DNA from: a virus
Lineage: Duplodnaviria > Caudoviricetes
DNA length: 64,000 bases
Virus record (IMG/VR): IMGVR_UViG_2786546475_000015
Location: 101,978 to 165,977 of that record
Strand: one strand, 5' to 3'
Part shown: positions 1 to 64,000 of the stretch, piece by piece
Layout: every line of letters starts with the position of its first letter
Numbering within the stretch: the stretch's first letter is position 1
Made by a program: the position numbers and the translations under genes
Notes under the pieces: generated by a model
Told to the model about the DNA's origin: nothing
Seen by the model: the letters and a program-made list of their open reading frames with translations, nothing else
The model's database searches: none

Positions 1-521
1 AAACCGTTGTTGTTCAGAGTAATCATGACGTAGCGTTGGAACGTTGGTTGAAGTCAGCCGATTATAGATTAGATCCACCAAACGCTGTATTCTTTTTAGA
101 ACGTCAATTAGCGGCGTACAAAGCGATAGAATCTGGTGATACCGATTACAATATTTTTGGTGACACGATGACAACGTTAACGCCACAACTAAAAGACCAA
201 AAAATTACATTCTTAGGTACAGATGAATCATTTAGATTATTTGACGAACATACTGGTATAGAATGTGGTTATCATGGTGATTTAGGTATTAACGGTTCGC
301 GTGGTACGGCTAATGCCTATACTAAGATTGGTATTCGTGTTAATATTGGTCATAGCCATAGTGCTAAGATTAAAGACGGTGTTTATCAAGCGGGTGTAAG
401 TGGTTTACTTGATATGGGATATAACAAAGGTGCTTCAAGTTGGAGTCATAGCCATATCATCACATACAGAAATGGTAAACGTTGTATTGTCACAATGAAG
501 AACGGTAAATGGAGAGCTTAA
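1..521 (+). CDS. calcineurin-like metallophosphoesterase (5' truncated by window)
   Basis: Frame is open from the window edge (TVVVQSNHD...). SNHD, HGD and GHSH resemble the GNHD/HG/GHxH metallophosphoesterase signature. Confidence 0.7.
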   Translation, partial: TVVVQSNHDVALERWLKSADYRLDPPNAVFFLERQLAAYKAIESGDTDYNIFGDTMTTLTPQLKDQKITFLGTDESFRLFDEHTGIECGYHGDLGINGSRGTANAYTKIGIRVNIGHSHSAKIKDGVYQAGVSGLLDMGYNKGASSWSHSHIITYRNGKRCIVTMKNGKWRA

Positions 522-1180
522 ATTACGAGGTAATACCAGTTACACGTGAACATTGCAAGCATTTTATATTGAACATCCATTACGCCAAAAGATGGTGTTC
601 GATATCTTATGCATTCGGACTATTTAAGGATAAAGAAATGGTGGGAGTCGTGACATACGGCACACCACCTAGTTCGACATTAAGAATTGGTATTGCTGGA
701 AAAGAAAACGAAAAATATGTATTAGAATTAAATAGACTAGTATTGCTGAATAACCACAAGAATGAAGCGAGTATGTTAGTTGGTAGAAGTTTAAAGATGT
801 TGCCTAAACCATCTATCGTAATATCATATTCCGATACAAGTATGAACCATCATGGTTATGTTTATCAAGCTTGTAATTTTACTTATCATGGGTTATCAGC
901 AAAACGTAGTGATTGGAACGTTAAAAATTCTAATAAACACAATCATACACTTACCGATGAATTTAGAGGTTTAAAAAATCGTACTGAATTGGCAAGGGAA
1001 AGGTATAAAGACGATTTTTCTTACAAACCAAGACCAAGAAAGCATCGGTACATATACATAACAGGCTCTAAGAGTGCGAGAAAACGATTAAGAGCGGATA
1101 TTAAGTATAAACAGTATGATTACCCTAAAGGCGATAATAAACGCTATGAGGTTAAACTTAGTAACCCATTGGATATATAA
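509..1180 (+). CDS. Mom-like (GNAT-fold) DNA modification protein
   Basis: HY...FGLF...GVVTYG.P, ELNRLVL, S.LVGRSLKML and VISYSD...HHGYVYQACNF.Y.G match the Mu Mom-like family pattern. Confidence 0.7.
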   Translation: MESLNYEVIPVTREHCKHFILNIHYAKRWCSISYAFGLFKDKEMVGVVTYGTPPSSTLRIGIAGKENEKYVLELNRLVLLNNHKNEASMLVGRSLKMLPKPSIVISYSDTSMNHHGYVYQACNFTYHGLSAKRSDWNVKNSNKHNHTLTDEFRGLKNRTELARERYKDDFSYKPRPRKHRYIYITGSKSARKRLRADIKYKQYDYPKGDNKRYEVKLSNPLDI

Positions 1181-1923
1181 TGCAAAAGAAATTTAATAAC
1201 GAAGAAGAATTGGCGGCGTATTTTCAAAACTATCTCGAAAGTAAAGGATTTGATTGTTATCCAGAGGTTGTATTTGATATATTTAGCGGTCGCCCCGATA
1301 TAGTCGCAGTAAAAAATAACAAGATTTACGTGTTCGAATGTAAAATGAACTTCGGATTGAACGTAGTAACACAAACGTTTAGATGGTTTAATAGGTATAA
1401 GCCTAGTTATGGGTTTCCAGATTATATTTATGCGGTAACACCATACAAAAAATCAGCTAGTCGAAGAAATGAATTACTCGATTCGGTAATGAAACAAAAC
1501 GGTATCGGTCATATCATGGTAGGCGATCCAAGAGTCGGACGCGCTAAAATGTTTGACGGTAGTACTCATTTTTACGAAAAGGATATACATTCAGTATTAG
1601 ATGCAAAACCCCAACGTAAAGGTCAAGAGTATGGTAAAGTTCTTATTGAACAACTATACGATGACATGAAAGACGCTAACGCGGGTACTACGGGTACTGA
1701 AATAATGACACCCTTTAAGCGGACTATGAATCGTGTCAAAGAAATTATGCAAGATGGTGTTGCACGTACACCAAAGGATATGCTACCATTGATAGAGAAA
1801 ATAGGTGGACACCATTACAGTAGTAATAGTTCATTTTATTCACAAGTAAGAAAATTATACCACTTAGCAGATTTGAAAGTGGTTCAAAAGGACGGAAAAA
1901 TACACTATGAACGAAGAACTTAA
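1180..1923 (+). CDS. PD-(D/E)XK superfamily nuclease-like protein
   Basis: EEEL...YPEV...RPDIVAV...VFECK catalytic-type motif. Confidence 0.7.
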   Translation: MQKKFNNEEELAAYFQNYLESKGFDCYPEVVFDIFSGRPDIVAVKNNKIYVFECKMNFGLNVVTQTFRWFNRYKPSYGFPDYIYAVTPYKKSASRRNELLDSVMKQNGIGHIMVGDPRVGRAKMFDGSTHFYEKDIHSVLDAKPQRKGQEYGKVLIEQLYDDMKDANAGTTGTEIMTPFKRTMNRVKEIMQDGVARTPKDMLPLIEKIGGHHYSSNSSFYSQVRKLYHLADLKVVQKDGKIHYERRT

Positions 1924-2422
1924 AAAGTCATTAATGAATGAAATTTTAAATTTAAAAAATAAACTTGAATTATTCAATTCATTAGATCGACCACAATTGC
2001 GGATGGTCGGTCGTGTATACGATAATAGAGCATTTTTTACACAACAAATGTCACCATTACAAGCGACTATCGAATTTTTTAAATTCCGATTCAGTCAACC
2101 GCGTCAAATGGGTACGACTACGTTAATTAAAGAATTAGTTGGAATGTTGGGTGATACGACAATCATCACACTTAACCAACGAATCGGTAAAGAATTTTAT
2201 AACGAAAAAGAATATATCAATGATGTTAACGTTGTAAGTCAAGAAAGATTCTCAACACCAGCATTTCGATTTCATCGAAAATCGCCGCAAAGATTACATA
2301 CTATCATCATTTCTGATGAAATCGATTCTATGAGTATGGAGTATAAACAATTAATGGATAATATCTTTAGTTATATTCAAGCTAAAGGATTTCCGATTTT
2401 ATTATTAGATTTTAGTAGGTAA
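1907..2422 (+). CDS. hypothetical protein with degenerate P-loop-like motif
   Basis: PRQMGTTT resembles the RQxGKT Walker A; IIISDE resembles Walker B. Confidence 0.55.
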   Translation: MNEELKKSLMNEILNLKNKLELFNSLDRPQLRMVGRVYDNRAFFTQQMSPLQATIEFFKFRFSQPRQMGTTTLIKELVGMLGDTTIITLNQRIGKEFYNEKEYINDVNVVSQERFSTPAFRFHRKSPQRLHTIIISDEIDSMSMEYKQLMDNIFSYIQAKGFPILLLDFSR

Positions 2423-2424
2423 TT

Positions 2425-2646
2425 ATGGAAGAATATGTAAATAAGCGTATTAAATTTATTCATAGCGGTATCAGTGATCACATCACTGGTACTGTATTAG
2501 AATATATACCTTATAAGAGTAAAGGATCGTTTATCATTGACGTAGAATCGGTTAGTGAATGCGATTTAGATCCAGACGGTCGTATTCGTGTGGGTAAACC
2601 GTGTCGTTTTTATAATGTATCCGATTACGAAATCGAAGTGTTATAA
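2425..2646 (+). CDS. hypothetical protein
   Basis: ORF in tightly packed operon, AGGT RBS. Confidence 0.65.
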   Translation: MEEYVNKRIKFIHSGISDHITGTVLEYIPYKSKGSFIIDVESVSECDLDPDGRIRVGKPCRFYNVSDYEIEVL

Positions 2647-2649
2647 ATA
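2642..2649 (+). promoter_or_regulatory. T4-type late (gp55) promoter
   Basis: TATAAATA exact, 13 nt before ATG 2663. Confidence 0.75.
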
Positions 2650-2662
2650 ATTTCGGGGTCTT

Positions 2663-2947
2663 ATGAAAACATTTAATCAATTAATTCAAGAACGTGACAT
2701 GATGGGATGGTTTTCTATCCCAAAAATGGTTAGAGATAAATTAGAGTCTTTAGGGTATAGTCAAAAGAGCGTCCAACGTAATGTTAAGTACACTATCGAG
2801 GATGATTGGGGTGACATGTATGTTAAAGTCGAAAATAAAAACTCTATCCCAAGTAAAGAAATCGAACAATACGCGAATACAAATAGTAACGTTATGCTAG
2901 ATAAAGATTATCCAGTAAATGGTTTTACATTAATTATTCGAATTTAG
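2663..2947 (+). CDS. putative internal head protein
   Basis: N-terminus MKTFNQLIQE resembles T4 IP targeting sequence MKTYQEFIAE; late promoter upstream. Confidence 0.65.
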   Translation: MKTFNQLIQERDMMGWFSIPKMVRDKLESLGYSQKSVQRNVKYTIEDDWGDMYVKVENKNSIPSKEIEQYANTNSNVMLDKDYPVNGFTLIIRI

Positions 2948-2950
2948 TTA

Positions 2951-2987
2951 AAAAGCCCTTGCATCGTCGAGGGCTTTTTGCTATCCT
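2951..2987 (+). terminator. Rho-independent terminator overlapping sigma70-like promoter
   Basis: AAAGCCCTTG-catcg-TCGAGGGCTTTTT hairpin; TTGCAT-17-TATCCT. Confidence 0.75.
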
Positions 2988-3017
2988 GTATCTGTAACGT
3001 CGATTAAAGGAGATTTT

Positions 3018-3350
3018 ATGAAAAAATTAAAAGATTTCGAACCAAAACTATTAGAGTCTATCGCGTCTAAAGCTAATATGGCTATGTTTGGAGCGACCGC
3101 TAAAGGTAGTCGTGGTGGTTGTGGTCGGGTGTATATCGAATTTTTAGAAACTATCCGTTCGAATTCTAAAATAAAAAAGATCTTCGAACGTTCTGGATTT
3201 AAAATGACTAAGCGACCTATGTATAGTGGTGTTCGAATCTATGTAGGTTACGATAACGCGACTGGATACGAATTTGATATGGCTGAAAAGGCTTGCGAAG
3301 TTCTAAAAAGCTATGATATTCGTTGTTATGTAGATGGTGATGGAGATTAA
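3018..3350 (+). CDS. hypothetical phage protein
   Basis: Strong AAGGAG RBS, 110 aa. Confidence 0.8.
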   Translation: MKKLKDFEPKLLESIASKANMAMFGATAKGSRGGCGRVYIEFLETIRSNSKIKKIFERSGFKMTKRPMYSGVRIYVGYDNATGYEFDMAEKACEVLKSYDIRCYVDGDGD

Positions 3351-3579
3351 TATGAAATTTGATAAACTAAAATTAGAATGTATACTTAACAATTGTTTCG
3401 CGTTAATTGCTTCTGTATTTTCTGCTTACCAAGCTTATATTAGTGAAAGCGAATTATATACCATTGCTAATTTTATTGTTTGTGTGGTATTGATTATGTA
3501 TTTCATTAATTCTACCAGAATAAACTATTTAGAAGAAAAAATAAAAATATTAGAAGAACGTATTGACACGAAAAAATAA
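3334..3579 (+). CDS. small membrane protein (start likely 3352)
   Basis: Two hydrophobic segments; GGAG before ATG 3352. Confidence 0.65.
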   Translation: MVMEINMKFDKLKLECILNNCFALIASVFSAYQAYISESELYTIANFIVCVVLIMYFINSTRINYLEEKIKILEERIDTKK

Positions 3580-3814
3580 TTATGAAATAATGGTGACCTA
3601 TCTTAATCGAATTATATAATGAAACTGATGAATACACATTCACTTCTACATACATATACGAAAACGACGAATACACATTCATCGCCGTTGGTTTTGTTGA
3701 AGTAGACGGTGTAGACGAAAAAGTTCTTTTGATGGACGACATTGAAAGACGTAAAGATAACTATTATATGGATTTTTTAGACACAAAAACTAGAGTATTT
3801 TTAAAGAGGAAATT

Positions 3815-4186
3815 ATGAAATTATTAAAAACAGCAGTACTAGCATTATCTATGTTAGCGACGACACCCACAATCGCTGATGAAATGCGTACAACCGAAAA
3901 AGATATGTTCGCTTGCGAAACTTTAGAACAAATGGCGACCGCATTTAAAGTTTTGTCTATGCGTAACGATGATCGTCGTAATTATTACATGAAAGCCCTT
4001 GTTACTGAATACGGTCAAGTATGTTATCCTTTATACGAAGGCTTGGAATTTGTAGTAATTGATGTAGTACCGCCATTCATTCAAATCGAAATTTGGTCTG
4101 ACGGTGAACCACACCACTTTTGGAGTGTAGAACCATCATATTCAGAAGGTTTATATCAAGTAGATTTCGATAATTGGTACGAATAA
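3815..4186 (+). CDS. secreted/periplasmic hypothetical protein
   Basis: Signal-peptide-like MKLLKTAVLALSMLATTPTIA; GAGG RBS. Confidence 0.75.
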   Translation: MKLLKTAVLALSMLATTPTIADEMRTTEKDMFACETLEQMATAFKVLSMRNDDRRNYYMKALVTEYGQVCYPLYEGLEFVVIDVVPPFIQIEIWSDGEPHHFWSVEPSYSEGLYQVDFDNWYE

Positions 4187-4425
4187 TGAATCATAATATA
4201 TCAGTCAATAGTGAAACTGTTCGAACAGTATTACAACGCGCATATTGTCAATGTTGTGGACAAGAACTAACAAAAACTGGTAGAGTGTTTTATTCAAGCC
4301 CTTTACAATATGAGTATAAGTGTGATAACGAAAATTGTTCTAGTTATAATGTTGTATTCAATAGCACAGAATGTTATCCTAGAATTAGATTTATCGACGA
4401 GAACGGGAATGATATTGAAGAATGA
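4174..4425 (+). CDS. zinc-ribbon hypothetical protein
   Basis: CQCCG...CDNENC cysteine pairs. Confidence 0.65.
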   Translation: MVRIMNHNISVNSETVRTVLQRAYCQCCGQELTKTGRVFYSSPLQYEYKCDNENCSSYNVVFNSTECYPRIRFIDENGNDIEE

Positions 4426-4850
4426 CACGCGTTAACGTAGTACCAGTTGAAACATTAGGTGATAAGCATTTATTAGCAGAATTGCGTGAGATTAAACGCA
4501 TACCTAATAAGCTTATTGATGGTAAGTACGTATTAAACAAAATACCAGACAGTTATGTAGAATATCGTAAAGGTCGGATGGTATTAGTCGAAAAATTTTT
4601 CGTAAATCGATTAAAATGGGTTTATAAACGGTATAAATTACTGTATAATGAAGCCAAGTTTAGAAAATTCAATGTCAATTGGTTACTACCAGACATGAAT
4701 TTACTTAAACAAAAGTATCCTTGGTTTTGGAATGACTGGACACCTAGTACCAGTGATTACGAAGCCAATGTAAGCCGATTAGCTGAACGTATCAAAGCTA
4801 ATCCGTCATTAACTAAAAACAAAAGGTTTGAAATAACCAATGAATATTAA
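4422..4850 (+). CDS. denV: pyrimidine-dimer DNA glycosylase / endonuclease V
   Basis: MTRVNVVPVETLGDKHLLAELREIKRI parallels T4 DenV [27 protein letters not shown]. Confidence 0.85.
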   Translation: MTRVNVVPVETLGDKHLLAELREIKRIPNKLIDGKYVLNKIPDSYVEYRKGRMVLVEKFFVNRLKWVYKRYKLLYNEAKFRKFNVNWLLPDMNLLKQKYPWFWNDWTPSTSDYEANVSRLAERIKANPSLTKNKRFEITNEY

Positions 4851-5157
4851 AGCAAATCATGAGTACGTGGTTTTAGAAACCAATGCTAAACGTGCTGGCG
4901 AAGAAGATGTTAGCGAATCTGGTATCGTACTTGGTAAACGAACTCAAGGCGAAGTCCCAGAATACGCAACCGTAGTAGCCGTTGGTGAGGGTGTAGAAAA
5001 CAAAGATATTAAAGTAGGTTCATTAGTTCCTGTTACTAATGGTCGTATGAGTAACGTACCCGATCCACGCGTAGTAGCTGGCGAACATGTTCCTAAAGAT
5101 CAACTTCGTCAATTGGCAGTAACACATTGGAAAAATATCACGGTGATTTATGAGTAA
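4840..5157 (+). CDS. gp31: GroES-like co-chaperonin for capsid assembly
   Basis: IKANHEYVVL...AGEEDVSESGIVLGKRTQGEVPEY...VGEGV...HWKNI matches T4 gp31. Confidence 0.9.
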   Translation: MNIKANHEYVVLETNAKRAGEEDVSESGIVLGKRTQGEVPEYATVVAVGEGVENKDIKVGSLVPVTNGRMSNVPDPRVVAGEHVPKDQLRQLAVTHWKNITVIYE

Positions 5158-5437
5158 TATCCAAACATTAGCAAAACGAGTCGTATCACTTGGTCAAAAG
5201 CGTTTTAATGAAGGCGACCAAGCGAGTTACGCAAATTTAGCAGACGTTTACGCATTTTTGAAAGAATATGCTAGTAAAGGTAAAAATCAAAAATGGAAAC
5301 GTTTCTTAGGGGCTGTTGAACAACAAATCAATGCAGTTGAACAGCAATTTGATAACGGTGTTATGCAATACGCACGTCAATTATCGGAAAGTGAAAAGAC
5401 GTTGGCGGTTGGTTTAGCACATAGTTATAAGGGTTAA
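5150..5437 (+). CDS. rIII: rIII-like lysis inhibition accessory protein
   Basis: Directly downstream of gene 31 as in T4; QKRFNEGDQASYANLADV...MQYARQL loosely matches T4 RIII QRNAWNNGHENYGASIDV...LKYAKPL. Confidence 0.55.
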   Translation: MSNIQTLAKRVVSLGQKRFNEGDQASYANLADVYAFLKEYASKGKNQKWKRFLGAVEQQINAVEQQFDNGVMQYARQLSESEKTLAVGLAHSYKG

Positions 5438-5444
5438 TTGAGTT

Positions 5445-5948
5445 ATGGCAGGTAAAAAATCATTACGCGGTAAAGGCACATACGCCGCTTATAAAATGGA
5501 AAATCGTGTAGCGAAAAACAAACGCCGAAAGTTAGAGCGTCATTTAAAGCGTCATCCTAACGATGGTCAAGCGGAATCCGCTGTCGCTACATCTGGTACG
5601 TACAAAGGTCGTTCAGCGCCTAAACGTATCAATAGCCGTAAAGGTATTCAATATGATGTAGTTATTACTAAAGGTAAAAACGGTAAAACCAATACATCGT
5701 TAGTCAATCGCGGCGTAAATCGCTCTAATGGTCGTCTAAGTTCTGGCGGTCGGTTTGAGCAACAAATGATGAAGATGAAAAAATCAGTATCTAATGTGTA
5801 TCAATTCTTGCAAAAGAATAAAAAACAATTAGTAGGTGATGAAGTAGTCGATTCAGTATTAGCGCCTGTACCTACCGTGAGTAGTGGCAAACCAAAACGC
5901 GTACGAAAAGGTAAGCGTAAAGCACGAAAGCAACAAAAGCGTAGTTAA
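5445..5948 (+). CDS. highly basic hypothetical protein
   Basis: K/R-rich 167 aa, at the position of T4 30.9. Confidence 0.7.
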   Translation: MAGKKSLRGKGTYAAYKMENRVAKNKRRKLERHLKRHPNDGQAESAVATSGTYKGRSAPKRINSRKGIQYDVVITKGKNGKTNTSLVNRGVNRSNGRLSSGGRFEQQMMKMKKSVSNVYQFLQKNKKQLVGDEVVDSVLAPVPTVSSGKPKRVRKGKRKARKQQKRS

Positions 5949-5954
5949 TTAATC

Positions 5955-5990
5955 AAAGCCCTTGCGTAAGCAGGGGCTTTTTGCTATCCT
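5955..5990 (+). terminator. terminator overlapping sigma70-like promoter
   Basis: AAAGCCCTTGC-gtaa-GCAGGGGCTTTTT; TTGCGT-17-TATCCT. Confidence 0.75.
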
Positions 5991-6013
5991 GTACACAAAT
6001 AAAGGAGATAAAT

Positions 6014-6247
6014 ATTAATTACGTAGTTAATTATGGCGTTAATTGGTCACATCGTCGTTATGAAAATAAAGCATTTCACCATTACCGTAACGCTGTCAAA
6101 TTTTATAAGAGTCTAGATAAGTCTATCTGGAAAGCGGGTGAAATTGTTAAATTGGTGGGTAACGGTTTATTTGAACCCGCAGACGTATTAATTAAATTGG
6201 AGTGGGATAATGGAAAGGAATTATCAAAGAAAACACGCGGTTCATAG
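6014..6247 (+). CDS. hypothetical protein (possible ATT start)
   Basis: AAGGAG RBS followed by in-frame ATT at 6014; the track start 5981 lies inside the terminator. Confidence 0.5.
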   Translation: MNYVVNYGVNWSHRRYENKAFHHYRNAVKFYKSLDKSIWKAGEIVKLVGNGLFEPADVLIKLEWDNGKELSKKTRGS

Positions 6248-6587
6248 AACCAATAAAGATTATTGGCGCGATCAAAATGATCAAATAATTCGCCAAGAAT
6301 TAGAAGAAATGACTTGCGAAGATTTTGAAAGTCTGTATAATAGTAATTGTTCCGTTGAGAGAGAAACTAAAGGAGACGATATGAACAAGCTTGAACGCGA
6401 ATTAAAAGTTACTAAGTTGGTTAAAGCCGCACGTAAAGCCGCAGAAGCCGAAAGTAACGCTTTAGACGATTTCTTAGGCGGTGCGATTAGCGAAGAATGT
6501 TACCTACACGCTATGGAACGTACAAAAGAAGCGGTAGAACATGCTGTCGCGAATGGCGTTTCTTACAAAGACTTACCAGCGGTTTAA
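6210..6587 (+). CDS. hypothetical protein (internal start at 6381 likely)
   Basis: ORF with internal AAAGGAG-ATG at 6381. Confidence 0.6.
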   Translation: MERNYQRKHAVHRTNKDYWRDQNDQIIRQELEEMTCEDFESLYNSNCSVERETKGDDMNKLERELKVTKLVKAARKAAEAESNALDDFLGGAISEECYLHAMERTKEAVEHAVANGVSYKDLPAV

Positions 6588-6596
6588 GGAGATATT

Positions 6597-6926
6597 ATGC
6601 GTAACATCAAATCAGAAATGCTTGATATAGAATTAGCCAAATTAGAAGATGCCAACGACAACAACGAATTGTTACGTGTTATCGCTAGTGAACTAGGTTT
6701 TGACGACTTAGAAGAAAAGATAGCTCATATGAAAGCGGTTCATCGCTCTATTGGTAATATGCCGCATCATTTATACATGGAACGTGAACAATATCGAAAA
6801 GAAATTAAAGAACGTGGTGTTAATCACCCAAATTGGGAGTCAGTAAAAAGTATGTGTAAAAATATGGAAAGTGATAAAAAAGTAGCAAAGAATTTACGCG
6901 AATGGGATAAAAATAAGCGTAAATAA
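6597..6926 (+). CDS. hypothetical protein
   Basis: TAAGGAG RBS. Confidence 0.75.
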   Translation: MRNIKSEMLDIELAKLEDANDNNELLRVIASELGFDDLEEKIAHMKAVHRSIGNMPHHLYMEREQYRKEIKERGVNHPNWESVKSMCKNMESDKKVAKNLREWDKNKRK

Positions 6927-6930
6927 TTAT

Positions 6931-6968
6931 AAAGCCCTTGCATTGTCGAGGGCTTTCGTGTATAAATA
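6931..6968 (+). promoter_or_regulatory. terminator hairpin fused to sigma70-like and late promoter
   Basis: AAAGCCCTTG...CGAGGGCTTT hairpin; TTGCAT-17-TATAAA; TATAAATA at 6961-6968. Confidence 0.7.
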
Positions 6969-6992
6969 AGGATATATTTTCAAGGAGAGAGT

Positions 6993-8018
6993 ATGAGTTT
7001 TAAACAATTTTTATTTGAAAAGATGACTACTAGCGATGCTATGAAATTATTAGGTTTATCTAATGGGTTTGATGAAACCGAACTAAAGAAAGCATACCGT
7101 AGAGCATCAAATAAAGCACACCCCGACAAAGGTGGTTCAGTAGACGCACAACAACGCGTTAATGACGCTTACAACGTACTTAAAAACGTTGAAGGTGGTG
7201 TAGATCCAATGGCGAAATATAGACAACGCGCAGAAGAAAATAAAGAAAAAGCGCGTATCGCTGAAATTTATGTAGAACAGTTATTTAATCAGTATTTTCA
7301 ACCAAGAGTGTACGCGAATTACTTTAAAGAAATGAGTGGTAAAGAATATACATTCGAACGTAATATCCGCTCTAGTTCTACATGGGGTTCAGTAGTCCAT
7401 GTAAGTTATCGATTCACTAGCGATGATAATAAAACATTTTTTGATATCGATTTCTACGCTAATATGTATTTTACAAAAGCGTTAGGCGGTGGTGAAGAAT
7501 CTACTGGTTTAGATTCGTTATCGGTTAATACATCGGTATTACATGAACGCAAAAAATACAAAATGTCGCGTAGTGATTACAAACGAGAAAATTCTATCGA
7601 AGTAATTCAAAATCCAGACAAGAATTTTCCTAAAGCTAAACTTAAAAAAGTGTTTTCAGTTAAGAAGCGTAAACCAGTAAAACGCGCTGACTACCTTTTA
7701 GCGTTCTCAAAAGAGCTAAACGCGACTAAGAACAAAGACTATATCAAAATACCGCTTAAAAATGGTTATGTGTTGGTATTTACGCGTATTGTATTCATGC
7801 GTCAAGCTCAATATCAAGGTAACGGTCTATATACTGAAAAACCATTTAGACGCGAAAAATTGATTATTACATCGTTTATGGAAAGTAAAAATCCAGATTA
7901 CCTAGATGATCTGATCGACGGTATGAAGAAAATCCAAAATACAAGTACACCAGAAACTATCGAAAAAGATCTGGAAGTACTTAAAACTAAACTAGAAAGA
8001 CGTTATATGGATGATTAA
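6993..8018 (+). CDS. J-domain (DnaJ-like) protein with internal-protein-type N-terminus
   Basis: LLGL...ELKKAYRRASNKAHPDKGGS...QRVNDAYNVL J-domain with HPD; N-terminus MSFKQFLFE. Confidence 0.85.
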   Translation: MSFKQFLFEKMTTSDAMKLLGLSNGFDETELKKAYRRASNKAHPDKGGSVDAQQRVNDAYNVLKNVEGGVDPMAKYRQRAEENKEKARIAEIYVEQLFNQYFQPRVYANYFKEMSGKEYTFERNIRSSSTWGSVVHVSYRFTSDDNKTFFDIDFYANMYFTKALGGGEESTGLDSLSVNTSVLHERKKYKMSRSDYKRENSIEVIQNPDKNFPKAKLKKVFSVKKRKPVKRADYLLAFSKELNATKNKDYIKIPLKNGYVLVFTRIVFMRQAQYQGNGLYTEKPFRREKLIITSFMESKNPDYLDDLIDGMKKIQNTSTPETIEKDLEVLKTKLERRYMDD

Positions 8019-8019
8019 T

Positions 8020-8042
8020 AAAGCCCCGAAAGGGGCTTTTTT
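8020..8042 (+). terminator. Rho-independent terminator
   Basis: AAAGCCCC-GAAA-GGGGCTTTTTT. Confidence 0.9.
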
Positions 8043-8113
8043 GACCAAAAAATAAACAAGTCTATTTTATTTGTTATAAATAATATTAAGCTAACTGGAT
8101 TAGGCAAATAATA

Positions 8114-8317
8114 ATGGACATTTTAATAACAATAATTTTAGTACTTGGTATCATCGCGGGTGGTATCGATTATCTAGACTGTAAAGACAAATATATAGTA
8201 GCTACTATTAGAGCGACTACCGTAGTTTTGATATTAACCTTTTTATTGATAGGTTTATATATCGAGGTACACGGTGCTTTACTATCTAGAATGGCATCCA
8301 TGATTGTCGTAAATTAA
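8114..8317 (+). CDS. small two-TM membrane protein, late expressed
   Basis: Two hydrophobic helices; TATAAATA at 8075-8082. Confidence 0.65.
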   Translation: MDILITIILVLGIIAGGIDYLDCKDKYIVATIRATTVVLILTFLLIGLYIEVHGALLSRMASMIVVN

Positions 8318-8347
8318 AGCTTTATAAATACCATTAGAGGTATTATT

Positions 8348-8857
8348 ATGAAGCAATTGATAACTAAAGAAGTTTTAAAACAGAAGGAAGATTTTTACGC
8401 CCTTCAAGGTGGTGAATGTGCTATATGCCAAAGACCGCTAGGGGAAGATTTTTCTAAAATCCACTTAGACCACGATCATGAATTGCATGGAGACAACGCG
8501 GGTAAATGTCGCGGGGCTTTATGTACATTTTGTAACCGATTAGAAGGCGATATAAAGAAAAAGTTCATCCATAGCGGATTAGAATCGCGTGGGGTAGAAC
8601 AGCTAGATTGGTTACGTTCCCTAATATCTTACCTAGAAACTGACTTATCAAAAAGAAACATTCACCCAAATCATGTAAACGATTATTCAAAATGGGTATG
8701 TAAACAAAATAAAGATGATATACTTAAAGAGTTTGAAAAGATAGGTTACAAACCAGATCCCAAACTAACTATAAAACAATTGAGTAAGCTATTCAAGAAA
8801 GAGTTTAGGAAATATCAAAAGCAAACGTATACAGATTATTATGAGGTAAACCAATGA
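8348..8857 (+). CDS. gp49: endonuclease VII (Holliday junction resolvase)
   Basis: CAIC...HLDHDHEL.G.NAGKCRGALCTFCN..EG; late promoter TATAAATA 8323-8330. Confidence 0.9.
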   Translation: MKQLITKEVLKQKEDFYALQGGECAICQRPLGEDFSKIHLDHDHELHGDNAGKCRGALCTFCNRLEGDIKKKFIHSGLESRGVEQLDWLRSLISYLETDLSKRNIHPNHVNDYSKWVCKQNKDDILKEFEKIGYKPDPKLTIKQLSKLFKKEFRKYQKQTYTDYYEVNQ

Positions 8858-9192
8858 GTGGTACTACTAATTTACAACAACTATCGGCTACAATCCTTAG
8901 TGGTTTGATTTGTAACAATAGCGGATTTAAAGACGATACGTTGATTACAAATTCTATCAGCATGGCTAAGAAAATAATCGAAGCCACTAAAGAAAAACCA
9001 AAAGTGAAACAAAAATCTATCACGGTAGAAAAGTTCGAGGATATTCTAGAGGATATTCTAAAAGAACTGAAACCAGATTATGAATGGATGCGATTTAGAG
9101 CGACTAAATCAGACTACACTTACAATAGAGAACGTATCAATCGCGGTGAGTTGTACGAAAAACTTAAAAAACGTATGGATGAAAATAAATGA
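8854..9192 (+). CDS. hypothetical protein
   Basis: GAGG RBS, coupled ORF. Confidence 0.7.
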   Translation: MSGTTNLQQLSATILSGLICNNSGFKDDTLITNSISMAKKIIEATKEKPKVKQKSITVEKFEDILEDILKELKPDYEWMRFRATKSDYTYNRERINRGELYEKLKKRMDENK

Positions 9193-10577
9193 TCTTAGAT
9201 ATTTTGAATGAATTGGAATCGACTAGCTCTACCAAAGAAAAAGAATCGATTCTACGTAAACATGAAGATAATGAGTTATTAAAACGCGTGTTTCAGTTGA
9301 CTTATGATAAAGTCAATTACACGTTTAACGTTAAGAAAATCGATCCCGAATGGATTGAGTACGATAAAGACGTACCAGAATGTTTCACAATCGATTTAGG
9401 AATGGTACTAGAAAGTGTTGTACTCAATCTATGTGAACATAAAATGCGTGGACACGAAGCACAGCAGTTTTTATCCGAAACCTTCATGCAACTACTACCC
9501 GATGATAGAGAAGTTCTTAAACGGGTACTCAAGCGCGATTTACGGGTAAAAACAAGTGGTTCTATCGCTAATAAAGTATGGAAAGGGTTAGTTCCTAAAG
9601 TTCCTCAAATGTTGGCACGTCCATACAAAGAAAAGAACTTAAAAGCTATCGAATATCCAGCGATTGCACAAAAGAAAGCTGATGGTGTACGTTGTATCAT
9701 CTATATCGATAATGGTAGTGTTACAATGTTCAGCCGCAACGGTAATGAATTCGACTTACCAACGATTCGAGAGGAATTAAGTAAAATCGATACCCAATGC
9801 GTTATCGATGGTGAGTTACTTTATAGTGGTGATTTACGCGAAGAAGATCGTCAAACAGGTAATGGTATCGTTGGTAAATCTTTGAAAGGTACTATCAAAC
9901 CAGAAGAAGAAAGACGAGTTTACATGGAAGCATGGGATATTGTTCCGTTAGCCAAATACAAAGAAAAAGGTAAATACATTTTACCATATCTGAATCGCTT
10001 TCAAGAATTGAAAGATTTTATTAGCGATAACCAATTAAAAACTATTAGTTATATCGAATCACATGTTGTTAATAACATCGACGAAGCTAAAGAGTTATCA
10101 GCTAATTATATCGCCAATGGGTTTGAAGGAATTATTCTAAAAAACGTTGACGCACCTTGGCAAGACACACGCAGTAAACATCAAGTCAAATTCAAAGAAG
10201 TGATTGATTTTGATTTTCGTATTGTAGACGTATATCGACACGAAGAAGATCCGAATAAACTCGGTGGCGTAACTCTAGAAAGTGAGTGTGGTCAAATCCG
10301 TGTGAATTGTGGTTCTGGATTCAGAGATAAAGATACGGACGCGGAAACAGGCGAGCGTATCCCATTAGCACATAGACATGAATATGATCGCGAATTGTTA
10401 TGGTCTAAAAGACACGAATTAATCGGTAAGATTGTCGAAGGTACATGTAATGGTGTAACGACACGTAAAAATGTTCGTGAGGATGAAGCGCCTTATAAAG
10501 TATTTTTGCCAATCTTTAAATGTCTAAGATTCGACAAAGACATAGCGAATACGTTAGAAGAACTTGGTAAAAAATAA
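9189..10577 (+). CDS. gp30: ATP-dependent DNA ligase
   Basis: MILDILNELES N-terminus; motifs KADGVR, IDGEL, FEGIILK, KFKEVID, VNCGSGF. Confidence 0.95.
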   Translation: MILDILNELESTSSTKEKESILRKHEDNELLKRVFQLTYDKVNYTFNVKKIDPEWIEYDKDVPECFTIDLGMVLESVVLNLCEHKMRGHEAQQFLSETFMQLLPDDREVLKRVLKRDLRVKTSGSIANKVWKGLVPKVPQMLARPYKEKNLKAIEYPAIAQKKADGVRCIIYIDNGSVTMFSRNGNEFDLPTIREELSKIDTQCVIDGELLYSGDLREEDRQTGNGIVGKSLKGTIKPEEERRVYMEAWDIVPLAKYKEKGKYILPYLNRFQELKDFISDNQLKTISYIESHVVNNIDEAKELSANYIANGFEGIILKNVDAPWQDTRSKHQVKFKEVIDFDFRIVDVYRHEEDPNKLGGVTLESECGQIRVNCGSGFRDKDTDAETGERIPLAHRHEYDRELLWSKRHELIGKIVEGTCNGVTTRKNVREDEAPYKVFLPIFKCLRFDKDIANTLEELGKK

Positions 10578-10583
10578 TTAAAC

Positions 10584-10619
10584 AAAGCCCTTGCGTAAGC
10601 AGGGGCTTTTTGTTATCAT
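10584..10619 (+). terminator. terminator overlapping sigma70-like promoter
   Basis: Same hairpin as 5955; TTGCGT-17-TATCAT. Confidence 0.75.
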
Positions 10620-10651
10620 GGGTTTGTTGAATTGATTTAAGGAGAATATCT

Positions 10652-10759
10652 ATGGGATTTAAATATAATATCAAGCAATTCTTTAAATACCTTTTCCTGT
10701 TCATAGGATTCTTTTGTGGGTTTTTTGCTTTAGGTATGTTAACAATTTATCAGTGGTGA
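10652..10759 (+). CDS. small hydrophobic protein (35 aa, not in ORF track)
   Basis: TAAGGAG RBS; MGFKYNIKQFFKYLFLFIGFFCGFFALGMLTIYQW. Confidence 0.65.
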   Translation: MGFKYNIKQFFKYLFLFIGFFCGFFALGMLTIYQW

Positions 10760-10761
10760 TT

Positions 10762-10956
10762 ATGCAATTTGATATCGATACATTATGTCAATTGGCTAAC
10801 GGTTTACAATCATTAACCAATGGCGAACCAGACGAACATATTAAAGATCATGAAGTGAATCGAGTTCATAGCGATTTACATCATGCTATTGGGTTATTAA
10901 AACGTACAGAAGAAAATCTAATACGTTTATGCGAGAGGTACGATTATGTTGGATGA
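10762..10956 (+). CDS. hypothetical protein
   Basis: Start MQFDIDT after GGTG, coupled to the upstream small ORF. Confidence 0.6.
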   Translation: MQFDIDTLCQLANGLQSLTNGEPDEHIKDHEVNRVHSDLHHAIGLLKRTEENLIRLCERYDYVG

Positions 10957-11371
10957 TTTGATGGATGAAAAAGTTGAGAAACCTAAGCCAAAGAAAAAGA
11001 CTAAAACAAAATCAAAGAAAAAAGATGAACCAAAGACTAAGGCTACAAAGAAGCCGAGAAAATCTACTAAATCGAAAACACCCAAACCCAAAAAAAGATC
11101 AACACGTAAGCCTAAAAAGAGTACCTTACCAGACAAAGAACCCGCTGAAATTGTCGGAGATAGTTCAGGTATTCCAAATTTAATTCACGATTACCTATTG
11201 AAAAAGTACTACGTAGTAGACTATAATCAGTTAGGTAAACCAAAAACTGAATTGACCAGAGAATTTCGTATTAGAGATACCGAGGATAAAGAAGAAGATT
11301 ATATCATGTTTCTTAATATTATCCGTGGTGGTCGTAATGTAGAATTATTGGAGTTTTATAGTAATGTATAA
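10946..11371 (+). CDS. Lys-rich hypothetical protein
   Basis: GAGG RBS; KPK/KST low-complexity N-terminal half. Confidence 0.7.
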   Translation: MLDDLMDEKVEKPKPKKKTKTKSKKKDEPKTKATKKPRKSTKSKTPKPKKRSTRKPKKSTLPDKEPAEIVGDSSGIPNLIHDYLLKKYYVVDYNQLGKPKTELTREFRIRDTEDKEEDYIMFLNIIRGGRNVELLEFYSNV

Positions 11372-11597
11372 ATTAATCGGACGCGTCATTTACGACGAAG
11401 AAATGAACATCATAGGTGTTATTAGAGAAGCTTATAACGGTGATATCAGGATTTTCTATGGAGACACCGATTTTGGTACTACTTTTAGTATGGAAAGCGT
11501 TAGCGGTGCGTACGATGAATCTCTAATCCTACTCAACAATCCAGAAAAATACGCTGAAAGCAAAGAGTCTTTACGTATACAGGGTATTTCTGTATAA
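11364..11597 (+). CDS. hypothetical protein
   Basis: GGAG RBS, coupled ORF. Confidence 0.65.
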   Translation: MYKLIGRVIYDEEMNIIGVIREAYNGDIRIFYGDTDFGTTFSMESVSGAYDESLILLNNPEKYAESKESLRIQGISV

Positions 11598-11627
11598 TAA
11601 ATATATAAATAAAGGAAAGGAGAACTT

Positions 11628-12107
11628 ATGAAACAGTTTAAACAATTTTTAAATGAGAAAGACGAATCAGCGCAAGACATGAAACAGTTAGCCAATGATA
11701 TTGAAACACTATTAAAACGTAAATTTCCCAATGGTAACGTTTACGCACGATTTAGTAATAATCTAACTGAATCAATCTCGGTTTGGGTTGGTCTAGTCGG
11801 TAACACACGCGAATTAACTAGTGGTATCGCTGGTAATGATCCTTTAGCTACTGGATTTACAGTATTCAGAGATCCGAAAGGATTTATTATCGAAACACGC
11901 CGTTCAGCATTAAGCGTAAATCCCGAAGAAGGTTCTTATATGGCTATGGGTTCGGTAAAAATACCATTCCGCAAAACACGCGGCGACGAAAAGAAAATCT
12001 TAAAAGCGTTAGAACGTTGGGCTGATCGAACTATTGCCGTAGTACGTGACGAAGAAGCAAATATTTATAATCGTGCCAATTATTCGGATAAGTATTTTAA
12101 ATTTTGA
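11628..12107 (+). CDS. putative internal head protein
   Basis: MKQFKQFLNE N-terminus; TATAAATA 11604-11611. Confidence 0.7.
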   Translation: MKQFKQFLNEKDESAQDMKQLANDIETLLKRKFPNGNVYARFSNNLTESISVWVGLVGNTRELTSGIAGNDPLATGFTVFRDPKGFIIETRRSALSVNPEEGSYMAMGSVKIPFRKTRGDEKKILKALERWADRTIAVVRDEEANIYNRANYSDKYFKF

Positions 12108-12115
12108 GGTAAAAA

Positions 12116-12418
12116 ATGATTAAGAAGTTCAAAGAATTTTTAAACGAATCGCAATTTTCTGATATTTATTTCGATACGTATACAGACGCGGTTAATTTTG
12201 CATTAGACCAAACCGAAAAGAAAGGATATCAATACGATCCAGAAGAAGTAGCGGATATTATCGGGATACATTCATCAAGACCAAAAGATGGTAAAACTAC
12301 TCGATGGTCTTTGCCACTATACAAAAACGGCAAAAGACAACGAAAAGAATTGCATGTACAGGTATATGGTCGCGGTACTACAACAAACAACTTCGAGTTA
12401 AATCATTATATTCGATAA
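12116..12418 (+). CDS. putative internal head protein
   Basis: MIKKFKEFLNE N-terminus. Confidence 0.7.
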   Translation: MIKKFKEFLNESQFSDIYFDTYTDAVNFALDQTEKKGYQYDPEEVADIIGIHSSRPKDGKTTRWSLPLYKNGKRQRKELHVQVYGRGTTTNNFELNHYIR

Positions 12419-12448
12419 TGGTTAATAAATAATCATTGAGGTGATTAT

Positions 12449-12724
12449 ATGAAAAATTTTAAGAATTGGCTTGCGGAAGCCGAAACTGATAGTAATCTTA
12501 TCGATGATGTAATCGATGCTATCAAAGGGGCTGGTATGAAACCAAAAACCCTAGATAAAGGCGATAATTTTAACGTAGCATTTAAGAAAGGTGATACCGA
12601 GTATTACGTAAAACCTAATGATGAAGGTAAAGAATTATTTTACATAGACGCTGATGTGGATGATTTCAAAACATTTAAAGTAAAGGATATCGCCGCACTT
12701 AAATCAAAATTAAAGGATATGTAA
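12449..12724 (+). CDS. putative internal head protein
   Basis: MKNFKNWLAE N-terminus; late-like AATAAATA 12424-12431. Confidence 0.7.
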   Translation: MKNFKNWLAEAETDSNLIDDVIDAIKGAGMKPKTLDKGDNFNVAFKKGDTEYYVKPNDEGKELFYIDADVDDFKTFKVKDIAALKSKLKDM

Positions 12725-12725
12725 A

Positions 12726-13124
12726 GTGAAGAAATTTGCCGATCTATTAGAAAATTCTAGCGAGAATGGATTTCAATTAGACGAATCTACTAGTCGTGGT
12801 CGCGGTAGCATGAAAGTAGATTCCGAATCAGGCGAAATTCAAAGTATCGAAGCTAAATTAGTAGTTAAATCCGATGCTGATATGCCTAATATCGAAATGG
12901 ATTTTACTTACAAAGGTAGTAAATTAGAAACATCATTTAGTGTTACTAAAGGTAGATTCGAAGATAAACGATTCTACAAAAAGTTTTCTAAAATGGTAGA
13001 AGGCGTGTTTGATAATGTAGATAGTTTAGAAAATATGATCTACACCGCTTCGAATAAAGATTACGCTAAAGTAGAAAAAGCATTCAGTAAAATGGGTGTT
13101 AACATCAAAACAGATATGGTGTAA
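12726..13124 (+). CDS. putative internal head protein
   Basis: MKKFADLLE N-terminus (GTG start). Confidence 0.6.
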   Translation: MKKFADLLENSSENGFQLDESTSRGRGSMKVDSESGEIQSIEAKLVVKSDADMPNIEMDFTYKGSKLETSFSVTKGRFEDKRFYKKFSKMVEGVFDNVDSLENMIYTASNKDYAKVEKAFSKMGVNIKTDMV

Positions 13125-13128
13125 AACG

Positions 13129-13196
13129 AAAGCCTTGCTTATGCAGGGCTTTTTTGTGTCTAAACGGTTGCAAATTATATCGTACTATGCGATAAT
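13129..13196 (+). promoter_or_regulatory. terminator followed by sigma70-like early promoter
   Basis: AAGCCTTGC-ttat-GCAGGGCTTTTTT; TTGCAA(13168)-17-GATAAT(13191). Confidence 0.7.
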
Positions 13197-13225
13197 GTGT
13201 TTGTAACGTTGAGAAAGGAGATATT

Positions 13226-13411
13226 ATGCGAAATCAAAAAGACATTAACCTTATTTGGAAACATACACATAATGATTATCGCGGTAAACTAGGCGGTAAG
13301 AAATCGATTTTAGTACTACAAAATGGTGTGACCACACTAAGTACTATCGAAAACTTACCCGATGATGTATTTGAAGAAAAATTAAAAATGGCTAAACGTA
13401 AGGAGAGCTAA
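13226..13411 (+). CDS. hypothetical early protein
   Basis: AAGGAG RBS. Confidence 0.75.
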   Translation: MRNQKDINLIWKHTHNDYRGKLGGKKSILVLQNGVTTLSTIENLPDDVFEEKLKMAKRKES

Positions 13412-13412
13412 A

Positions 13413-13676
13413 TTGGAATATTCCGTTTTCGATTTAACGTGGAATTTAACATTTTGTAAACGCCACCAACGTAACTTATTTGATAGTTACTTAGAAATGT
13501 TACATGAACTATTGGGTATATTTCACGATATGCGTGAAAACGATTATTTAAAGATGTACTACGATCCAGATGGTGTAAGTATGTCGAATCGTTGGACTTC
13601 TAAAACAGAAGAACAACGTAGAAAGGTAATCGCGGAATACATTTCATACATTTTAATGGAACAAGAATGTCACTAA
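13413..13676 (+). CDS. hypothetical protein
   Basis: AAGGAG RBS, TTG start. Confidence 0.65.
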   Translation: MEYSVFDLTWNLTFCKRHQRNLFDSYLEMLHELLGIFHDMRENDYLKMYYDPDGVSMSNRWTSKTEEQRRKVIAEYISYILMEQECH

Positions 13677-13930
13677 GCGAAAAAGAAAGATTTATCTTAA
13701 AATCTGCCGCGTTAACGAAAGGTGGTATCAAATTAGATGAATCTTTTAGACCTACTATAAACAATCTACAAAAACGTAAATTGATTTATATCGTAAATCG
13801 AATTGTTCGTATAACGTTCAAAGGATATTGTGTAGTAGGTAATTTACCTTCGTGGTGTTTAGATAATTGTGCTAAAGTACCAAAACATGCCGATAATGAT
13901 TATATATCGATGTGGGTGACGTTCAAATAG
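13667..13930 (+). CDS. hypothetical protein (winged-helix-like)
   Basis: LQKRKLIY...RITFKG pattern. Confidence 0.6.
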   Translation: MSLSEKERFILKSAALTKGGIKLDESFRPTINNLQKRKLIYIVNRIVRITFKGYCVVGNLPSWCLDNCAKVPKHADNDYISMWVTFK

Positions 13931-14068
13931 TCCATTAAACGTAATATTTGGGGTATACAAGGCTATATTATAGTTAACTTAGGCGTTCATACTAATTAAT
14001 TATTTTATAGCCTTAGAATTGATTACATAGCTTATAACTTTTTATTATATATTAATAACTAAATCGAA

Positions 14069-14117
14069 TTTTAACAGTTATTACTATAATAATTATATAT
14101 AAGGTAAACTGTTAAAA
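14069..14117. repeat. ~49 bp imperfect palindromic element, copy 1 of 3
   Basis: TTTTAACAGTTATTACTATAATAATTATATATAAGGTAAACTGTTAAAA; near-identical copies at 53151 and 53303. Confidence 0.85.
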
Positions 14118-14181
14118 AATCCGCTACGCGGTAAACGCCATAGGCGTTTAATTTTATGAACTTATATGGTATTATTAAGTA

Positions 14182-14589
14182 ATGAAAAGAGAAGAATTAT
14201 TAAATGAACTAGAGCAAGATTTAAAAGTCGATACTAGACAGTTACTAAACGAAGCCGCCGACAATTCAAAGTTGTATGCTAAATGGTTACGTTATTATAG
14301 TGATGTTAAGCGGGAATGGTTAAAGGCTAATATGGCATTGTCTAGAGTCAAAAAAGAGAAACTTGACTGGTTGAACGGACGTAGTGATGAAGTATGCGAA
14401 TACGCATATGAACGTAGTGAAATAAAAACTGTATTAGAAGCTGATATTGAGTATCAAAGATCGTTTTCTAGTGTAGAGTTAGCTGGAATCAGATTAGATA
14501 TTTGTAAAAGCGCCTTAGACGCTATCAAGAGTCGTGGGTTCAGTATTAAAAATGCAATTGATATGAGAATGTTGGAGAGTGGAAAGTGA
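14182..14589 (+). CDS. uvsY: recombination mediator UvsY
   Basis: LEQDLKVD...EAADNSKLYAKWL...YERSEIKTVLEAD...ALDAIKSRGFSIKNAIDMRMLESGK. Confidence 0.92.
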   Translation: MKREELLNELEQDLKVDTRQLLNEAADNSKLYAKWLRYYSDVKREWLKANMALSRVKKEKLDWLNGRSDEVCEYAYERSEIKTVLEADIEYQRSFSSVELAGIRLDICKSALDAIKSRGFSIKNAIDMRMLESGK

Positions 14590-15023
14590 GTATTTTTAAA
14601 ATTATCAAAGATGATCAATTACAAGCACGTAAAAATTTGGCTAAGGGTAATCGACCAGAAGATAAATTACGTGTTAAATTATTGACTACTATTATCGGTG
14701 AAGCAGATCCATTCGGTCGTAATGAAGTTACCGATGAACAGATTACACAAAAACTGAAAAAGTTTCTGAAAAATATCGAAGATTCTATTAAGTCTTATGA
14801 ACAGCGTAAGATTGATACCAGTGATTTATTTTTAGAATCGAAATGGATTATGGACTATTTACCAAAACCAATGTCAGAAGATGAAATGATTTCGTTCTTA
14901 GAGAATAACGAATTCAAGAAAATCGGACAAGCTATGGGTATGGTTAATAAATATAGTAAAGACCATGATTTAATGGTTGACAAAGCAAAATTCGCTGAAC
15001 TAGCGATGAAATATATTAAGTGA
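14586..15023 (+). CDS. GatB/YqeY-like domain protein
   Basis: IKDDQLQARK...LLTTIIGE...TDEQI...LKKF...E..WIMDYLPKPMSEDE...IGQAMG. Confidence 0.65.
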   Translation: MSIFKIIKDDQLQARKNLAKGNRPEDKLRVKLLTTIIGEADPFGRNEVTDEQITQKLKKFLKNIEDSIKSYEQRKIDTSDLFLESKWIMDYLPKPMSEDEMISFLENNEFKKIGQAMGMVNKYSKDHDLMVDKAKFAELAMKYIK

Positions 15024-15030
15024 GGGTTGC

Positions 15031-15201
15031 ATGGAAATTTGTCCAGTATGTAAAACCGAACATGAACAATTAACAGAAACTACCGAAAGTGGTATTAAAG
15101 TATGTTGTGGCGCATGTCGAGGTTATCAAGAACATTATGAATCAACATTAAACGAAAGCGAAAGTAGTGATATTATCGCGGAAACGCAATTAATTGATTA
15201 G
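15031..15201 (+). CDS. UvsY.-2-like small zinc protein (not in ORF track)
   Basis: MEICPVCKT...ETTESG...GAC...IAETQLID parallels T4 UvsY.-2 ICVVCKT...ETDKG...GPC...ETQLLL; GAGGG RBS. Confidence 0.75.
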   Translation: MEICPVCKTEHEQLTETTESGIKVCCGACRGYQEHYESTLNESESSDIIAETQLID

Positions 15202-15209
15202 GAAAGTAT

Positions 15210-15422
15210 ATGAAAGGTTTTAAAGATTTTATAAGTGAGAAATCAAATTCGTCTGAATGGGTAGCTTATGATGACGATACCGCTAAGGCTATAAAAATAT
15301 TCAAATCCGAAAGAGCCGCTAAGATGTGGTTGAAAAATGAAGGGTTGGGTAGTATCATGAGGCGACAAGAGTTTGATCGTACTTATTCAAGTATCAAAGA
15401 TAGGTATGACGGTATTAAATAA
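15210..15422 (+). CDS. putative internal head protein
   Basis: MKGFKDFISE N-terminus. Confidence 0.65.
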   Translation: MKGFKDFISEKSNSSEWVAYDDDTAKAIKIFKSERAAKMWLKNEGLGSIMRRQEFDRTYSSIKDRYDGIK

Positions 15423-15460
15423 CTAGACTTCATAAAAGTTAATTAAGAACTAAACATCAT

Positions 15461-15483
15461 AAGGGGCTTAACGCCCCTTTTTT
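15461..15483. terminator. terminator between convergent genes
   Basis: AAGGGGC-TTAAC-GCCCCTTTTTT. Confidence 0.8.
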
Positions 15484-16990
15484 AGATCTTGATAGTTTTA
15501 ATATCGTAATCGTGTTTTTCTTGATTATAAATCTTAACACGTTCAACACCATGTTTAAGTGCGTAGTTTTGATTTTTCCATTTATTCTTAGCACCTTTTT
15601 TGGTAGGTAAAGCTAAATGGTCTATAACATCCCACAAAACAGCAACACTTTTAGATGAATGTTTACGTAAAATACGTCCGATACTTTGAATCGTTGTAAT
15701 CTTTGATTTAGTCGGATGTGCGAATATAGCGTGATGTAATTTCTTAATACTTACACCAGTCGATAAAATACCATAACTAGCCACGACTATCACACCATCT
15801 TCACTATTGGCTATACGCTTCATTTCATCACGATCATTTTGATGTGTGTCACCATCTGCGTATATAACCTTATCCTTACCGTAGTATCTTTGTATTCGTT
15901 TATACAAATCTTTACCATGCGCTTTATGTTTGAATAAGACTAGAACATTTTCTTTCCTATTACCCAATTTAGTAGCCAATTTAGCTACCCAATTGTTACG
16001 CTTGGTGTGTTCCTTTATAAACTTGATTTCTTTTTGATAATCTGATTTAGAAGCGACAAAATCTTTGCATTCCTCTAATGGATATCTGATAAATATACTC
16101 TTAATTTTTAATTTAGATATTTTACCTTGATCCATCATTTTACGTGTGGTAGTCGGTTTATATGGATGACCAAAAGAACCGATGTATTGAAGCATATTAG
16201 CTTTACCATCACGTAAAGTACCAGTAAGACCTTGTTTGTATTTGGTATGGCGCATCGTCTTGATAATCGAGTCAAGTGATTTACCAGTAGAATCATGACA
16301 TTCATCATTAATCAACATACCAAATTGCTCTAGCCACCATTTAGGCTGTTTTATCGCACTTTGCCACGTACTGATATAAATTTTAGCTCTATCGTTAACT
16401 TTTGATTTACCGCTAGATATTTTATGAATATCTTCATCGTCGAATAATCTGTAATTAACTAATTCATCGGTAAACTGATTGACTAGTAATACAGTCGGTA
16501 CAACGATAAGTACTTTAGAATCTTCTAATTCGAAATGACGTTTGGCTGACAGCGCCGCGATTAGAGATTTACCACCAGACGTTGGCATTTCTGTTATACA
16601 GCGTTGTTGATTAAAGAAATTAAATATACATTTCTTTTGTTCTTCATATGGTGTTATTCTTTTATCACCATCATAAATATCAAATTTACTGATCCATTTC
16701 TCAAATTCATCCCAAGACCAATGTGGTTTTGGTTCTAGTTGTTCGTCTATCTCTATGGTGTAATCTAGGTTTTTAGCAAACTTCTTTGCTAGTCCTACCA
16801 ATCCTTGGGGTAGATTTCCTAGATAGTCCATCGGTCTAATGTAACCATCCCATAGACCCATTTTATATTTTTTGTTAAACTTGTAGCCTTCTATACGAAA
16901 CGAAAAGTAATCACGCATTTCTGATATGATATGCTGTTCCGCTTCTACTTTGGCGTACGAATAGTCAACAAATTTTATTTTAATATCCAA
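15482..16990 (-). CDS. uvsW: UvsW SF2 helicase (start likely TTG 16990)
   Basis: MDIKIKF N-terminus like T4; PTSGGKS, NDECH, GLTGTL, QSIGRILR motifs. Confidence 0.95.
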   Translation of the reverse strand: MDIKIKFVDYSYAKVEAEQHIISEMRDYFSFRIEGYKFNKKYKMGLWDGYIRPMDYLGNLPQGLVGLAKKFAKNLDYTIEIDEQLEPKPHWSWDEFEKWISKFDIYDGDKRITPYEEQKKCIFNFFNQQRCITEMPTSGGKSLIAALSAKRHFELEDSKVLIVVPTVLLVNQFTDELVNYRLFDDEDIHKISSGKSKVNDRAKIYISTWQSAIKQPKWWLEQFGMLINDECHDSTGKSLDSIIKTMRHTKYKQGLTGTLRDGKANMLQYIGSFGHPYKPTTTRKMMDQGKISKLKIKSIFIRYPLEECKDFVASKSDYQKEIKFIKEHTKRNNWVAKLATKLGNRKENVLVLFKHKAHGKDLYKRIQRYYGKDKVIYADGDTHQNDRDEMKRIANSEDGVIVVASYGILSTGVSIKKLHHAIFAHPTKSKITTIQSIGRILRKHSSKSVAVLWDVIDHLALPTKKGAKNKWKNQNYALKHGVERVKIYNQEKHDYDIKTIKI

Positions 16991-17000
16991 AATAAATACC

Positions 17001-17029
17001 TTGACGTTCAATTTACATTACTGTATTAT
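17001..17029 (+). promoter_or_regulatory. sigma70-like promoter
   Basis: TTGACG-17-TATTAT. Confidence 0.55.
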
Positions 17030-17071
17030 TTAGTATACTATTAAATTAAAAACTAAAAACATGAGGTTATT

Positions 17072-17362
17072 ATGAGTTTACCAAGCAGAATGCACTTCAT
17101 TAAAAATGGTGAAGTAGTACATCAAATTTTTGTAAATTGTGGTTGGTTTTTTGATAAAGCTAACCTAGTCGATTATATTTTAGACGCGATAAACGATAAA
17201 TCTCGCGTAGAACAGGTTGATCCAAAAGAAGTACTAAAAGATGTTGATTATACTCACATCGTATTGTATAATCATGTGATACGTAAAGATATGTTGCAGA
17301 AACATTTGTTTGGTGATTTAACCACCGAACAATTTTTAGAAACAGTAATTGAGGAAAAATAA
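17072..17362 (+). CDS. hypothetical protein
   Basis: GAGG RBS. Confidence 0.7.
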   Translation: MSLPSRMHFIKNGEVVHQIFVNCGWFFDKANLVDYILDAINDKSRVEQVDPKEVLKDVDYTHIVLYNHVIRKDMLQKHLFGDLTTEQFLETVIEEK

Positions 17363-18282
17363 TGAAATTTTTTAAGTATCCAAGTTTAGAAAACCATTAT
17401 CGTAATAAATATATTCAAAAGATCCGTTTTACTGATGCAGTAGATAAGGAATGGGTAGCGACCGAGAAATTACACGGAGCTAATTACTCTATTTATTGGG
17501 ATAGTCGTAGTGGTGAAATCCGTTCGGCAAAACGTACAGGGTTTATTGGTGAAGAAAAATTCTTTAATCACGAACAGGCGGATCGCGTAGTATACCCAAA
17601 AATTAAAGAATGTCAATACGAAAATGGTTATTTGATTTTCTATGGTGAATTATGTGGTGGTAATATTCAGAAAGGTGTTGACTATTCAGAAGAACAACGT
17701 TTTGTTTGTTTTGATATTGCCGTTGTTCGTGATGATGAACCAGACAAATTAACGTTTTTCTCATACGACGAATTAACTACATTGTGTGATGCATTGGGTA
17801 TTGAACGTGCGCCAGAAATCGCACGTGGTAGTTTCAAAGATATTCTACAATTAGACAATATTTTTAATTCTAAATATGGCGTTTTTATCGCAGAAGGTTT
17901 TGTGATGAAACCCGTTGTTACTCATTGGTTGCCTAATGGTAGTCGTATGGCTATCAAATCAAAGAATTCTAAGTTCTCTGAAAAGGCTAAATCGGATAAA
18001 AAACCAAAGAAACCGCGTGAATTATCAGAAAATGAAACATACTACATCGATGGTGTTGTAGACTACCTTACAGAAAATCGACTAAATAATGTTATAAGTA
18101 AAAAAGGTGAAGTTGATAAATCAATGTTTTTCCTATTGATGGGCGAACTCATTCAAGACGCTATTGAGGACTTTGATAAAGACAACGAATCCAATTTTAA
18201 AGATTTAGATAAACCAGAACGTAAATTTATCACGAAAAGCCTACAAGAAACGGCGCGTGATATTGTTAAACGTGTAATTTAA
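17362..18282 (+). CDS. rnlB: RNA ligase 2 (Rnl2, gp24.1)
   Basis: FFKYPSLENHY, WVATEKLHGANYS, FYGELCG, FDI, AEGFVMKP, AIKSKNSKFSEK. Confidence 0.92.
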   Translation: MKFFKYPSLENHYRNKYIQKIRFTDAVDKEWVATEKLHGANYSIYWDSRSGEIRSAKRTGFIGEEKFFNHEQADRVVYPKIKECQYENGYLIFYGELCGGNIQKGVDYSEEQRFVCFDIAVVRDDEPDKLTFFSYDELTTLCDALGIERAPEIARGSFKDILQLDNIFNSKYGVFIAEGFVMKPVVTHWLPNGSRMAIKSKNSKFSEKAKSDKKPKKPRELSENETYYIDGVVDYLTENRLNNVISKKGEVDKSMFFLLMGELIQDAIEDFDKDNESNFKDLDKPERKFITKSLQETARDIVKRVI

Positions 18283-18293
18283 AAAGGTGGAAT

Positions 18294-18956
18294 ATGTTTC
18301 CTACAAAAGAGATTGAAAACAAAGTATTAGAATTTTCGGAAACCGAGGATAAAGCAGGGTTAGACGAATACGCTAAAAGTTTTGATATTAAACTGGATCG
18401 TCGTAAAAGTTTTGATAACATGGTAGAGCAATTCGCTAAACATGTTAAAGATTTACCTAACGAAGAAGATTCTAGCGATAAGGACGAAAGTAATGAATCC
18501 GAAAAAACTGAAAACGGAAATGATAAAGAAATCTTGGATAAAGAAGTATCTACCCAAGATGAATCAGAAGAACAATCAGAAGAACAATCAGACGGAGAAT
18601 CTTCTGAAAATTTGGATTCCGACGACAAACCAGAAGAACAACCAGACGACAAACCAGAAGTAGATGAATCAAAAATCGAATTAGAAGATTTTCGTCCTAC
18701 ATTCAATTTAACTTTCACCGATAAACGCTATGGTGGTGAATACGCTAATGTAGGTTATTGGGTAATCGACGAAATTCAGAATAATCGAGTAATCGAACGC
18801 GAATGGAGCGCAGAAGCGATTGAGGATTGTAAACATTCTAAAGATGTAGCGACAATCTTATACTACATCCGAAAAGATGGAAAGTGCTTAGTCCGCGAAA
18901 GTCGTAATAGCCGATTCTACAAATTCACCGAATCAAAGGTTAAAGTAGCTGGATGA
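18294..18956 (+). CDS. inh: inhibitor of prohead protease
   Basis: LDEYAKSFDIKLDRRKSFDNMV, F.PT, YYIRKDG..LVRESRNSRF match T4 Inh; acidic repetitive linker. Confidence 0.85.
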   Translation: MFPTKEIENKVLEFSETEDKAGLDEYAKSFDIKLDRRKSFDNMVEQFAKHVKDLPNEEDSSDKDESNESEKTENGNDKEILDKEVSTQDESEEQSEEQSDGESSENLDSDDKPEEQPDDKPEVDESKIELEDFRPTFNLTFTDKRYGGEYANVGYWVIDEIQNNRVIEREWSAEAIEDCKHSKDVATILYYIRKDGKCLVRESRNSRFYKFTESKVKVAG

Positions 18957-19474
18957 TAATTACTGGTGTGGGTTCAAGAAATTTACCTACACGTGTAGAA
19001 AAAATAATCGTCGAATATGGTAGCCTGTACGCGAAAGAACATGATTTGCGTACAGGTGATGCCGTAGGTTCAGATCATGCGTTTACAATGGCTTGGAAAA
19101 ATAGTCGTAGTAAACGCATTTTTGTATCTGAAATTAATAGAGTAAGAGACGAGTACCACGTACTAGGTAATGAGTTTCAATTTGAAAAAGCTAAATTATT
19201 AGTAGAATCCCTCAGACCGCATGTAAAGCGTTTAGATGAATACGCTAGACGGTTACACTACCGTAACGCATTTCAGGTCTTAGGATTGAATTTAGATACG
19301 CCTAGTGATGTTTTAGTGTGTTATGCTGAACCGAAAAACAGCATTCATGTAAAAGGCGGTACTAATACGGCTGTTCAAATAGCAAAAATGTATAATATTC
19401 CTGTTTATAATTTATACTATGAAGAAGATATTAAAAAATTTATTAAAATGAGGATATTTGGTTTATGTTTTTAG
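18953..19474 (+). CDS. SLOG/DprA-like nucleotide-binding protein
   Basis: TGVGSR, LRTGDAVGSD.AF, RNAFQVLG, GGTNTAVQIA...IPVYNL. Confidence 0.75.
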   Translation: MIITGVGSRNLPTRVEKIIVEYGSLYAKEHDLRTGDAVGSDHAFTMAWKNSRSKRIFVSEINRVRDEYHVLGNEFQFEKAKLLVESLRPHVKRLDEYARRLHYRNAFQVLGLNLDTPSDVLVCYAEPKNSIHVKGGTNTAVQIAKMYNIPVYNLYYEEDIKKFIKMRIFGLCF

Positions 19475-19902
19475 ATAGGCTACGAGGAAATAAAAAAGAA
19501 TTTATAGAATGTAAGGTGTCTAAATTCTGGAAACGTATTTTGTATGGTGTGTATACAGTTAAATTGTCAGGAAATGAAAGGGAACGACTTACTATCAGTA
19601 GTATTATACATGATAAATCATCGTACGATTCTGTTATGTGTTTTTTAAAAACCCATACCAACGTTTATTTAATTTGTAAAGATAAACCTCATACAAACGA
19701 CGAGTATTTTGATAGAATATTCGATCTCGACGAATTTAAAATTAATTTCACAAAAAATAAGTATTACAATATACACTCACCGAGTGAAAGAAAAGATAGT
19801 GGTCGATATCAAAACGATATGTTTATTTTCTATAAAGTAGACAAACCAAATAATAGAGTATTAGACTCTTGTGGCATAAACAGACTATTACACATACAAT
19901 AA
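19465..19902 (+). CDS. hypothetical protein
   Basis: Coupled ORF ending at a terminator. Confidence 0.6.
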   Translation: MFLDRLRGNKKEFIECKVSKFWKRILYGVYTVKLSGNERERLTISSIIHDKSSYDSVMCFLKTHTNVYLICKDKPHTNDEYFDRIFDLDEFKINFTKNKYYNIHSPSERKDSGRYQNDMFIFYKVDKPNNRVLDSCGINRLLHIQ

Positions 19903-19926
19903 AGGCTACCGTTTGGTAGCCTTTTT
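19901..19926. terminator. bidirectional terminator
   Basis: AAAGGCTACC-GTTT-GGTAGCCTTTTT between convergent genes. Confidence 0.85.
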
Positions 19927-19928
19927 AC

Positions 19929-21170
19929 TTACAGAATAACTCGCTTAGAACGTGCTAATTCACATGAACCAGCCAAGTTAACCCAATCTTCACCATCAAT
20001 TACTTCACCTTTATCATTATCACTAGTATTAGAATACGGACTCGCACATAAACCATAACGAGTAGTAGAAACTAATACAGGTTGTAAAGACTTAGGATCA
20101 GTAACAGTAGCAAATGAATTCATACCCGTACCATCATAATTATACGGAGAAAAATACAATGGTGCAACCATATTTGTTGTTTCAGAACCATCATCATCGA
20201 TTGAGATTTGTTCATCTTTAGCGCCGATAGTGTAATAATCACCTAAAGCGTATCTATCGATAATCAATTCAATACCACTAGATTCAATGTAATAGCGTGT
20301 ACGACCGTTATCATCTTTCTTAGACTTAACACCATTAAGTGTTTGTAAACGACCTACTACACTAGAACTAGCAATTACAAATGTCGGTTTGTAAGTAGTT
20401 TGTCGTGTGATAATAGCGCCTTCGGTCGAAATATCACTTAATAATTCATTAGCAGACGAGAATCTATCTGTATTACCAGAAATATCAATGGTATCTGATT
20501 TCTTGGCGATAAGATTAATCTTGTTGATAATATCAAGGTTAATTTCTTCTGCTACCGCAATAGCAATCAAATTTCTAATGATCTGATCACTATCAAGATC
20601 CTTTTGCATTTCTTTAAGTAATTCTAATGTGTGTTGCAAACGGAACTTGCGTGTTCTTACTTCACAATTCCAACGATCAAAAATAAATCCAACATCTTGA
20701 ATATCTTTGTTAGGATCATCGTAATCTGTACGACTAGCACCATCAGTAACAATTCTTAGTTGATTGTTATAAATACCGTCCATGATAAGCGCTCTAGCTT
20801 GTTCATCGTCGGTTACCGCTGTTCCTTGATACCCATCTACTAAAACTTCGATAGGACGATTAATTAATCTGAATCGTTGACCACTATTATAAGTTGTTCC
20901 TTCGTCGTAAGCGTCTAATGACTGAACATCAGTGTAAGTTAAAACACCGCCGAAAGAAACACCATCGATTACTTCAAATTCATTACCATTTTCTGTATTA
21001 TAAAAATACCTAGCGCCATATACGGTCGCAGTAGGTTTAGTTGTTTGCTGAATAGAAACCATCGATTCGTGAACTGTGTTGATAGCTCTTTTATGAATAG
21101 CTAACAATTCTGGACGAGCAGTTTCGATACTAGCATTTTCACTCAAAATTTTATCTATAAAATATTGCAT
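19929..21170 (-). CDS. gp24: capsid vertex protein
   Basis: ARPELLAI, Q.T.KP.A.VYG.RY, F.FDRWNCEVRTRK, DPKSLQP...RYGL; late promoter 21199-21206. Confidence 0.92.
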   Translation of the reverse strand: MQYFIDKILSENASIETARPELLAIHKRAINTVHESMVSIQQTTKPTATVYGARYFYNTENGNEFEVIDGVSFGGVLTYTDVQSLDAYDEGTTYNSGQRFRLINRPIEVLVDGYQGTAVTDDEQARALIMDGIYNNQLRIVTDGASRTDYDDPNKDIQDVGFIFDRWNCEVRTRKFRLQHTLELLKEMQKDLDSDQIIRNLIAIAVAEEINLDIINKINLIAKKSDTIDISGNTDRFSSANELLSDISTEGAIITRQTTYKPTFVIASSSVVGRLQTLNGVKSKKDDNGRTRYYIESSGIELIIDRYALGDYYTIGAKDEQISIDDDGSETTNMVAPLYFSPYNYDGTGMNSFATVTDPKSLQPVLVSTTRYGLCASPYSNTSDNDKGEVIDGEDWVNLAGSCELARSKRVIL

Positions 21171-21224
21171 AGTATTACCTTTTATTGTTCTATATGTTTA
21201 TTTATAATTCATTTGTCAGGCAAT

Positions 21225-21251
21225 AAAAAAGGCTACCAAACGGTAGCCTTT
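21225..21251 (-). terminator. terminator after major capsid gene
   Basis: AAAAAAGGCTACC-AAAC-GGTAGCCTTT on + strand. Confidence 0.85.
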
Positions 21252-21269
21252 CTTCAAGTGTAATTTGTC

Positions 21270-22886
21270 TTATAGACCTTTAACCGCTACACGACGGAAA
21301 TATGAGTTACGTCCAAGACCTTGTAAAATCGAACCGTCTGAAATCTTCTGCATTGGTTTAGCAGGATCAGATAATGGATTTACTGACAACGCATAGCGTG
21401 TCTTGAAGCCCATTACAGGTTGCATGTTTTTACTGTCAGAACCACGTAAAGGTGTTAATGGTACGTATGGAGAGTAATAGATACCAGCATCCATTTCGTC
21501 GCCACCTTTATAACCTACTGTAAAGTAGTCGTGTGTTGCGTACGCATCGATGTATACACGATAACGGTTGTTCAAGATACCAGCGAATACCGCTTGGTTA
21601 GTATCTGTATTCATTGAACCGTCTTGCATACCAAACGCTGAACTTGATACCATTGCGTCTGTTTGACTAAACGCTGATACTACGTTGCGTGATGCGATGA
21701 TAAAGTTACCATTACCGCGACCAGTCTGACGACCGATTTCGTTAGCTTCTTTATCTACTTGAGCTAATAGCATTTTGTATGCTTCGCCAGCCCAACGAGC
21801 GCCTTTAACGTCTGTGCTATCGCTTAGATTGAACACACCAGCGGTTGCGCCAGTAGTATTAGTCCAACCAGTTTTTCCGGGTTGTGCTTGAGCGTTAATT
21901 GAGTTAACAACTTCACGGTTAATCTCTAGCAATACTTCGGTTGATAGCATATTTGACAATTGAACGTCTGCGTCCATACCGTGTACAGCGCGTAAATCTT
22001 GAGCCAACTCGATTGAGTATTGAGCTTTCAATTGACGTGATTTAGCTTCTACGGTTTGTTTGTCGATACGGAATGACATTTCATTCCAAGGGTTACCAGT
22101 TGAACCGTTGAAACCTTCTTGTAATTCAGCAACGCTTGTAGCCATACCTTCTGCGATAGGAACAACTTTTTCGTTACCAGCGGTAAATAAATCCTCAACA
22201 GGTACAGCAGTTGTAGAACCGTCTACGTCTTGTACGAATTGGAAATATTGTTTACCAGACTGTGGTACTTCTTCCGCAGTACCGAATTCACGTTGTACTA
22301 CATCATAATCGACGAATACAATATCACCTACTGTGTATGTACCGCTTGAATTGTATTCCTCAAAAGTATTTGATGGATCAGCACCAGCACCACTGTACAT
22401 TGTGTCAGGAGCGTGCATTGGATGAAACGCTTCACGTGCGCCACCAGCCAATGGATCTTTACCGTACATTGAACGGAATGTGAATACCGAACCAGTTGAT
22501 TGATCTAGTGGTTGAACACCAGCTACGTCGAAAGCCATCATTTTAGGAATAGCGCGACGAACCATACCCATTACAGCGGGACCAATATTAGTTACAGCAC
22601 CCGATGTTTGACCTTTAGCGATATTGTCTGCGTCATATCCGTGATCACCACCGACAACAGCTTCGTCTAATTGATCTTCTTGACGTTCTTTGATGTAATC
22701 CGAGAAACTTTCAACCAAACCTTCATCTTTATAAACCGAATCGGTCATGGTGTCTTTTTGTTGATTCTCAAGTACTTGAGCTACGATTTCGCTACGCGAA
22801 CGTCCAACAATTTCACCAGCTTCTTTCGCTTCAATAAGACCTTTCCACTTATCGGCTAATTGTCTTTTGCTTTGTTGTTTATTCAT
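21270..22886 (-). CDS. gp23: major capsid protein
   Basis: GGDHGYDADNIAKGQTSGAVTNIGPAVMGMVRRAIP, EAKSRQLKAQYSIELAQDLRAVHGMDAD, YFRRVAVKGL; late promoter 22922-22929. Confidence 0.98.
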   Translation of the reverse strand: MNKQQSKRQLADKWKGLIEAKEAGEIVGRSRSEIVAQVLENQQKDTMTDSVYKDEGLVESFSDYIKERQEDQLDEAVVGGDHGYDADNIAKGQTSGAVTNIGPAVMGMVRRAIPKMMAFDVAGVQPLDQSTGSVFTFRSMYGKDPLAGGAREAFHPMHAPDTMYSGAGADPSNTFEEYNSSGTYTVGDIVFVDYDVVQREFGTAEEVPQSGKQYFQFVQDVDGSTTAVPVEDLFTAGNEKVVPIAEGMATSVAELQEGFNGSTGNPWNEMSFRIDKQTVEAKSRQLKAQYSIELAQDLRAVHGMDADVQLSNMLSTEVLLEINREVVNSINAQAQPGKTGWTNTTGATAGVFNLSDSTDVKGARWAGEAYKMLLAQVDKEANEIGRQTGRGNGNFIIASRNVVSAFSQTDAMVSSSAFGMQDGSMNTDTNQAVFAGILNNRYRVYIDAYATHDYFTVGYKGGDEMDAGIYYSPYVPLTPLRGSDSKNMQPVMGFKTRYALSVNPLSDPAKPMQKISDGSILQGLGRNSYFRRVAVKGL

Positions 22887-22949
22887 CTAATAATACCTTT
22901 TTATTATCTATTCTATAATATTATTTATATTCAAAAAATTAAGGGTTGT

Positions 22950-23741
22950 TTAAATTACGTAACTAACGTTATGGTTAGTAGCTTTGGTATTGTTATTACC
23001 GTAATTCAAACCTTCGTCCATTTGTTTGTCGTCTTTGTCATCTTTCTTATCTTTTTTATCTTTTTTATCATCTTCATCGTCAGAATCTTTGTCGTTACTT
23101 TCAACGAATGACACTAAGCTAGATAATTTAGAATCAAAGCTTTCATTAAATGGTACACTTTCCGATAATTCAGCAACACGTTCACGTTGTGATTCGGTCA
23201 AGTCTTTAGTTTTTTCGCTAATAGCGATTTTGCGATTTAATGTTTCAATTTCAGCATCTTTAGATTTATTTTCTTTTAAAAGACCATCTAAAGTAACTGA
23301 TAATTCCGCTGTTTCTTCTTCAAGTTCAGCTACAACATCAACTTTATCATCTGGAACTGTGATATTATGTTCTACGAATAATTCTTTTAAGTTTTCCATT
23401 AAAGAATCAAACAATTGAACTTTAATACCATTTTCAACAGCTAACTGATTTTCTTTCATATATTCATCAGCGTTATAATCTAAATAGTCATTAAGTTGTG
23501 AACTCATTGACTCTTTAAGTTCTTTAGCTTGCTGTTCTGTATATTCATCAGCTTTTTCGATGATTTCGTTAATTTTACTTTCTGCTAATTCAACGGCACG
23601 TTTATTAACGCTAGATTCGAATACAGTAGAAAATTGAGTTTTAACATCTTCTGAAAGATCGAAACCTTCAAACAAATCGCCTAATTCAACAGCGCCTTGT
23701 TTTTTACTTTCGTCTAGAAGCATTTGTCTAATCTTATTCAT
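22950..23741 (-). CDS. gp22: prohead core scaffold protein
   Basis: FSTVFESSV, YLDY.A.EYMKENQLAVENGIK..LF.SL..NLKELFVEHNI; late promoter 23776-23783. Confidence 0.93.
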   Translation of the reverse strand: MNKIRQMLLDESKKQGAVELGDLFEGFDLSEDVKTQFSTVFESSVNKRAVELAESKINEIIEKADEYTEQQAKELKESMSSQLNDYLDYNADEYMKENQLAVENGIKVQLFDSLMENLKELFVEHNITVPDDKVDVVAELEEETAELSVTLDGLLKENKSKDAEIETLNRKIAISEKTKDLTESQRERVAELSESVPFNESFDSKLSSLVSFVESNDKDSDDEDDKKDKKDKKDDKDDKQMDEGLNYGNNNTKATNHNVSYVI

Positions 23742-23784
23742 ATTTGAATTACCTTTTTTCCAATCTCTATATTGTTATTTATAT

Positions 23785-24429
23785 TCATTTTTTTAAGGCT
23801 TCCATAATAGCCAAGAAACTGTTATCATCTTTATTATCAGAAGATTCTTTAATAAATTCTTTATTAGTTTCTTTAACATGACTATTAGATTCTTGAACGG
23901 CTCTACCGTATGCTTCTGGCGCGGATGGTCCCCAAACAACATCAACACCAACAGTCAATTTATAACCTTCTTTAACGTATTTAGTACCGTTTCTTTCTTC
24001 TAAAACGCCTAATCCCCTAGATGAAACTCCGGGAATCCAACCAGCACGTAATAATGCCGCTGTTTTGTCACCCGCACCACCATCGCCCTCGATGACTCTT
24101 GCACGACCCATAACGTTATTGCCTTCCCACCACAATTTTTCAATAATAATTGCGGCATGGCTTGGATCAACATATGGTCTTTTTGGGTGATTAAGTTCAC
24201 CTAAAGACTGTTTACTTGATACCTGTTCATTAACGTAAGAATCAACAGCTTCTTCAAGAACATTTTTTGGGTAAATACGCCCATTTCTATTCTTGACTTC
24301 GGCTTGCAAAAATATACCCTCGATATATAATGCACCTTTACCATTATCTTTAGCTTCAACTAAAGTTTTTGATGGTGCATTAGATTCATTAAGGTGTGGG
24401 TTTGACCATGTTTCTACTAATAATTCCAT
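23785..24429 (-). CDS. gp21: prohead protease
   Basis: LYIEGIFLQAEVKNRNGRIYPK, LGELNHP, GWIPGVSSRGLG, VDVVWGPSAP. Confidence 0.96.
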   Translation of the reverse strand: MELLVETWSNPHLNESNAPSKTLVEAKDNGKGALYIEGIFLQAEVKNRNGRIYPKNVLEEAVDSYVNEQVSSKQSLGELNHPKRPYVDPSHAAIIIEKLWWEGNNVMGRARVIEGDGGAGDKTAALLRAGWIPGVSSRGLGVLEERNGTKYVKEGYKLTVGVDVVWGPSAPEAYGRAVQESNSHVKETNKEFIKESSDNKDDNSFLAIMEALKK

Positions 24430-24477
24430 AGTAAACCTTATTCCTATTTCTTATACTTTTTATTTATTGTTATAATT

Positions 24478-25209
24478 TTAACTAATACCCATCGCTTTAC
24501 GCTTACGTTTAGCTATTTTTGCTTTACGTGCGGCTTTACGTTGTCCAGAAGGATTTTTCTTCTTAGTACGTGCGGCTTTACGTGCTATTTGTCTACGTTT
24601 TGATTTAGATAAACCAGTAGTTTGTGTAGCGCGTCTTTTGCGAGTTTTTCTATCTTTACGTTTTGTAATTTCACCTTTAGATGAAACAGTACGTTCGATA
24701 GCTTCCGCGACTTCCTCGATGTGACCATCGTTAGCTAACAATTCAGCTAATTCCTCGGCTACTTTTCTATCTTTAGGTTGTTTACTTTTAGCCAAAGAAA
24801 CCATGATATCTACCATGTCGTCAGACGACATATTAGCTTTTTTCATAGACATGAATTGATCTTTAGCTTTTTGAGCGTAATTGGCTTCGTTAATTTCACT
24901 CAACTCGGATTCAGTAAGCGTTAAATCATTAAATAGATTTTCCGAAAGCTTTTTAACCACACTAGATGTGTCTTTACCAGCGGTAGTAGGCTGTTTAACG
25001 TTATTGTCAGTACCTTTACCTTGTGGTTCGGGAGCTTTACTAGTCGCTTTACGAGCTTTTTTATTTTCTTCGGTATCTTTGCCCGCAATAGTAGGTTGTT
25101 TATAATTATTATTAGTACCTTTACCTTGCGGGGCTTTAACTTTACTAGTCGCTTTACGAGCTTTTTTATTTTCTTCGGTATCTTTACCAGCTATTGTTTT
25201 TTGTTTCAT
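24478..25209 (-). CDS. gp68: prohead core protein gp68 with N-terminal basic repeats
   Basis: C-terminus VSSKGEITKRKDRKTRKRRATQTTGLSKSKRRQIARKA matches T4 gp68; ATG at 25209. Confidence 0.85.
   Translation of the reverse strand: MKQKTIAGKDTEENKKARKATSKVKAPQGKGTNNNYKQPTIAGKDTEENKKARKATSKAPEPQGKGTDNNVKQPTTAGKDTSSVVKKLSENLFNDLTLTESELSEINEANYAQKAKDQFMSMKKANMSSDDMVDIMVSLAKSKQPKDRKVAEELAELLANDGHIEEVAEAIERTVSSKGEITKRKDRKTRKRRATQTTGLSKSKRRQIARKAARTKKKNPSGQRKAARKAKIAKRKRKAMGIS
24965..25206 (-). repeat. 105-nt (35 aa) tandem repeat, ~2.3 copies
   Basis: KQ.TIAGKDTEENKKARKATSK...PQGKGT.NN. repeated. Confidence 0.9.
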
Positions 25210-25220
25210 AATCGTTCCAG

Positions 25221-26795
25221 TTACCAACGTTGTTCTTCTTCGTCAGATTTGAATATAGGATCTTTTTGTTCTTCTAAAATTTTCTTTTTCTCTTGACTTA
25301 TCTGTTCGTCGCTCATTTTCCAAACATTTTTCATAACCCATTCGTTACTGAAATATTTATCGACGCTTTCACGCATTGCATCAGTCGCCCTAGCTCTACG
25401 TTCGATAATGTCAATTTCTTTTGATTCTTCGAAGAACGAATCTTTATTAAAATCGAATCTTATTCTATTTTTATTTTTATCCCATTCTTCTTTAGTGATC
25501 GTCTTTTTAAGAACAAGATTTGTACCTAAAGGATCACCAAAAATAGTAGAAAATCGTGTTTGAAGTCTGTCAACGAATTTAGCGAATTTTAGTTCATCGC
25601 GTGTGATTTGTTGACCACCATCAAATACTACGCCAGCCGATTCTCTTGGCATTCTACTTAATGGAACACGTAGAGATTGATAAACTTTTTGATTCAAGAA
25701 TGTAATATCTTCGATATCACCTAACGACTGTCCACTTGGTAATGTACTTACTTCGGTGGCGGTCTTACCATTTCTACGTTGTAAGTAATAATCTTCCAAC
25801 ATAGTCATGTTATTACTTTTAGTTTTTATAGTACCGTTGCTTGAATCGTATACAAGACGACTTTTCATATCGTTCATTACTTGTCGTACTTGTTGATTAG
25901 CACGTTTATCTGGTAAATTACCTGTATCTACATAAAATACTCTACGTTCAGGAGCGCGAGCTATACGATAAATTACTAAACTATCTTCCAACATTTTTAG
26001 TTGGTTAACAGGTTTTATCGCTCTATGTAAATAACCGATAATTGTTTTACCATCTACATCAGTTAAACCACTGTGAGAATAAACAATTGCTTCTTTTGGT
26101 ATTTCAATTCTACCGCTTGATGAAATATAACTAGCCCAACGCATATCCAACGCGTTACTATTGTTATATACAAAGAATTCTCTATAACCAGTAACAACAT
26201 CTACGTTATGAATAGACTTTTTATTAATTTCTCTGACAAATTCTAATTTCGTCGGATCAATTAATCGTAATTCTTTAATGCCTTTGTTTTTATTTTCATG
26301 TAAGATTTTTTCAAAATAGATTCTACTATCAACGTACCAACGTTTGAATAAGTTAGAACCTTCTTTATAAAACTCATACAAATCAAGAATATTAGCGAAT
26401 TCGTCTCTAATAGCTTGTTTAATACTTTCAGAAAAATCGGTATCTTCTAAATCTAATGCAATAGTTTCTTGACCAGATTCATGAACAATTGCGTCATCTA
26501 CAACTTCTTGAATAGCGTCATCAGCTTCGTGATTTGAAGCGACTGTTCTATACTGTTTAATAAGCTGTTTTGTATTTTCAATTCTTGGTGTAAACGCGTA
26601 GTTAATCGAATTATATCCACCAACACCATCATATTTTTGATATTCCGTTGCACCATCCGAGTTCATCGGTTCAGACATAGCCGTACTATCATTTTCAGAT
26701 TCGTCGGCAACACCTTTCTTAGTCCAGAATTGTAAAAATGGTGGTACTAAATTTGATAAATCCATAATATTCCTTATATTCGATTGAAGCCCCAT
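25221..26795 (-). CDS. gp20: portal vertex protein
   Basis: FKRWYVDSRIYF, GYLHRAIKPVNQLKMLEDSLVIYRIARAPERRVFYVDTGN, ITRDELKF. Confidence 0.97.
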   Translation of the reverse strand: MGLQSNIRNIMDLSNLVPPFLQFWTKKGVADESENDSTAMSEPMNSDGATEYQKYDGVGGYNSINYAFTPRIENTKQLIKQYRTVASNHEADDAIQEVVDDAIVHESGQETIALDLEDTDFSESIKQAIRDEFANILDLYEFYKEGSNLFKRWYVDSRIYFEKILHENKNKGIKELRLIDPTKLEFVREINKKSIHNVDVVTGYREFFVYNNSNALDMRWASYISSSGRIEIPKEAIVYSHSGLTDVDGKTIIGYLHRAIKPVNQLKMLEDSLVIYRIARAPERRVFYVDTGNLPDKRANQQVRQVMNDMKSRLVYDSSNGTIKTKSNNMTMLEDYYLQRRNGKTATEVSTLPSGQSLGDIEDITFLNQKVYQSLRVPLSRMPRESAGVVFDGGQQITRDELKFAKFVDRLQTRFSTIFGDPLGTNLVLKKTITKEEWDKNKNRIRFDFNKDSFFEESKEIDIIERRARATDAMRESVDKYFSNEWVMKNVWKMSDEQISQEKKKILEEQKDPIFKSDEEEQRW

Positions 26796-26817
26796 TTAAG
26801 GGGCTTCCTACTATTAT

Positions 26818-27306
26818 TTATTGCCACCAATCGTACGACATTTGCGCTTCAAATGTTTGAATTTCATCATTTGTATCCCAATCTAAGGCGATTTCGCCAA
26901 CGTTAGTTGGGAATAAACCATAAATTGTGTAAGAGCGCGTTACTTGTCCACGACGATTGTATTGGCGTACAACAGCTTCTTTTTTATAAGTTTCTGGTGT
27001 TTCGCCTGTGATGTTGTTGTCTAAACCATGTACTTGATTATGCCAATCAATAAATTGTTGACGTGTATCGTGTTGGTCGTCGTTATAGACTGTTATAGAC
27101 CACTGATCAAAGGTTCTATCACCACCTAGTTTGATTTTCCTATTCTGGTATGATACGATGACCTCACCAGTAGTTGAAGCGGGCATAGATGCCGCACGAC
27201 ACTTAAATTCGAAATTTCGACCTAAGTATGGGATTTCAACTTTGAATAGGTTTGGTCGGGCGAAATCACCCGACTCAAATGCGTTTGTTACGTTTGATAA
27301 ATCCAT
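26818..27306 (-). CDS. gp19: tail tube protein
   Basis: AFESGDFARPNLFKVEIPYLG...YQNRKI..GDRTF..W..TVYND. Confidence 0.97.
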   Translation of the reverse strand: MDLSNVTNAFESGDFARPNLFKVEIPYLGRNFEFKCRAASMPASTTGEVIVSYQNRKIKLGGDRTFDQWSITVYNDDQHDTRQQFIDWHNQVHGLDNNITGETPETYKKEAVVRQYNRRGQVTRSYTIYGLFPTNVGEIALDWDTNDEIQTFEAQMSYDWWQ

Positions 27307-27316
27307 CGATTATACC

Positions 27317-29299
27317 TTATTCCTGTCCAATAATTTCGTCAAAATTAACACCTGTATCGGTAGCCACGAAATTAAGAGTAATGAAGTTAATAGAACGTGG
27401 TGGTTTGATGTAAATCGTACCAACAAATTCGTTTCTATCTACTACATCTGGTGTATTATTAGATGTATCGGAAATAACTCTAAAGTCAATTACACCATTA
27501 CGGTTTTTGATATTAGATAAGTATCCAGATACTTCACTCTTAAATGAATTACGTGTGAATTCATCGTTAATTTCGAATAATTTGTATTTCGAGCTTTCCC
27601 CAATAGATTTTTTCAGTAAGTTGAATAATCTACGTACGTTGATGCGATCGAATGGTGTAGGGTTTTGTGAACCTGTTTTATCACCATAAAGAACAACACC
27701 AGAACCATCATCGTATGTAAATACAGGGTTAATAGAAACTTGATACATACGGTCGCGATGTGGTTTCTTAGGCTCTATTGCTAGTTTCCTAACGTCTGAT
27801 ATACGTCCACGATTTAAACCAGCAGGAGAAGCCCACGGAGCTTCTACACGGTCTGTGTAGACACATAATCCCGCGATATCAGCAGATAAAGGCATCCAAC
27901 GATATACATCATTGTACTTGTCGTACTGCATCTTGTAATTACCGTCAATAGCGATATAACTAGAATCGTAACTCATGTTATCGTCTACTGGTTGACCTTG
28001 ACTGTCCACACCTTTACGCCATGCGACTAGGTTATCTACGGCGGTATTTAATGGTAGACCTACAATCAATTCTCTTGGTGGAGAAATAAGTGCTAACGAA
28101 TCAAAACGTTGTTCCGAAATACCCGCAACATATTTTTGTACGGTTGATGCGATATCAACACTTTCACCAGCGGATGTACCACCGATTAATAAGTTTACGT
28201 ATACTGTGTCTGGATCAGAAAATAAATCCCATCCTTGTTGCCATTCACTAGCTGATACATCAGTACCACTATTACCACCACGTAGTCGTAAAATACCACT
28301 GAAACCATCAGGGAAATTCAACGCGCTACCATTCACGAATTGACTTCTACCGTTATCTAAGTAATCTGTTACGTAGATATTTGTTCCGTAAACGTCACGA
28401 TCATCTTCTTGTGTAGAAATGATGAACGCTTCGCGTATTACTTCGCCTTGACGTACCATAATCGCATATTGGTTTGAATTAATCGGACCAAAGCTGAAAT
28501 TAGATCTAAAATCTACTGTACGTGTATTACCAGTTGGGTATTCTTCTAATTCAACGATACCATCATTGGCTTGCCAATCAGCGTATGAAGCGATTTCAAT
28601 ACTCATTTGGTTACCAAAAGTACCCGCGTATTTAGCGCTTAAATTAGGGATACCGATTGCTTTACATTGTTCTGAAAATGTTCCGTTAATTTTATCTAAC
28701 GCATCTTCATCATTTAACGTTAATAGACCGCTATCAGTTACAATACCTAATGTGGTAATACTCGCACCTGTACCGATGTTAGAATCAACGTCAACAGTCC
28801 AATCCGCGCTTAAATCTGGATATTCACCATTCTCTTTAGCGGTTGCGATGATAGAAGCGTTTGGAATGTATACAGACTGAATTTTACCGTCTGTGTCAAC
28901 TTCTGTTACTTTACCATTTTCTTCGACTACCGCACCATCACGACGAACTGTAACAGTATCACCGACCGCATAAGCGTCACCAGCGGTAGCGATTGTGTAT
29001 GAAATAGTTTCGTAAATAGCGGTTGCGTTTTTAGCGGTATCTTCATTTAAAATACGTACAACGCGTAAATCGCTACCATATTTCAAGAAGTTGATACCAC
29101 TTAATACTGATTCATAAGTTGAATTGTCAGGTTGACCAAAACGGCTTACTAAGTCGGCTTCTTGGGTAACTTGTTCAGTACGATATGCTGAACCCCAATT
29201 AAATTTACCAACCATTGCCGCACGACCAGTTGAAGCCCTAACAATGCTACTTGTGATAGTAGTTTCTCTTGTATTAATTCCCGGACTTAATTGTGCCAT
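27317..29299 (-). CDS. gp18: tail sheath protein
   Basis: LSPGI..RET...STGRAA..GKFNWG; FDRINVRRLFNLLK; IKPPRSINFITLNF. Confidence 0.97.
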   Translation of the reverse strand: MAQLSPGINTRETTITSSIVRASTGRAAMVGKFNWGSAYRTEQVTQEADLVSRFGQPDNSTYESVLSGINFLKYGSDLRVVRILNEDTAKNATAIYETISYTIATAGDAYAVGDTVTVRRDGAVVEENGKVTEVDTDGKIQSVYIPNASIIATAKENGEYPDLSADWTVDVDSNIGTGASITTLGIVTDSGLLTLNDEDALDKINGTFSEQCKAIGIPNLSAKYAGTFGNQMSIEIASYADWQANDGIVELEEYPTGNTRTVDFRSNFSFGPINSNQYAIMVRQGEVIREAFIISTQEDDRDVYGTNIYVTDYLDNGRSQFVNGSALNFPDGFSGILRLRGGNSGTDVSASEWQQGWDLFSDPDTVYVNLLIGGTSAGESVDIASTVQKYVAGISEQRFDSLALISPPRELIVGLPLNTAVDNLVAWRKGVDSQGQPVDDNMSYDSSYIAIDGNYKMQYDKYNDVYRWMPLSADIAGLCVYTDRVEAPWASPAGLNRGRISDVRKLAIEPKKPHRDRMYQVSINPVFTYDDGSGVVLYGDKTGSQNPTPFDRINVRRLFNLLKKSIGESSKYKLFEINDEFTRNSFKSEVSGYLSNIKNRNGVIDFRVISDTSNNTPDVVDRNEFVGTIYIKPPRSINFITLNFVATDTGVNFDEIIGQE

Positions 29300-29358
29300 A
29301 ATTGTTATTATCCTATTTTACTATCAATTATATTTATTATTTAGTGTTAAAAAATTAG

Positions 29359-31304
<1,946 letters not shown>

Positions 31305-31312
<8 letters not shown>

Positions 31313-31583
31313 TTGTTTTTAATTGCTGAAATACTTCTACTTGTCTAGGAGCGTCACTATTACGAGCATTTTCTAAAGCATTTTTTAACATTTCGAAACC
31401 CATTTGTTCTACTTTGTTTAAATTAGTTCTAGATAATTCGTAATCTTGGTTTAACTCACTATCTTGACTTTCATGATCTGATTGTATTTCCATTAGTTTA
31501 AATGGTTCTAACGGTTCGTTTTCTATACTGTATTCAGCTAATTCCGTTAACATTTTAGACTGATCAATATTAAATTCACTCAT
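31305..31583 (-). CDS. gp16: terminase small subunit, N-terminal part (split gene)
   Basis: ELNQDYELSRTNL...LENARNSDAPRQVEVF matches T4 gp16 DLEDDYGVVRRNM...LETAKNADSPRHMEVF. Confidence 0.8.
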
Positions 31584-32391
31584 TGTTTATACACTCGCCA
31601 CCTTGACCACGAATAGTACTATCCGTTGGTATTTCTTCGTTTTCACTCATAGATTTTTTGGATGCGGAATTTTGATCGTCGCACGATTCTATATCATACG
31701 ATTCGAAATTACCTTTATCAGATTCATTGACCGTATTACCATAAAAATCTAAATATACACGCTTAATAACACCATCAAAATCAATCTCTGGTGGATAAAT
31801 ATAACCTTTAAGTATAAAAATAATAGACCATTCAATTCTACGTTGTTCTTCTGGTGCACCCATAATATCTTCTTGTGGTATTACGGATGATAAAGTTATA
31901 TCTACGTTTCTATCTACAACGCTATCACCAACATGCTCTTTTATCTTTGCTGTGTATGTCGGATCAAAGAATGGAATTATTTGTTCTACTATCTGAAAAG
32001 CGTCTGATTCGTGTCGTGTCCATATACTTAATGTATATGTAATATTCCACGGAACAGGGTTATAAAAACCTTTATATTTACCGTCAGAATTGTATTTAGC
32101 GTTTCTTACTACGTTATTACCTCTGCGTTGGCTGTCATAAGCCATATCAGTAATTTCTAGGCTCATACGCGGTAAAATAGTACGGATATTAGCTTGTCCG
32201 TTTGTATTAGCTTGTTCTAATCTAGATTGTAATTTTCTAGCGTAATTTTCTTTACTAGCATATGTAATGGGAACGTCGATATAACGATTCCCATCTTGCC
32301 TTTCTCTTAACACTTGAATATCAGAAAATAAAACACCCATCAATTGGGTATAATTTCTGATACATTTATAATAAAACTTCTTACCAAGCAT
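31576..32391 (-). CDS. gp15: tail sheath stabilizer / terminator
   Basis: FY..IRNY..LMG.LFSDIQV.R, VPITYASKE, TILPRMSL, QIVEQIIPFF.P. Confidence 0.93.
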   Translation of the reverse strand: MLGKKFYYKCIRNYTQLMGVLFSDIQVLRERQDGNRYIDVPITYASKENYARKLQSRLEQANTNGQANIRTILPRMSLEITDMAYDSQRRGNNVVRNAKYNSDGKYKGFYNPVPWNITYTLSIWTRHESDAFQIVEQIIPFFDPTYTAKIKEHVGDSVVDRNVDITLSSVIPQEDIMGAPEEQRRIEWSIIFILKGYIYPPEIDFDGVIKRVYLDFYGNTVNESDKGNFESYDIESCDDQNSASKKSMSENEEIPTDSTIRGQGGECINNE

Positions 32392-32393
32392 AA

Positions 32394-33125
32394 TTAATCC
32401 TCTGAAAATGGCGAATGTTTACCATTAATTGATTCGAAATCATCAATGTAATCTGAATCATTTTTTAATTGTTCTCTTTCTTCGCCATTAGTTGTATCGT
32501 TTTGACCATCTATATTATTTATCAACTCGACACTACTTAATTCAAATTGAGATACATCGAATGGTGTACCATCCTCAACGGTTTGTATATCCATTTGCTC
32601 ACCGCTATAAGTGAATTTCTGTGCTACAACACTTCTCATAGGGTTTTTACCTAATGGGAAAAATGGTGTATCAGGTTCTACCCAATTAATCTCAAATAAA
32701 TCTTTACCTAATTTAAAGAAAATTAAGTCACCTTCTCTTGGTTCATCCATACCAGTTTGTATAGCGAACGTTTTCGGATTAATAGTAAAAGTCAATTCGT
32801 CATTAACTTGGTATCCGAATTTATCAAAGAAGTCTTGTTGACCTTGATAGCCTTCAAAGTTTTCGACATACATGGATATTTTTTTAGCTTCTTTAAATGA
32901 ACTATTCGGAGCTTCACCAAAGAAATTATCAAAATCAACTATCTCTCTTTTTAAATAGAAACATTCAACTCCACACCAATTGATTGATTGTGCTACTAAC
33001 GTGTCATGTAATTGTTGTTGATTTACATGATCGAAATTACTAGCGTAAGGATTAGTTACGCTAGATTCTCTTGTTTTGTTAAATCCCAATCCACTTTCTA
33101 ATTGGGCGAATAAATTATTATCCAT
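32394..33125 (-). CDS. gp14: neck protein
   Basis: LFAQLE...Q.L.DTLVA.SI...G, FEGY.G...FF.KFG.QVNDE, LFEINWVEP. Confidence 0.93.
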   Translation of the reverse strand: MDNNLFAQLESGLGFNKTRESSVTNPYASNFDHVNQQQLHDTLVAQSINWCGVECFYLKREIVDFDNFFGEAPNSSFKEAKKISMYVENFEGYQGQQDFFDKFGYQVNDELTFTINPKTFAIQTGMDEPREGDLIFFKLGKDLFEINWVEPDTPFFPLGKNPMRSVVAQKFTYSGEQMDIQTVEDGTPFDVSQFELSSVELINNIDGQNDTTNGEEREQLKNDSDYIDDFESINGKHSPFSED

Positions 33126-33126
33126 A

Positions 33127-34044
33127 TTACCCCATCATGATAGGTGAAGGTGCTTGCAATTCGTATAATTCTTCTTTCATTTTATCTAATTCGTCTTTCG
33201 ATTCTTGCATCATAGTCCTACCGTCGATTTGAATACCTCCGGGAAGGTTCATGCCTTGGTTTTTAGATAAAACAACACCATTAATATATTTAACTAATTG
33301 GGTAGAATAATCTTTAACCCAACGGTTGTTATATACATTTCTCTGGTCTAAGTCTGTATTTTCACTAACGCCAATACTTTGTAATTGATTATTTGGGTTA
33401 TTCCAAACATCATTACTAGATGCTAAGGAATCGGTTACGCCAATATTAGCGTTACCCACTGATAATTCAGCATCACTTCTATCTACGTATGTCGCGATAT
33501 ATACTTCTAACATTAACGCTTCGCCTTTACCCAATCCATCAGGAACATTGAATAATTTACTACCATTATCAAAATCCCAAATAGGAATAGGCGTTAATAA
33601 GTCTTGCATTAATTTTGTATACGACATTAACATACTGTATGTAGATAAATCGCCAGCACCAGATAAAGGACTGTAATAATGAACACCACCAGTGTTAGCA
33701 CCAGTGGTTAATCCATTAAGAAAGTCTGTAACCCATGCGTAAGTAGTATTACCATCCATAGTCCAATTAGATGCTGAATCAGAACGTAAAACGTTGGTTA
33801 CCGCAAATACTGGATAATTGGATAAATCAAACGTATATTGACGACTATCATCATTAGAACCGCTAATCGTTATAAACGATTTTCTAACACCGTCATAATG
33901 ATATTGACCGTATAATTCAATTGCTTGTTCAATAGAGTGATATATTTGATCTTGCGTCACTTCAACAGGGATAATAGGCGCACCCAAACGACTTAGTATT
34001 AAATCTTTTAATTGTTGTGGGTTATTGCATGTATTACTTATCAT
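33127..34044 (-). CDS. gp13: neck protein
   Basis: NPQQLKDLILSRLGAPII.VEVT.DQIY, YNNRWVKDY, GMNLPGG. Confidence 0.94.
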   Translation of the reverse strand: MISNTCNNPQQLKDLILSRLGAPIIPVEVTQDQIYHSIEQAIELYGQYHYDGVRKSFITISGSNDDSRQYTFDLSNYPVFAVTNVLRSDSASNWTMDGNTTYAWVTDFLNGLTTGANTGGVHYYSPLSGAGDLSTYSMLMSYTKLMQDLLTPIPIWDFDNGSKLFNVPDGLGKGEALMLEVYIATYVDRSDAELSVGNANIGVTDSLASSNDVWNNPNNQLQSIGVSENTDLDQRNVYNNRWVKDYSTQLVKYINGVVLSKNQGMNLPGGIQIDGRTMMQESKDELDKMKEELYELQAPSPIMMG

Positions 34045-34052
34045 ATATCACC

Positions 34053-35282
34053 TTACATTGGAGAAATAAACAACGAATAATCTTCGATAGTTACGTTACC
34101 AGTAGTATTACTTAATGTTACACGTAATCCAATTTCATCTTGATCTTCTAGTAAAATAGGTTCAGCCATATCTAAATAACCACGACCGTCATTGTACAAA
34201 CGTGCGTAAGCGTTAATACCCGTTGGTAATCCGTTTTTGTAAACTTGGAATTCAGCCCATTGGTTATTCAAATTAGTATTTTTTAACAACACACTCGCAT
34301 GTACTACATAAGCACCGCCAGTAGTGGCGATAATCGCTGTTTCTTCTTCCGCGCCGATGGTAACGTTTCTATTAACACTCATTTCAACGGTATCATCGAT
34401 TACCATAGGAACGAATACACCCGCTTGATTGATAGCGGTTTGGCTGTTATTAACACTTAATCGAATACCGCCATATGAAAGCATACGTTCGATTTCAGTT
34501 TCTAATACTTTAGTACGTAATTCTAAACCAGTTTCCGAACCTAGTTCATCACTACCTACCTGTTGTTTTAGTTTAGTGATATCAGTTTGATTATCTTCGA
34601 TAGCCGATTCATTACTATTAACACTTGTAGATATTGATTCTATACGCGATTTAATACCAGTAGCGGCGTTAGCTAATTCTACATTACCGTTAATATCGTA
34701 ATCGGTATAATTACCAATTTCAGTTTTGATGTAATAAATATCCTCAAAACCAGAACGGTCGGTAACATCCTCTGTAACTCTAGTACCTAAACTATCTTGT
34801 ACAGAAAATAAATCAGAACTTAAACTATTAATCGTACCAGTTTGACCAGAAACTTGACTACTTAAAGTATCGTAGTTTTGTTGGATAGTATCTAAACTAG
34901 AATTAATAAAACTGATATTTTCATCATTATCCGATGTATAATTTTGTAAATTACCAACATCGGTAGATAAATCGTTTACCGCAGTAATTAATTGTGTATA
35001 ATCACCGATACCGTCAAATAGATCACGTAGAGAATTAACTTCTACAATAGTTTCATTCAATTTAACAGTAATAGAATTGATATTAGTGTCATTTTGTTTA
35101 ATATCGTTGTATAATTGCCATTGTACGCGGTTTAATCTACCGCTATAATCTATATACTCATTAGGCGTATTACCACCACTCAGCGGTTTTTCGCCGTTTT
35201 GTAACCATTGTACTTGACTTTGACCACCTGTTTCTGGTAGATGTACATATGGGATACTGTTTACATTTATTTGCGTAATCAT
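34053..35282 (-). CDS. wac: fibritin (whisker/collar)
   Basis: Between 12 and 13; IPYV.LP..GQ..VQWL.NGE...G.LNR N-domain; long coiled coil; late promoter 35302-35309. Confidence 0.85.
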   Translation of the reverse strand: MITQINVNSIPYVHLPETGGQSQVQWLQNGEKPLSGGNTPNEYIDYSGRLNRVQWQLYNDIKQNDTNINSITVKLNETIVEVNSLRDLFDGIGDYTQLITAVNDLSTDVGNLQNYTSDNDENISFINSSLDTIQQNYDTLSSQVSGQTGTINSLSSDLFSVQDSLGTRVTEDVTDRSGFEDIYYIKTEIGNYTDYDINGNVELANAATGIKSRIESISTSVNSNESAIEDNQTDITKLKQQVGSDELGSETGLELRTKVLETEIERMLSYGGIRLSVNNSQTAINQAGVFVPMVIDDTVEMSVNRNVTIGAEEETAIIATTGGAYVVHASVLLKNTNLNNQWAEFQVYKNGLPTGINAYARLYNDGRGYLDMAEPILLEDQDEIGLRVTLSNTTGNVTIEDYSLFISPM

Positions 35283-35310
35283 TTATGTAACCTTTTATTT
35301 TTATTTATAT

Positions 35311-36699
35311 TTACAACCAAGGAATGCGTCTACGCATAATTACAATAAACTTATCCTCGCTAGCGGGTAGTTCAAAACGTTGTAATGAATAATTATAGAA
35401 CGATCCTTCATTAGATAATCCATTGATGTTACCGTTATTAAATTTAGAGCTATAAAACCCGCCTACATTCCATACTGTATTAGCGTTATTAATGTAAACG
35501 ATAGCATATTCGTAACCGTCGATATCCCCTTTCGGTACATACATTACACTTGATGAACTTCTACCAGTACCCGCGTTGTAATATTCTTCCCATCCTTGAA
35601 TGTCATTTTCTAAATCATCAACTCTTTGTCTTAATTGACTAGCTCCATAACTACTTAAAGCCGATGTTTGTGATGATGAAAACAACGTATTCGACAAACG
35701 AGTTAAACCAAACTGACTTTCATCAGTAGCAGTAGCACGTACCGCATTCAACGCCGCTGGCGTAATAACTCTAGAAGAATCTGTTAAATCTTTAGCTTCT
35801 TGTGTACCAGCTAATTCGACTAAACCTTTATCGTTTGTCGTAGCGTTTAAGAAATCCAAATTTGCGGGTGTAACAGCTAAATCGTTTCTATTCTTTGAAA
35901 ACGCTTCATTATCGGTTGCTAATTCAACTAAACCTTTTTGAGTCGTTGAAGCGTTAAGACCATTTAATTTTAATGGCGTAATAACGCGTGTATCGCTCGA
36001 CAAGGCGTTTGTTTCTGATTGGGTAGCAACTCTAGCAGTACCAAAGTTTGATTCGCTTGCGTTAGCTCTAGCGAACGTATATGGACTGATAGCGAACCCA
36101 TCGCGTATAGTTCCCGCGCTTGTCTCGGTAACCGTAGCTAATTCAACACTACCCGAAACGCTTTCGGTAGCAGTAGCGACAGTATCAGTAAACGTATCGA
36201 TCATTTCTTTAACACGTAATGGTGTTGTCGCCGTTGTATTATCTGTACCACCAGTGGCTTGAGCCGAAGAAGAAAACCTAACAGTACCGTATGTAGTTTG
36301 ATCGGCATTTCTGTTATCAAAAATGTAATGTACGTTCTTCGGTGTTGTCGCCGCTGTATCAAATGTTGTGTTAAGCGATTCTGTATCAGTTGCATAACGA
36401 GTCCAACCGACATTAGTTTCGGTTGCATTCGGTTGATCCAACGCATATGATAACAGTGATGGTGTTACCGCTTTAGAAGTATCAGTACCATCGTCGATAT
36501 CAGATTCGGTAGCTAATAAAATTAAACCAGATTCAGAAGTGGTGGCATAATTAAGACCACCATCTAAAGCTTGACTACCAAGACCATCTAAAGCACTTTG
36601 TAAATCAGTAACATTACTAGCGAATGGTGTATTAGTCGGATCAATAGAAACGCTATACGCGGCATCGCTAATGTGTTTGTCTATATTATTATTTCTCAT
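35311..36699 (-). CDS. gp12: short tail fiber
   Basis: NN..KHISD.A..V..DPT; repeated AT....G.V.LAT..E...G......VTP units. Confidence 0.9.
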   Translation of the reverse strand: MRNNNIDKHISDAAYSVSIDPTNTPFASNVTDLQSALDGLGSQALDGGLNYATTSESGLILLATESDIDDGTDTSKAVTPSLLSYALDQPNATETNVGWTRYATDTESLNTTFDTAATTPKNVHYIFDNRNADQTTYGTVRFSSSAQATGGTDNTTATTPLRVKEMIDTFTDTVATATESVSGSVELATVTETSAGTIRDGFAISPYTFARANASESNFGTARVATQSETNALSSDTRVITPLKLNGLNASTTQKGLVELATDNEAFSKNRNDLAVTPANLDFLNATTNDKGLVELAGTQEAKDLTDSSRVITPAALNAVRATATDESQFGLTRLSNTLFSSSQTSALSSYGASQLRQRVDDLENDIQGWEEYYNAGTGRSSSSVMYVPKGDIDGYEYAIVYINNANTVWNVGGFYSSKFNNGNINGLSNEGSFYNYSLQRFELPASEDKFIVIMRRRIPWL

Positions 36700-36708
36700 T
36701 TATAAACC

Positions 36709-37356
36709 TTATGATGTTCTTTTCCAAGCGTATACGGTTACGCCTGTAAATTTTTCGTATTCGCCTAATTTAATCCATGTACCAAAACCACCGCGAGCAT
36801 CTACAACACGTTCACCAGTAATAGTAATACCGTTATTAGAATCACTAGTTTCTTCATGATTTCTATTATCCAAAAATTCGATTTCGATAACATTAGTTGA
36901 CACCACATTAATATCTGAAATTAAAATACCATTAGCTACTAAGTTAGTATTAAACCAGTTAGTAACCTTTGTAGTAACCGTATCATTGTCATCGTTTTGG
37001 GTGACTGGTATTTTATAACCGTAAACTAATACATTATCGCTACTAGCCGTTCCAGTGAATGTTAAACGCTCCACCGATGGGCTACCCGCTGGATTTAAAT
37101 CTTCTGTGGTTTCTAATATACCATTAACTGGTATAACCATTGAATTTGCTATATCATCGATAGCGGCTTGGATAGTTGGATATTTAATACCAGCCTTAGC
37201 TTGTTCTAGACTTGTAGAACCTACTGTATTCGTACCACCGATAATACCAGCGGGTACATTATCCTGTTCGTATTGCAACGTATTAGCCAATCTAGAAAAG
37301 ACTTTAGCGCCTTCTCTAGATTTACTGTATGCGTTATTATTGATATAATCACTCAT
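36709..37356 (-). CDS. gp11: baseplate wedge / short fiber connector
   Basis: SRLA..L.Y...IGG...G.....Q...G..YP.IQ.AIDDI; GFGTW..LG...Y.WKR. Confidence 0.9.
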   Translation of the reverse strand: MSDYINNNAYSKSREGAKVFSRLANTLQYEQDNVPAGIIGGTNTVGSTSLEQAKAGIKYPTIQAAIDDIANSMVIPVNGILETTEDLNPAGSPSVERLTFTGTASSDNVLVYGYKIPVTQNDDNDTVTTKVTNWFNTNLVANGILISDINVVSTNVIEIEFLDNRNHEETSDSNNGITITGERVVDARGGFGTWIKLGEYEKFTGVTVYAWKRTS

Positions 37357-39191
37357 TCTGTTCTAACCCATGTATAAGCTGTAATAGACGGTTGTACGAC
37401 TGATATATCATTAGGATTTTGTACACCATCATTAACGTTTATTTGACTTTCTCTATATTTTCTAAGCGCGGGACCACTATCGGGATCATCTTGACAAGAA
37501 CCGATAACCACACCACCGTTTTCGTCAACCACCAAAACACTATCACCGCTTGTTAATTCTGGTATATTAGTTGCGTCTAATTCAACACTAGTCGAACCAA
37601 CAGTACCACCAGCGGTGTGTCTAGGTACTTCGTTTTCGTCTAAATCATTATTATTCAGACCAAATAACGGGTTATAAGGATCTGTACTAGAATCCCAACC
37701 TACAATTGTTCTACCTTCTGCATATCTAACCCATTTACCAAATCCCATGTAATCAGCAGGGTTATTAGGGTTATTTGCATTAGTATAAACAGAACCAACA
37801 GGAAATATAGATTCTAAAAATGATGTAACATCAGCAAACCTAACATTACTTTCAACACCAGCGACTTGTTCAGTATTACTTGGTGATGGATTTTCAGGAT
37901 CGATGTATCTAATTTTACCACTACGGTTAAAACGATATTCGGTATTCATGAAAACATTTTCGGCTTTCTCTTTTATACCGCCTACACCTTCCCATTGTTC
38001 TAATGTTCCGATTTGATTATCAAACCATTTAACAGTAACGATATCGCCACTTTCAAAACCTTGAATGATATAAAAGCGGTCATATTTACCGTCTTGGTTT
38101 TGTAATAAAGTAAAGTCCTCTGACGTTGGTAACCATTCACCACCGTTTGAAATACACGTTTGTTCGTCACTACCACCAGCACCGACACAAACAAAATTTG
38201 GTTCGCCTACTTCACTACTAGATGTTAATTCGCGACCGTTTAAATGTAATTCAAATGAGTTGGGGTTTACGTGGGCTAATTCAGACAATCCAAAATCTTG
38301 TAATGTCCAAATTTTCTTATCGCTTAACCCGTTTACCACAACGATTTCTTGACTTGTATCTTGTTCAATAGTATCACTAGAATCAAATACCTTTATGGTT
38401 TCTTTATTGTAAGATGTTCTAAAGTTAGTAAGACTGTCAGAATAACTAACGAACGTAATAACGTCACCCGTATTTAAAGGTTCGCGTAATCTAATCGTAT
38501 TACCATCTAAGGCTACAATTCCAGTTACTTGCGGATCTTCTGGATCAGCCATAGAACCGTAATCAGAATCATCCGTTAATTCGTTTCCGTAATATAATAA
38601 GTTACCGCGTTTATAAACTTCTAAGTTATTAATATCGTATGCTATTGGGAAAATATCAGTAAAATCGGTTTGTCCGTCTACTTCAACAATATATTCTCTC
38701 TTAGCTACGGTAGGAATATCGGATACCGTAATTTTATCAATCAATTTATTATCAATAAAATCCCAACGGTTAGGACTGACGTAAACTAATTCAACATCTT
38801 GCCAATTGCGATTTAAATTAAATGGGTTATTTGAACCTTTAATTGTATCACCACTAGCTGGATATATTGTTACGTCATTCTCATTCCAATTACCCCATAC
38901 ATCGCGTAATTTAATCACCTTACCGTAATCAGTAGCATCACCGTTAGGTAAATTAACGACTACTGGTGATGTAGTCGTATCAATAACATACGAGCGACCG
39001 AAATCGGCACTTAGTGTCGCAGTATTAGAACTGTCTACTAAATGCCAAGCACCCGCACTGAATACACGTGAACTATCACCTAATTCACCATATATATCGT
39101 TAAAGTTATCGTTTATCTTTTCGCCACCGCGACGAATGTAATCACCTGTTCCATCGTCTACGGTACTACCTAAATTAATTTGCTGTTTCAC
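37353..39191 (-). CDS. gp10: baseplate wedge subunit / tail pin
   Basis: MKQQINLGSTVDDGTGDYIRRGGEKINDNF; NPNNPADYMGFGKW; VQPSITAYTWVR. Confidence 0.95.
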   Translation of the reverse strand: MKQQINLGSTVDDGTGDYIRRGGEKINDNFNDIYGELGDSSRVFSAGAWHLVDSSNTATLSADFGRSYVIDTTTSPVVVNLPNGDATDYGKVIKLRDVWGNWNENDVTIYPASGDTIKGSNNPFNLNRNWQDVELVYVSPNRWDFIDNKLIDKITVSDIPTVAKREYIVEVDGQTDFTDIFPIAYDINNLEVYKRGNLLYYGNELTDDSDYGSMADPEDPQVTGIVALDGNTIRLREPLNTGDVITFVSYSDSLTNFRTSYNKETIKVFDSSDTIEQDTSQEIVVVNGLSDKKIWTLQDFGLSELAHVNPNSFELHLNGRELTSSSEVGEPNFVCVGAGGSDEQTCISNGGEWLPTSEDFTLLQNQDGKYDRFYIIQGFESGDIVTVKWFDNQIGTLEQWEGVGGIKEKAENVFMNTEYRFNRSGKIRYIDPENPSPSNTEQVAGVESNVRFADVTSFLESIFPVGSVYTNANNPNNPADYMGFGKWVRYAEGRTIVGWDSSTDPYNPLFGLNNNDLDENEVPRHTAGGTVGSTSVELDATNIPELTSGDSVLVVDENGGVVIGSCQDDPDSGPALRKYRESQINVNDGVQNPNDISVVQPSITAYTWVRTE

Positions 39192-40030
39192 GATTCAACC
39201 TTAATTGTTTCAATCACTTTTACGGTAAATGTAATTCTACTTAATGTCGTAAATATATTAGCTATGACATTATTACCAGATAACGTCCATTCTACGGAAT
39301 ACGGTCTATTACCCTTTTCAATAATAGAATATTCGTCGGTAATGATTCCATCGTCATCAACTAACATTAATAATTCTGAAATCGATTTGTTATTACCGTC
39401 TAAGTCACTTGAATAAATCATTAATTTAACGCCATTGTATAAATCTTTATTGAATAGATTCATAGTTTGACTAATTACATTCGTTACTTCGATAGTAGAA
39501 TTAACTGGTACTGAATAATCGCCACTAATGGGTTCTATTTTATACGTCCATTCTACCGAACCTACTTCGTCGTTAACGCATGTGAATATTACTTTAGAAT
39601 AAATGTTTTCAAATTCTACTGCATTACTAGAACCATTTATCGATTCACCTTGTTGCGGCGCGACTATAAGTGGGTTAATATCCCAAGAACCGATACTATC
39701 TCTGAATACAACCATTTCACCCTGTTTACCATTTGGTAATGTAGCGGTTAATGGATTATCCGTTGTATCAATATCATGCATAGTACCAATTTCTACTGGA
39801 CCACTAGTATAATATTCAATAGGATATTTTTGATAATAACTAGTAGCGTGTAGTTTTTGTAAACCTACACCATATTCTTGTTCATCAAATAATCTAATAT
39901 CACCAAATGTATTATACAAAGCGTCTAAGTTCTGATTAAGCTTTGTACCACCTTCGTATAAGTTATCACCAGTTGACGCATCACCAGCTTGACCAGTATC
40001 TATTCTTTGTTTTTTAATTTGCTCTGCCAT
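39188..40030 (-). CDS. gp9: baseplate long tail fiber connector
   Basis: K..IDTG..G.ASTGD.LY.GG.KLN.N..ALYNTFGD.R, LHAT.YYQK. Confidence 0.93.
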   Translation of the reverse strand: MAEQIKKQRIDTGQAGDASTGDNLYEGGTKLNQNLDALYNTFGDIRLFDEQEYGVGLQKLHATSYYQKYPIEYYTSGPVEIGTMHDIDTTDNPLTATLPNGKQGEMVVFRDSIGSWDINPLIVAPQQGESINGSSNAVEFENIYSKVIFTCVNDEVGSVEWTYKIEPISGDYSVPVNSTIEVTNVISQTMNLFNKDLYNGVKLMIYSSDLDGNNKSISELLMLVDDDGIITDEYSIIEKGNRPYSVEWTLSGNNVIANIFTTLSRITFTVKVIETIKVES

Positions 40031-40038
40031 AATTTACC

Positions 40039-41037
40039 TTAAAACTGGAATATAATATTTATTTCTTCGACTTGATCAAAAGAACGTATGATAGGTCGTC
40101 TATTTTCCATATAAATGATCTCACCACTACTATGTTCTAATTCATCACTTAAATAAATTTCTTTAGTAGCTTTAACATCTGGATCGTCTGGTTGATTTTT
40201 ATTTTCTAGAGGATTAATGATGACATTTAATTGCCTAAACCCTGTATTTCCCGGTTTACTAAATTCTGGAAAATCAATACTATCTAAATATGCTTTAAAT
40301 CTAAGCGTCGAACATTTAGTTCTATATATCAAGTCTGTTCTTTCGTCGTTCCATTGTATAACATTATTTAGACGCCAATCGTCGGGATTATTCTTTTCTT
40401 CGTCAGGAAAAGGAACAACTATATATTCTTGTGTTACTCGGTTGATAACCGCATCTGGTGGAATCGTATATAAATATTCCCACTTATAACCATCACCTGT
40501 ATCGATTGCATCACCTTGACCACGTGGAATATTAGCATTAGTACCAGCGCTTTGTTGTGCGTTCCATGTACCACCTAGTTTCATACACTCATTTTTATCT
40601 GTAATTTCGGTAATAGAACATTCACCTTCATCGGGTACATCTACACAACGATATACAATGATACCTTCACCACGTTCGGTAGTGTTTACATTAGCTATCG
40701 TATTAGTACAAATGATATCACCGATATAAAAACGAAATGGATCGTCTACTCTGATATCACCCCAATCTTTACGAGCGATTACCGCATCTAAATCAGATTG
40801 TTTAATTTTCGCCGCACCAATTAGTCTATTCCAAACATCCAAATACCCTTCTGGCGTTTCAGAAGGGTATGGTGGTGCGAAATTAACATCATTTTCGTTA
40901 TCAGCCCAAGGTTCTTGACGACCAAACGAAATATAAATAGTCGTTTCGTCGTCTGCATCACCTATACTGTTTCGAAAATTAATTAGATTATTTGTTTTAA
41001 ATCTATTGGTTATAAAAGATCTGTAAATATCACTCAT
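40039..41037 (-). CDS. gp8: baseplate wedge subunit
   Basis: FGR.EPWADNE....FAPPYP, GDGYKWEYLYTIPPD, GEIIYMENRRPIIRS.DQ.EEINII. Confidence 0.95.
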   Translation of the reverse strand: MSDIYRSFITNRFKTNNLINFRNSIGDADDETTIYISFGRQEPWADNENDVNFAPPYPSETPEGYLDVWNRLIGAAKIKQSDLDAVIARKDWGDIRVDDPFRFYIGDIICTNTIANVNTTERGEGIIVYRCVDVPDEGECSITEITDKNECMKLGGTWNAQQSAGTNANIPRGQGDAIDTGDGYKWEYLYTIPPDAVINRVTQEYIVVPFPDEEKNNPDDWRLNNVIQWNDERTDLIYRTKCSTLRFKAYLDSIDFPEFSKPGNTGFRQLNVIINPLENKNQPDDPDVKATKEIYLSDELEHSSGEIIYMENRRPIIRSFDQVEEINIIFQF

Positions 41038-44000
41038 TTACTTTTACCTGTGTTGGATTTTCAGGATCATACGGATTACCAATATTATCTTTTAATCTCA
41101 AATCGGCTAATCTGAATAAATCAGCGTATGTAGCCCATGATGAATCCCACATCGGCGTATTAGTTCTACGTCTTTCGTCTGCGTCTAATCCCCACACTAA
41201 TTCAGGATTATCGGTTAGATAATCGGGTGTTAATGGGAATGCTTGACCAGCGTTAGGATGTGGTTGAGTAATAACATTTCCGTATTGATCGAATTGTATA
41301 TTTAGTTCTTCATCTAATACTGGTACTTCGTCGATGTACTCTAACGGTAGACCCATATCAAATCTTAAAGCTTTGTATTTATTTACTATCGTTTCCAAAT
41401 GCTTGATACTAATACCGCTATTAATAAGAACTGTAATCAATGTAATGCCTAAGAACCCGAACCCTACTGGATGAACAAAACGAATAACATCGTCTTTATA
41501 CCAGCTTGTAGGAATTTCAGATTTAATTTTCATTACATATAGAGAACGACCACGTTCTAAATATTCGCGAGAATCACTGGCTAACTGTTTACCTTTAACA
41601 CCACGAACAATAGTACCGTCAAAATCTAAATCTTTAGATTCAATAGTCTGACCTTCATAGAACTTACCGTAAAAGTTATGTATAGTAACTCGCCAACGTA
41701 GTAATCCGTTTTCATATTGTCTATCGATATAAGTTACATTCGCTATACCAGTAGGTGTACTGATTGGAGTACCCACTATATCTTCTGTAATATTTTCAGA
41801 ATCAACGATAATGTCATATTCAAAATTGTTTTTACTTTCAACTTCGATATCAACATCAGCGTCATATAAAAGCTTGAATAAGAATTTATAACTAGCTTCT
41901 GTACCCTTTTTACTGTAAAAATCATTCTTTCTTGTTTCGAAGAATCTAGTAACAGCTTCGCGTTTGTCTTTATCTACGTAAATATTTCTACGTCTAATTT
42001 CAGACCACAACCATAATTGACTATCTTCTTCTTTCGGATAAATGTTCTTTACAATGTTGTACATTTTCTGATAATATCCGTAGTCACCTTCGCTTATGAA
42101 CATTAGATATTGTTCGCAGAATTTTCTATACAACGTATCGTCCGACATGTAAGATTCAGTAGACATTTTATCTAACAATGGAACTAATGTCGGATCTTTA
42201 ACCAATTTATCACTTTCGAATGATGGTGGAGTCGGTCTTGTTTGTCCTGTGATATCAGCGATTAATACCGTGTTATCTGGTTTCCAAACAACTTCTATTT
42301 CATCCCTAACTCTATAAGGGAATTGAATATAACCAACAATACTACCGTCAGTCTTATGAATAAGTACACCACCGCTATACTGACTTAAACCGCTATAAAC
42401 AATATCATCAGCTTTCATCGTCCAAACACCGCTATCAAATGATTCGCTAGTGTTATTAAGTTCAAACGTATATACTTTTTCGCTATAAACCGTTAATGCT
42501 TTATTACTATTCGTTTTCCAACAACGGTCATTGTCACGCGCTAACCAAGTAAATTTAGTTTCGTTATAATATTCATACGCGCCATGATTCCAATCAACAC
42601 CATTTTCTGTACGTAAACAAATCAATCTACGTGACTTATCAGTAACATAGTAATTGGTTAGATCGTATTTTACAGCAGAATCAACCTGTTCGTTTTCTAA
42701 CGGCAAGTCCGAATCAACAATAGTATCCATTTTCCAATTGTACAGGTCTATAAACAATTCATTCGGATCACGCGACATATCACACCAGATATGGTTAATA
42801 TACGCTCTATCGTCCTCTGTGTTGCCGTATACACGTGTTACAGTACCAGTCGCTTCATCATATTCATAAACACCCTTATGAACACTATCCTCGATGTTAT
42901 CTTTAATGGTCGGATCAAGTCTTACACCTTCATCGGTTTTTACTTTACCAGTAACGAATAGATATAATTTATCATTAAACCATTCCATCTTTTTAACAAC
43001 AGACAGACTATCACCCGTAATTTGAGTAATATCAGATTCGAATAAAGGTTCACCGAATGTTGGTGAATTAGTATCAGAATCAATAGTAGGTGTTGTTAAA
43101 TTCAATTTATATATGTTATCCCTAGCGGCAACATATAGATAATCATCACTAGCGGCGAACGCTTCTGCTATTGTCTTAATATCGTTAGGCAATTTGGCTA
43201 ATTCGCCGAATATTTCTACTGGAAATCCAATTTCATTAGTACTTTGAACGTCTGCGAACGTTACAGTTTGATTAGACCAATTAATATCAACGTTAGAGAA
43301 TTTAATTTCCTCTGACGACACACCTTCAAATATACGGTCATACCCAAGAACAAACGTTTTAAGTGAGTTTTGATAAGCGACATTTTGACTTACAGGATTA
43401 CCAACGCGATCATTAAATGCGTTATAAGTAACCCAATTTTGACCGTTATCATTAGATACTTTAACTGAACGTTGATATCTTTCCATAGCGTATAGAACAT
43501 TGTCTAATTCAACAAACTCTACTCGGTCTATATCACTACATACCACTGGTAATTCTGGTCTAATTTTTTGAATTTCATTTTCTGTGATTATTTCATCAGA
43601 AAAAGTAGATACATTTTCAATATCATTATCGTACTGAAAATCATCAATCATTAATGAATATAATAATTGATCATCGTTGAAATCAACATATGTATTATCA
43701 TTGTTTAATAAACGATTAGTGATATACGGATTCGATAATCTAAATTCATTAATCGTTGATACGTCATACGCATTATTCAAAAAGGTCTGAAATATTTCTG
43801 TTTCAGACCATTCAGAATCACCAAAAGCTTCAAATACAGATTTAATTCTGAATTGATAATAGGTATTTCTCGATAAGTTATCTATCCAAATCGACGTATC
43901 AGAAAAATAGCCGTATTGTTGCCATTGGCTAATTGGGTTATCTGGATTTGAGATAACCCTATATTCGATAATGTAATAAAAATTATCACCTACATTATCC

Positions 44001-44068
44001 CACACTAATTGTGCATAATTAGCGGCTAATTTGTTAATCTTAAAATTTGTTACTTTTGGTGATTTCAT
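41030..44068 (-). CDS. gp7: baseplate wedge initiator
   Basis: ~1012 aa; P.VT..KI.KL.ANY N-terminus; DFY..KGTEASYKFLFKLLY; DV.RFVHPVGFGF. Confidence 0.95.
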   Translation of the reverse strand: MKSPKVTNFKINKLAANYAQLVWDNVGDNFYYIIEYRVISNPDNPISQWQQYGYFSDTSIWIDNLSRNTYYQFRIKSVFEAFGDSEWSETEIFQTFLNNAYDVSTINEFRLSNPYITNRLLNNDNTYVDFNDDQLLYSLMIDDFQYDNDIENVSTFSDEIITENEIQKIRPELPVVCSDIDRVEFVELDNVLYAMERYQRSVKVSNDNGQNWVTYNAFNDRVGNPVSQNVAYQNSLKTFVLGYDRIFEGVSSEEIKFSNVDINWSNQTVTFADVQSTNEIGFPVEIFGELAKLPNDIKTIAEAFAASDDYLYVAARDNIYKLNLTTPTIDSDTNSPTFGEPLFESDITQITGDSLSVVKKMEWFNDKLYLFVTGKVKTDEGVRLDPTIKDNIEDSVHKGVYEYDEATGTVTRVYGNTEDDRAYINHIWCDMSRDPNELFIDLYNWKMDTIVDSDLPLENEQVDSAVKYDLTNYYVTDKSRRLICLRTENGVDWNHGAYEYYNETKFTWLARDNDRCWKTNSNKALTVYSEKVYTFELNNTSESFDSGVWTMKADDIVYSGLSQYSGGVLIHKTDGSIVGYIQFPYRVRDEIEVVWKPDNTVLIADITGQTRPTPPSFESDKLVKDPTLVPLLDKMSTESYMSDDTLYRKFCEQYLMFISEGDYGYYQKMYNIVKNIYPKEEDSQLWLWSEIRRRNIYVDKDKREAVTRFFETRKNDFYSKKGTEASYKFLFKLLYDADVDIEVESKNNFEYDIIVDSENITEDIVGTPISTPTGIANVTYIDRQYENGLLRWRVTIHNFYGKFYEGQTIESKDLDFDGTIVRGVKGKQLASDSREYLERGRSLYVMKIKSEIPTSWYKDDVIRFVHPVGFGFLGITLITVLINSGISIKHLETIVNKYKALRFDMGLPLEYIDEVPVLDEELNIQFDQYGNVITQPHPNAGQAFPLTPDYLTDNPELVWGLDADERRRTNTPMWDSSWATYADLFRLADLRLKDNIGNPYDPENPTQVKVNE

Positions 44069-45966
44069 TATACAATAGCTTCCATTGTCAAATTAAAAAA
44101 TTCTGGTCTAAGTTGAGATTCGAAAACAATAAGCGTATCTTTCTCGCTATAAATATTACTTTTCGATGGAATCGCATAGAATTTAATCTTAGTACCAGTA
44201 AATGAATTTTCTGGTTCGGCTAATATACCTAAATCAAAATCGATTTTATCGTTAAGATAATCAATAGTACCAACTTCGTAGTACTTATTTCTATCGACGG
44301 TTTCGTTTGGATTTCTAGTAAAGTCATTACCTGTATATTCATTCACCGATGTAATATCACCATCTTTGAATGGTCCGATAAGAACCTTACTTTTATTATC
44401 TGTTACCGTTGATGTAGATGTATATCCTACTTTATATTTTTCCGAACCGTTGTCGTAATCAAAATCTTCGCTATAAAAAGAACCGTATTCGATATCATTA
44501 AGATATTTCATTCCCGACATTGGCGTTCTAAAGAAATTATCCACTTCTCTAACTAGTCTAATGTCCATCGTAGAACCTAGAATAGCTTGATCCGTACCAT
44601 CAATTGCAGTAGTCGCCTTAGATACGTGGAATGAACCACCAAAGTTTTCTACCGAATTGTTGTAATAACTTTCTAACGAATTAAGAATCTGTTCTCTTAA
44701 TACTTCTTCTGATTCAGACAATTTACCTAATTGATAAGATACTTTAATGGTATGGTCTATATACAAGTAATTAGGATCTACTACTTTGGCGGTTACCACA
44801 CCCATATTTTTATCATTTAGATAGTTTTCTATATCTTCTTTTTGTACTGTGGTTAGATTTAAACCAGTGTTTGGTTTAGCCACAATAAACGCGTAACCTG
44901 TCTTACTTTTATCAGTAAAAACTTTAACGCTTTGGATAATATTACCAAATTGTTTACGTATGAATACTTCGTAATCTGGATTTGTAACAGCCCTAGCTTG
45001 AGCTTGACCCATTAATTGACCACCCATACGAATAAGTTCTTTATTTTCTGGTTCACCACCACCCGATGTACCAGTATAATTATCATCATTGAACGGATTT
45101 TCTTCTATCGATTCTACTACCACGTTAGAAATAGAATCCACAAAGGTAATATCACGACTACCGTTTGAATTAATACCATCAGATTTGATAAATTCAATAG
45201 TTATATTAGAACCTACTGGCGGTTTCAACCCACCTACATATCTAGCTTTGATAGTACCATTATCAAGATCGGTTTCTGCTTCACCTTCCCCGAAATAAAT
45301 TTCAGTAAATCCGTCAACAGTTTCACGAACGTAATAAACGTTACTTGTACCCGTAGTATCTGTCATATTACGATCTGTGTAATTTTCCCAACGCGAACCA
45401 TCAACATATAAACGCATATAACGGCGGTCGATATCTTGATCGTATACAACAATTCTCGAATTATTTTGATAAGAAAATTGTTGACGCATTAATTTACCTT
45501 GTATTACCTTAACGTTTTCGATATATCTATCGTTAGAATTTTTAATAATCGAATAGTCATTCCACGTAACGAAATCAAAATTTTGAGTACCCAATACTGT
45601 ACCAACAAATTTAGTACCTTTAGGAATAGTAATACTATTTGGATTTGTCGCATGTCTAGCCGTTAATCTAACGGTTGTATCACTAGAACGTCTACCAGAC
45701 GGTAAATATCCATTGGATTGAGAATGCTGTACAATAGTAGAACGTTTTCTAGCGGTGTAAGGTAATGATTCGTATATTGCGGCGTTACCAAATTGTTGTT
45801 GGTATAATACGCTGTATGCGGCAAGATCAATCAAAGATTGTAGTTTAGAGCCACTAAAATCAAAATCGATAAATTCGTCTTGTTGGCTGTAAAATTCTAT
45901 TAATTTTTGTTTTATTTCACTAAAACTAGCTGATTCGTACACTTCATCTGGTACTGATTTAATCAT
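44068..45966 (-). CDS. gp6: baseplate wedge subunit
   Basis: F.EIK..LI......EF.DFDF.GS....L.DL.AY; GGGEPE; Q.RAVT..DY. Confidence 0.95.
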   Translation of the reverse strand: MIKSVPDEVYESASFSEIKQKLIEFYSQQDEFIDFDFSGSKLQSLIDLAAYSVLYQQQFGNAAIYESLPYTARKRSTIVQHSQSNGYLPSGRRSSDTTVRLTARHATNPNSITIPKGTKFVGTVLGTQNFDFVTWNDYSIIKNSNDRYIENVKVIQGKLMRQQFSYQNNSRIVVYDQDIDRRYMRLYVDGSRWENYTDRNMTDTTGTSNVYYVRETVDGFTEIYFGEGEAETDLDNGTIKARYVGGLKPPVGSNITIEFIKSDGINSNGSRDITFVDSISNVVVESIEENPFNDDNYTGTSGGGEPENKELIRMGGQLMGQAQARAVTNPDYEVFIRKQFGNIIQSVKVFTDKSKTGYAFIVAKPNTGLNLTTVQKEDIENYLNDKNMGVVTAKVVDPNYLYIDHTIKVSYQLGKLSESEEVLREQILNSLESYYNNSVENFGGSFHVSKATTAIDGTDQAILGSTMDIRLVREVDNFFRTPMSGMKYLNDIEYGSFYSEDFDYDNGSEKYKVGYTSTSTVTDNKSKVLIGPFKDGDITSVNEYTGNDFTRNPNETVDRNKYYEVGTIDYLNDKIDFDLGILAEPENSFTGTKIKFYAIPSKSNIYSEKDTLIVFESQLRPEFFNLTMEAIV

Positions 45967-46372
45967 AGCTTTCACCACGTAATGTTAATTTTAATCTATT
46001 AATAGTATTTCTATCAGTTAATAGTCTATATCTGATATTAACTATATATTCGTTTTCGTCTGGTATTGCTAATACTTCAACACCATTTTGTTTTTCTAAT
46101 ATCGCTCTAGGTTCATAGTTTTCTATTGCTTCTCTTATCGATCTTTGAATTTGATAAGAGGATATATCACTCATATTCTCGAACATAGATTGATCAATAT
46201 CACACCCAAATTCTGGATCAAAAGGTCTTGAACCTTTCGTTGTTCTTATGATATTATACAATGATTGGTTAACCGCTCTTTCATTAGTTACAGTTGACAA
46301 ATCATTAGTTATGCTGTTCCTAACAAATGTATTAGGAATATCAACATAATATGTTTTGTTACTTCGTTTCAT
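45959..46372 (-). CDS. gp25: baseplate wedge subunit (sheath initiator)
   Basis: RAVNQSL.NII.T.KGSRPFDPEFGCDI...FENM, IENYEPR. Confidence 0.93.
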   Translation of the reverse strand: MKRSNKTYYVDIPNTFVRNSITNDLSTVTNERAVNQSLYNIIRTTKGSRPFDPEFGCDIDQSMFENMSDISSYQIQRSIREAIENYEPRAILEKQNGVEVLAIPDENEYIVNIRYRLLTDRNTINRLKLTLRGESYD

Positions 46373-46666
46373 TTATCCCCCAAATATTTCAGTTGAACCC
46401 TGTGCTATGGTATCACCACAACTTATAGGATCGCCAATACGTGCTACTGGTTTACCTTCAACAAATATTTTTGATGTTGTAGCCTGTACGACACCCATAT
46501 GAGTATCGTACGGCTCGACTTGTCTTGTGTGTGGTTCTATTGGATCACCATCTAAGCATATCTTAGAACCGTTCATGAAAACTTTAGTCGATGAAGCAAT
46601 AACCTTAGTTGGTGGAAATTGCTCATGACCAGTAGTTTTCGCTCCATCTTTAGCTATTGCCGACAT
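46373..46666 (-). CDS. gp5.4: PAAR-like spike tip protein
   Basis: TTGH..FPPT.V.....KVF.NG...GDPI.PH...H.G.V...VF.EGKPVARIGDPISCGD. Confidence 0.9.
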   Translation of the reverse strand: MSAIAKDGAKTTGHEQFPPTKVIASSTKVFMNGSKICLDGDPIEPHTRQVEPYDTHMGVVQATTSKIFVEGKPVARIGDPISCGDTIAQGSTEIFGG

Positions 46667-47114
46667 AATTTCTTAATTGATTTCCCCATATAGAATAATC
46701 ACCATACACTGTATGAATATATTCTTTAGTTTCTTGCCTATTATTAGTTCCCGATATATTGAAAACGACTGTATACATAATAGTTTTCGTTATTTCTTCG
46801 GGCGCATCCCATGATGTTAATTCAGCTTCATTCCTATCTGGTAATTCATCCCAATCATCAACGGTTTGTATTTCGCCTGTAATACTATCCCTATAAGTTA
46901 ATGAATTAGGCTCTGGATTGAATTGTTGACCATAATTACCCGAAATAGACGCATTATTAGGTGATTCTGAAATAATAACCGAGTCCGTTGGTTCACTTGA
47001 TGTTATTTCAACCGAATCAATTGTTTCGCCTACATCTAAATCAACATTAAAACTAATTAAAAAATCTTCTGATTGGGCGATTTCGCCCAAATCATTATCG
47101 TTTGGTGTTATCAT
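46650..47114 (-). CDS. gp5.1-like protein
   Basis: Between 5 and 5.4; I.P...DLGEI...W.ELP......L..W.AP...K.Y..TVYG.YS.W...LRNYV. Confidence 0.75.
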   Translation of the reverse strand: MITPNDNDLGEIAQSEDFLISFNVDLDVGETIDSVEITSSEPTDSVIISESPNNASISGNYGQQFNPEPNSLTYRDSITGEIQTVDDWDELPDRNEAELTSWDAPEEITKTIMYTVVFNISGTNNRQETKEYIHTVYGDYSIWGNQLRNYVGNS

Positions 47115-47116
47115 AA

Positions 47117-48199
47117 TTATCCTAAATTTACAGTAGAACCGTCTAATGTAGCAGAACTAGACAACAATAAAGTAGCCCCATTACCAGTATCTTGAATACT
47201 ATTAGCGTTTCTTGATATATTTTGTGCTGTAATACTATAAGTACCACCAACATCTACTGTATAATTACCACTTACTGTTTGATTTACATTCGAATTAATA
47301 GTTTGAGTAACATCACCTTGTATGGTTTGATTAGCATTACCATTAACGGTTTGGGTAACATCACCTTCGATTGTAACATTCATACTACCTTCAACAGTTT
47401 TTATTTCATTACTATTATATTTAATAGTTACGTCACCACCTACATTTAACGTTGAATTACCGTTTATCGTTACATCACAATCACCATCTACTAAAATCTT
47501 CCCATTGTTGTCGATAATATCGTAATTATCGCCTTTGATACGCTTCACAACGTCACCATTTGGGTGTACCTCTATGAACGTACCGCTACGATGGAATATA
47601 TGAACACGCTCGCTTTCAGGCGTATCGTCTAATTCAATTACATGACCGCTTTCCGTTTCTCTAACACTGTTATAAGGATATTCAGCATTATATGGAGTTT
47701 CAGGTTCATCCCATGTTTCACCAGTCGCGGTAGTAATATTAGTTTTGATACTATCCTTTTTACTTTTTACGATGGTATTGTCGATATCTTCGTTTCGGGC
47801 TAGTTTGTTAACATCCGATTCGTTTAGATAATTTTCTTTAGGGTAGATTCCGTCTGGATCGCTAAATCCTTGGGATGTAGGCGGTTTTGTGTCAGGATTA
47901 ATACCACCAATTGCTGACAAAATAACAGGTAATTGCATGTTATCACCATCACGGAAATAACCATTTACTTGAGTACCTTTCGGTACGTTTAAGTTTTGTC
48001 CAACACCACTGTTTAAACCAGTCGTCAACGGCATAGATACTTGCGCCCAAAATAATTCTTCGGTCGGTATACCTTCGGTTTCCGATTTAACCTTTTGTGG
48101 TGTATGAATACCTAAAATTCTAACCTGTAATCTATTCGCTTTTAAGGGATCGTTGTTATTTTCAACAACACCTTCCCATATCGTTGTTCCAATAAACAT
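47117..48199 (-). CDS. gp5: baseplate central spike (no lysozyme domain)
   Basis: OB-fold GVVENNNDPLKANRL.VR..G.H; YPYN.V.ETESGH..E.DDTP..ER...H.SGT; VxG beta-helix repeats; only 360 aa. Confidence 0.9.
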   Translation of the reverse strand: MFIGTTIWEGVVENNNDPLKANRLQVRILGIHTPQKVKSETEGIPTEELFWAQVSMPLTTGLNSGVGQNLNVPKGTQVNGYFRDGDNMQLPVILSAIGGINPDTKPPTSQGFSDPDGIYPKENYLNESDVNKLARNEDIDNTIVKSKKDSIKTNITTATGETWDEPETPYNAEYPYNSVRETESGHVIELDDTPESERVHIFHRSGTFIEVHPNGDVVKRIKGDNYDIIDNNGKILVDGDCDVTINGNSTLNVGGDVTIKYNSNEIKTVEGSMNVTIEGDVTQTVNGNANQTIQGDVTQTINSNVNQTVSGNYTVDVGGTYSITAQNISRNANSIQDTGNGATLLLSSSATLDGSTVNLG

Positions 48200-49407
48200 T
48201 ATAATTTCACCGAATCGCTGGCTATCTTAATATCTTGTGTATATCTTTTTCTAGTTAAAGTATGTGTTATAGCGAATACAACAGCTTTACCACTTTCGTT
48301 GATACTTACACTTTTGTTAGCGTCTGGAACAGTAATATCGATAACACTACCAGATTTTATTTCGACATTACCCGCAATCGTAAGATTAGCCATACGTGCT
48401 GTTAAAAGTGTTCTGTTAATCGTTCTATAAGGGGCTAAATGACCAGCCTGTGACTTTCTAATGGTTTCGTAATACCCATTGTTAGGGTAGAACTGAACAT
48501 GGCTATAATGCTGTTCTTTAGGCTCTGGATATAAACTTGTATTTAAATATCCTGTTTCTGATTTAATTTCATTCATATCAAATAATTCGTGGTAATAAGT
48601 TTTATTAAGCATATCACTCGATACAACTTTCATACCATAACCACCAAATCGATATTGATCTGGAATATCATACCCCTTAGATCGTTCGTATCCTATAATA
48701 ACATTATAATCTGTCACATCAGTTGTTGGTTTTTTAACCAATTTAGCTACTGGTTCGCTATTTATCATTGACGCGCTAGTTATATAATTAATACCGTCTT
48801 TATTCTCAAAGAAGTAATAATCTGAACTACTGTTTTCTTTTGATTGAGAAAATTTGTTAAACATGTTTATAGATTGCAAAGGTGAAATATTTGGAACTAT
48901 AAAATCTTTAGAATGTATAGTTTCTTCTATATTCCTATCATCTTGATATTCCAACAAATCTAAACAATAATTAACAAATCTGCTATTACTTGTATTAGTG
49001 AATGAACGACAAATTTTATATTTATCATCATTATATTCAGAAGTAGAAATAAGTTCTAATCTTACAACCCATCTTTTCGGGTTTTGTTGATCTGGATATC
49101 TACTGTAATTAGAAATTTTAAATTCTTTACGTATACCATCTGAAATTATTTCATAATTTTGATCTCTACTAGTGAAATCAACCTGTAATATGTCATCACC
49201 ATACAATTCTAGTGAATCTATGACATTTTGGGTATCGGTAAATAATAGATACCCATTCATAAACCCGTTAATGATACTTTCATTCAAAACAAGAACTTGA
49301 AAAACTTCGGTCATATCATAACCATCGCCATTAGAATCGAATAATCTAACGTGATTAATTATATGGTTTTCTACATGTTTATACGAAGTATTTTTAATTT
49401 TTGCCAT
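48199..49407 (-). CDS. baseplate hub protein (gp27-like)
   Basis: Directly upstream of gp5; L.ESI...G.L...D, YYFFENKDGINY, GNVEIKSG.VIDI...SGK..V.AITH. Confidence 0.7.
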   Translation of the reverse strand: MAKIKNTSYKHVENHIINHVRLFDSNGDGYDMTEVFQVLVLNESIINGFMNGYLLFTDTQNVIDSLELYGDDILQVDFTSRDQNYEIISDGIRKEFKISNYSRYPDQQNPKRWVVRLELISTSEYNDDKYKICRSFTNTSNSRFVNYCLDLLEYQDDRNIEETIHSKDFIVPNISPLQSINMFNKFSQSKENSSSDYYFFENKDGINYITSASMINSEPVAKLVKKPTTDVTDYNVIIGYERSKGYDIPDQYRFGGYGMKVVSSDMLNKTYYHELFDMNEIKSETGYLNTSLYPEPKEQHYSHVQFYPNNGYYETIRKSQAGHLAPYRTINRTLLTARMANLTIAGNVEIKSGSVIDITVPDANKSVSINESGKAVVFAITHTLTRKRYTQDIKIASDSVKL

Positions 49408-49960
49408 TTTTCTTCACACGCTCTATTTGATCATTTACTAATTCTAAGAATCTATCGATATCATTTGGTTTAATAATTTCAATAGTTTTCTTTTCATCAT
49501 TTTTATCAATTTCATCTTCAATTCTAGTGACTGGTACTAAAGTTCCTGTATATTGAACAAAATTTCTATTAGTATCACCTTCATGATACCAATTACCAGA
49601 ACCTTTAGGATATTCAACCAATCCATAATATTTTCTACCTTCGTCATCTACGTGATAGAAAATATCGTTATAACCGTCTGTATTCTCATATCTATACTTA
49701 GTTAGTTGATGAACAGCTTCTTCTTCAACTACCCAATCATTAAACGGATCAATAACTGTATTAGTCAAGAATAAAACCCAATATAGGTTTGGATCACCAT
49801 AAAGCTTATACGATATATATTCTGGTCTTTCTGTATAAATATCATATTCTTCTAATTCAAAATTATCGATGACCATATCGTAATAAAAACCGATATCATG
49901 GAAAATATCAGCAATTTTTACACCGTTATACTCTACATCATTAAATACTGAAAAAATCAT
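49394..49960 (-). CDS. gp53: baseplate wedge subunit
   Basis: MIFSVF..VEY...DIF...RPE.ISYKLYGDPNLYWVL...N.VIDPF.DW. Confidence 0.92.
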   Translation of the reverse strand: MIFSVFNDVEYNGVKIADIFHDIGFYYDMVIDNFELEEYDIYTERPEYISYKLYGDPNLYWVLFLTNTVIDPFNDWVVEEEAVHQLTKYRYENTDGYNDIFYHVDDEGRKYYGLVEYPKGSGNWYHEGDTNRNFVQYTGTLVPVTRIEDEIDKNDEKKTIEIIKPNDIDRFLELVNDQIERVKKNGKN

Positions 49961-50907
49961 ATAATACCTTCATCCGATTGTTCCCAATATTGTTGATATA
50001 CTGGAATAAGTTCTTGGAATGATAATTGCAATTCTATTGCTACTGGATCACCACCAGTTTTATCAAAATGCTTATACAGTTCTTCTGGTGTTTTATTAAC
50101 TGAAACGTTAGTTACAACCGCTGGACCAAAGTTAAACTTAGGTATATATCGCGGTAAATTTTCATCCCTAATACGTTCTTCGATATACCATAAAGGCGGT
50201 ACTTCTATCGTGTTATAAGATACATCATCTTTAATATTTTCTGATATTAATTTAGCAGAACTGTATTTTCTGAATTGGTGAATAATTTTACCAACTACTT
50301 TTAATTCTTGTAAATCTCTAGGAACTAACCTAAACGTAAATTCTTGTGTTCTAAGGTTTGTATCTTGATATACACCCACCGAACGTTCGCCATAAATTCT
50401 ACCAGTCGTTTGTGCTACGGTAGAACGGCTCGCGTTAGCACCAGCGGCTTTAATAGCTTCAAATGCTGACGTACCTATATCACCCGCCACATCACCGATT
50501 TCATTAAGACTAACATCTGATACGGATTCATTATTCTTAATTACTTTACCAATTCTATTAACGATATCACCTAAGAACGATGATTCAGATTGTTCATAAT
50601 TATGTCCTAATTGTTCGTTCAGTGCGGGCATATATAATTGAATATACGCTAAAGTTTTTTCTTTAAGTTTTGTTCTATCTTTATTTTTAGATGCTTTTAG
50701 ATAAGCACTTCTACGCGCTCTTAAAGCATTAGAACGCATATCTTGATTTTCTGTAATAGGCTTTACAGCGTTAAACACTAAATAGTTTGTATGTCTATCA
50801 TCTGTACTACTACCCACCGTAGAAGGAAATGACAAAGTTTTACTAGTGTTAGTTTTTCTACTGTTATCAACCTTTTCTGTACTTTCCGATTCTAATGTAA
50901 TGTCCAT
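49957..50907 (-). CDS. gp48: baseplate tail-tube cap
   Basis: L.FP, IQLYMP, LRTQEFTFRLVPR..QE....KII.QF, FGPAVVTNVSVNKTP, IELQLSFQE. Confidence 0.8.
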   Translation of the reverse strand: MDITLESESTEKVDNSRKTNTSKTLSFPSTVGSSTDDRHTNYLVFNAVKPITENQDMRSNALRARRSAYLKASKNKDRTKLKEKTLAYIQLYMPALNEQLGHNYEQSESSFLGDIVNRIGKVIKNNESVSDVSLNEIGDVAGDIGTSAFEAIKAAGANASRSTVAQTTGRIYGERSVGVYQDTNLRTQEFTFRLVPRDLQELKVVGKIIHQFRKYSSAKLISENIKDDVSYNTIEVPPLWYIEERIRDENLPRYIPKFNFGPAVVTNVSVNKTPEELYKHFDKTGGDPVAIELQLSFQELIPVYQQYWEQSDEGII

Positions 50908-50924
50908 AAATTATACCTCTTATT

Positions 50925-50940
50925 TTATTTAGCTAAATAA
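50925..50940. promoter_or_regulatory. palindromic divergent late-type promoter
   Basis: TTATTTAGCTAAATAA perfect palindrome giving (AG)CTAAATA on both strands between divergent late operons. Confidence 0.55.
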
Positions 50941-50958
50941 TATACAGGGGTATTTATA

Positions 50959-51444
50959 ATGGCATACAAAGGTAAGTTTAGACCAACTAATATCGGAAAA
51001 TACAAAGGTAACTGGAAAAAGATTCAATACAGATCTTTATGGGAACTCCACATTATGAAGTGGTGTGACCGTAATAATGATGTTATTAAATGGTCTAGCG
51101 AAGAAGTCGTGATACCTTATTATTCTTCTCAAGATAATAAAAAACGTAGATATTTCATGGACTTCTACGTAAAAATGCGTAACGGTAATGAATTTTTATT
51201 CGAAGTTAAACCAGAAAAAGAAACTCATAAACCGAAAAAACCTTCTAGGATGACGACTAAGGCGAAAGAAAGGTTTATAAAAGAAGATTATACGTGGAAA
51301 GTAAATAACGATAAATGGAAAACTGCACATAAATTATGCGAAAAACGCGGTTGGAAATTTAAAATAATAACCGAAAAAGCTTTACAAAGTATTTTCGGCT
51401 ACAAAGGTATTAATAATGGCAATATTCGTAGACGAAAGCAATAA
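50959..51444 (+). CDS. gp4: head completion nuclease (gp4/gp50)
   Basis: MAYKGKFRP.N..KYKG...I.YRSLWE...WCD.N..V.KWSSEE.VIPY...RRYFMDF...EVKP.KET. Confidence 0.93.
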   Translation: MAYKGKFRPTNIGKYKGNWKKIQYRSLWELHIMKWCDRNNDVIKWSSEEVVIPYYSSQDNKKRRYFMDFYVKMRNGNEFLFEVKPEKETHKPKKPSRMTTKAKERFIKEDYTWKVNNDKWKTAHKLCEKRGWKFKIITEKALQSIFGYKGINNGNIRRRKQ

Positions 51445-52252
51445 TGAACCCATAAACGGTATAAGAAGTAAGCGTGAATGGGTAGATTTAATCAAAGAAT
51501 ATTTAAGTGAAAAATCAAAAGGTGTAACCGCTCAATCGTTTGCAAAAAATAACGATATCGATGTTAACCAGTTTAGATCTGCTTATGGTAAGTACGATAG
51601 AATTGCAAAAAGAGAATTGAAAGCTCAACCTTTAACAGAAGCAAAATCAAATAAAGGTAAGTCTAGCAAGAAAAAAGAAAGAAAAAGAGATTTAATTAAA
51701 TCATTTAGATCTCAATTAAAGAAAACTGCATCCCAAAGCGCGGCGGCTAATAACAATAAATCACTAAAATGGTTTAAAGGTATTATAGACGATGCTGTTA
51801 GGGGTAGAAAAGTTTCACGTCCAGAAGTTGGAAAAATTTACACATACGCATATGACGCTAAGTATAAAAACGAATTACCATATTGGGATAGATACCCATT
51901 AATAATTTATTTAGGTAATTATAAAGCAAAAAACGGTAATACGAACATGTTAGGGTTAAACCTACATTACATCCCACCAAGAGCTAGACAAGCATTCTTG
52001 GAGGAATTATTACCAAGGGCTAATACTGACACTATATCAAATAAAACCAAGCTTAAAGTCAATTGGAGTATGGTTAAAGGTATGCGTGGTAGTGACCAAA
52101 TGATTAAAGCTTATATACCTAAAAGAATAAGATCGGGTATCAAAGAAGTTAAACCTAGTGACTGGATTAACATCATATTTTTACCAATACAACAATTTGT
52201 TAGTAAAGGCAAGCGTTATAGTGCTAATAAAGTTTGGAGAAATGTTCGATGA
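51416..52252 (+). CDS. gp2: DNA end protector protein
   Basis: GKIYTYAYDAKYK..LPYWDRYPLIIYLG, GLNLHYIPP.AR..FL, MIKAYIP. Confidence 0.93.
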   Translation: MAIFVDESNNEPINGIRSKREWVDLIKEYLSEKSKGVTAQSFAKNNDIDVNQFRSAYGKYDRIAKRELKAQPLTEAKSNKGKSSKKKERKRDLIKSFRSQLKKTASQSAAANNNKSLKWFKGIIDDAVRGRKVSRPEVGKIYTYAYDAKYKNELPYWDRYPLIIYLGNYKAKNGNTNMLGLNLHYIPPRARQAFLEELLPRANTDTISNKTKLKVNWSMVKGMRGSDQMIKAYIPKRIRSGIKEVKPSDWINIIFLPIQQFVSKGKRYSANKVWRNVR

Positions 52253-53118
52253 CTAGTATCGATTTCGCAAAATTTGCGGCAAAAATAGCAAAAAGTGATG
52301 TGGGTAGACCGAATTTATTCAAAATTCAGTTTAGCGATGTAGGGTTCAATATCACTAAAGATGGTGTAATCGATTTTAGCCAAGATGATATCGAACCACA
52401 AGGTAGAGAAAACACCGAATCACCGTTAGATGGTTTTGATGCTATCCGTAGTCGTGTTGGTAATAAAATTGGCGACACGTTATTGAAAAATAGCGACACG
52501 TTCAGGAAAATTGCAGGGGCTTATTCACCAAAACTATTAAGATTAGCTGGCGGTGATGAAATAGTCGATGGTATTATGAACACCGAACCAGATATGAATA
52601 AAGACCTAACATTAATGGTTAAATCGGTCAACATACCAGAAGTTTCTTATAGTACCAGAAAGGAATATTTAGACAAAAAACCATTTAATTATGTCGAAGG
52701 TAAAGAACAAGGCGATGTAACGATGACGATTATATGCTCGCCTAATCTTATTGAATATCAGATATTCCAAAGTTGGTTCAAAGCAATACATGATCCGTAT
52801 AGAAACGCGTATTCGTTTTATAGTACTTATGCAAGAAATTTCGATATTTATACATACAAACGTAATGGTCGTGTGGGTTCATTAACACACGTACAGGATG
52901 CATATCCTAAATCTATTAGCGAAATTCAATTGGATTATGATAACAATGATCAGATTTCTACATTCACTGTAACATTTGGTTGTAGTATCAGTTCTACTAT
53001 ATCAGATCCACAAATTGAAGGTGATCTAGGTAATGTATTTGATGATATCGAAGGTGTATACGATGAAATTCGTGGTATAGGAAATAACAGTTTTGGTGGA
53101 AATTTACCACCTATATAA
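52234..53118 (+). CDS. gp54: baseplate tail-tube initiator (start likely 52249)
   Basis: DVGRPNLF.IQF, GAYSP.L.R...G, LMVKSVNIPE, YP.SISEIQLDYDNNDQISTFTVTF. Confidence 0.85.
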   Translation: MEKCSMTSIDFAKFAAKIAKSDVGRPNLFKIQFSDVGFNITKDGVIDFSQDDIEPQGRENTESPLDGFDAIRSRVGNKIGDTLLKNSDTFRKIAGAYSPKLLRLAGGDEIVDGIMNTEPDMNKDLTLMVKSVNIPEVSYSTRKEYLDKKPFNYVEGKEQGDVTMTIICSPNLIEYQIFQSWFKAIHDPYRNAYSFYSTYARNFDIYTYKRNGRVGSLTHVQDAYPKSISEIQLDYDNNDQISTFTVTFGCSISSTISDPQIEGDLGNVFDDIEGVYDEIRGIGNNSFGGNLPPI

Positions 53119-53150
53119 GTCTATGTTTTTAAAGGACTTTTTAAATTATT

Positions 53151-53198
53151 TTTTAACAGTAATTCTTATAATAATATATATAAGGTAAACTGTTAAAA
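53151..53198. repeat. palindromic element copy 2
   Basis: TTTTAACAGTAATTCTTATAATAATATATATAAGGTAAACTGTTAAAA. Confidence 0.85.
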
Positions 53199-53302
53199 AA
53201 ATTGATTAAAAAATATACCGCCAAAGGCGGTATCCCGCAAAGCGGGAATAATGATTAGGATTAAATATTTTAATCGAATAAAACAATATAATTTAAAACA
53301 TT

Positions 53303-53351
53303 TTTTAACAGTAATTCCTATAATAATTATATATAAGGGAAACTGTTAAAA
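53303..53351. repeat. palindromic element copy 3
   Basis: TTTTAACAGTAATTCCTATAATAATTATATATAAGGGAAACTGTTAAAA. Confidence 0.85.
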
Positions 53352-53389
53352 TTCGATTTAGTTATATAAATTAATATTTTTATTATTAA

Positions 53390-54163
53390 ATGATATATAG
53401 GTATGATATGAGTGACAAACTTAACAAACTTTCAGAAGCCCTAGAAAGTAATATTCCTACAACCAAAGTAAAAATCAGTGACGGTAGAGAAATCACTATT
53501 CGTTCTATGATCGTTGGTGAACTTAAACTTTTACTATTGGCTATGGAAGGCGAATCTAAATCTGGTGAATGGTACGATACCCTACAAGAAATTGTTAATA
53601 AGTGTATTAAAGATGATGTTAAAGCAGAGGATTTACCTACTGGTGATTTAGAATTAATCTACATCAATATTCATATGCTTTCTAAGGGTAAAAGTATTAT
53701 CCCTGTTAAGTATATCTGCGAAGAAGAAATCGAAAATGATGATGATTTTGAGATATGCGGTGGTGAAATGAAAGTTAAACTTGATTTAAAGAAAGCTTAT
53801 TTATCAGAAGCTACTATTGATAATGTAATCAAGGTCAATGATAGAGTCGCTATAAAATTACGTAGACCAGTAGCAAAAGAACAAATCTATTATGATGCTG
53901 ATACTACCGAAGATATGTTTAATCTATCTTGTAGATGTATTCAATCGATTACAATCGATGATGAAGAACTTGTTGCAGGGCAAGATTTTGATTATGAAAA
54001 ATTGGCTAGTTTTTTCGACTATTTTGATAGTGATACTTTTGAAAAAATGGCTGATTACATAAACGATACACCACTATTGACTTACCCAATTGCTATGCAA
54101 TGTCCTAAGTGTGGTAAAAAACATAGCATCGTATTAAAAGGATTGGCTGATTTTTTCGAATAA
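53390..54163 (+). CDS. gp26: baseplate hub assembly chaperone (gp26-like)
   Basis: I.IR.M.V.E.KLLL.A, DLE.IY.NI...SKG, IKLRRP, C-terminal CPKCG..H...LKGLADFF. Confidence 0.85.
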   Translation: MIYRYDMSDKLNKLSEALESNIPTTKVKISDGREITIRSMIVGELKLLLLAMEGESKSGEWYDTLQEIVNKCIKDDVKAEDLPTGDLELIYINIHMLSKGKSIIPVKYICEEEIENDDDFEICGGEMKVKLDLKKAYLSEATIDNVIKVNDRVAIKLRRPVAKEQIYYDADTTEDMFNLSCRCIQSITIDDEELVAGQDFDYEKLASFFDYFDSDTFEKMADYINDTPLLTYPIAMQCPKCGKKHSIVLKGLADFFE

Positions 54164-54168
54164 CGCTC

Positions 54169-54327
54169 ATGCAAGAGGATATTATTGATTATTATCAATC
54201 TAATATGTATATGAAAGAGCATGGTTGGTCTATCGACGAATTAGAAAAAATAACACCATTTGAACGACTTTTGTATGAGCAGATTTTGATAAACCGAATA
54301 AGGTCTAAGGCAGAACAGAATGAATGA
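54169..54327 (+). CDS. gp51 C-terminal-like small ORF (probable -1 frameshift extension of gp26-like gene)
   Basis: YYQSNMYMKEHGWSIDELEKITPFERLLY resembles the T4 gp51 C-terminus [28 protein letters not shown]; in the -1 frame from T TTT TTC at 54151. Confidence 0.75.
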   Translation: MQEDIIDYYQSNMYMKEHGWSIDELEKITPFERLLYEQILINRIRSKAEQNE

Positions 54328-56170
54328 CGAAGAAAATAACAAGTCATTAGATCAATATTTTAGTGCTATAATGAGAAGCACACAAAGTATTGAATCGTTA
54401 TCGAAATATCAAGAAGAACTACAAGAAGCAACGTTTATAGCGGTTGAATCTACTCTAGATTTAGCCGAAACGTTCGTTGATGTTCGTAAAAAGGCTCTAG
54501 ATAGTTCTAGTAGAATGGCTGAAAGTATTTCTGATTCCGATGATCAGTATAGAAAATACAAAGAACTTGTTGGCGAACAATTAAGTAAACAACAAGTTAT
54601 AGTTGATTATTTCGGTAAATTGACTGAAAATGAAAAAGAGAAATTAAAAGATTCTAATGATACTACTGATTCAGAAGAAGGTATCAAAGACGAAAAAGAA
54701 CAACAACACAAAGACGAAAAAGAACATACCAAAGAGAAACAAGGCTTACTGAAACGCGTCAGAAACAATTTAGAAGAAAATGCTAAGAGTGGTGGCGGGT
54801 ATACCAAAACATACGGCTCACGTGCTATTTTGGCGGCTTCTGATGGAATTAAATCGTTATTCAGTGGTATCGCTCAACAAATACCAATGTTTAATGAAGT
54901 CAAAGCGGGTGTTTCTAAAGTTAGATCTATCGGTTCTGATATTAATCAAACTCGAATTAGACGTAAACAAGCCAAAGAGGATAAGAAAAATAAAAAACCG
55001 TCTGAAACTGGTGTTGATAAGCGAAAAAACGAAGCTGATAGAAAAGAACGTAAACGTAATACACGCCTTCAAGGTAGAATGCTTAAAGCGCAAAAAGAGG
55101 GTAACAACTTATTAGAAAAAATGAATCGTAGAATGATGTTTCAATCACTATTCAGTATGTTTGGTGGTTTAGTGAAAAATTTAGGTTCTATGATTTCATC
55201 TGGTGTTGGTATGGCGTTTAAAGGTCTTGGATTGGTTAGTGCTTTAAAAGGTCTTACTGGTATCATGGGTATGCTTAAAGGTGCGGTAGGCGGTCTTGGT
55301 AAAATGCTTGGTATGGGTAAACCTAAAGGCGCACCAACACCGAAAGGTAAACCGAATCCTAAAGTTAGACCGACAACCGCTAGTGGCGGTAAACAACCGA
55401 TGTTGGATAAAGGCGAAACGACCAAAAAAGCTAAAACCGTTAAAGCTAGAGCGGGTAAAATGGGTAACGTAGCCAAAGGTATAGCTAAAACAGGTTCTAA
55501 ACTTGGTCGTGTCGCTTTGGGTGGTGCTAAATTTGCTGGTAAAATGGCGTTACGTGCTGTTCCCGGACTTGGTTGGGGGTTATTAGCTTATGATGCTATT
55601 AATTTGGCGACTGGTGGTGCGGCTGACGAAATGGTTGGTAAAGCTGTTGATAAAGCGGGTGAACTAATCGGTGATGCGGTTGATAGTATTTCTAGTTGGT
55701 TTAGTGATGACGATGAAGAAGAAGAAGAAAAGAAAAAAGACACACCAGAAGTTAAACCAAAAAATAGAAATCGTGAAGTTCTAGAAAATCGATTAGAACA
55801 TTTCACCGAAAAATATGAAGAAGCGGTTGCCGCTGGTGATGATAAAGGGGCTAGATTAGCGGCTAGAGGAATGTCGCACTATAAAAATAGGTTGGATAAT
55901 TTAGATTCTGAATCGTCTAAACTTTCGTCTGACGATCGCCCAAGTAGTAATGGTAAAATGTTGGAACATTATACTAATAAATACGAACAGGCGAGAGAAG
56001 AAAAAAATACTAGACAATCAGAGATATATCAAAAAGCTATTATGATGAATCAAGGTCGTGCGCCTAGTTCATCAAATGTAACTCAAGTAAATAATACAAA
56101 GTCTGTAAGAATGTATACAGATAGCCCTATGTACAGTAGTGGTAGTAAGTATCAGGATATACAACGATGA
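54320..56170 (+). CDS. tape measure / baseplate hub protein (gp29-like)
   Basis: 616 aa helical; Gly/Ala/Met-rich hydrophobic stretches (RAVPGLGWGLLAYDA); ends SSNVTQVNN; follows chaperone genes. Confidence 0.75.
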   Translation: MNDEENNKSLDQYFSAIMRSTQSIESLSKYQEELQEATFIAVESTLDLAETFVDVRKKALDSSSRMAESISDSDDQYRKYKELVGEQLSKQQVIVDYFGKLTENEKEKLKDSNDTTDSEEGIKDEKEQQHKDEKEHTKEKQGLLKRVRNNLEENAKSGGGYTKTYGSRAILAASDGIKSLFSGIAQQIPMFNEVKAGVSKVRSIGSDINQTRIRRKQAKEDKKNKKPSETGVDKRKNEADRKERKRNTRLQGRMLKAQKEGNNLLEKMNRRMMFQSLFSMFGGLVKNLGSMISSGVGMAFKGLGLVSALKGLTGIMGMLKGAVGGLGKMLGMGKPKGAPTPKGKPNPKVRPTTASGGKQPMLDKGETTKKAKTVKARAGKMGNVAKGIAKTGSKLGRVALGGAKFAGKMALRAVPGLGWGLLAYDAINLATGGAADEMVGKAVDKAGELIGDAVDSISSWFSDDDEEEEEKKKDTPEVKPKNRNREVLENRLEHFTEKYEEAVAAGDDKGARLAARGMSHYKNRLDNLDSESSKLSSDDRPSSNGKMLEHYTNKYEQAREEKNTRQSEIYQKAIMMNQGRAPSSSNVTQVNNTKSVRMYTDSPMYSSGSKYQDIQR

Positions 56171-56712
56171 TTGATCAAAATAACTATTCAGCGGGTAATG
56201 TACCTTTAGTCAAATTTCATAAAGAAATGGAGTTAGAAACGTTTTCTAACAGTATTAAAGGTGTTACAATACCTAGCGTTAGTATCAAGCCAGCAAGATC
56301 TAACGAAAATGCATACGTATCTGTTAATAATATAGGTACTAATTTCGTGTTTGAACCATTGATAATTCGCTTTACAGTAGATGAAAATTGGGAATCATAT
56401 ATGGAATTGTTCAAGTATATGGTCAGTACATCCAATTTTCAAACTGGTAGGGCTGTCAATCAAGTCGGTGCTTTTAAAGAACCTAACGATATTATAGTCT
56501 TTTTACGTGATAGGACAAGGACTAAAATCGTAAAGCAATTAAATTTTAAACAAGCTTGGGTATCTGATATATCGGATGTTGAATTAACTTACACAGACGA
56601 TATGACTACCGAATTAGTGTGTACTGCGACATTTATGTATGCTACAATGATTCCACAAGATGCTAATGGCGATGATATAACCGTACCGTCAGAAGCTAAA
56701 TTTATAAATTAA
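56167..56712 (+). CDS. gp3: tail tube terminator / completion protein
   Basis: V.IP.V.I, F.FEPLIIRFTVDENWESY.E.FKYM, F..AWVSDISDVEL.Y, C.ATF.Y. Confidence 0.88.
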   Translation: MIDQNNYSAGNVPLVKFHKEMELETFSNSIKGVTIPSVSIKPARSNENAYVSVNNIGTNFVFEPLIIRFTVDENWESYMELFKYMVSTSNFQTGRAVNQVGAFKEPNDIIVFLRDRTRTKIVKQLNFKQAWVSDISDVELTYTDDMTTELVCTATFMYATMIPQDANGDDITVPSEAKFIN

Positions 56713-56948
56713 TGAAGGTGAATATGCAAAATTGGGAAAGTGAAGCTAAAGAATTGAGTTATCAAGTCATTACTTTACAAAAACAAATTAATGCTTTGAA
56801 TGATCAATTCAATGGTGTTTTGAGTGAACTAAATAATCTACGTAACAGTTTAAGTGACAACGAAGATCGTGTAGGATTTGAATCTTACGAAGAAGTTGTT
56901 AAATTTATTCGTAGTTTAGGTGTTGACACAGAAGCCGAAACAGAGTAA
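56712..56948 (+). CDS. gp57A-like tail fiber chaperone
   Basis: 78 aa acidic coiled coil between gene 3 and the tRNA cluster as in T4; QVITLQKQI...EEVVKFIRSL. Confidence 0.5.
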   Translation: MKVNMQNWESEAKELSYQVITLQKQINALNDQFNGVLSELNNLRNSLSDNEDRVGFESYEEVVKFIRSLGVDTEAETE

Positions 56949-56997
56949 GATTGTTTCATAAACGCGATTGAGAAGTCGCGTTGTTAAAACAATTTTA

Positions 56998-57074
56998 GCG
57001 CCAATAGCTTAATCGGTAAAGCGCCCGTCTCATAAACGGTAGAAGGAGCGGATCGTAACCGCCTTGGCGCACCA
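56998..57074 (+). tRNA. tRNA CAU (Met or Ile2)
   Basis: GCGCCAA/TTGGCGC-A-CCA; loop CT CAT AA; atypical T-loop ATCGTAA. Confidence 0.85.
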
Positions 57075-57107
57075 TATTATCGGTGTTAAAACTAGATAGG
57101 AGAATGA

Positions 57108-57614
57108 ATGAATAGTAATACTACTCTTAACGAATATCTAAAAAATCTTTACTTGAGTTCAGATCCGAATATTCAAGAAATCGCTAATAATTTGTATGAA
57201 TTAGGTGCGACCACTCAAGATGAACTATCCGAATCGTCATATGACGACGAAGATATTGAGTGTGAGAAAGTTAATACCGCAGAAGATACCGTAAAAATCA
57301 TCGATTATTTACGTAATAACCCAAAATGGAATCATTCCAAGGTGAATGGTTATAAATACTGGTTAACGCTTAGTGGTTTTGATGAAAGTACACATTACGC
57401 CAATCAAAACGTATCTTTGGTTTGTGATAATCGGGGTTGGATGTTGATAGTTAATGCTGGTTTTAAGTATGATGGTAAAAATTGCGAGCATTATCATGGC
57501 GAAACTGGTGGAGAATATGATTTAGATGTTAAGAATATCATCCAAGCCAAACAAAAAGCGATTGAGATTTTGATCGAAGAATATGTAACTAAAAATATGT
57601 TATGTATGTGTTGA
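57108..57614 (+). CDS. hypothetical protein
   Basis: AGGAG RBS. Confidence 0.7.
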   Translation: MNSNTTLNEYLKNLYLSSDPNIQEIANNLYELGATTQDELSESSYDDEDIECEKVNTAEDTVKIIDYLRNNPKWNHSKVNGYKYWLTLSGFDESTHYANQNVSLVCDNRGWMLIVNAGFKYDGKNCEHYHGETGGEYDLDVKNIIQAKQKAIEILIEEYVTKNMLCMC

Positions 57615-57643
57615 ATATTATGCTTTAAAGTGAAAAATATATA

Positions 57644-58231
57644 ATGAAAATAATTAACCAACTTAGTGAATTATCACCACTTAGAAAATATTTCTTAGCC
57701 TATCAATTTTTTACTAAATCGACTAATATTTTTCTGATAGCTATAACTATTAGATTAATCACTGGTCAATTCGGCGAAGATGGGTTAATCTTAAAAGATT
57801 ATATGATTCCAGTATTGGGATTGTTTATATTCGTACCGTTTTTAAGTAATTACATCATTGATAACGCTAGAAAGTGTTTTAAGTGGATTATTGTTGTAGA
57901 AGTGTTTTCGTTATTGATGTATATTGCCGCTGAAAAGGGTATATTTCCAGAGATAACATTGATATTAGGTATAGTGACTTTAACGGTGTCTAATGTGTTC
58001 GTTAATCCACTTAGAGTAAAAAATAACTCACAAGTGGTTGACAACGACAAAAATTACTCTATACTTAGTGAACGTATCAATTCGGTGTTTACAGTCCTGT
58101 TATCATCTATCGGTGCATTGTTATTGATTTTTGATATACGGTCTGATGTTAATATCGTATTGACTATTATTTTTGTTCTTTTAAGTAGATTTACATATTT
58201 AAAAGTTCTTGATGAATTGAATGAGGAATAG
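57644..58231 (+). CDS. multi-pass membrane protein (~6 TM)
   Basis: Six hydrophobic segments. Confidence 0.75.
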   Translation: MKIINQLSELSPLRKYFLAYQFFTKSTNIFLIAITIRLITGQFGEDGLILKDYMIPVLGLFIFVPFLSNYIIDNARKCFKWIIVVEVFSLLMYIAAEKGIFPEITLILGIVTLTVSNVFVNPLRVKNNSQVVDNDKNYSILSERINSVFTVLLSSIGALLLIFDIRSDVNIVLTIIFVLLSRFTYLKVLDELNEE

Positions 58232-58433
58232 TATGAATATTTCATTAATTGAAAGATTTATTGTGATAAAATTTTTATTACTAATCGTCATGATTATCGG
58301 ATGGGGTATCAATATTTACCAAATCGTTAGCGATTTCACTACTTTTGCTGATATCGGTGCTGAAATGGTATTACGTATTGTTGGTATTGTACTTTTACCG
58401 TTGGGTGGATTCATGGGATTGTTTATTTGGTAA
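58221..58433 (+). CDS. small membrane protein
   Basis: Two TM segments; GWGINIYQIV...LRIVGIVLLPLGGFMG. Confidence 0.7.
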   Translation: MRNSMNISLIERFIVIKFLLLIVMIIGWGINIYQIVSDFTTFADIGAEMVLRIVGIVLLPLGGFMGLFIW

Positions 58434-58440
58434 AAAATAT

Positions 58441-58517
58441 GTCCTCGTAGCTCAAATGGATAGAGCAATCGCCTTCTAAGCGATTGGTTACAGGTTCGAG
58501 TCCTGTCGGGGATGCCA
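58441..58517 (+). tRNA. tRNA-Arg(UCU)
   Basis: ATCGC CT TCT AA GCGAT; GGTTCGAGTCC; CCA. Confidence 0.95.
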
Positions 58518-58523
58518 ATTTAT

Positions 58524-58612
58524 GGATAGTTGGTAGAGTGGTCAAATACACCCGATTGCTAATCGGGGGTCGCTAACGCGGCACAAGGGTTCGAATCCCT
58601 TACTATCCGCCA
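58524..58612 (+). tRNA. tRNA-Ser(GCU)
   Basis: CCCGA TT GCT AA TCGGG; long variable arm; CCA. Confidence 0.95.
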
Positions 58613-58624
58613 ATTTTTTATATT

Positions 58625-59035
58625 ATGAATGGAGTGAAAATGTTTATTTTCGAGTACGAAAATCGAAAAGGTAAAACTGTAAAAGTTGAATCGACTAAAC
58701 ATGCATACAAGCGATTCTGTCAACGATATAATAATTATTATGGAAAACGATTCGATAAAGAAGAATTGACGGAATCATTTGAAAAATTATTTGATAACGC
58801 TTTAAGAGAACCTAATGCTAGCGCTAACAAGCGTTTAACTAAACGTAAACGTAGAAAAGGTTCTGATACGATTTATTTTATCGATCGTTCTGGTGTTTTT
58901 CGTTTAGTCGTACAAGATGGTAAACTTATTACCGTAGAATTACGTGGTAAAAATCGTAAATTCAATAAAATAAAAAGAAAATGTGGGTATCATGGTGAAG
59001 CTCAAGATTTAGAAACAAAACCCACATTTAATTGA
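58625..59035 (+). CDS. hypothetical protein (possible BECR/RelE-like fold)
   Basis: STKHAYKRFCQRY...FRLVVQDGKLITV. Confidence 0.65.
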   Translation: MNGVKMFIFEYENRKGKTVKVESTKHAYKRFCQRYNNYYGKRFDKEELTESFEKLFDNALREPNASANKRLTKRKRRKGSDTIYFIDRSGVFRLVVQDGKLITVELRGKNRKFNKIKRKCGYHGEAQDLETKPTFN

Positions 59036-59051
59036 TACTAAATAATATTAT

Positions 59052-59126
59052 GGGGCGGTAGCTTAATTGGGAAAGCGCCTTACTTGCAATAAGGAAGATC
59101 GGGTTCGACTCCCGCCGACTCCACCA
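59052..59126 (+). tRNA. tRNA-Ala(UGC)
   Basis: CCTTA CT TGC AA TAAGG; G3-U70; CCA; imperfect acceptor stem. Confidence 0.9.
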
Positions 59127-59167
59127 AATTTTTGAGAAGATATTGATAAAGATATTTTGAAATATTT

Positions 59168-59243
59168 AGGGGTATGGTGTTAATGGCTAACATGACGGAT
59201 TCCAAATCCGTTGCTCGCGGTTCGAATCCGTGTACCCCTGCCA
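59168..59243 (+). tRNA. tRNA-Trp(CCA)
   Basis: ACGGA TT CCA AA TCCGT; AGGGGTA/TACCCCT; CCA. Confidence 0.95.
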
Positions 59244-59305
59244 AATTAATTTGTATTTTCTTATCTCGTATGGTAAACTATTACTATATCAGATAAGGAG
59301 ATTAA

Positions 59306-59485
59306 ATGAAGAAGATATTATCAAGAATTGCTTTAGCGTACAGTGTTCCATTTTATACAATCGTTTACATTTATCACAACGGATTAGTTGATGGATTTAT
59401 GTATTCTGTATCTACATGGTTGGTATCGCTACTGCTAGTAAGTTTAATGGTAGGTGGTTCATGTTCTCGGAACAATACAAGTTAG
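59306..59485 (+). CDS. small membrane protein (59 aa, not in ORF track)
   Basis: TAAGGAG RBS; MKKILSRIALAYSVPFYTIVY...; TTGTAT-17-TAAACT promoter upstream. Confidence 0.7.
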   Translation: MKKILSRIALAYSVPFYTIVYIYHNGLVDGFMYSVSTWLVSLLLVSLMVGGSCSRNNTS

Positions 59486-60261
59486 ATACACTGTTATCCG
59501 AAGCTCATAAAATAGAATTTTCGGATGAACAATGGGAAATTATGTTGTATTCCGAATCCGAAAATGAATTGATTAATCAGATCAATGAAGCGGATGTTTA
59601 TAACATGGTTACTTACGGTGCAGATGTTATTAAAGGCGTATTTAAGCGCTTAAAAACGGAAATTAAAGATATAGCACAAGAATTTCAAATTTCAGTAAAT
59701 GAAATTAAAATGGCTTTATCGTTTCCAGAAATTAAAGAAATGCTGAAAGCATTTGGATATAGTATAAAGGCTTTTGCTAAAACACTTTCTAAAAGTGTTG
59801 GTTTAGTCGGTACTATGTGTCATGATTTATTCGACGAATTAGAAAAATATGGATTTGCTGATGATCTTGATAAAGGTTTATCTGTATTAGATAATTGGTT
59901 CGATAATCATCCTCTAGCAAAGAAAGTTAGTGGATTTATGGTAGCGACTACGTTACTGTATATTTGGCTTTCTATGACGTTTACAGGGCGTTTTAGTAGC
60001 GATATGAACCTAAAGAACATCATCATGGCTTTAAGTGGTAAATATTCTTTAAGAGAAATATTCGCTACACCAGAAGGTAAATTGATGTTGGTACTATTCG
60101 GAACAGGTTCTTTTGTAACTTTTCCTTGGTTAGGTGCAACATACGGAAATCTTATGCTAGCCGTTGTGTATACTGGATTTATGATGATGAATCAAACAGG
60201 TATGGCATATAAAATTAAGAAAAAAATTAAGAAAAATGCTAAAATAGATATAAATCCTTGA
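59461..60261 (+). CDS. hypothetical protein with C-terminal TM segments
   Basis: Start MFSEQ after AGGTGG; hydrophobic C-terminal third. Confidence 0.7.
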   Translation: MFSEQYKLDTLLSEAHKIEFSDEQWEIMLYSESENELINQINEADVYNMVTYGADVIKGVFKRLKTEIKDIAQEFQISVNEIKMALSFPEIKEMLKAFGYSIKAFAKTLSKSVGLVGTMCHDLFDELEKYGFADDLDKGLSVLDNWFDNHPLAKKVSGFMVATTLLYIWLSMTFTGRFSSDMNLKNIIMALSGKYSLREIFATPEGKLMLVLFGTGSFVTFPWLGATYGNLMLAVVYTGFMMMNQTGMAYKIKKKIKKNAKIDINP

Positions 60262-60269
60262 TTTTGGTA

Positions 60270-60277
60270 TATAAATA
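60270..60277 (+). promoter_or_regulatory. late promoter upstream of leader/tRNA block
   Basis: TATAAATA exact. Confidence 0.6.
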
Positions 60278-60340
60278 AGAATACACATTTTTAAATTTAA
60301 GTCTGTCGTTGCTATAAGAACGACTTTTAAGAGAGATTTT

Positions 60341-60457
60341 ATGAAATTATTAACACTATCATATGAAAAACATAATATTCTACCGCAGGTGGACTCTTTT
60401 TCATACGTGCGTGGTAATTTCTTTAAAAATCTTAGATCGGGTATTGTACATATGTAA
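60341..60457 (+). CDS. putative 38-aa leader peptide
   Basis: GAGAG RBS-like; MKLLTLSYEKHNILPQVDSFSYVRGNFFKNLRSGIVHM*; followed by a terminator with an alternative fold. Confidence 0.6.
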   Translation: MKLLTLSYEKHNILPQVDSFSYVRGNFFKNLRSGIVHM

Positions 60458-60486
60458 TTGATACATAGTACTATTAACTTTTGTTA

Positions 60487-60513
60487 AGCCCGACTTTTAT
60501 AGTCGGGTTTTTT
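60487..60513 (+). terminator. intrinsic terminator (candidate attenuator)
   Basis: AGCCCGACT-TTTAT-AGTCGGGTT-TTTT, 14 nt before tRNA-Phe. Confidence 0.85.
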
Positions 60514-60527
60514 ATTGTCTAAATTCA

Positions 60528-60603
60528 GGGTAGTTAGCTTATATGGTAAAAGCGCGTGGTTGAAGCCCATGAGATAGGAGATCGTTACTTCTACTACCCA
60601 CCA
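60528..60603 (+). tRNA. tRNA-Phe(GAA)
   Basis: CGTGG TT GAA GC CCATG; GGGTAGT/ACTACCC-A-CCA; atypical T-loop ATCGTTA. Confidence 0.85.
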
Positions 60604-60605
60604 AG

Positions 60606-60682
60606 GGGCGAATAGCTTAGTTGGTTAAAGCGCCGATTTTACATGTCGGAGATCGTTGATTCGAATTCAACTTCGCCCACCA
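60606..60682 (+). tRNA. tRNA-Val(UAC)
   Basis: CCGAT TT TAC AT GTCGG; GGGCGAA/TTCGCCC-A-CCA. Confidence 0.92.
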
Positions 60683-60749
60683 AATTTTGCTTGTGGATGA
60701 CCACTGATTCAAGTTACCACATTAGCATCGGCGTTAGCCGAAATATAAA

Positions 60750-60826
60750 CGGGGTATAATGTCAATTGGTAGACGGCTCGCTTTGGAAGTGAGAGGTTGT
60801 AGATTCGAGTTCTACTACCCCGACCA
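60750..60826 (+). tRNA. tRNA-Pro(UGG)
   Basis: CTCGC TT TGG AA GTGAG; CGGGGTA/TACCCCG-A-CCA. Confidence 0.92.
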
Positions 60827-60830
60827 ATTC

Positions 60831-60906
60831 GGTCATATAGTTCAATTGGTAGAACAGCGGATTCATGATCTGCATGTTGTAGGTTCAAGTCCTACTATGA
60901 CCACCA
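60831..60906 (+). tRNA. tRNA CAU (Met or Ile2)
   Basis: GCGGA TT CAT GA TCTGC; GGTCATA/TATGACC-A-CCA. Confidence 0.9.
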
Positions 60907-60966
60907 AATTTTTTATTGACAGACCTATTTGAGTATGAAATAATGACCTTAAATTAAGGAGTCATT

Positions 60967-61155
60967 ATGAATTACAGAAAATGGATAGGTAAGAAAGTTA
61001 GAAAGTGTTCTAATAAACCTTTTAAATCTGGCGAAAAGATTAACACTGTAAAGGGCTTGTTCTTTAATAATAATTCTGGTAAAATGGGATTTTTATTTGA
61101 AGAAGATGATTCTGTTGTTGATTGTTTTATTTGTAGGTTGAATGATGTTGAATAA
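60967..61155 (+). CDS. hypothetical protein
   Basis: TAAGGAG RBS; TTGACA-17-AATAAT promoter upstream. Confidence 0.75.
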   Translation: MNYRKWIGKKVRKCSNKPFKSGEKINTVKGLFFNNNSGKMGFLFEEDDSVVDCFICRLNDVE

Positions 61156-61537
61156 TGATATACCTATAAGAAATCAATTTAAAAAAGTTATTCGGGAAAT
61201 CACTAATTCTACTGAATATATTAAATTGGTTTTACGTTTTGGTTACCATGTTGAAGATCGTATTAGAGAACGTCTTTGTACACCTAGAGAATATGTTAAA
61301 ATATTAAACTTCTTTAGGTATGCTGTTAGTAGAAACTATATGGAATTTCGTTTAGCTCAATCGCGTGGCTACGAAGAAATTATTATCGAATTGAATGATT
61401 ATTATAGATTCGTGATCATACCTAGTTACGGTAAAACGAATGATTATTCGATAAGAACATTTTATGTATGTAGGACTAAACCTACATATAATAAGAAAAA
61501 CACAAAATATTTTAAATTTTATGATAAAAGTGTTTAA
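61142..61537 (+). CDS. hypothetical protein
   Basis: FGYHVEDRIRERL motif. Confidence 0.65.
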   Translation: MMLNNDIPIRNQFKKVIREITNSTEYIKLVLRFGYHVEDRIRERLCTPREYVKILNFFRYAVSRNYMEFRLAQSRGYEEIIIELNDYYRFVIIPSYGKTNDYSIRTFYVCRTKPTYNKKNTKYFKFYDKSV

Positions 61538-61587
61538 AATTGAAATTAAATGTGTATAATAGGTCTTGTTGATTGAGGAAATCAACG

Positions 61588-61692
61588 CAACATAATGAAG
61601 CGTGAAATAAATGCTATCTCACGCGCTTATTTCGGACTTTTGATCCGTAGGGCGAGGATTGTAGGATAAAGCTACCTACCATTATGTATCAG
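61588..61692 (+). ncRNA. putative ~105 nt multibranch structured RNA
   Basis: Closing stem ACATAATG/CATTATGT enclosing three hairpins; TGTGTATAAT promoter element just upstream. Confidence 0.45.
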
Positions 61693-61693
61693 T

Positions 61694-61770
61694 TGCGGGG
61701 TAGAGCAGTTTGGTAGCTCACTTGGCTCATAACCAAGAGGTCGCTGGTTCGAATCCAGCCCCCGCTACCA
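61694..61770 (+). tRNA. initiator-type tRNA-fMet(CAU)
   Basis: TGCGGGGTAGAGCAG...CCCCGCT-A-CCA with 1:72 mismatch; CTTGG CT CAT AA CCAAG. Confidence 0.9.
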
Positions 61771-61786
61771 ATTTAGTGTATTTTGG

Positions 61787-61863
61787 GGTAGTAGTAGTTT
61801 AATTGGCAAAACCCCAAGATGTGACCTTGGAAGATGCGAGATCGTTGCTCGTCTACTACCCCA
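61787..61863 (+). tRNA. tRNA-His(GUG)
   Basis: CCAAG AT GTG AC CTTGG; G-1:C73; atypical T-loop ATCGTTG. Confidence 0.88.
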
Positions 61864-61891
61864 AAATACATTAAAATAATTTGAAAAAGTT

Positions 61892-61920
61892 GTTTACATA
61901 CATAAAATAATGTGTATAAT
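61892..61920 (+). promoter_or_regulatory. T4-type early promoter
   Basis: A-tract, GTTTAC-17-TATAAT with TGTG extended -10. Confidence 0.75.
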
Positions 61921-61929
61921 TAACAATAT

Positions 61930-62007
61930 ACTCGGTTGGCAGAAGTCAGGTTATCTCGCCACCCTTTCAAGGTGGAGTCACGGGTTCGAATCCCGTACCG
62001 AGTACCA
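61930..62007 (+). tRNA. tRNA-Glu(UUC)
   Basis: CCACC CT TTC AA GGTGG; ACTCGGT/ACCGAGT-A-CCA. Confidence 0.93.
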
Positions 62008-62029
62008 GATTAATATACGCTATAACGTA

Positions 62030-62945
62030 TAAACTGAAAATATACGCTTTAGAGTATAACAGAATTTACCCACCTAAATGATCGTTTATGGTGTAAAGTA
62101 AAACACGTTCTTGTTTACGGGTAATGCGATATGGGCGCGATAAGCACTGGTAACGGTGTGAAAGGGTAAGACTCCAACATCTTATCTGCTATGAAAATAG
62201 TCATCCCATGAAAGCCGAGAGTTCTATAAGATATCAAGACCGTAGGAAACTTGGTATTCGGCTAGGACGGTAAGGTAGGAAATAAGTCGGTATGGGTAAC
62301 TCCGAATATTGGCTTCGCGCTCGCAAAGCGATTACTACACGCAAACTTACCTACTAGGTAGACTCAAAGGGTATGGTATTTGGTCAGAGTCTTAGCGGAT
62401 AAAGGCGATTTACCTGTTCAATTGGTTGTGTACGTTCGGCGGCGAAAGTCGCTATGCAAGCATGGTCGAGAAGAACCGTAGAAAAGTAACCTTAGCGGGT
62501 GAAACTACATTAGGATGTAATGTATTGGGTAGGTCAAAAGCTTATCTAGCGTTTTCGGGGCGCACATCCTTGTTGGTTATATATATATTTCGGTCACAAA
62601 AACCGAACTTGCATATTGGGCAATGTTTATACAAAAAACGTAAAGACGCTCCGAGGTTAAAAACGAAAGCGGTTTAATACCATAGCGAAAGCAATATGGT
62701 TTGTGGATAGCTCACAAAGTTTGAAACAATTTATCGGGATACTGCATGGTGAGTTTAGCGACTCTTTAGTGCTCGCAAGGCATACAGAATGTTGAAGGTA
62801 GAGTAGTTTTTAATCTAACCGTAAATGCTAACGGGATATAAAATAGCAACCGTGACAAGATACGTGGTAGCCACGTGGATAAGGTGAGAATAACATAATG
62901 CACTTAAAGACTTGTCGAATTTAGCTGTAATCTCAAGCTAATGTC
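62030..62945 (+). ncRNA. large (~900 nt) structured RNA, GOLLD-like
   Basis: Stretch without a credible CDS, GC-richer than flanks, in a tRNA cluster; many GNRA-capped hairpins and a terminal TTAGCT-GTAATCTCA-AGCTAA hairpin. Family assignment is from recall and context only. Confidence 0.7.
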
Positions 62946-62981
62946 ATTCTAATATTCTTTTAAAAGCGAGAGCATATTATA

Positions 62982-63254
62982 ATGACAGATGAAATTATTG
63001 TATTTGATGTTAATGGTGAAATTCTTCATAATGAAGAAGCTGGAAAATTAACAAAAAACAAAATATTATCAAAATGTTTTGAATACGAAAAATTATTAGA
63101 AAATAAACCAATGGTAGCTTTTACATCAAATGACTATATGGTAGTATTTGGTGATAAATCTAAAAAGATACCAGAAAAGAATAGAATTCTTGAAATGACT
63201 GATAAAGATCGACAATGGTTTTTGAAGTTGTTAGATAATCAGGATGTTCGGTGA
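62982..63254 (+). CDS. hypothetical protein
   Basis: 90 aa ORF whose 3' end overlaps tRNA-Tyr by 13 nt. Confidence 0.6.
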   Translation: MTDEIIVFDVNGEILHNEEAGKLTKNKILSKCFEYEKLLENKPMVAFTSNDYMVVFGDKSKKIPEKNRILEMTDKDRQWFLKLLDNQDVR

Positions 63255-63330
63255 AGTTGGAGAGTCACAGTGGGCTGTAACCCCATGTACCCAAAAGGTA
63301 CAATAGGTTCGAATCCTATAACATCCACCA
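63242..63330 (+). tRNA. tRNA-Tyr(GUA)
   Basis: GTGGG CT GTA AC CCCAT; long variable arm; GGATGTT/AACATCC-A-CCA. Confidence 0.93.
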
Positions 63331-63336
63331 AATTCA

Positions 63337-63412
63337 GGGGCGTTGGCGTAGTCAGGTCGCGCATGGGGCTTTTAACCCTAGGACACAGGTTCGAATCCTG
63401 TACGCCCCACCA
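63337..63412 (+). tRNA. tRNA-Lys(UUU)
   Basis: TGGGG CT TTT AA CCCTA; GGGGCGT/ACGCCCC-A-CCA. Confidence 0.92.
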
Positions 63413-63414
63413 AA

Positions 63415-63600
63415 TTTTAGGTTGTGAAAATATTAGTTGAAAACGGTAAAGAGAATCGTCACTTGCGTTTAGGACGTAATGTGTTTGGAGAGAACGATTT
63501 CCCACCTAAAACGTGCTTGTGTAAGTAAGTCAATCGCTATATAAATTTTACGACAGATGTGGTAAAGCGGTGTAACGGGTTCGATTCCCGACTACATAAT
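63415..63600 (+). ncRNA. putative structured RNA with tRNA-like 3' module
   Basis: ATGTGGT...CGGG-TTCGATT-CCCG-ACTACAT acceptor+T-arm mimic lacking D and anticodon arms. Confidence 0.4.
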
Positions 63601-63614
63601 TAATTGAGGTAAAA

Positions 63615-63824
63615 ATGCCTACATACTTGTACAAATGTCCGAATAAAGATTGTTCGGAACATGATATTGAAAAAACATATCGAAAGAAAATGAGCGAACC
63701 AGATCCTTTTTGTGGTCAGTGTATTTATACAAAAATGGTTCAAGTATTTAAGAAAGCAACAAATTTTAGTTTAAAAGGTAGTGATTGGACAGGTTCAAAC
63801 ATTACTGGAAAAATTAAACGATAG
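63615..63824 (+). CDS. FmdB-family zinc-ribbon protein
   Basis: MPTYLYKCPNKDC...CGQC...V......F.LKGSDW. Confidence 0.85.
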   Translation: MPTYLYKCPNKDCSEHDIEKTYRKKMSEPDPFCGQCIYTKMVQVFKKATNFSLKGSDWTGSNITGKIKR

Positions 63825-63898
63825 TGGTGTAGTTCAGTTGGTAGAACAGTAGACCGATAATCTACGTGTCACAGGTTCGAGTCCTGTCACCACTACCA
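63823..63898 (+). tRNA. tRNA-Ile(GAU)
   Basis: GTAGA CC GAT AA TCTAC; AGTGGTG/CACCACT-A-CCA. Confidence 0.92.
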
Positions 63899-63904
63899 AA
63901 TTTT

Positions 63905-63979
63905 GGGGGATTAGCTCAGTGGTAGAGCAATCGGCTGTTAACCGATAGGTCGTTGGTTCGAATCCAACATCCCCCGCCA
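63905..63979 (+). tRNA. tRNA-Asn(GUU)
   Basis: ATCGG CT GTT AA CCGAT; GGGGGAT/ATCCCCC-G-CCA. Confidence 0.95.
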
Positions 63980-63985
63980 AATTTT

Positions 63986-64000
63986 AGGGGTATAGCCAAG
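63986..64000 (+). tRNA. 5' end of a further tRNA (Gln-like), truncated
   Basis: TAGGGGTATAGCCAAG acceptor/D-arm start typical of tRNA-Gln. Confidence 0.5.

Follow-up and report, generated by a model that had tools for sequence, protein, structure and literature searches.

A candidate leader-peptide attenuator ahead of tRNA genes in a T4-like phage, and similar leaders in the tRNA arrays of other phages

Transcription attenuators of amino-acid operons and of pheST in E. coli and Salmonella (trpL, hisL, pheL, pheM, thrL and ilvL) combine a translated leader with a terminator and an antiterminator, and those of thr and ilv have multivalent leaders. An anti-antiterminator of the trp 1:2 type is not required in every attenuator. 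A different solution is found in the T-box riboswitches of Gram-positive bacteria, which respond to uncharged tRNA by regulating genes for aminoacyl-tRNA synthetases as well as amino-acid genes. Among phages, the tRNA region of T4 consists of tRNA genes interspersed with small ORFs and the homing endonuclease gene segB; there is, to our knowledge, no description of leader-peptide attenuation in this region.

The locus analyzed here, followed by a group of tRNA genes on a T4-like phage genome, is likely a three-strand variant of the trp/his design in which the output replenishes what is sensed. It resembles the trpL/hisL type in its short leader ORF, its intrinsic terminator and the use of the terminator 5' arm as one strand of an antiterminator. 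As in those systems, a ribosome at the stop codon is predicted to mask the antiterminator strand and an upstream stall to free it, and RNA polymerase could pause at a hairpin with a U-run that lies in the leader. Several differences are also apparent. The regulated genes here would be tRNA genes, whereas those of the classical systems encode enzymes or synthetases, and the output would thus directly replenish the sensed molecule. Furthermore, the unit is viral and sits behind a T4-type late promoter, its cognate codons are scattered rather than gathered in a run, and no 1:2 anti-antiterminator was found in it, so that its default when untranslated would be read-through. A preliminary description of this DNA had assigned it the geometry of the trp, his and pheST attenuators; a three-strand version of that geometry is indeed present, but with no anti-antiterminator found it is not the same.

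The likeness to T-boxes lies in terminator/antiterminator control that is tied to tRNA status. In contrast, T-boxes bind tRNA directly, have no ORF and carry the conserved T-box sequence. An Rfam search of 60262-60527 returned no family, the T-box covariance model included, and gave only chance-level matches to small RNAs (E at least 0.67), of which the best was MicC (27.9 bits, E = 0.67). The surroundings of the locus recall the T4 tRNA region, in that tRNA genes alternate with small ORFs and the array of one relative holds a homing endonuclease gene.

The role of phage tRNAs has long been debated, and has been variously seen in codon compensation, in the replacement of degraded host tRNAs and in escape from tRNA-cleaving defences (PMC10264068, PMC11555353, PMC11464382). 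The regulation of phage tRNA genes has hardly been treated. A full-text literature search found no publication on their attenuation, and in the phage-tRNA papers that were searched, attenuation, leaders and terminators are not mentioned.

The stretch of DNA under study, here called the window, is the final 64 kb of the 165,977-bp IMG/VR virus record IMGVR_UViG_2786546475_000015, from a phage whose source is marine metagenomes. It encodes homologues of the T4-type proteins gp6 and gp23. Since its gp23 is at most 59% identical to that of any GenBank phage, this is a deeply branching T4-like phage. Around the locus, small ORFs are interleaved with the tRNA genes, all of them on the + strand, within an array of 24 tRNAs in total that spans the end and the start of the record. 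The parts of the leader unit and the genes behind it are as follows, in window coordinates.

60270..60277, + strand: T4-type late promoter box TATAAATA(A), invariant in five sequences with diverged flanks
60305..60324, + strand: 5'-UTR hairpin H0, a 6-bp stem with a conserved 8-nt loop, (G/A)CTATAAG
60330..60336, + strand: weak SD-like sequence AGAGAGA, 4 nt 5' of the ATG, kept in the window, L002 and L008
60341..60457, + strand: leader ORF, 38 sense codons and a stop codon
60362..60405, + strand: hairpin H1 within the ORF, with its tip at 60379-60393 and a T-run on its 3' side, predicted for the window, L002 and L008
60437..60442, + strand: antiterminator 5' strand TCGGGT (codons 33-34), complementary to GCCCGA at 60488-60493
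60446..60471, + strand: hairpin P2 over the stop codon (60455-60457), predicted by RNAfold
60474..60487, + strand: hairpin P3, a 5-bp stem with a loop of 4
60486..60513, + strand: intrinsic terminator, a hairpin (60486-60510) of 10 pairs (5 G-C) with a loop of 5, then six T
60528, + strand: tRNA-Phe(GAA), the first gene 3' of the terminator
60606, + strand: tRNA-Val(UAC)
60750, + strand: tRNA-Pro(UGG)
60831, + strand: CAU tRNA, the last of the gated block Phe-Val-Pro-CAU (60528..60906)

The promoter, ORF, terminator and tRNA genes all lie where the preliminary description had placed them. Metagenomic relatives of the locus were found in Logan assemblies, through two 64%-identical homologues of the 281-residue protein encoded just upstream, on the syntenic contigs L002 and L008; two truncated contigs, L003 and L009, were used for comparing the promoter and H0. 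The GenBank phage collection holds no close relative, whether sought by DNA or by the upstream protein. A search of viral contigs with two neighbouring proteins found no related locus, and exact and gapped DNA patterns (the terminator, the terminator with tRNA-Phe, a conserved spacer, and the promoter with H1) matched nothing in viral and metagenome contigs. Four metatranscriptome runs contain pieces of this phage, in contigs that span only 59300-59537 and 60997-61250, outside the leader.

The promoter box is unchanged in the window, L002, L003, L008 and L009. Elsewhere in the phage, TATAAATA lies 14-44 nt 5' of late genes such as that of the gp23 homologue, and on sequence grounds it is a working late-promoter motif in this phage. 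Between the box and the ORF, H0 differs between the window and L003, L008 and L009 by three compensatory pairs that retain pairing, and 96% of its cells are paired, versus 33-55% when the partner is slid. This hairpin is missing from L002, where its site, on a reading of the sequences, looks like a deletion between ATAAGAA repeats. The SD-like sequence is weaker than the GAGGT or AGGAG sites that the phage usually has. The ORF behind it uses 25 distinct codons for 17 amino acids, among which Ala, Trp and Cys are missing. Within the ORF, the tip stem of H1 persists in L002; in L008 it does so by way of two changes that leave the pairs intact. H1 scored as terminator-like in the window and in L002, and may mark a position at which RNA polymerase pauses.

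At the end of the ORF, TCGGGT is a near-copy of the terminator 3' arm GTCGGGT, and the terminator 5' arm (60488-60493) doubles as the 3' strand of the antiterminator. The stop codon is 13 nt 3' of TCGGGT, which places this motif within the footprint of a terminating ribosome, and Phe27-Phe28 are located 15-18 nt 5' of the motif. The terminator is followed after 14 nt by tRNA-Phe. No separate promoter between 60513 and 60528, of the kind that the preliminary description had named as evidence against gating, is supported. A sigma-70-like sequence 3' of the switch (60474-60503, 9/12 matches, overlapping the terminator) was considered, and was rejected as unsupported because it is not in L002 or L008 and because 14 nt is too short for a promoter.

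Cut off at the terminator loop, with the 3' arm yet to be made, the nascent RNA is folded by RNAfold into a three-way junction of -18.2 kcal/mol that holds the 60446-60471 and 60474-60487 hairpins; this is exactly the TCGGGT-GCCCGA antiterminator with two enclosed hairpins that had been proposed. It and the terminator are mutually exclusive folds, again as proposed, and both the ORF and the pairing are conserved in L002 and L008. The window antiterminator is only 6 bp, closing a multiloop, and the full RNA favours the terminator (-23.7 versus -20.3 kcal/mol), leaving the antiterminator 3.4 kcal/mol less stable.

Chance pairing was assessed with shuffled sequences. A 5' arm that is paired in the nascent MFE structure occurs in 50-70% of shuffles, and because this criterion is uninformative the energy gain was used as the statistic. 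With 60 nt of upstream sequence, pairing of the 5' arm in the window gains -8.8 kcal/mol, versus -2.2 +/- 2.1 in shuffled sequences, a gain reached in 4 of 400; with 100 nt upstream the window gain is not significant, being reached in 104 of 400 shuffles. The gains in L002 and L008 are -11.5 and -9.2 kcal/mol, reached by 2 and 10 of 400 shuffles, respectively. Furthermore, genuine sequence provides a better null than shuffling: when sequestration of the 5' arm was compared across the 26 intrinsic terminators of the phage genome, this terminator was an outlier, at -10.2 versus -4.6 for the next best.

The effect of translation was modelled by masking 28 nt around a ribosome in the window, L002 and L008. 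A ribosome with its A site on the stop codon led to the terminator fold in all three sequences, and one halted as far along as is possible without covering TCGGGT led to the nascent antiterminator in all three. This limiting position corresponds to Phe28 for the window, Met22 for L002 and Val22 for L008, each of them preceded by a Phe codon. These folds agree with the earlier suggestion that translation to the stop codon terminates transcription and stalling antiterminates it. No conserved competitor of TCGGGT, corresponding to the trp 1:2 anti-antiterminator, was found in the folds of the three sequences, and untranslated RNA should therefore read through.

The two relatives retain the promoter box, the SD-like site, an in-frame ORF, TCGGGT, the stop-codon hairpin, the P3 hairpin and the terminator. 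Their leader ORFs are homologous to that of the window, with 34 codons in L002 and 33 in L008. The distance from ATG to TCGGGT is 96 nt in the window and 78 nt in both relatives, so that the motif is always in frame, and this frame is kept in the relatives although 18 nt are absent 5' of the motif. Seven residues (N12, L14, P15, V17, F27, S33 and G34) are invariant in the three leaders, and those outside the pairing include Pro, Val and Phe. The stop-codon hairpin is built from different sequence in L002 and L008, and the position of P3 holds a 5-bp hairpin with 5 of 5 pairs changed. The 3' arm of this P3 equivalent can alternatively lengthen the antiterminator, which reaches 11-12 bp in L008 and L002 versus 6 bp in the window. 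Indeed, in L002 the antiterminator is the MFE structure even for the complete RNA, and RNAalifold on the three nascent RNAs yields the antiterminator as the consensus fold. The sequence of the terminator stem is the same in all three. Covariation had been proposed as a check on the model. H0, H1, P2 and P3 do change with pairing kept, but for the antiterminator itself the covariation consists of a single G-to-A change; it is so small because there are only two independent lineages with the exact unit.

Behind the leader, L002 has tRNA-Phe and tRNA-Val at the same place as the window. In L008 the leader and terminator are kept, but the Phe, Val and Pro tRNAs have given way to an HNH/NUMOD4 homing endonuclease gene (L008 3688-4218), probably in a recent replacement, and the CAU tRNA is all that is left behind the leader. 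This contig is thereby a natural test case, in which gated tRNAs have been swapped for a homing endonuclease gene.

The codon content of the window leader had been offered as evidence that it senses the tRNAs it gates, and here the results are divided. The cognate codons are Pro15, Val17 and Val23, and Phe20, Phe27 and Phe28. P15, V17 and F27 are among the invariant residues, but enrichment of the leader for its own tRNA set is slight (z = 1.2), as is the Phe/Val/Pro/Met content of the whole leader (P = 0.15), and in L008 the leader is kept with its Phe, Val and Pro tRNAs gone. Codons 17-28 contain 5 Phe, Val, Pro or Met codons among 12 (P = 0.03, for a stretch picked post hoc). The match of Phe, Val and Pro codons in the window is thus suggestive at the sequence level, and the sensing codons here would be the Phe, Val and Pro (and Met) codons at 15-28. 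Other arguments from codon usage fared less well. The diversity of 25 codons for 17 amino acids is real, but 17 distinct amino acids are expected often enough (P = 0.25) that it carries no argument, and the same applies to the lack of Ala (P = 0.15) and of Trp (P = 0.60). Nor do the G/C-ending codons stand up as decoding sensors: the rare G-ending codons CCG, GTG and TCG fall on paired positions, and RNA structure rather than decoding may therefore explain them.

Much clearer evidence for such matching came from viral contigs searched with a pattern consisting of TCGGGT, a gap, the terminator stem and its T-run, which demanded neither a tRNA nor an ORF. The pattern was found in 15 other viral contigs (L012-L026), in every case within a phage tRNA array. 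At each locus a short ORF runs into the motif, and a tRNA gene lies no more than 100 nt downstream in 12 of the 15. The leaders reflect the genes that follow them. Ahead of Asp-Asp-Glu-Glu tRNAs the leaders are rich in Asp and Glu (motif DDAEE), the leader of a pair of tRNA-Phe genes is rich in Phe, and a leader with Ser, Asn, Trp, Arg and His precedes Ser-His-Trp-Met-Asn-Arg tRNAs; a mixed leader stands ahead of a 22-tRNA array in L021. Some leaders translate the motif as Ser-Gly and others as Val-Gly, arguing that the RNA rather than the peptide is conserved. As in the window, the stop codon always adjoins the antiterminator strand or lies past it.

As a test of prediction, other tRNA blocks on the same contigs were inspected for leaders without use of the pattern. 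A Gln/Pro/His-rich leader (motif QPVPQQHPQ) was found 5' of Pro-His-Gln tRNAs in L018 and L014, and an Ile/Thr/Arg-rich leader 5' of Thr-Arg-Arg-Ile tRNAs in L026. These leaders have other terminator stems, with a matching complementary segment at the end of the ORF: in L014 and L018 this is AATGGGG, facing CCCCATT in the terminator arm, and the antiterminator pairing in L026 is also significant. Their energy gains run from -9.6 to -15.8 kcal/mol and were reached by 0-1 of 300 shuffles. A permutation test with one representative for each of 11 leader classes compared leaders with their own downstream tRNA sets; the summed z was 28.8, a value reached in none of 200,000 permutations, and 8 of the 11 leaders rank their own set first. 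Because this tracking of tRNA sets by leader amino-acid content makes sense only if the leaders are translated, the leader ORF is presumably translated. A cultured phage with a leader of the Asp/Glu type was also sought, and tRNA-Asp alone was matched.

The terminator stem of this locus also occurs, letter for letter, in low-GC viral contigs from other lineages, and TATAAATA is also found upstream in L013, L015 and L021. The window copy itself belongs to a T4-like myovirus, is driven by TATAAATA and has a generalist leader with weak codon matching. It adds to the class a T4-like example with a late promoter, along with a common switch sequence by which members of the class can be pulled out of viral metagenomes.

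A conserved box TTCTTTGAC(G/A)TATTGGAA is present between the terminator T-run and the first tRNA in the low-GC contigs L012, L014, L018, L020, L023, L024 and L025; by reading it is not a complete promoter, and it may be a processing signal. Many otherwise differing leaders (L012-L026, and the window at 60341-60364) share the N-terminus M-K-N-L/V-x-N-I, which suggests either common descent of the module or selection for A-rich codons that favour initiation.

The simplest way to account for these observations is that the locus is probably a ribosome-mediated (leader-peptide) transcription attenuator that gates phage tRNA genes. The architecture and logic that the preliminary description had put forward are upheld by the retention of the parts in two relatives and by the way in which leaders of the wider class mirror their tRNAs; sequence analysis shows that the parts exist and are conserved, that the two folds exclude each other and that leaders correspond to tRNAs across the wider class. 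Transcripts from the late promoter at 60270, or from early promoters upstream, would carry the 38-codon leader, whose terminal TCGGGT could pair with the terminator 5' arm whenever it is free. During smooth translation to the stop codon, the ribosome would cover TCGGGT and open the stop-codon hairpin, allowing the terminator to form and ending transcription 14 nt short of tRNA-Phe. With no ribosome on the leader, a late one, or one that had stalled no further along than codon 28 (Phe-Phe), TCGGGT would pair first with the 5' arm, and the resulting antiterminator would let RNA polymerase enter the tRNA genes. Since the output consists of the tRNAs whose shortage slows the leader, the circuit would provide negative feedback on tRNA supply. 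The recurrence of the design, with leaders that spell the amino acids of the downstream tRNAs, argues that it most likely raises tRNA production when decoding is slow. It also seems a reasonable expectation, though a somewhat less secure one, that unrelated phage lineages, this T4-like marine myovirus among them, share a class of undescribed autoregulatory attenuators in which an ORF gauges codon decoding and slow decoding turns on the matching tRNAs, making tRNA supply demand-driven and potentially inducible upon depletion or cleavage of host tRNAs. The link to host tRNA-cleaving defences, which had been part of the original proposal, may exist on this model.

The unit could also be a real attenuator that senses translation in general, reading through whenever ribosomes are scarce or lagging, for example late in infection or when translation is stressed in any way, with no specificity for particular tRNAs. 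The window leader, which spans 17 amino acids with no clear cognate enrichment, is what such a sensor would have, as is the mixed leader ahead of the 22-tRNA array in L021. The persistence of the L008 leader without matching tRNAs points the same way, and so does the prediction that absence of translation, with no anti-antiterminator found, is alone enough for read-through. However, strong specificity for the tRNA set behind it is the rule for a leader of the wider class, the residues conserved in the window family are Pro, Val and Phe, and the last codons to free the antiterminator strand are those for Phe, Met and Val. A general sensor is therefore credible for this locus and yet unlikely.

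A less probable reading, indeed a doubtful one, is that of a small late gene with its own promoter and terminator, whose product is the 38-residue peptide and in which the pairing is incidental or stabilises the mRNA 3' end. Promoter, ORF and terminator do make up a complete mini transcription unit, the L008 unit precedes a protein gene, and the ORF is conserved, with about 7 synonymous and about 8 non-synonymous codon differences between L002 and L008 by hand count. However, the peptide family has just 2-3 members: PHROGs and Pfam gave no match to the leader peptide, and a profile search of 1.84 billion proteins yielded nothing beyond the L008 peptide and a single repeat protein that is unrelated. 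Moreover, the DNA similarity between the window and L002 is partly out of frame, the antiterminator is the outlier among the terminators of the genome and is longer in the relatives, and all 15 switch loci of the wider search are within tRNA arrays, with leaders that match.

Least probable, and by a reader of these sequences hardly to be expected, is a structured non-coding RNA with an untranslated ORF (a late small RNA, or an element for processing or stability of the tRNA precursor), since the compensatory conservation of H0, H1, P2 and P3, the weak SD-like site and the rare codons at paired positions, which would suit it, are set against an ORF that is open and in frame in three sequences despite indels, a stop codon that is always beside or beyond the antiterminator strand, and the lack of any Rfam family match.

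If the attenuator model is correct, phages set their tRNA output by measured decoding speed, and leader sequences are a readable record of the tRNAs that each phage treats as limiting. Classical attenuation would be extended to the shortest possible feedback loop, in which the sensed molecule is the product, and the leaders would be small, programmable components with which the speed of translation at chosen codons could be sensed.

Several other features of the region were observed. A full-length match to GOLLD RNA (RF02032) is located at window 62512-62939 (+), between tRNA-Glu and tRNA-Tyr within the tRNA array; it scores 186.8 bits against a gathering score of 150, with E = 6e-52. In the spacer between tRNA-Val and tRNA-Pro, a 36-nt block (window 60699-60734, +) is identical to L002 2576-2611, compared with only 64% identity in the neighbouring protein. 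The block has small hairpins inside and may represent the remnant of a tRNA or a stable RNA released by processing. Near-identical intrinsic terminators occur in about 10 copies on the + strand, at window 2952, 5955, 10584, 13129 and other sites genome-wide; the recurrent stem is AAAGCCCTTGC..GCAGGGGCTTT, followed by TTGCTATC or TTGTTATC, and resembles a dispersed terminator cassette. Finally, the 281-residue ORF 5' of the leader (window 59416-60261) lacks an SD for its first ATG, a 59-codon ORF (window 59306-59485) overlaps it in a different frame, and in the relatives a 55-residue gene overlaps the start of the homologue of the 281-residue ORF.

Follow-up and report, generated by a model that had tools for sequence, protein, structure and literature searches.

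The stretch of DNA analysed here, which we call the window, forms the final 64 kb of a virus record of 165,977 bp that carries direct terminal repeats and is judged 100% complete in IMG/VR. The phage's major head, portal, sheath, large terminase and baseplate wedge proteins are of T4 type, so that the T4-like assignment of the original prediction, made from the sequence alone, stands. Its capsid is 59% and its portal about 50% identical to those of the nearest T4-like phages in culture, whose hosts are Klebsiella, Aeromonas and Vibrio; this makes the virus a distant, uncultured T4-like myovirus. Searches of IMG/VR with its capsid protein and with the downstream 90-aa ORF returned no close relatives, in a collection that may lack near-identical records. 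The sequencing runs that contain at least half of the sampled words of the stretch are all labelled marine metagenome, and one run at 0.45 is estuarine.

Sixteen tRNA genes lie in the window (56998-63979) and eight more at the start of the record (L121 77-3547), forming an island of at least 24. The island crosses the ends of the terminally repeated record; all its tRNAs are on the + strand, with small family-less ORFs interspersed. At 61788-61863 ARAGORN calls a tRNA-His (GTG) whose G-1 is encoded. Its T loop is ATCGTTG, where TTCRAnY is usual, and the tRNA model of Rfam leaves the call unreported even at E = 1. After tRNA-Lys comes a 200-nt ORF-free spacer (63413-63614) that ends in a tRNA-like minihelix (core 63557-63597). 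Its acceptor-like stem, ATGTGGT/ACTACAT, has 7 bp and its T arm, CGGG-TTCGATT-CCCG, is canonical, but it has neither D arm nor anticodon arm. ARAGORN makes no call at this place, and all that Rfam offers is the 3' end of tmRNA, matched at 13.6 bits. The element could be what is left of a tRNA, or a small mimic of one. In a related strain, found in an estuarine DNA run (X7), 63335-63609 is missing, with 24 other nucleotides in place.

The feature of interest follows tRNA-Glu (UUC; 61930-62007, + strand), recognised by both ARAGORN and the Rfam tRNA model. From the end of this gene, 974 nt (62008-62981) go by before an ATG ORF with a credible start comes up (62982-63254), in line with the roughly 970 nt up to the next credible CDS that had been noticed at the outset. 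This gap is also GC-richer than its flanks, again as had been stated: G+C is 0.43-0.475 across 62100-62500 versus 0.25-0.33 in the flanking ORFs. One might ask whether the region is after all protein-coding, or else a self-splicing intron, a ROOL RNA or some other known RNA. The longest ORF of the gap, 83 aa from a TTG start (62426-62677), speaks for coding, but it has no Pfam match. Furthermore, strain variants carry indels of 1 nt and 4 nt at 62245, 62482, 62578, 62633 and 62839, which would be incompatible with any conserved reading frame, and those at 62482, 62578 and 62633 break the frame of that very ORF. As for the other RNAs, no intron (group I or II), ROOL or ribozyme model of Rfam matches between 56000 and 64000 at any E-value up to 1. 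We see next to no chance for this family of explanations. What we have is a non-coding region of a T4-like phage, surrounded by tRNA genes, which is a typical setting of GOLLD RNA in phages and prophages, a family reportedly due to Weinberg et al. in 2009.

Indeed, when all 4,227 Rfam families were searched with cmscan, a single strong match apart from tRNAs came out, and it was GOLLD (RF02032). It lies on the + strand at 62512-62939, covers the model over its full length (1-416 of 416) and scores 186.8 bits (E 6.6e-52), above the gathering score of 150 bits. The same match was obtained with the whole window and with the whole virus record, which holds one GOLLD copy only. The alignment displays the hallmarks of the family: a long first hairpin with a UCAAAAG loop, an ACGAAAG...UAAU junction, a GAGUAGU junction, a GUGGAUAA junction and a terminal hairpin with a GUAAUCUCA loop. 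The match does not rest on low-complexity sequence, as conserved loops and helices are matched. The conserved GUGGAUAA junction and the invariant GUAAUCUCA loop are both found within 62873-62941, and the terminal hairpin itself, UUAGCU-GUAAUCUCA-AGCUAA (62921-62941, + strand, cmscan), marks the 3' end of GOLLD; by its position, its loop would be L27.

Two further hairpins of the + strand may be important for the way the molecule associates with itself. The first, GAGU-UUAGCG-ACUC (62751-62764), is common to the relatives in our alignments. The second (62769-62783), seen both by cmscan and in the alignments of relatives, carries a conserved CGCAA loop. They are adjacent, and stand in the same order in the window and in its relatives. 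We infer that they are the equivalents of P21a/L21a, with its self-pairing GC kissing loop, and of P21b/L21b in the GOLLD RNA env-38, a mapping made by env-38 numbering only (L21a at nt 656-657, 3' region from nt 421). By analogy, the UUAGCG and CGCAA loops would probably make symmetric kissing contacts between two half-shells. In this P21 region (model positions around 233-266) the cmscan alignment has a 23-nt insertion and an 18-nt deletion, which we took for a register error, the relatives showing both hairpins.

GOLLD RNAs are made up of a 3' region that is conserved in all of them and a 5' region that is conserved less (PMC12286853). Rfam models the former only, and the 5' half lies outside RF02032. 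We therefore used the pattern GTGGATAA..AAAG..GTAATCTCA to retrieve 119 IMG/VR loci that bear GOLLD, and cut out the upstream sequence of each. An iterated nhmmer search seeded with the 5' half from the window gathered 33 other GOLLD 5'-domain sequences. The profile of these 33 sequences, with the window excluded, matches the 64-kb window once, both strands being searched, at 62196-62430 (E 6.3e-20). Together with the MAFFT alignment and the consensus structure that we now describe, this delineates a structured 5' domain at 62115-62511 (+ strand), homologous to that of other GOLLDs.

Positions 62105-62590 were aligned with MAFFT to the 5' domains of 20 relatives, and RNAalifold folded this alignment into a consensus of 107 pairs in 22 helices. 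Compensatory changes occur in 81 of the 107 pairs, and none of 500 shuffles reaches the observed values. Over the 107 pairs, 94.7% of the cells are paired; sliding the 3' partners by 1-3 columns lowers this share to 37-42%, and the covariation score from 0.583 to about 0.09. The window itself forms 72 of 103 consensus pairs (32-42 when slid), and at 24 pairs both of its bases depart from the commonest pair without loss of pairing. For example, the domain is closed by a long-range helix, 62174-62178/62572-62576, that reads CCAAC/GUUGG where the consensus has CCUAC/GUAGG; a second long-range helix joins 62214-62221 to 62363-62372 (both + strand). No members of the subfamily diverge more than the window and locus L030, with 72 and 78 pairs out of 103 where most others keep at least 100; part of the pairs that the two break is misalignment by MAFFT. 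The window also reads GUCG-GUAU-GGGU where it is aligned to a conserved GUCC-GAAA-GGAU hairpin, a GUAU-type loop that sets it apart from its subfamily. The folding energy of the whole 884-nt RNA (MFE z-score of -1.84) is uninformative at such a size.

This structure allows us to sort the seven hairpins which had been listed from the sequence. All are there, but only four to five of them are conserved GOLLD helices. The GAAA hairpin at 62188-62201, the ACCATA...TATGGT helix at 62678, ACGTGG/CCACGT at 62862 and the terminal hairpin at 62921-62941 are supported by the Rfam model or by the 5'-domain consensus. GGCGGC-GAAA-GTCGCT (62438) is a real hairpin, but within a variable insertion; a cluster of strain variants from DNA run X2 falls at 62436-62456, with substitutions that do not pair in the same register. 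TTCGGT/ACCGAA (62589) belongs to a variable linker. Finally, TACATTA/TAATGTA (62506) is not a conserved pairing, its bases being part of the long hairpin 62511-62570.

Since the 3' half matches RF02032 and the 5' half is homologous to other GOLLDs in profile and in structure, both halves are GOLLD. We thus read the + strand from about 62115/62130 to 62941/62945 with a probability of about 0.93 as the gene of a two-domain GOLLD RNA that lies in the tRNA island of this uncultured marine phage, T4-like and 166 kb long. The original prediction had left a choice between a GOLLD family member and a new giant RNA class, and it is the first branch that holds. A new class merely resembling GOLLD might have drawn on the lack of blastn similarity of the whole gap to any GenBank phage, and on the first 180 nt or so after the tRNA (62008-62190), for which neither single-sequence blastn nor nhmmer with the 5' half found homology. 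Yet covariance-model and profile searches tie both halves to GOLLD, and what is unique to the window comes down to 120 nt of spacer and leader, a part that varies between strains. We give this alternative a vanishingly small weight.

Where the RNA begins can be approached by comparison with relatives. Their 5' domain starts with a short hairpin (consensus UGGCGG-UAUA-GCGUC), followed by a AUUAGGGUAA junction, a GNRA-capped hairpin and then CAAAGCAGG. The equivalents in the window are a GUAA-capped hairpin of the GNRA type at 62145-62158 and the GAAA hairpin at 62188-62201, both on the + strand, with a weak first hairpin at about 62117-62129 upstream of the former. By this manual comparison with the alignment of upstream regions, conservation starts at about 62115-62130. 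The X7 strain supports this independently: there 62060-62125 is swapped for 96 unrelated nucleotides and similarity resumes exactly at 62126. The conserved RNA therefore extends from about 62115-62130 to 62941-62945, that is, some 815-830 nt, preceded by a strain-variable leader of about 65 nt. The length of about 900 nt first proposed was somewhat generous for the conserved core, a leader being nevertheless to be added to it.

This leader (62062-62125, + strand) is part of the contig found in RNA libraries, as discussed below. The spacer between it and tRNA-Glu (62008-62061, + strand) is outside that abundant contig; it contains AATATACGCT twice, at 62012-62021 and 62039-62048, and this repetition may reflect a processing or regulatory site. 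The first copy sits within a small palindrome, TATACG-CTATAA-CGTATA. In the leader, the 10-mer CCCACCTAAA (62069-62078) recurs exactly at 63501-63510, in the spacer after tRNA-Lys, with loosely similar flanks. As a shared motif it was not retained: 4 matches were counted versus 2.5 expected, and 7 of 500 shuffles reached the extended alignment, which is not significant.

Between the two domains runs an A/U-rich variable linker (62577-62650, + strand) with the one small hairpin TTCGGT/ACCGAA, in which neither ARAGORN nor Rfam finds a tRNA. By contrast, the relatives of the subfamily usually have a complete linker tRNA, placed at -400 to -327 from the 3' end. Among the 119 fetched loci, 20 have an ARAGORN call for a tRNA or tRNA-like element between -410 and -322 from the 3' end, and Rfam confirms those of L075, L030 and L022. 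Linkers devoid of tRNA are also found in L003-type GOLLDs and in env-38. Many subfamily relatives have, in addition, a promoter of their own, TTGACA-17-TATAAT, some 20-70 nt upstream of the 5' domain, again unlike the window. These two features were noted over the subfamily loci L015, L018, L021, L022, L024, L030, L045, L069, L074, L075, L077, L083, L085, L091, L099 and L109. The anticodons of the linker tRNAs are varied, with calls that include SeC, Pyl or undetermined types.

How, then, is GOLLD expressed in this phage? Scanning, followed by inspection by eye, revealed no convincing sigma-70 or T4 late (TATAAATA) promoter before 62062. Upstream of tRNA-Glu, the announced promoter-like TTTACA-16-TATAAT is present on the + strand at 61893-61920; this sigma-70-like site agrees with the consensus at 11 of 12 positions and ranks second among such matches over the 3.2 kb scanned. 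Judged by that match to the consensus, it could possibly drive a precursor holding both tRNA-Glu and GOLLD. GOLLD would be transcribed early, with tRNA-Glu or just after it, and its context suggests that it would outlive the flanking RNA. It may accumulate during infection as a stable RNA, either through processing of a tRNA-Glu precursor or from an unrecognised promoter.

Environmental RNA offers a glimpse of this behaviour. In X3 and X4, RNA-seq runs of a single marine metatranscriptome sample, contigs of 750 and 763 nt are 100% identical to 62064-62811 and 62064-62824, respectively; the contigs of these runs leave 62825-62979 uncovered. The GOLLD contig has a word depth of 80-83 there versus 4-10 for the other phage contigs of the locus, about tenfold, depth in assembled contigs being a crude measure of expression, in which strand and ends are invisible and to which DNA present in RNA libraries can contribute. 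In DNA run X2, from another study, a contig spanning 61898-63258 has a depth of 7.6, and this and the other phage contigs of the locus are flat at 5.5-8.5. The tenfold depth fits a stable, abundant RNA, and is a hint of it only. The proposal that 3' processing of tRNA-Glu generates the 5' end of the RNA finds neither support nor refutation in these data: the RNA contig starts at about 62062-62064, 55 nt past the tRNA, contig ends not being RNA ends, and no contig of the RNA runs bridges tRNA-Glu and GOLLD.

These observations also bear on whether the locus might be a decaying relic, recognisable by its sequence yet no longer giving a working RNA. The consensus pairs that the window breaks (it keeps 72 of 103), more than in most relatives, the alteration of one conserved GAAA-type loop and the linker without tRNA would fit such decay. 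However, the last feature is shared with the L003-type GOLLDs and env-38, the Rfam match is full-length and above the gathering score, and the 24 pairs changed on both sides that still pair indicate continuing selection for pairing. Moreover, in four other DNA studies, marine or estuarine, strains retain the element at about 97-98% identity, and the deepest phage contig of the locus in the RNA library is precisely that of GOLLD. We find a relic very improbable, and return to a complete GOLLD.

The carriers of its subfamily (IMG/VR L075, L024, L015, L030, L022 and others) have 5' domains that can be aligned helix for helix with that of the window, and they share with it the pair of UUAGCG and CGCAA hairpins. 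L075 and L035, of the same 5'-domain subfamily, also reside in phages with a gp23-type capsid, which is nothing unusual for a GOLLD carrier in metagenomes: 14 of 49 GOLLD-bearing IMG/VR records searched have such a capsid. Cultured carriers are the phiCbK-like Caulobacter phages and the roseophages DSS3P8 and MD18. Matches to the 5'-domain, P14 and linker-tRNA region of L075 are located at 102683-102802 of NC_019405 (phiCbK) and at 8295-8522 of KT870145 (DSS3P8). In the GenBank records of phiCbK-like phages and roseophages either the embedded tRNA alone or nothing is annotated at that place, and GOLLD goes unannotated.

As in known GOLLDs, the RNA of the window has a GUAAUCUCA terminal loop and an internal variable linker. 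It resembles env-38 in size, both exceeding 800 nt (about 815-830 versus 833 nt), and in its place, directly 3' of a tRNA within a phage tRNA island (tRNA-Met for env-38, tRNA-Glu here). It departs from known GOLLDs by an identity of at most about 60-64% to any of those fetched, by its strain-variable leader of about 65 nt and by its carrier, a T4-like seawater myovirus. ROOL, the octameric RNA-only cage, is likewise a large phage-borne RNA near tRNA islands, but it is unrelated to the window in sequence and fold.

The structure of env-38 was established by cryo-EM as a 14-mer cage (Kretsch et al. 2025, PMC12286853). This cage has D7 symmetry and measures about 380 Å across; the 5' domains make its two caps, the 3' regions its rings, and the linker points inward (PMC12286853). 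Cage formation has been demonstrated for env-38 only, in vitro (PMC12286853). By analogy, it seems rather likely that the GOLLD of the window also self-assembles into a 14-mer D7 cage made of RNA only, in which its 5' domains would be the caps, its 3' domains the rings, and the linker of 75 nt would be directed inward. Encapsulation of the linker tRNA, ribosome binding (from a pull-down) and an expression that rises at lysis have been proposed or reported for GOLLD (PMC12286853). The constant link with tRNA islands, the linker tRNAs of the relatives and the reported ribosome pull-down lead us to a guess, possible but on the doubtful side, that the role of GOLLD is tied to phage translation or to a take-over of tRNAs. 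A more daring scenario, which we consider distinctly unlikely, would have the GOLLD of this T4-like lineage lose its private promoter and its linker tRNA, and become the 3' part of a tRNA-Glu precursor from which tRNA-processing enzymes would free it.

With reference to what was already published, namely the family, its context of phages and tRNA islands and the structure of the cage, the locus adds no new class. It puts on record a GOLLD that is both divergent and complete, in the genome of a marine T4-like phage that is itself judged complete. Modestly new are the structure of the 5' domain of a subfamily, the environmental RNA signal and, in a T4-like marine phage, a configuration without linker tRNA or private promoter. 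The gain is an alignment and structure of the 5' domain that can be used for a subfamily lying outside Rfam, a record of natural strain variation and a hint of high RNA abundance at sea. Phage annotations miss GOLLD, as the GenBank records of the phiCbK-like phages and roseophages illustrate, and yet it belongs to the handful of natural RNAs for which cages free of protein are known. Were the reading as a tRNA-Glu precursor true, GOLLD would be among the most abundant phage RNAs in natural infections in seawater, and abundant marine T4-like phages would provide a direct handle on the function of its cage.
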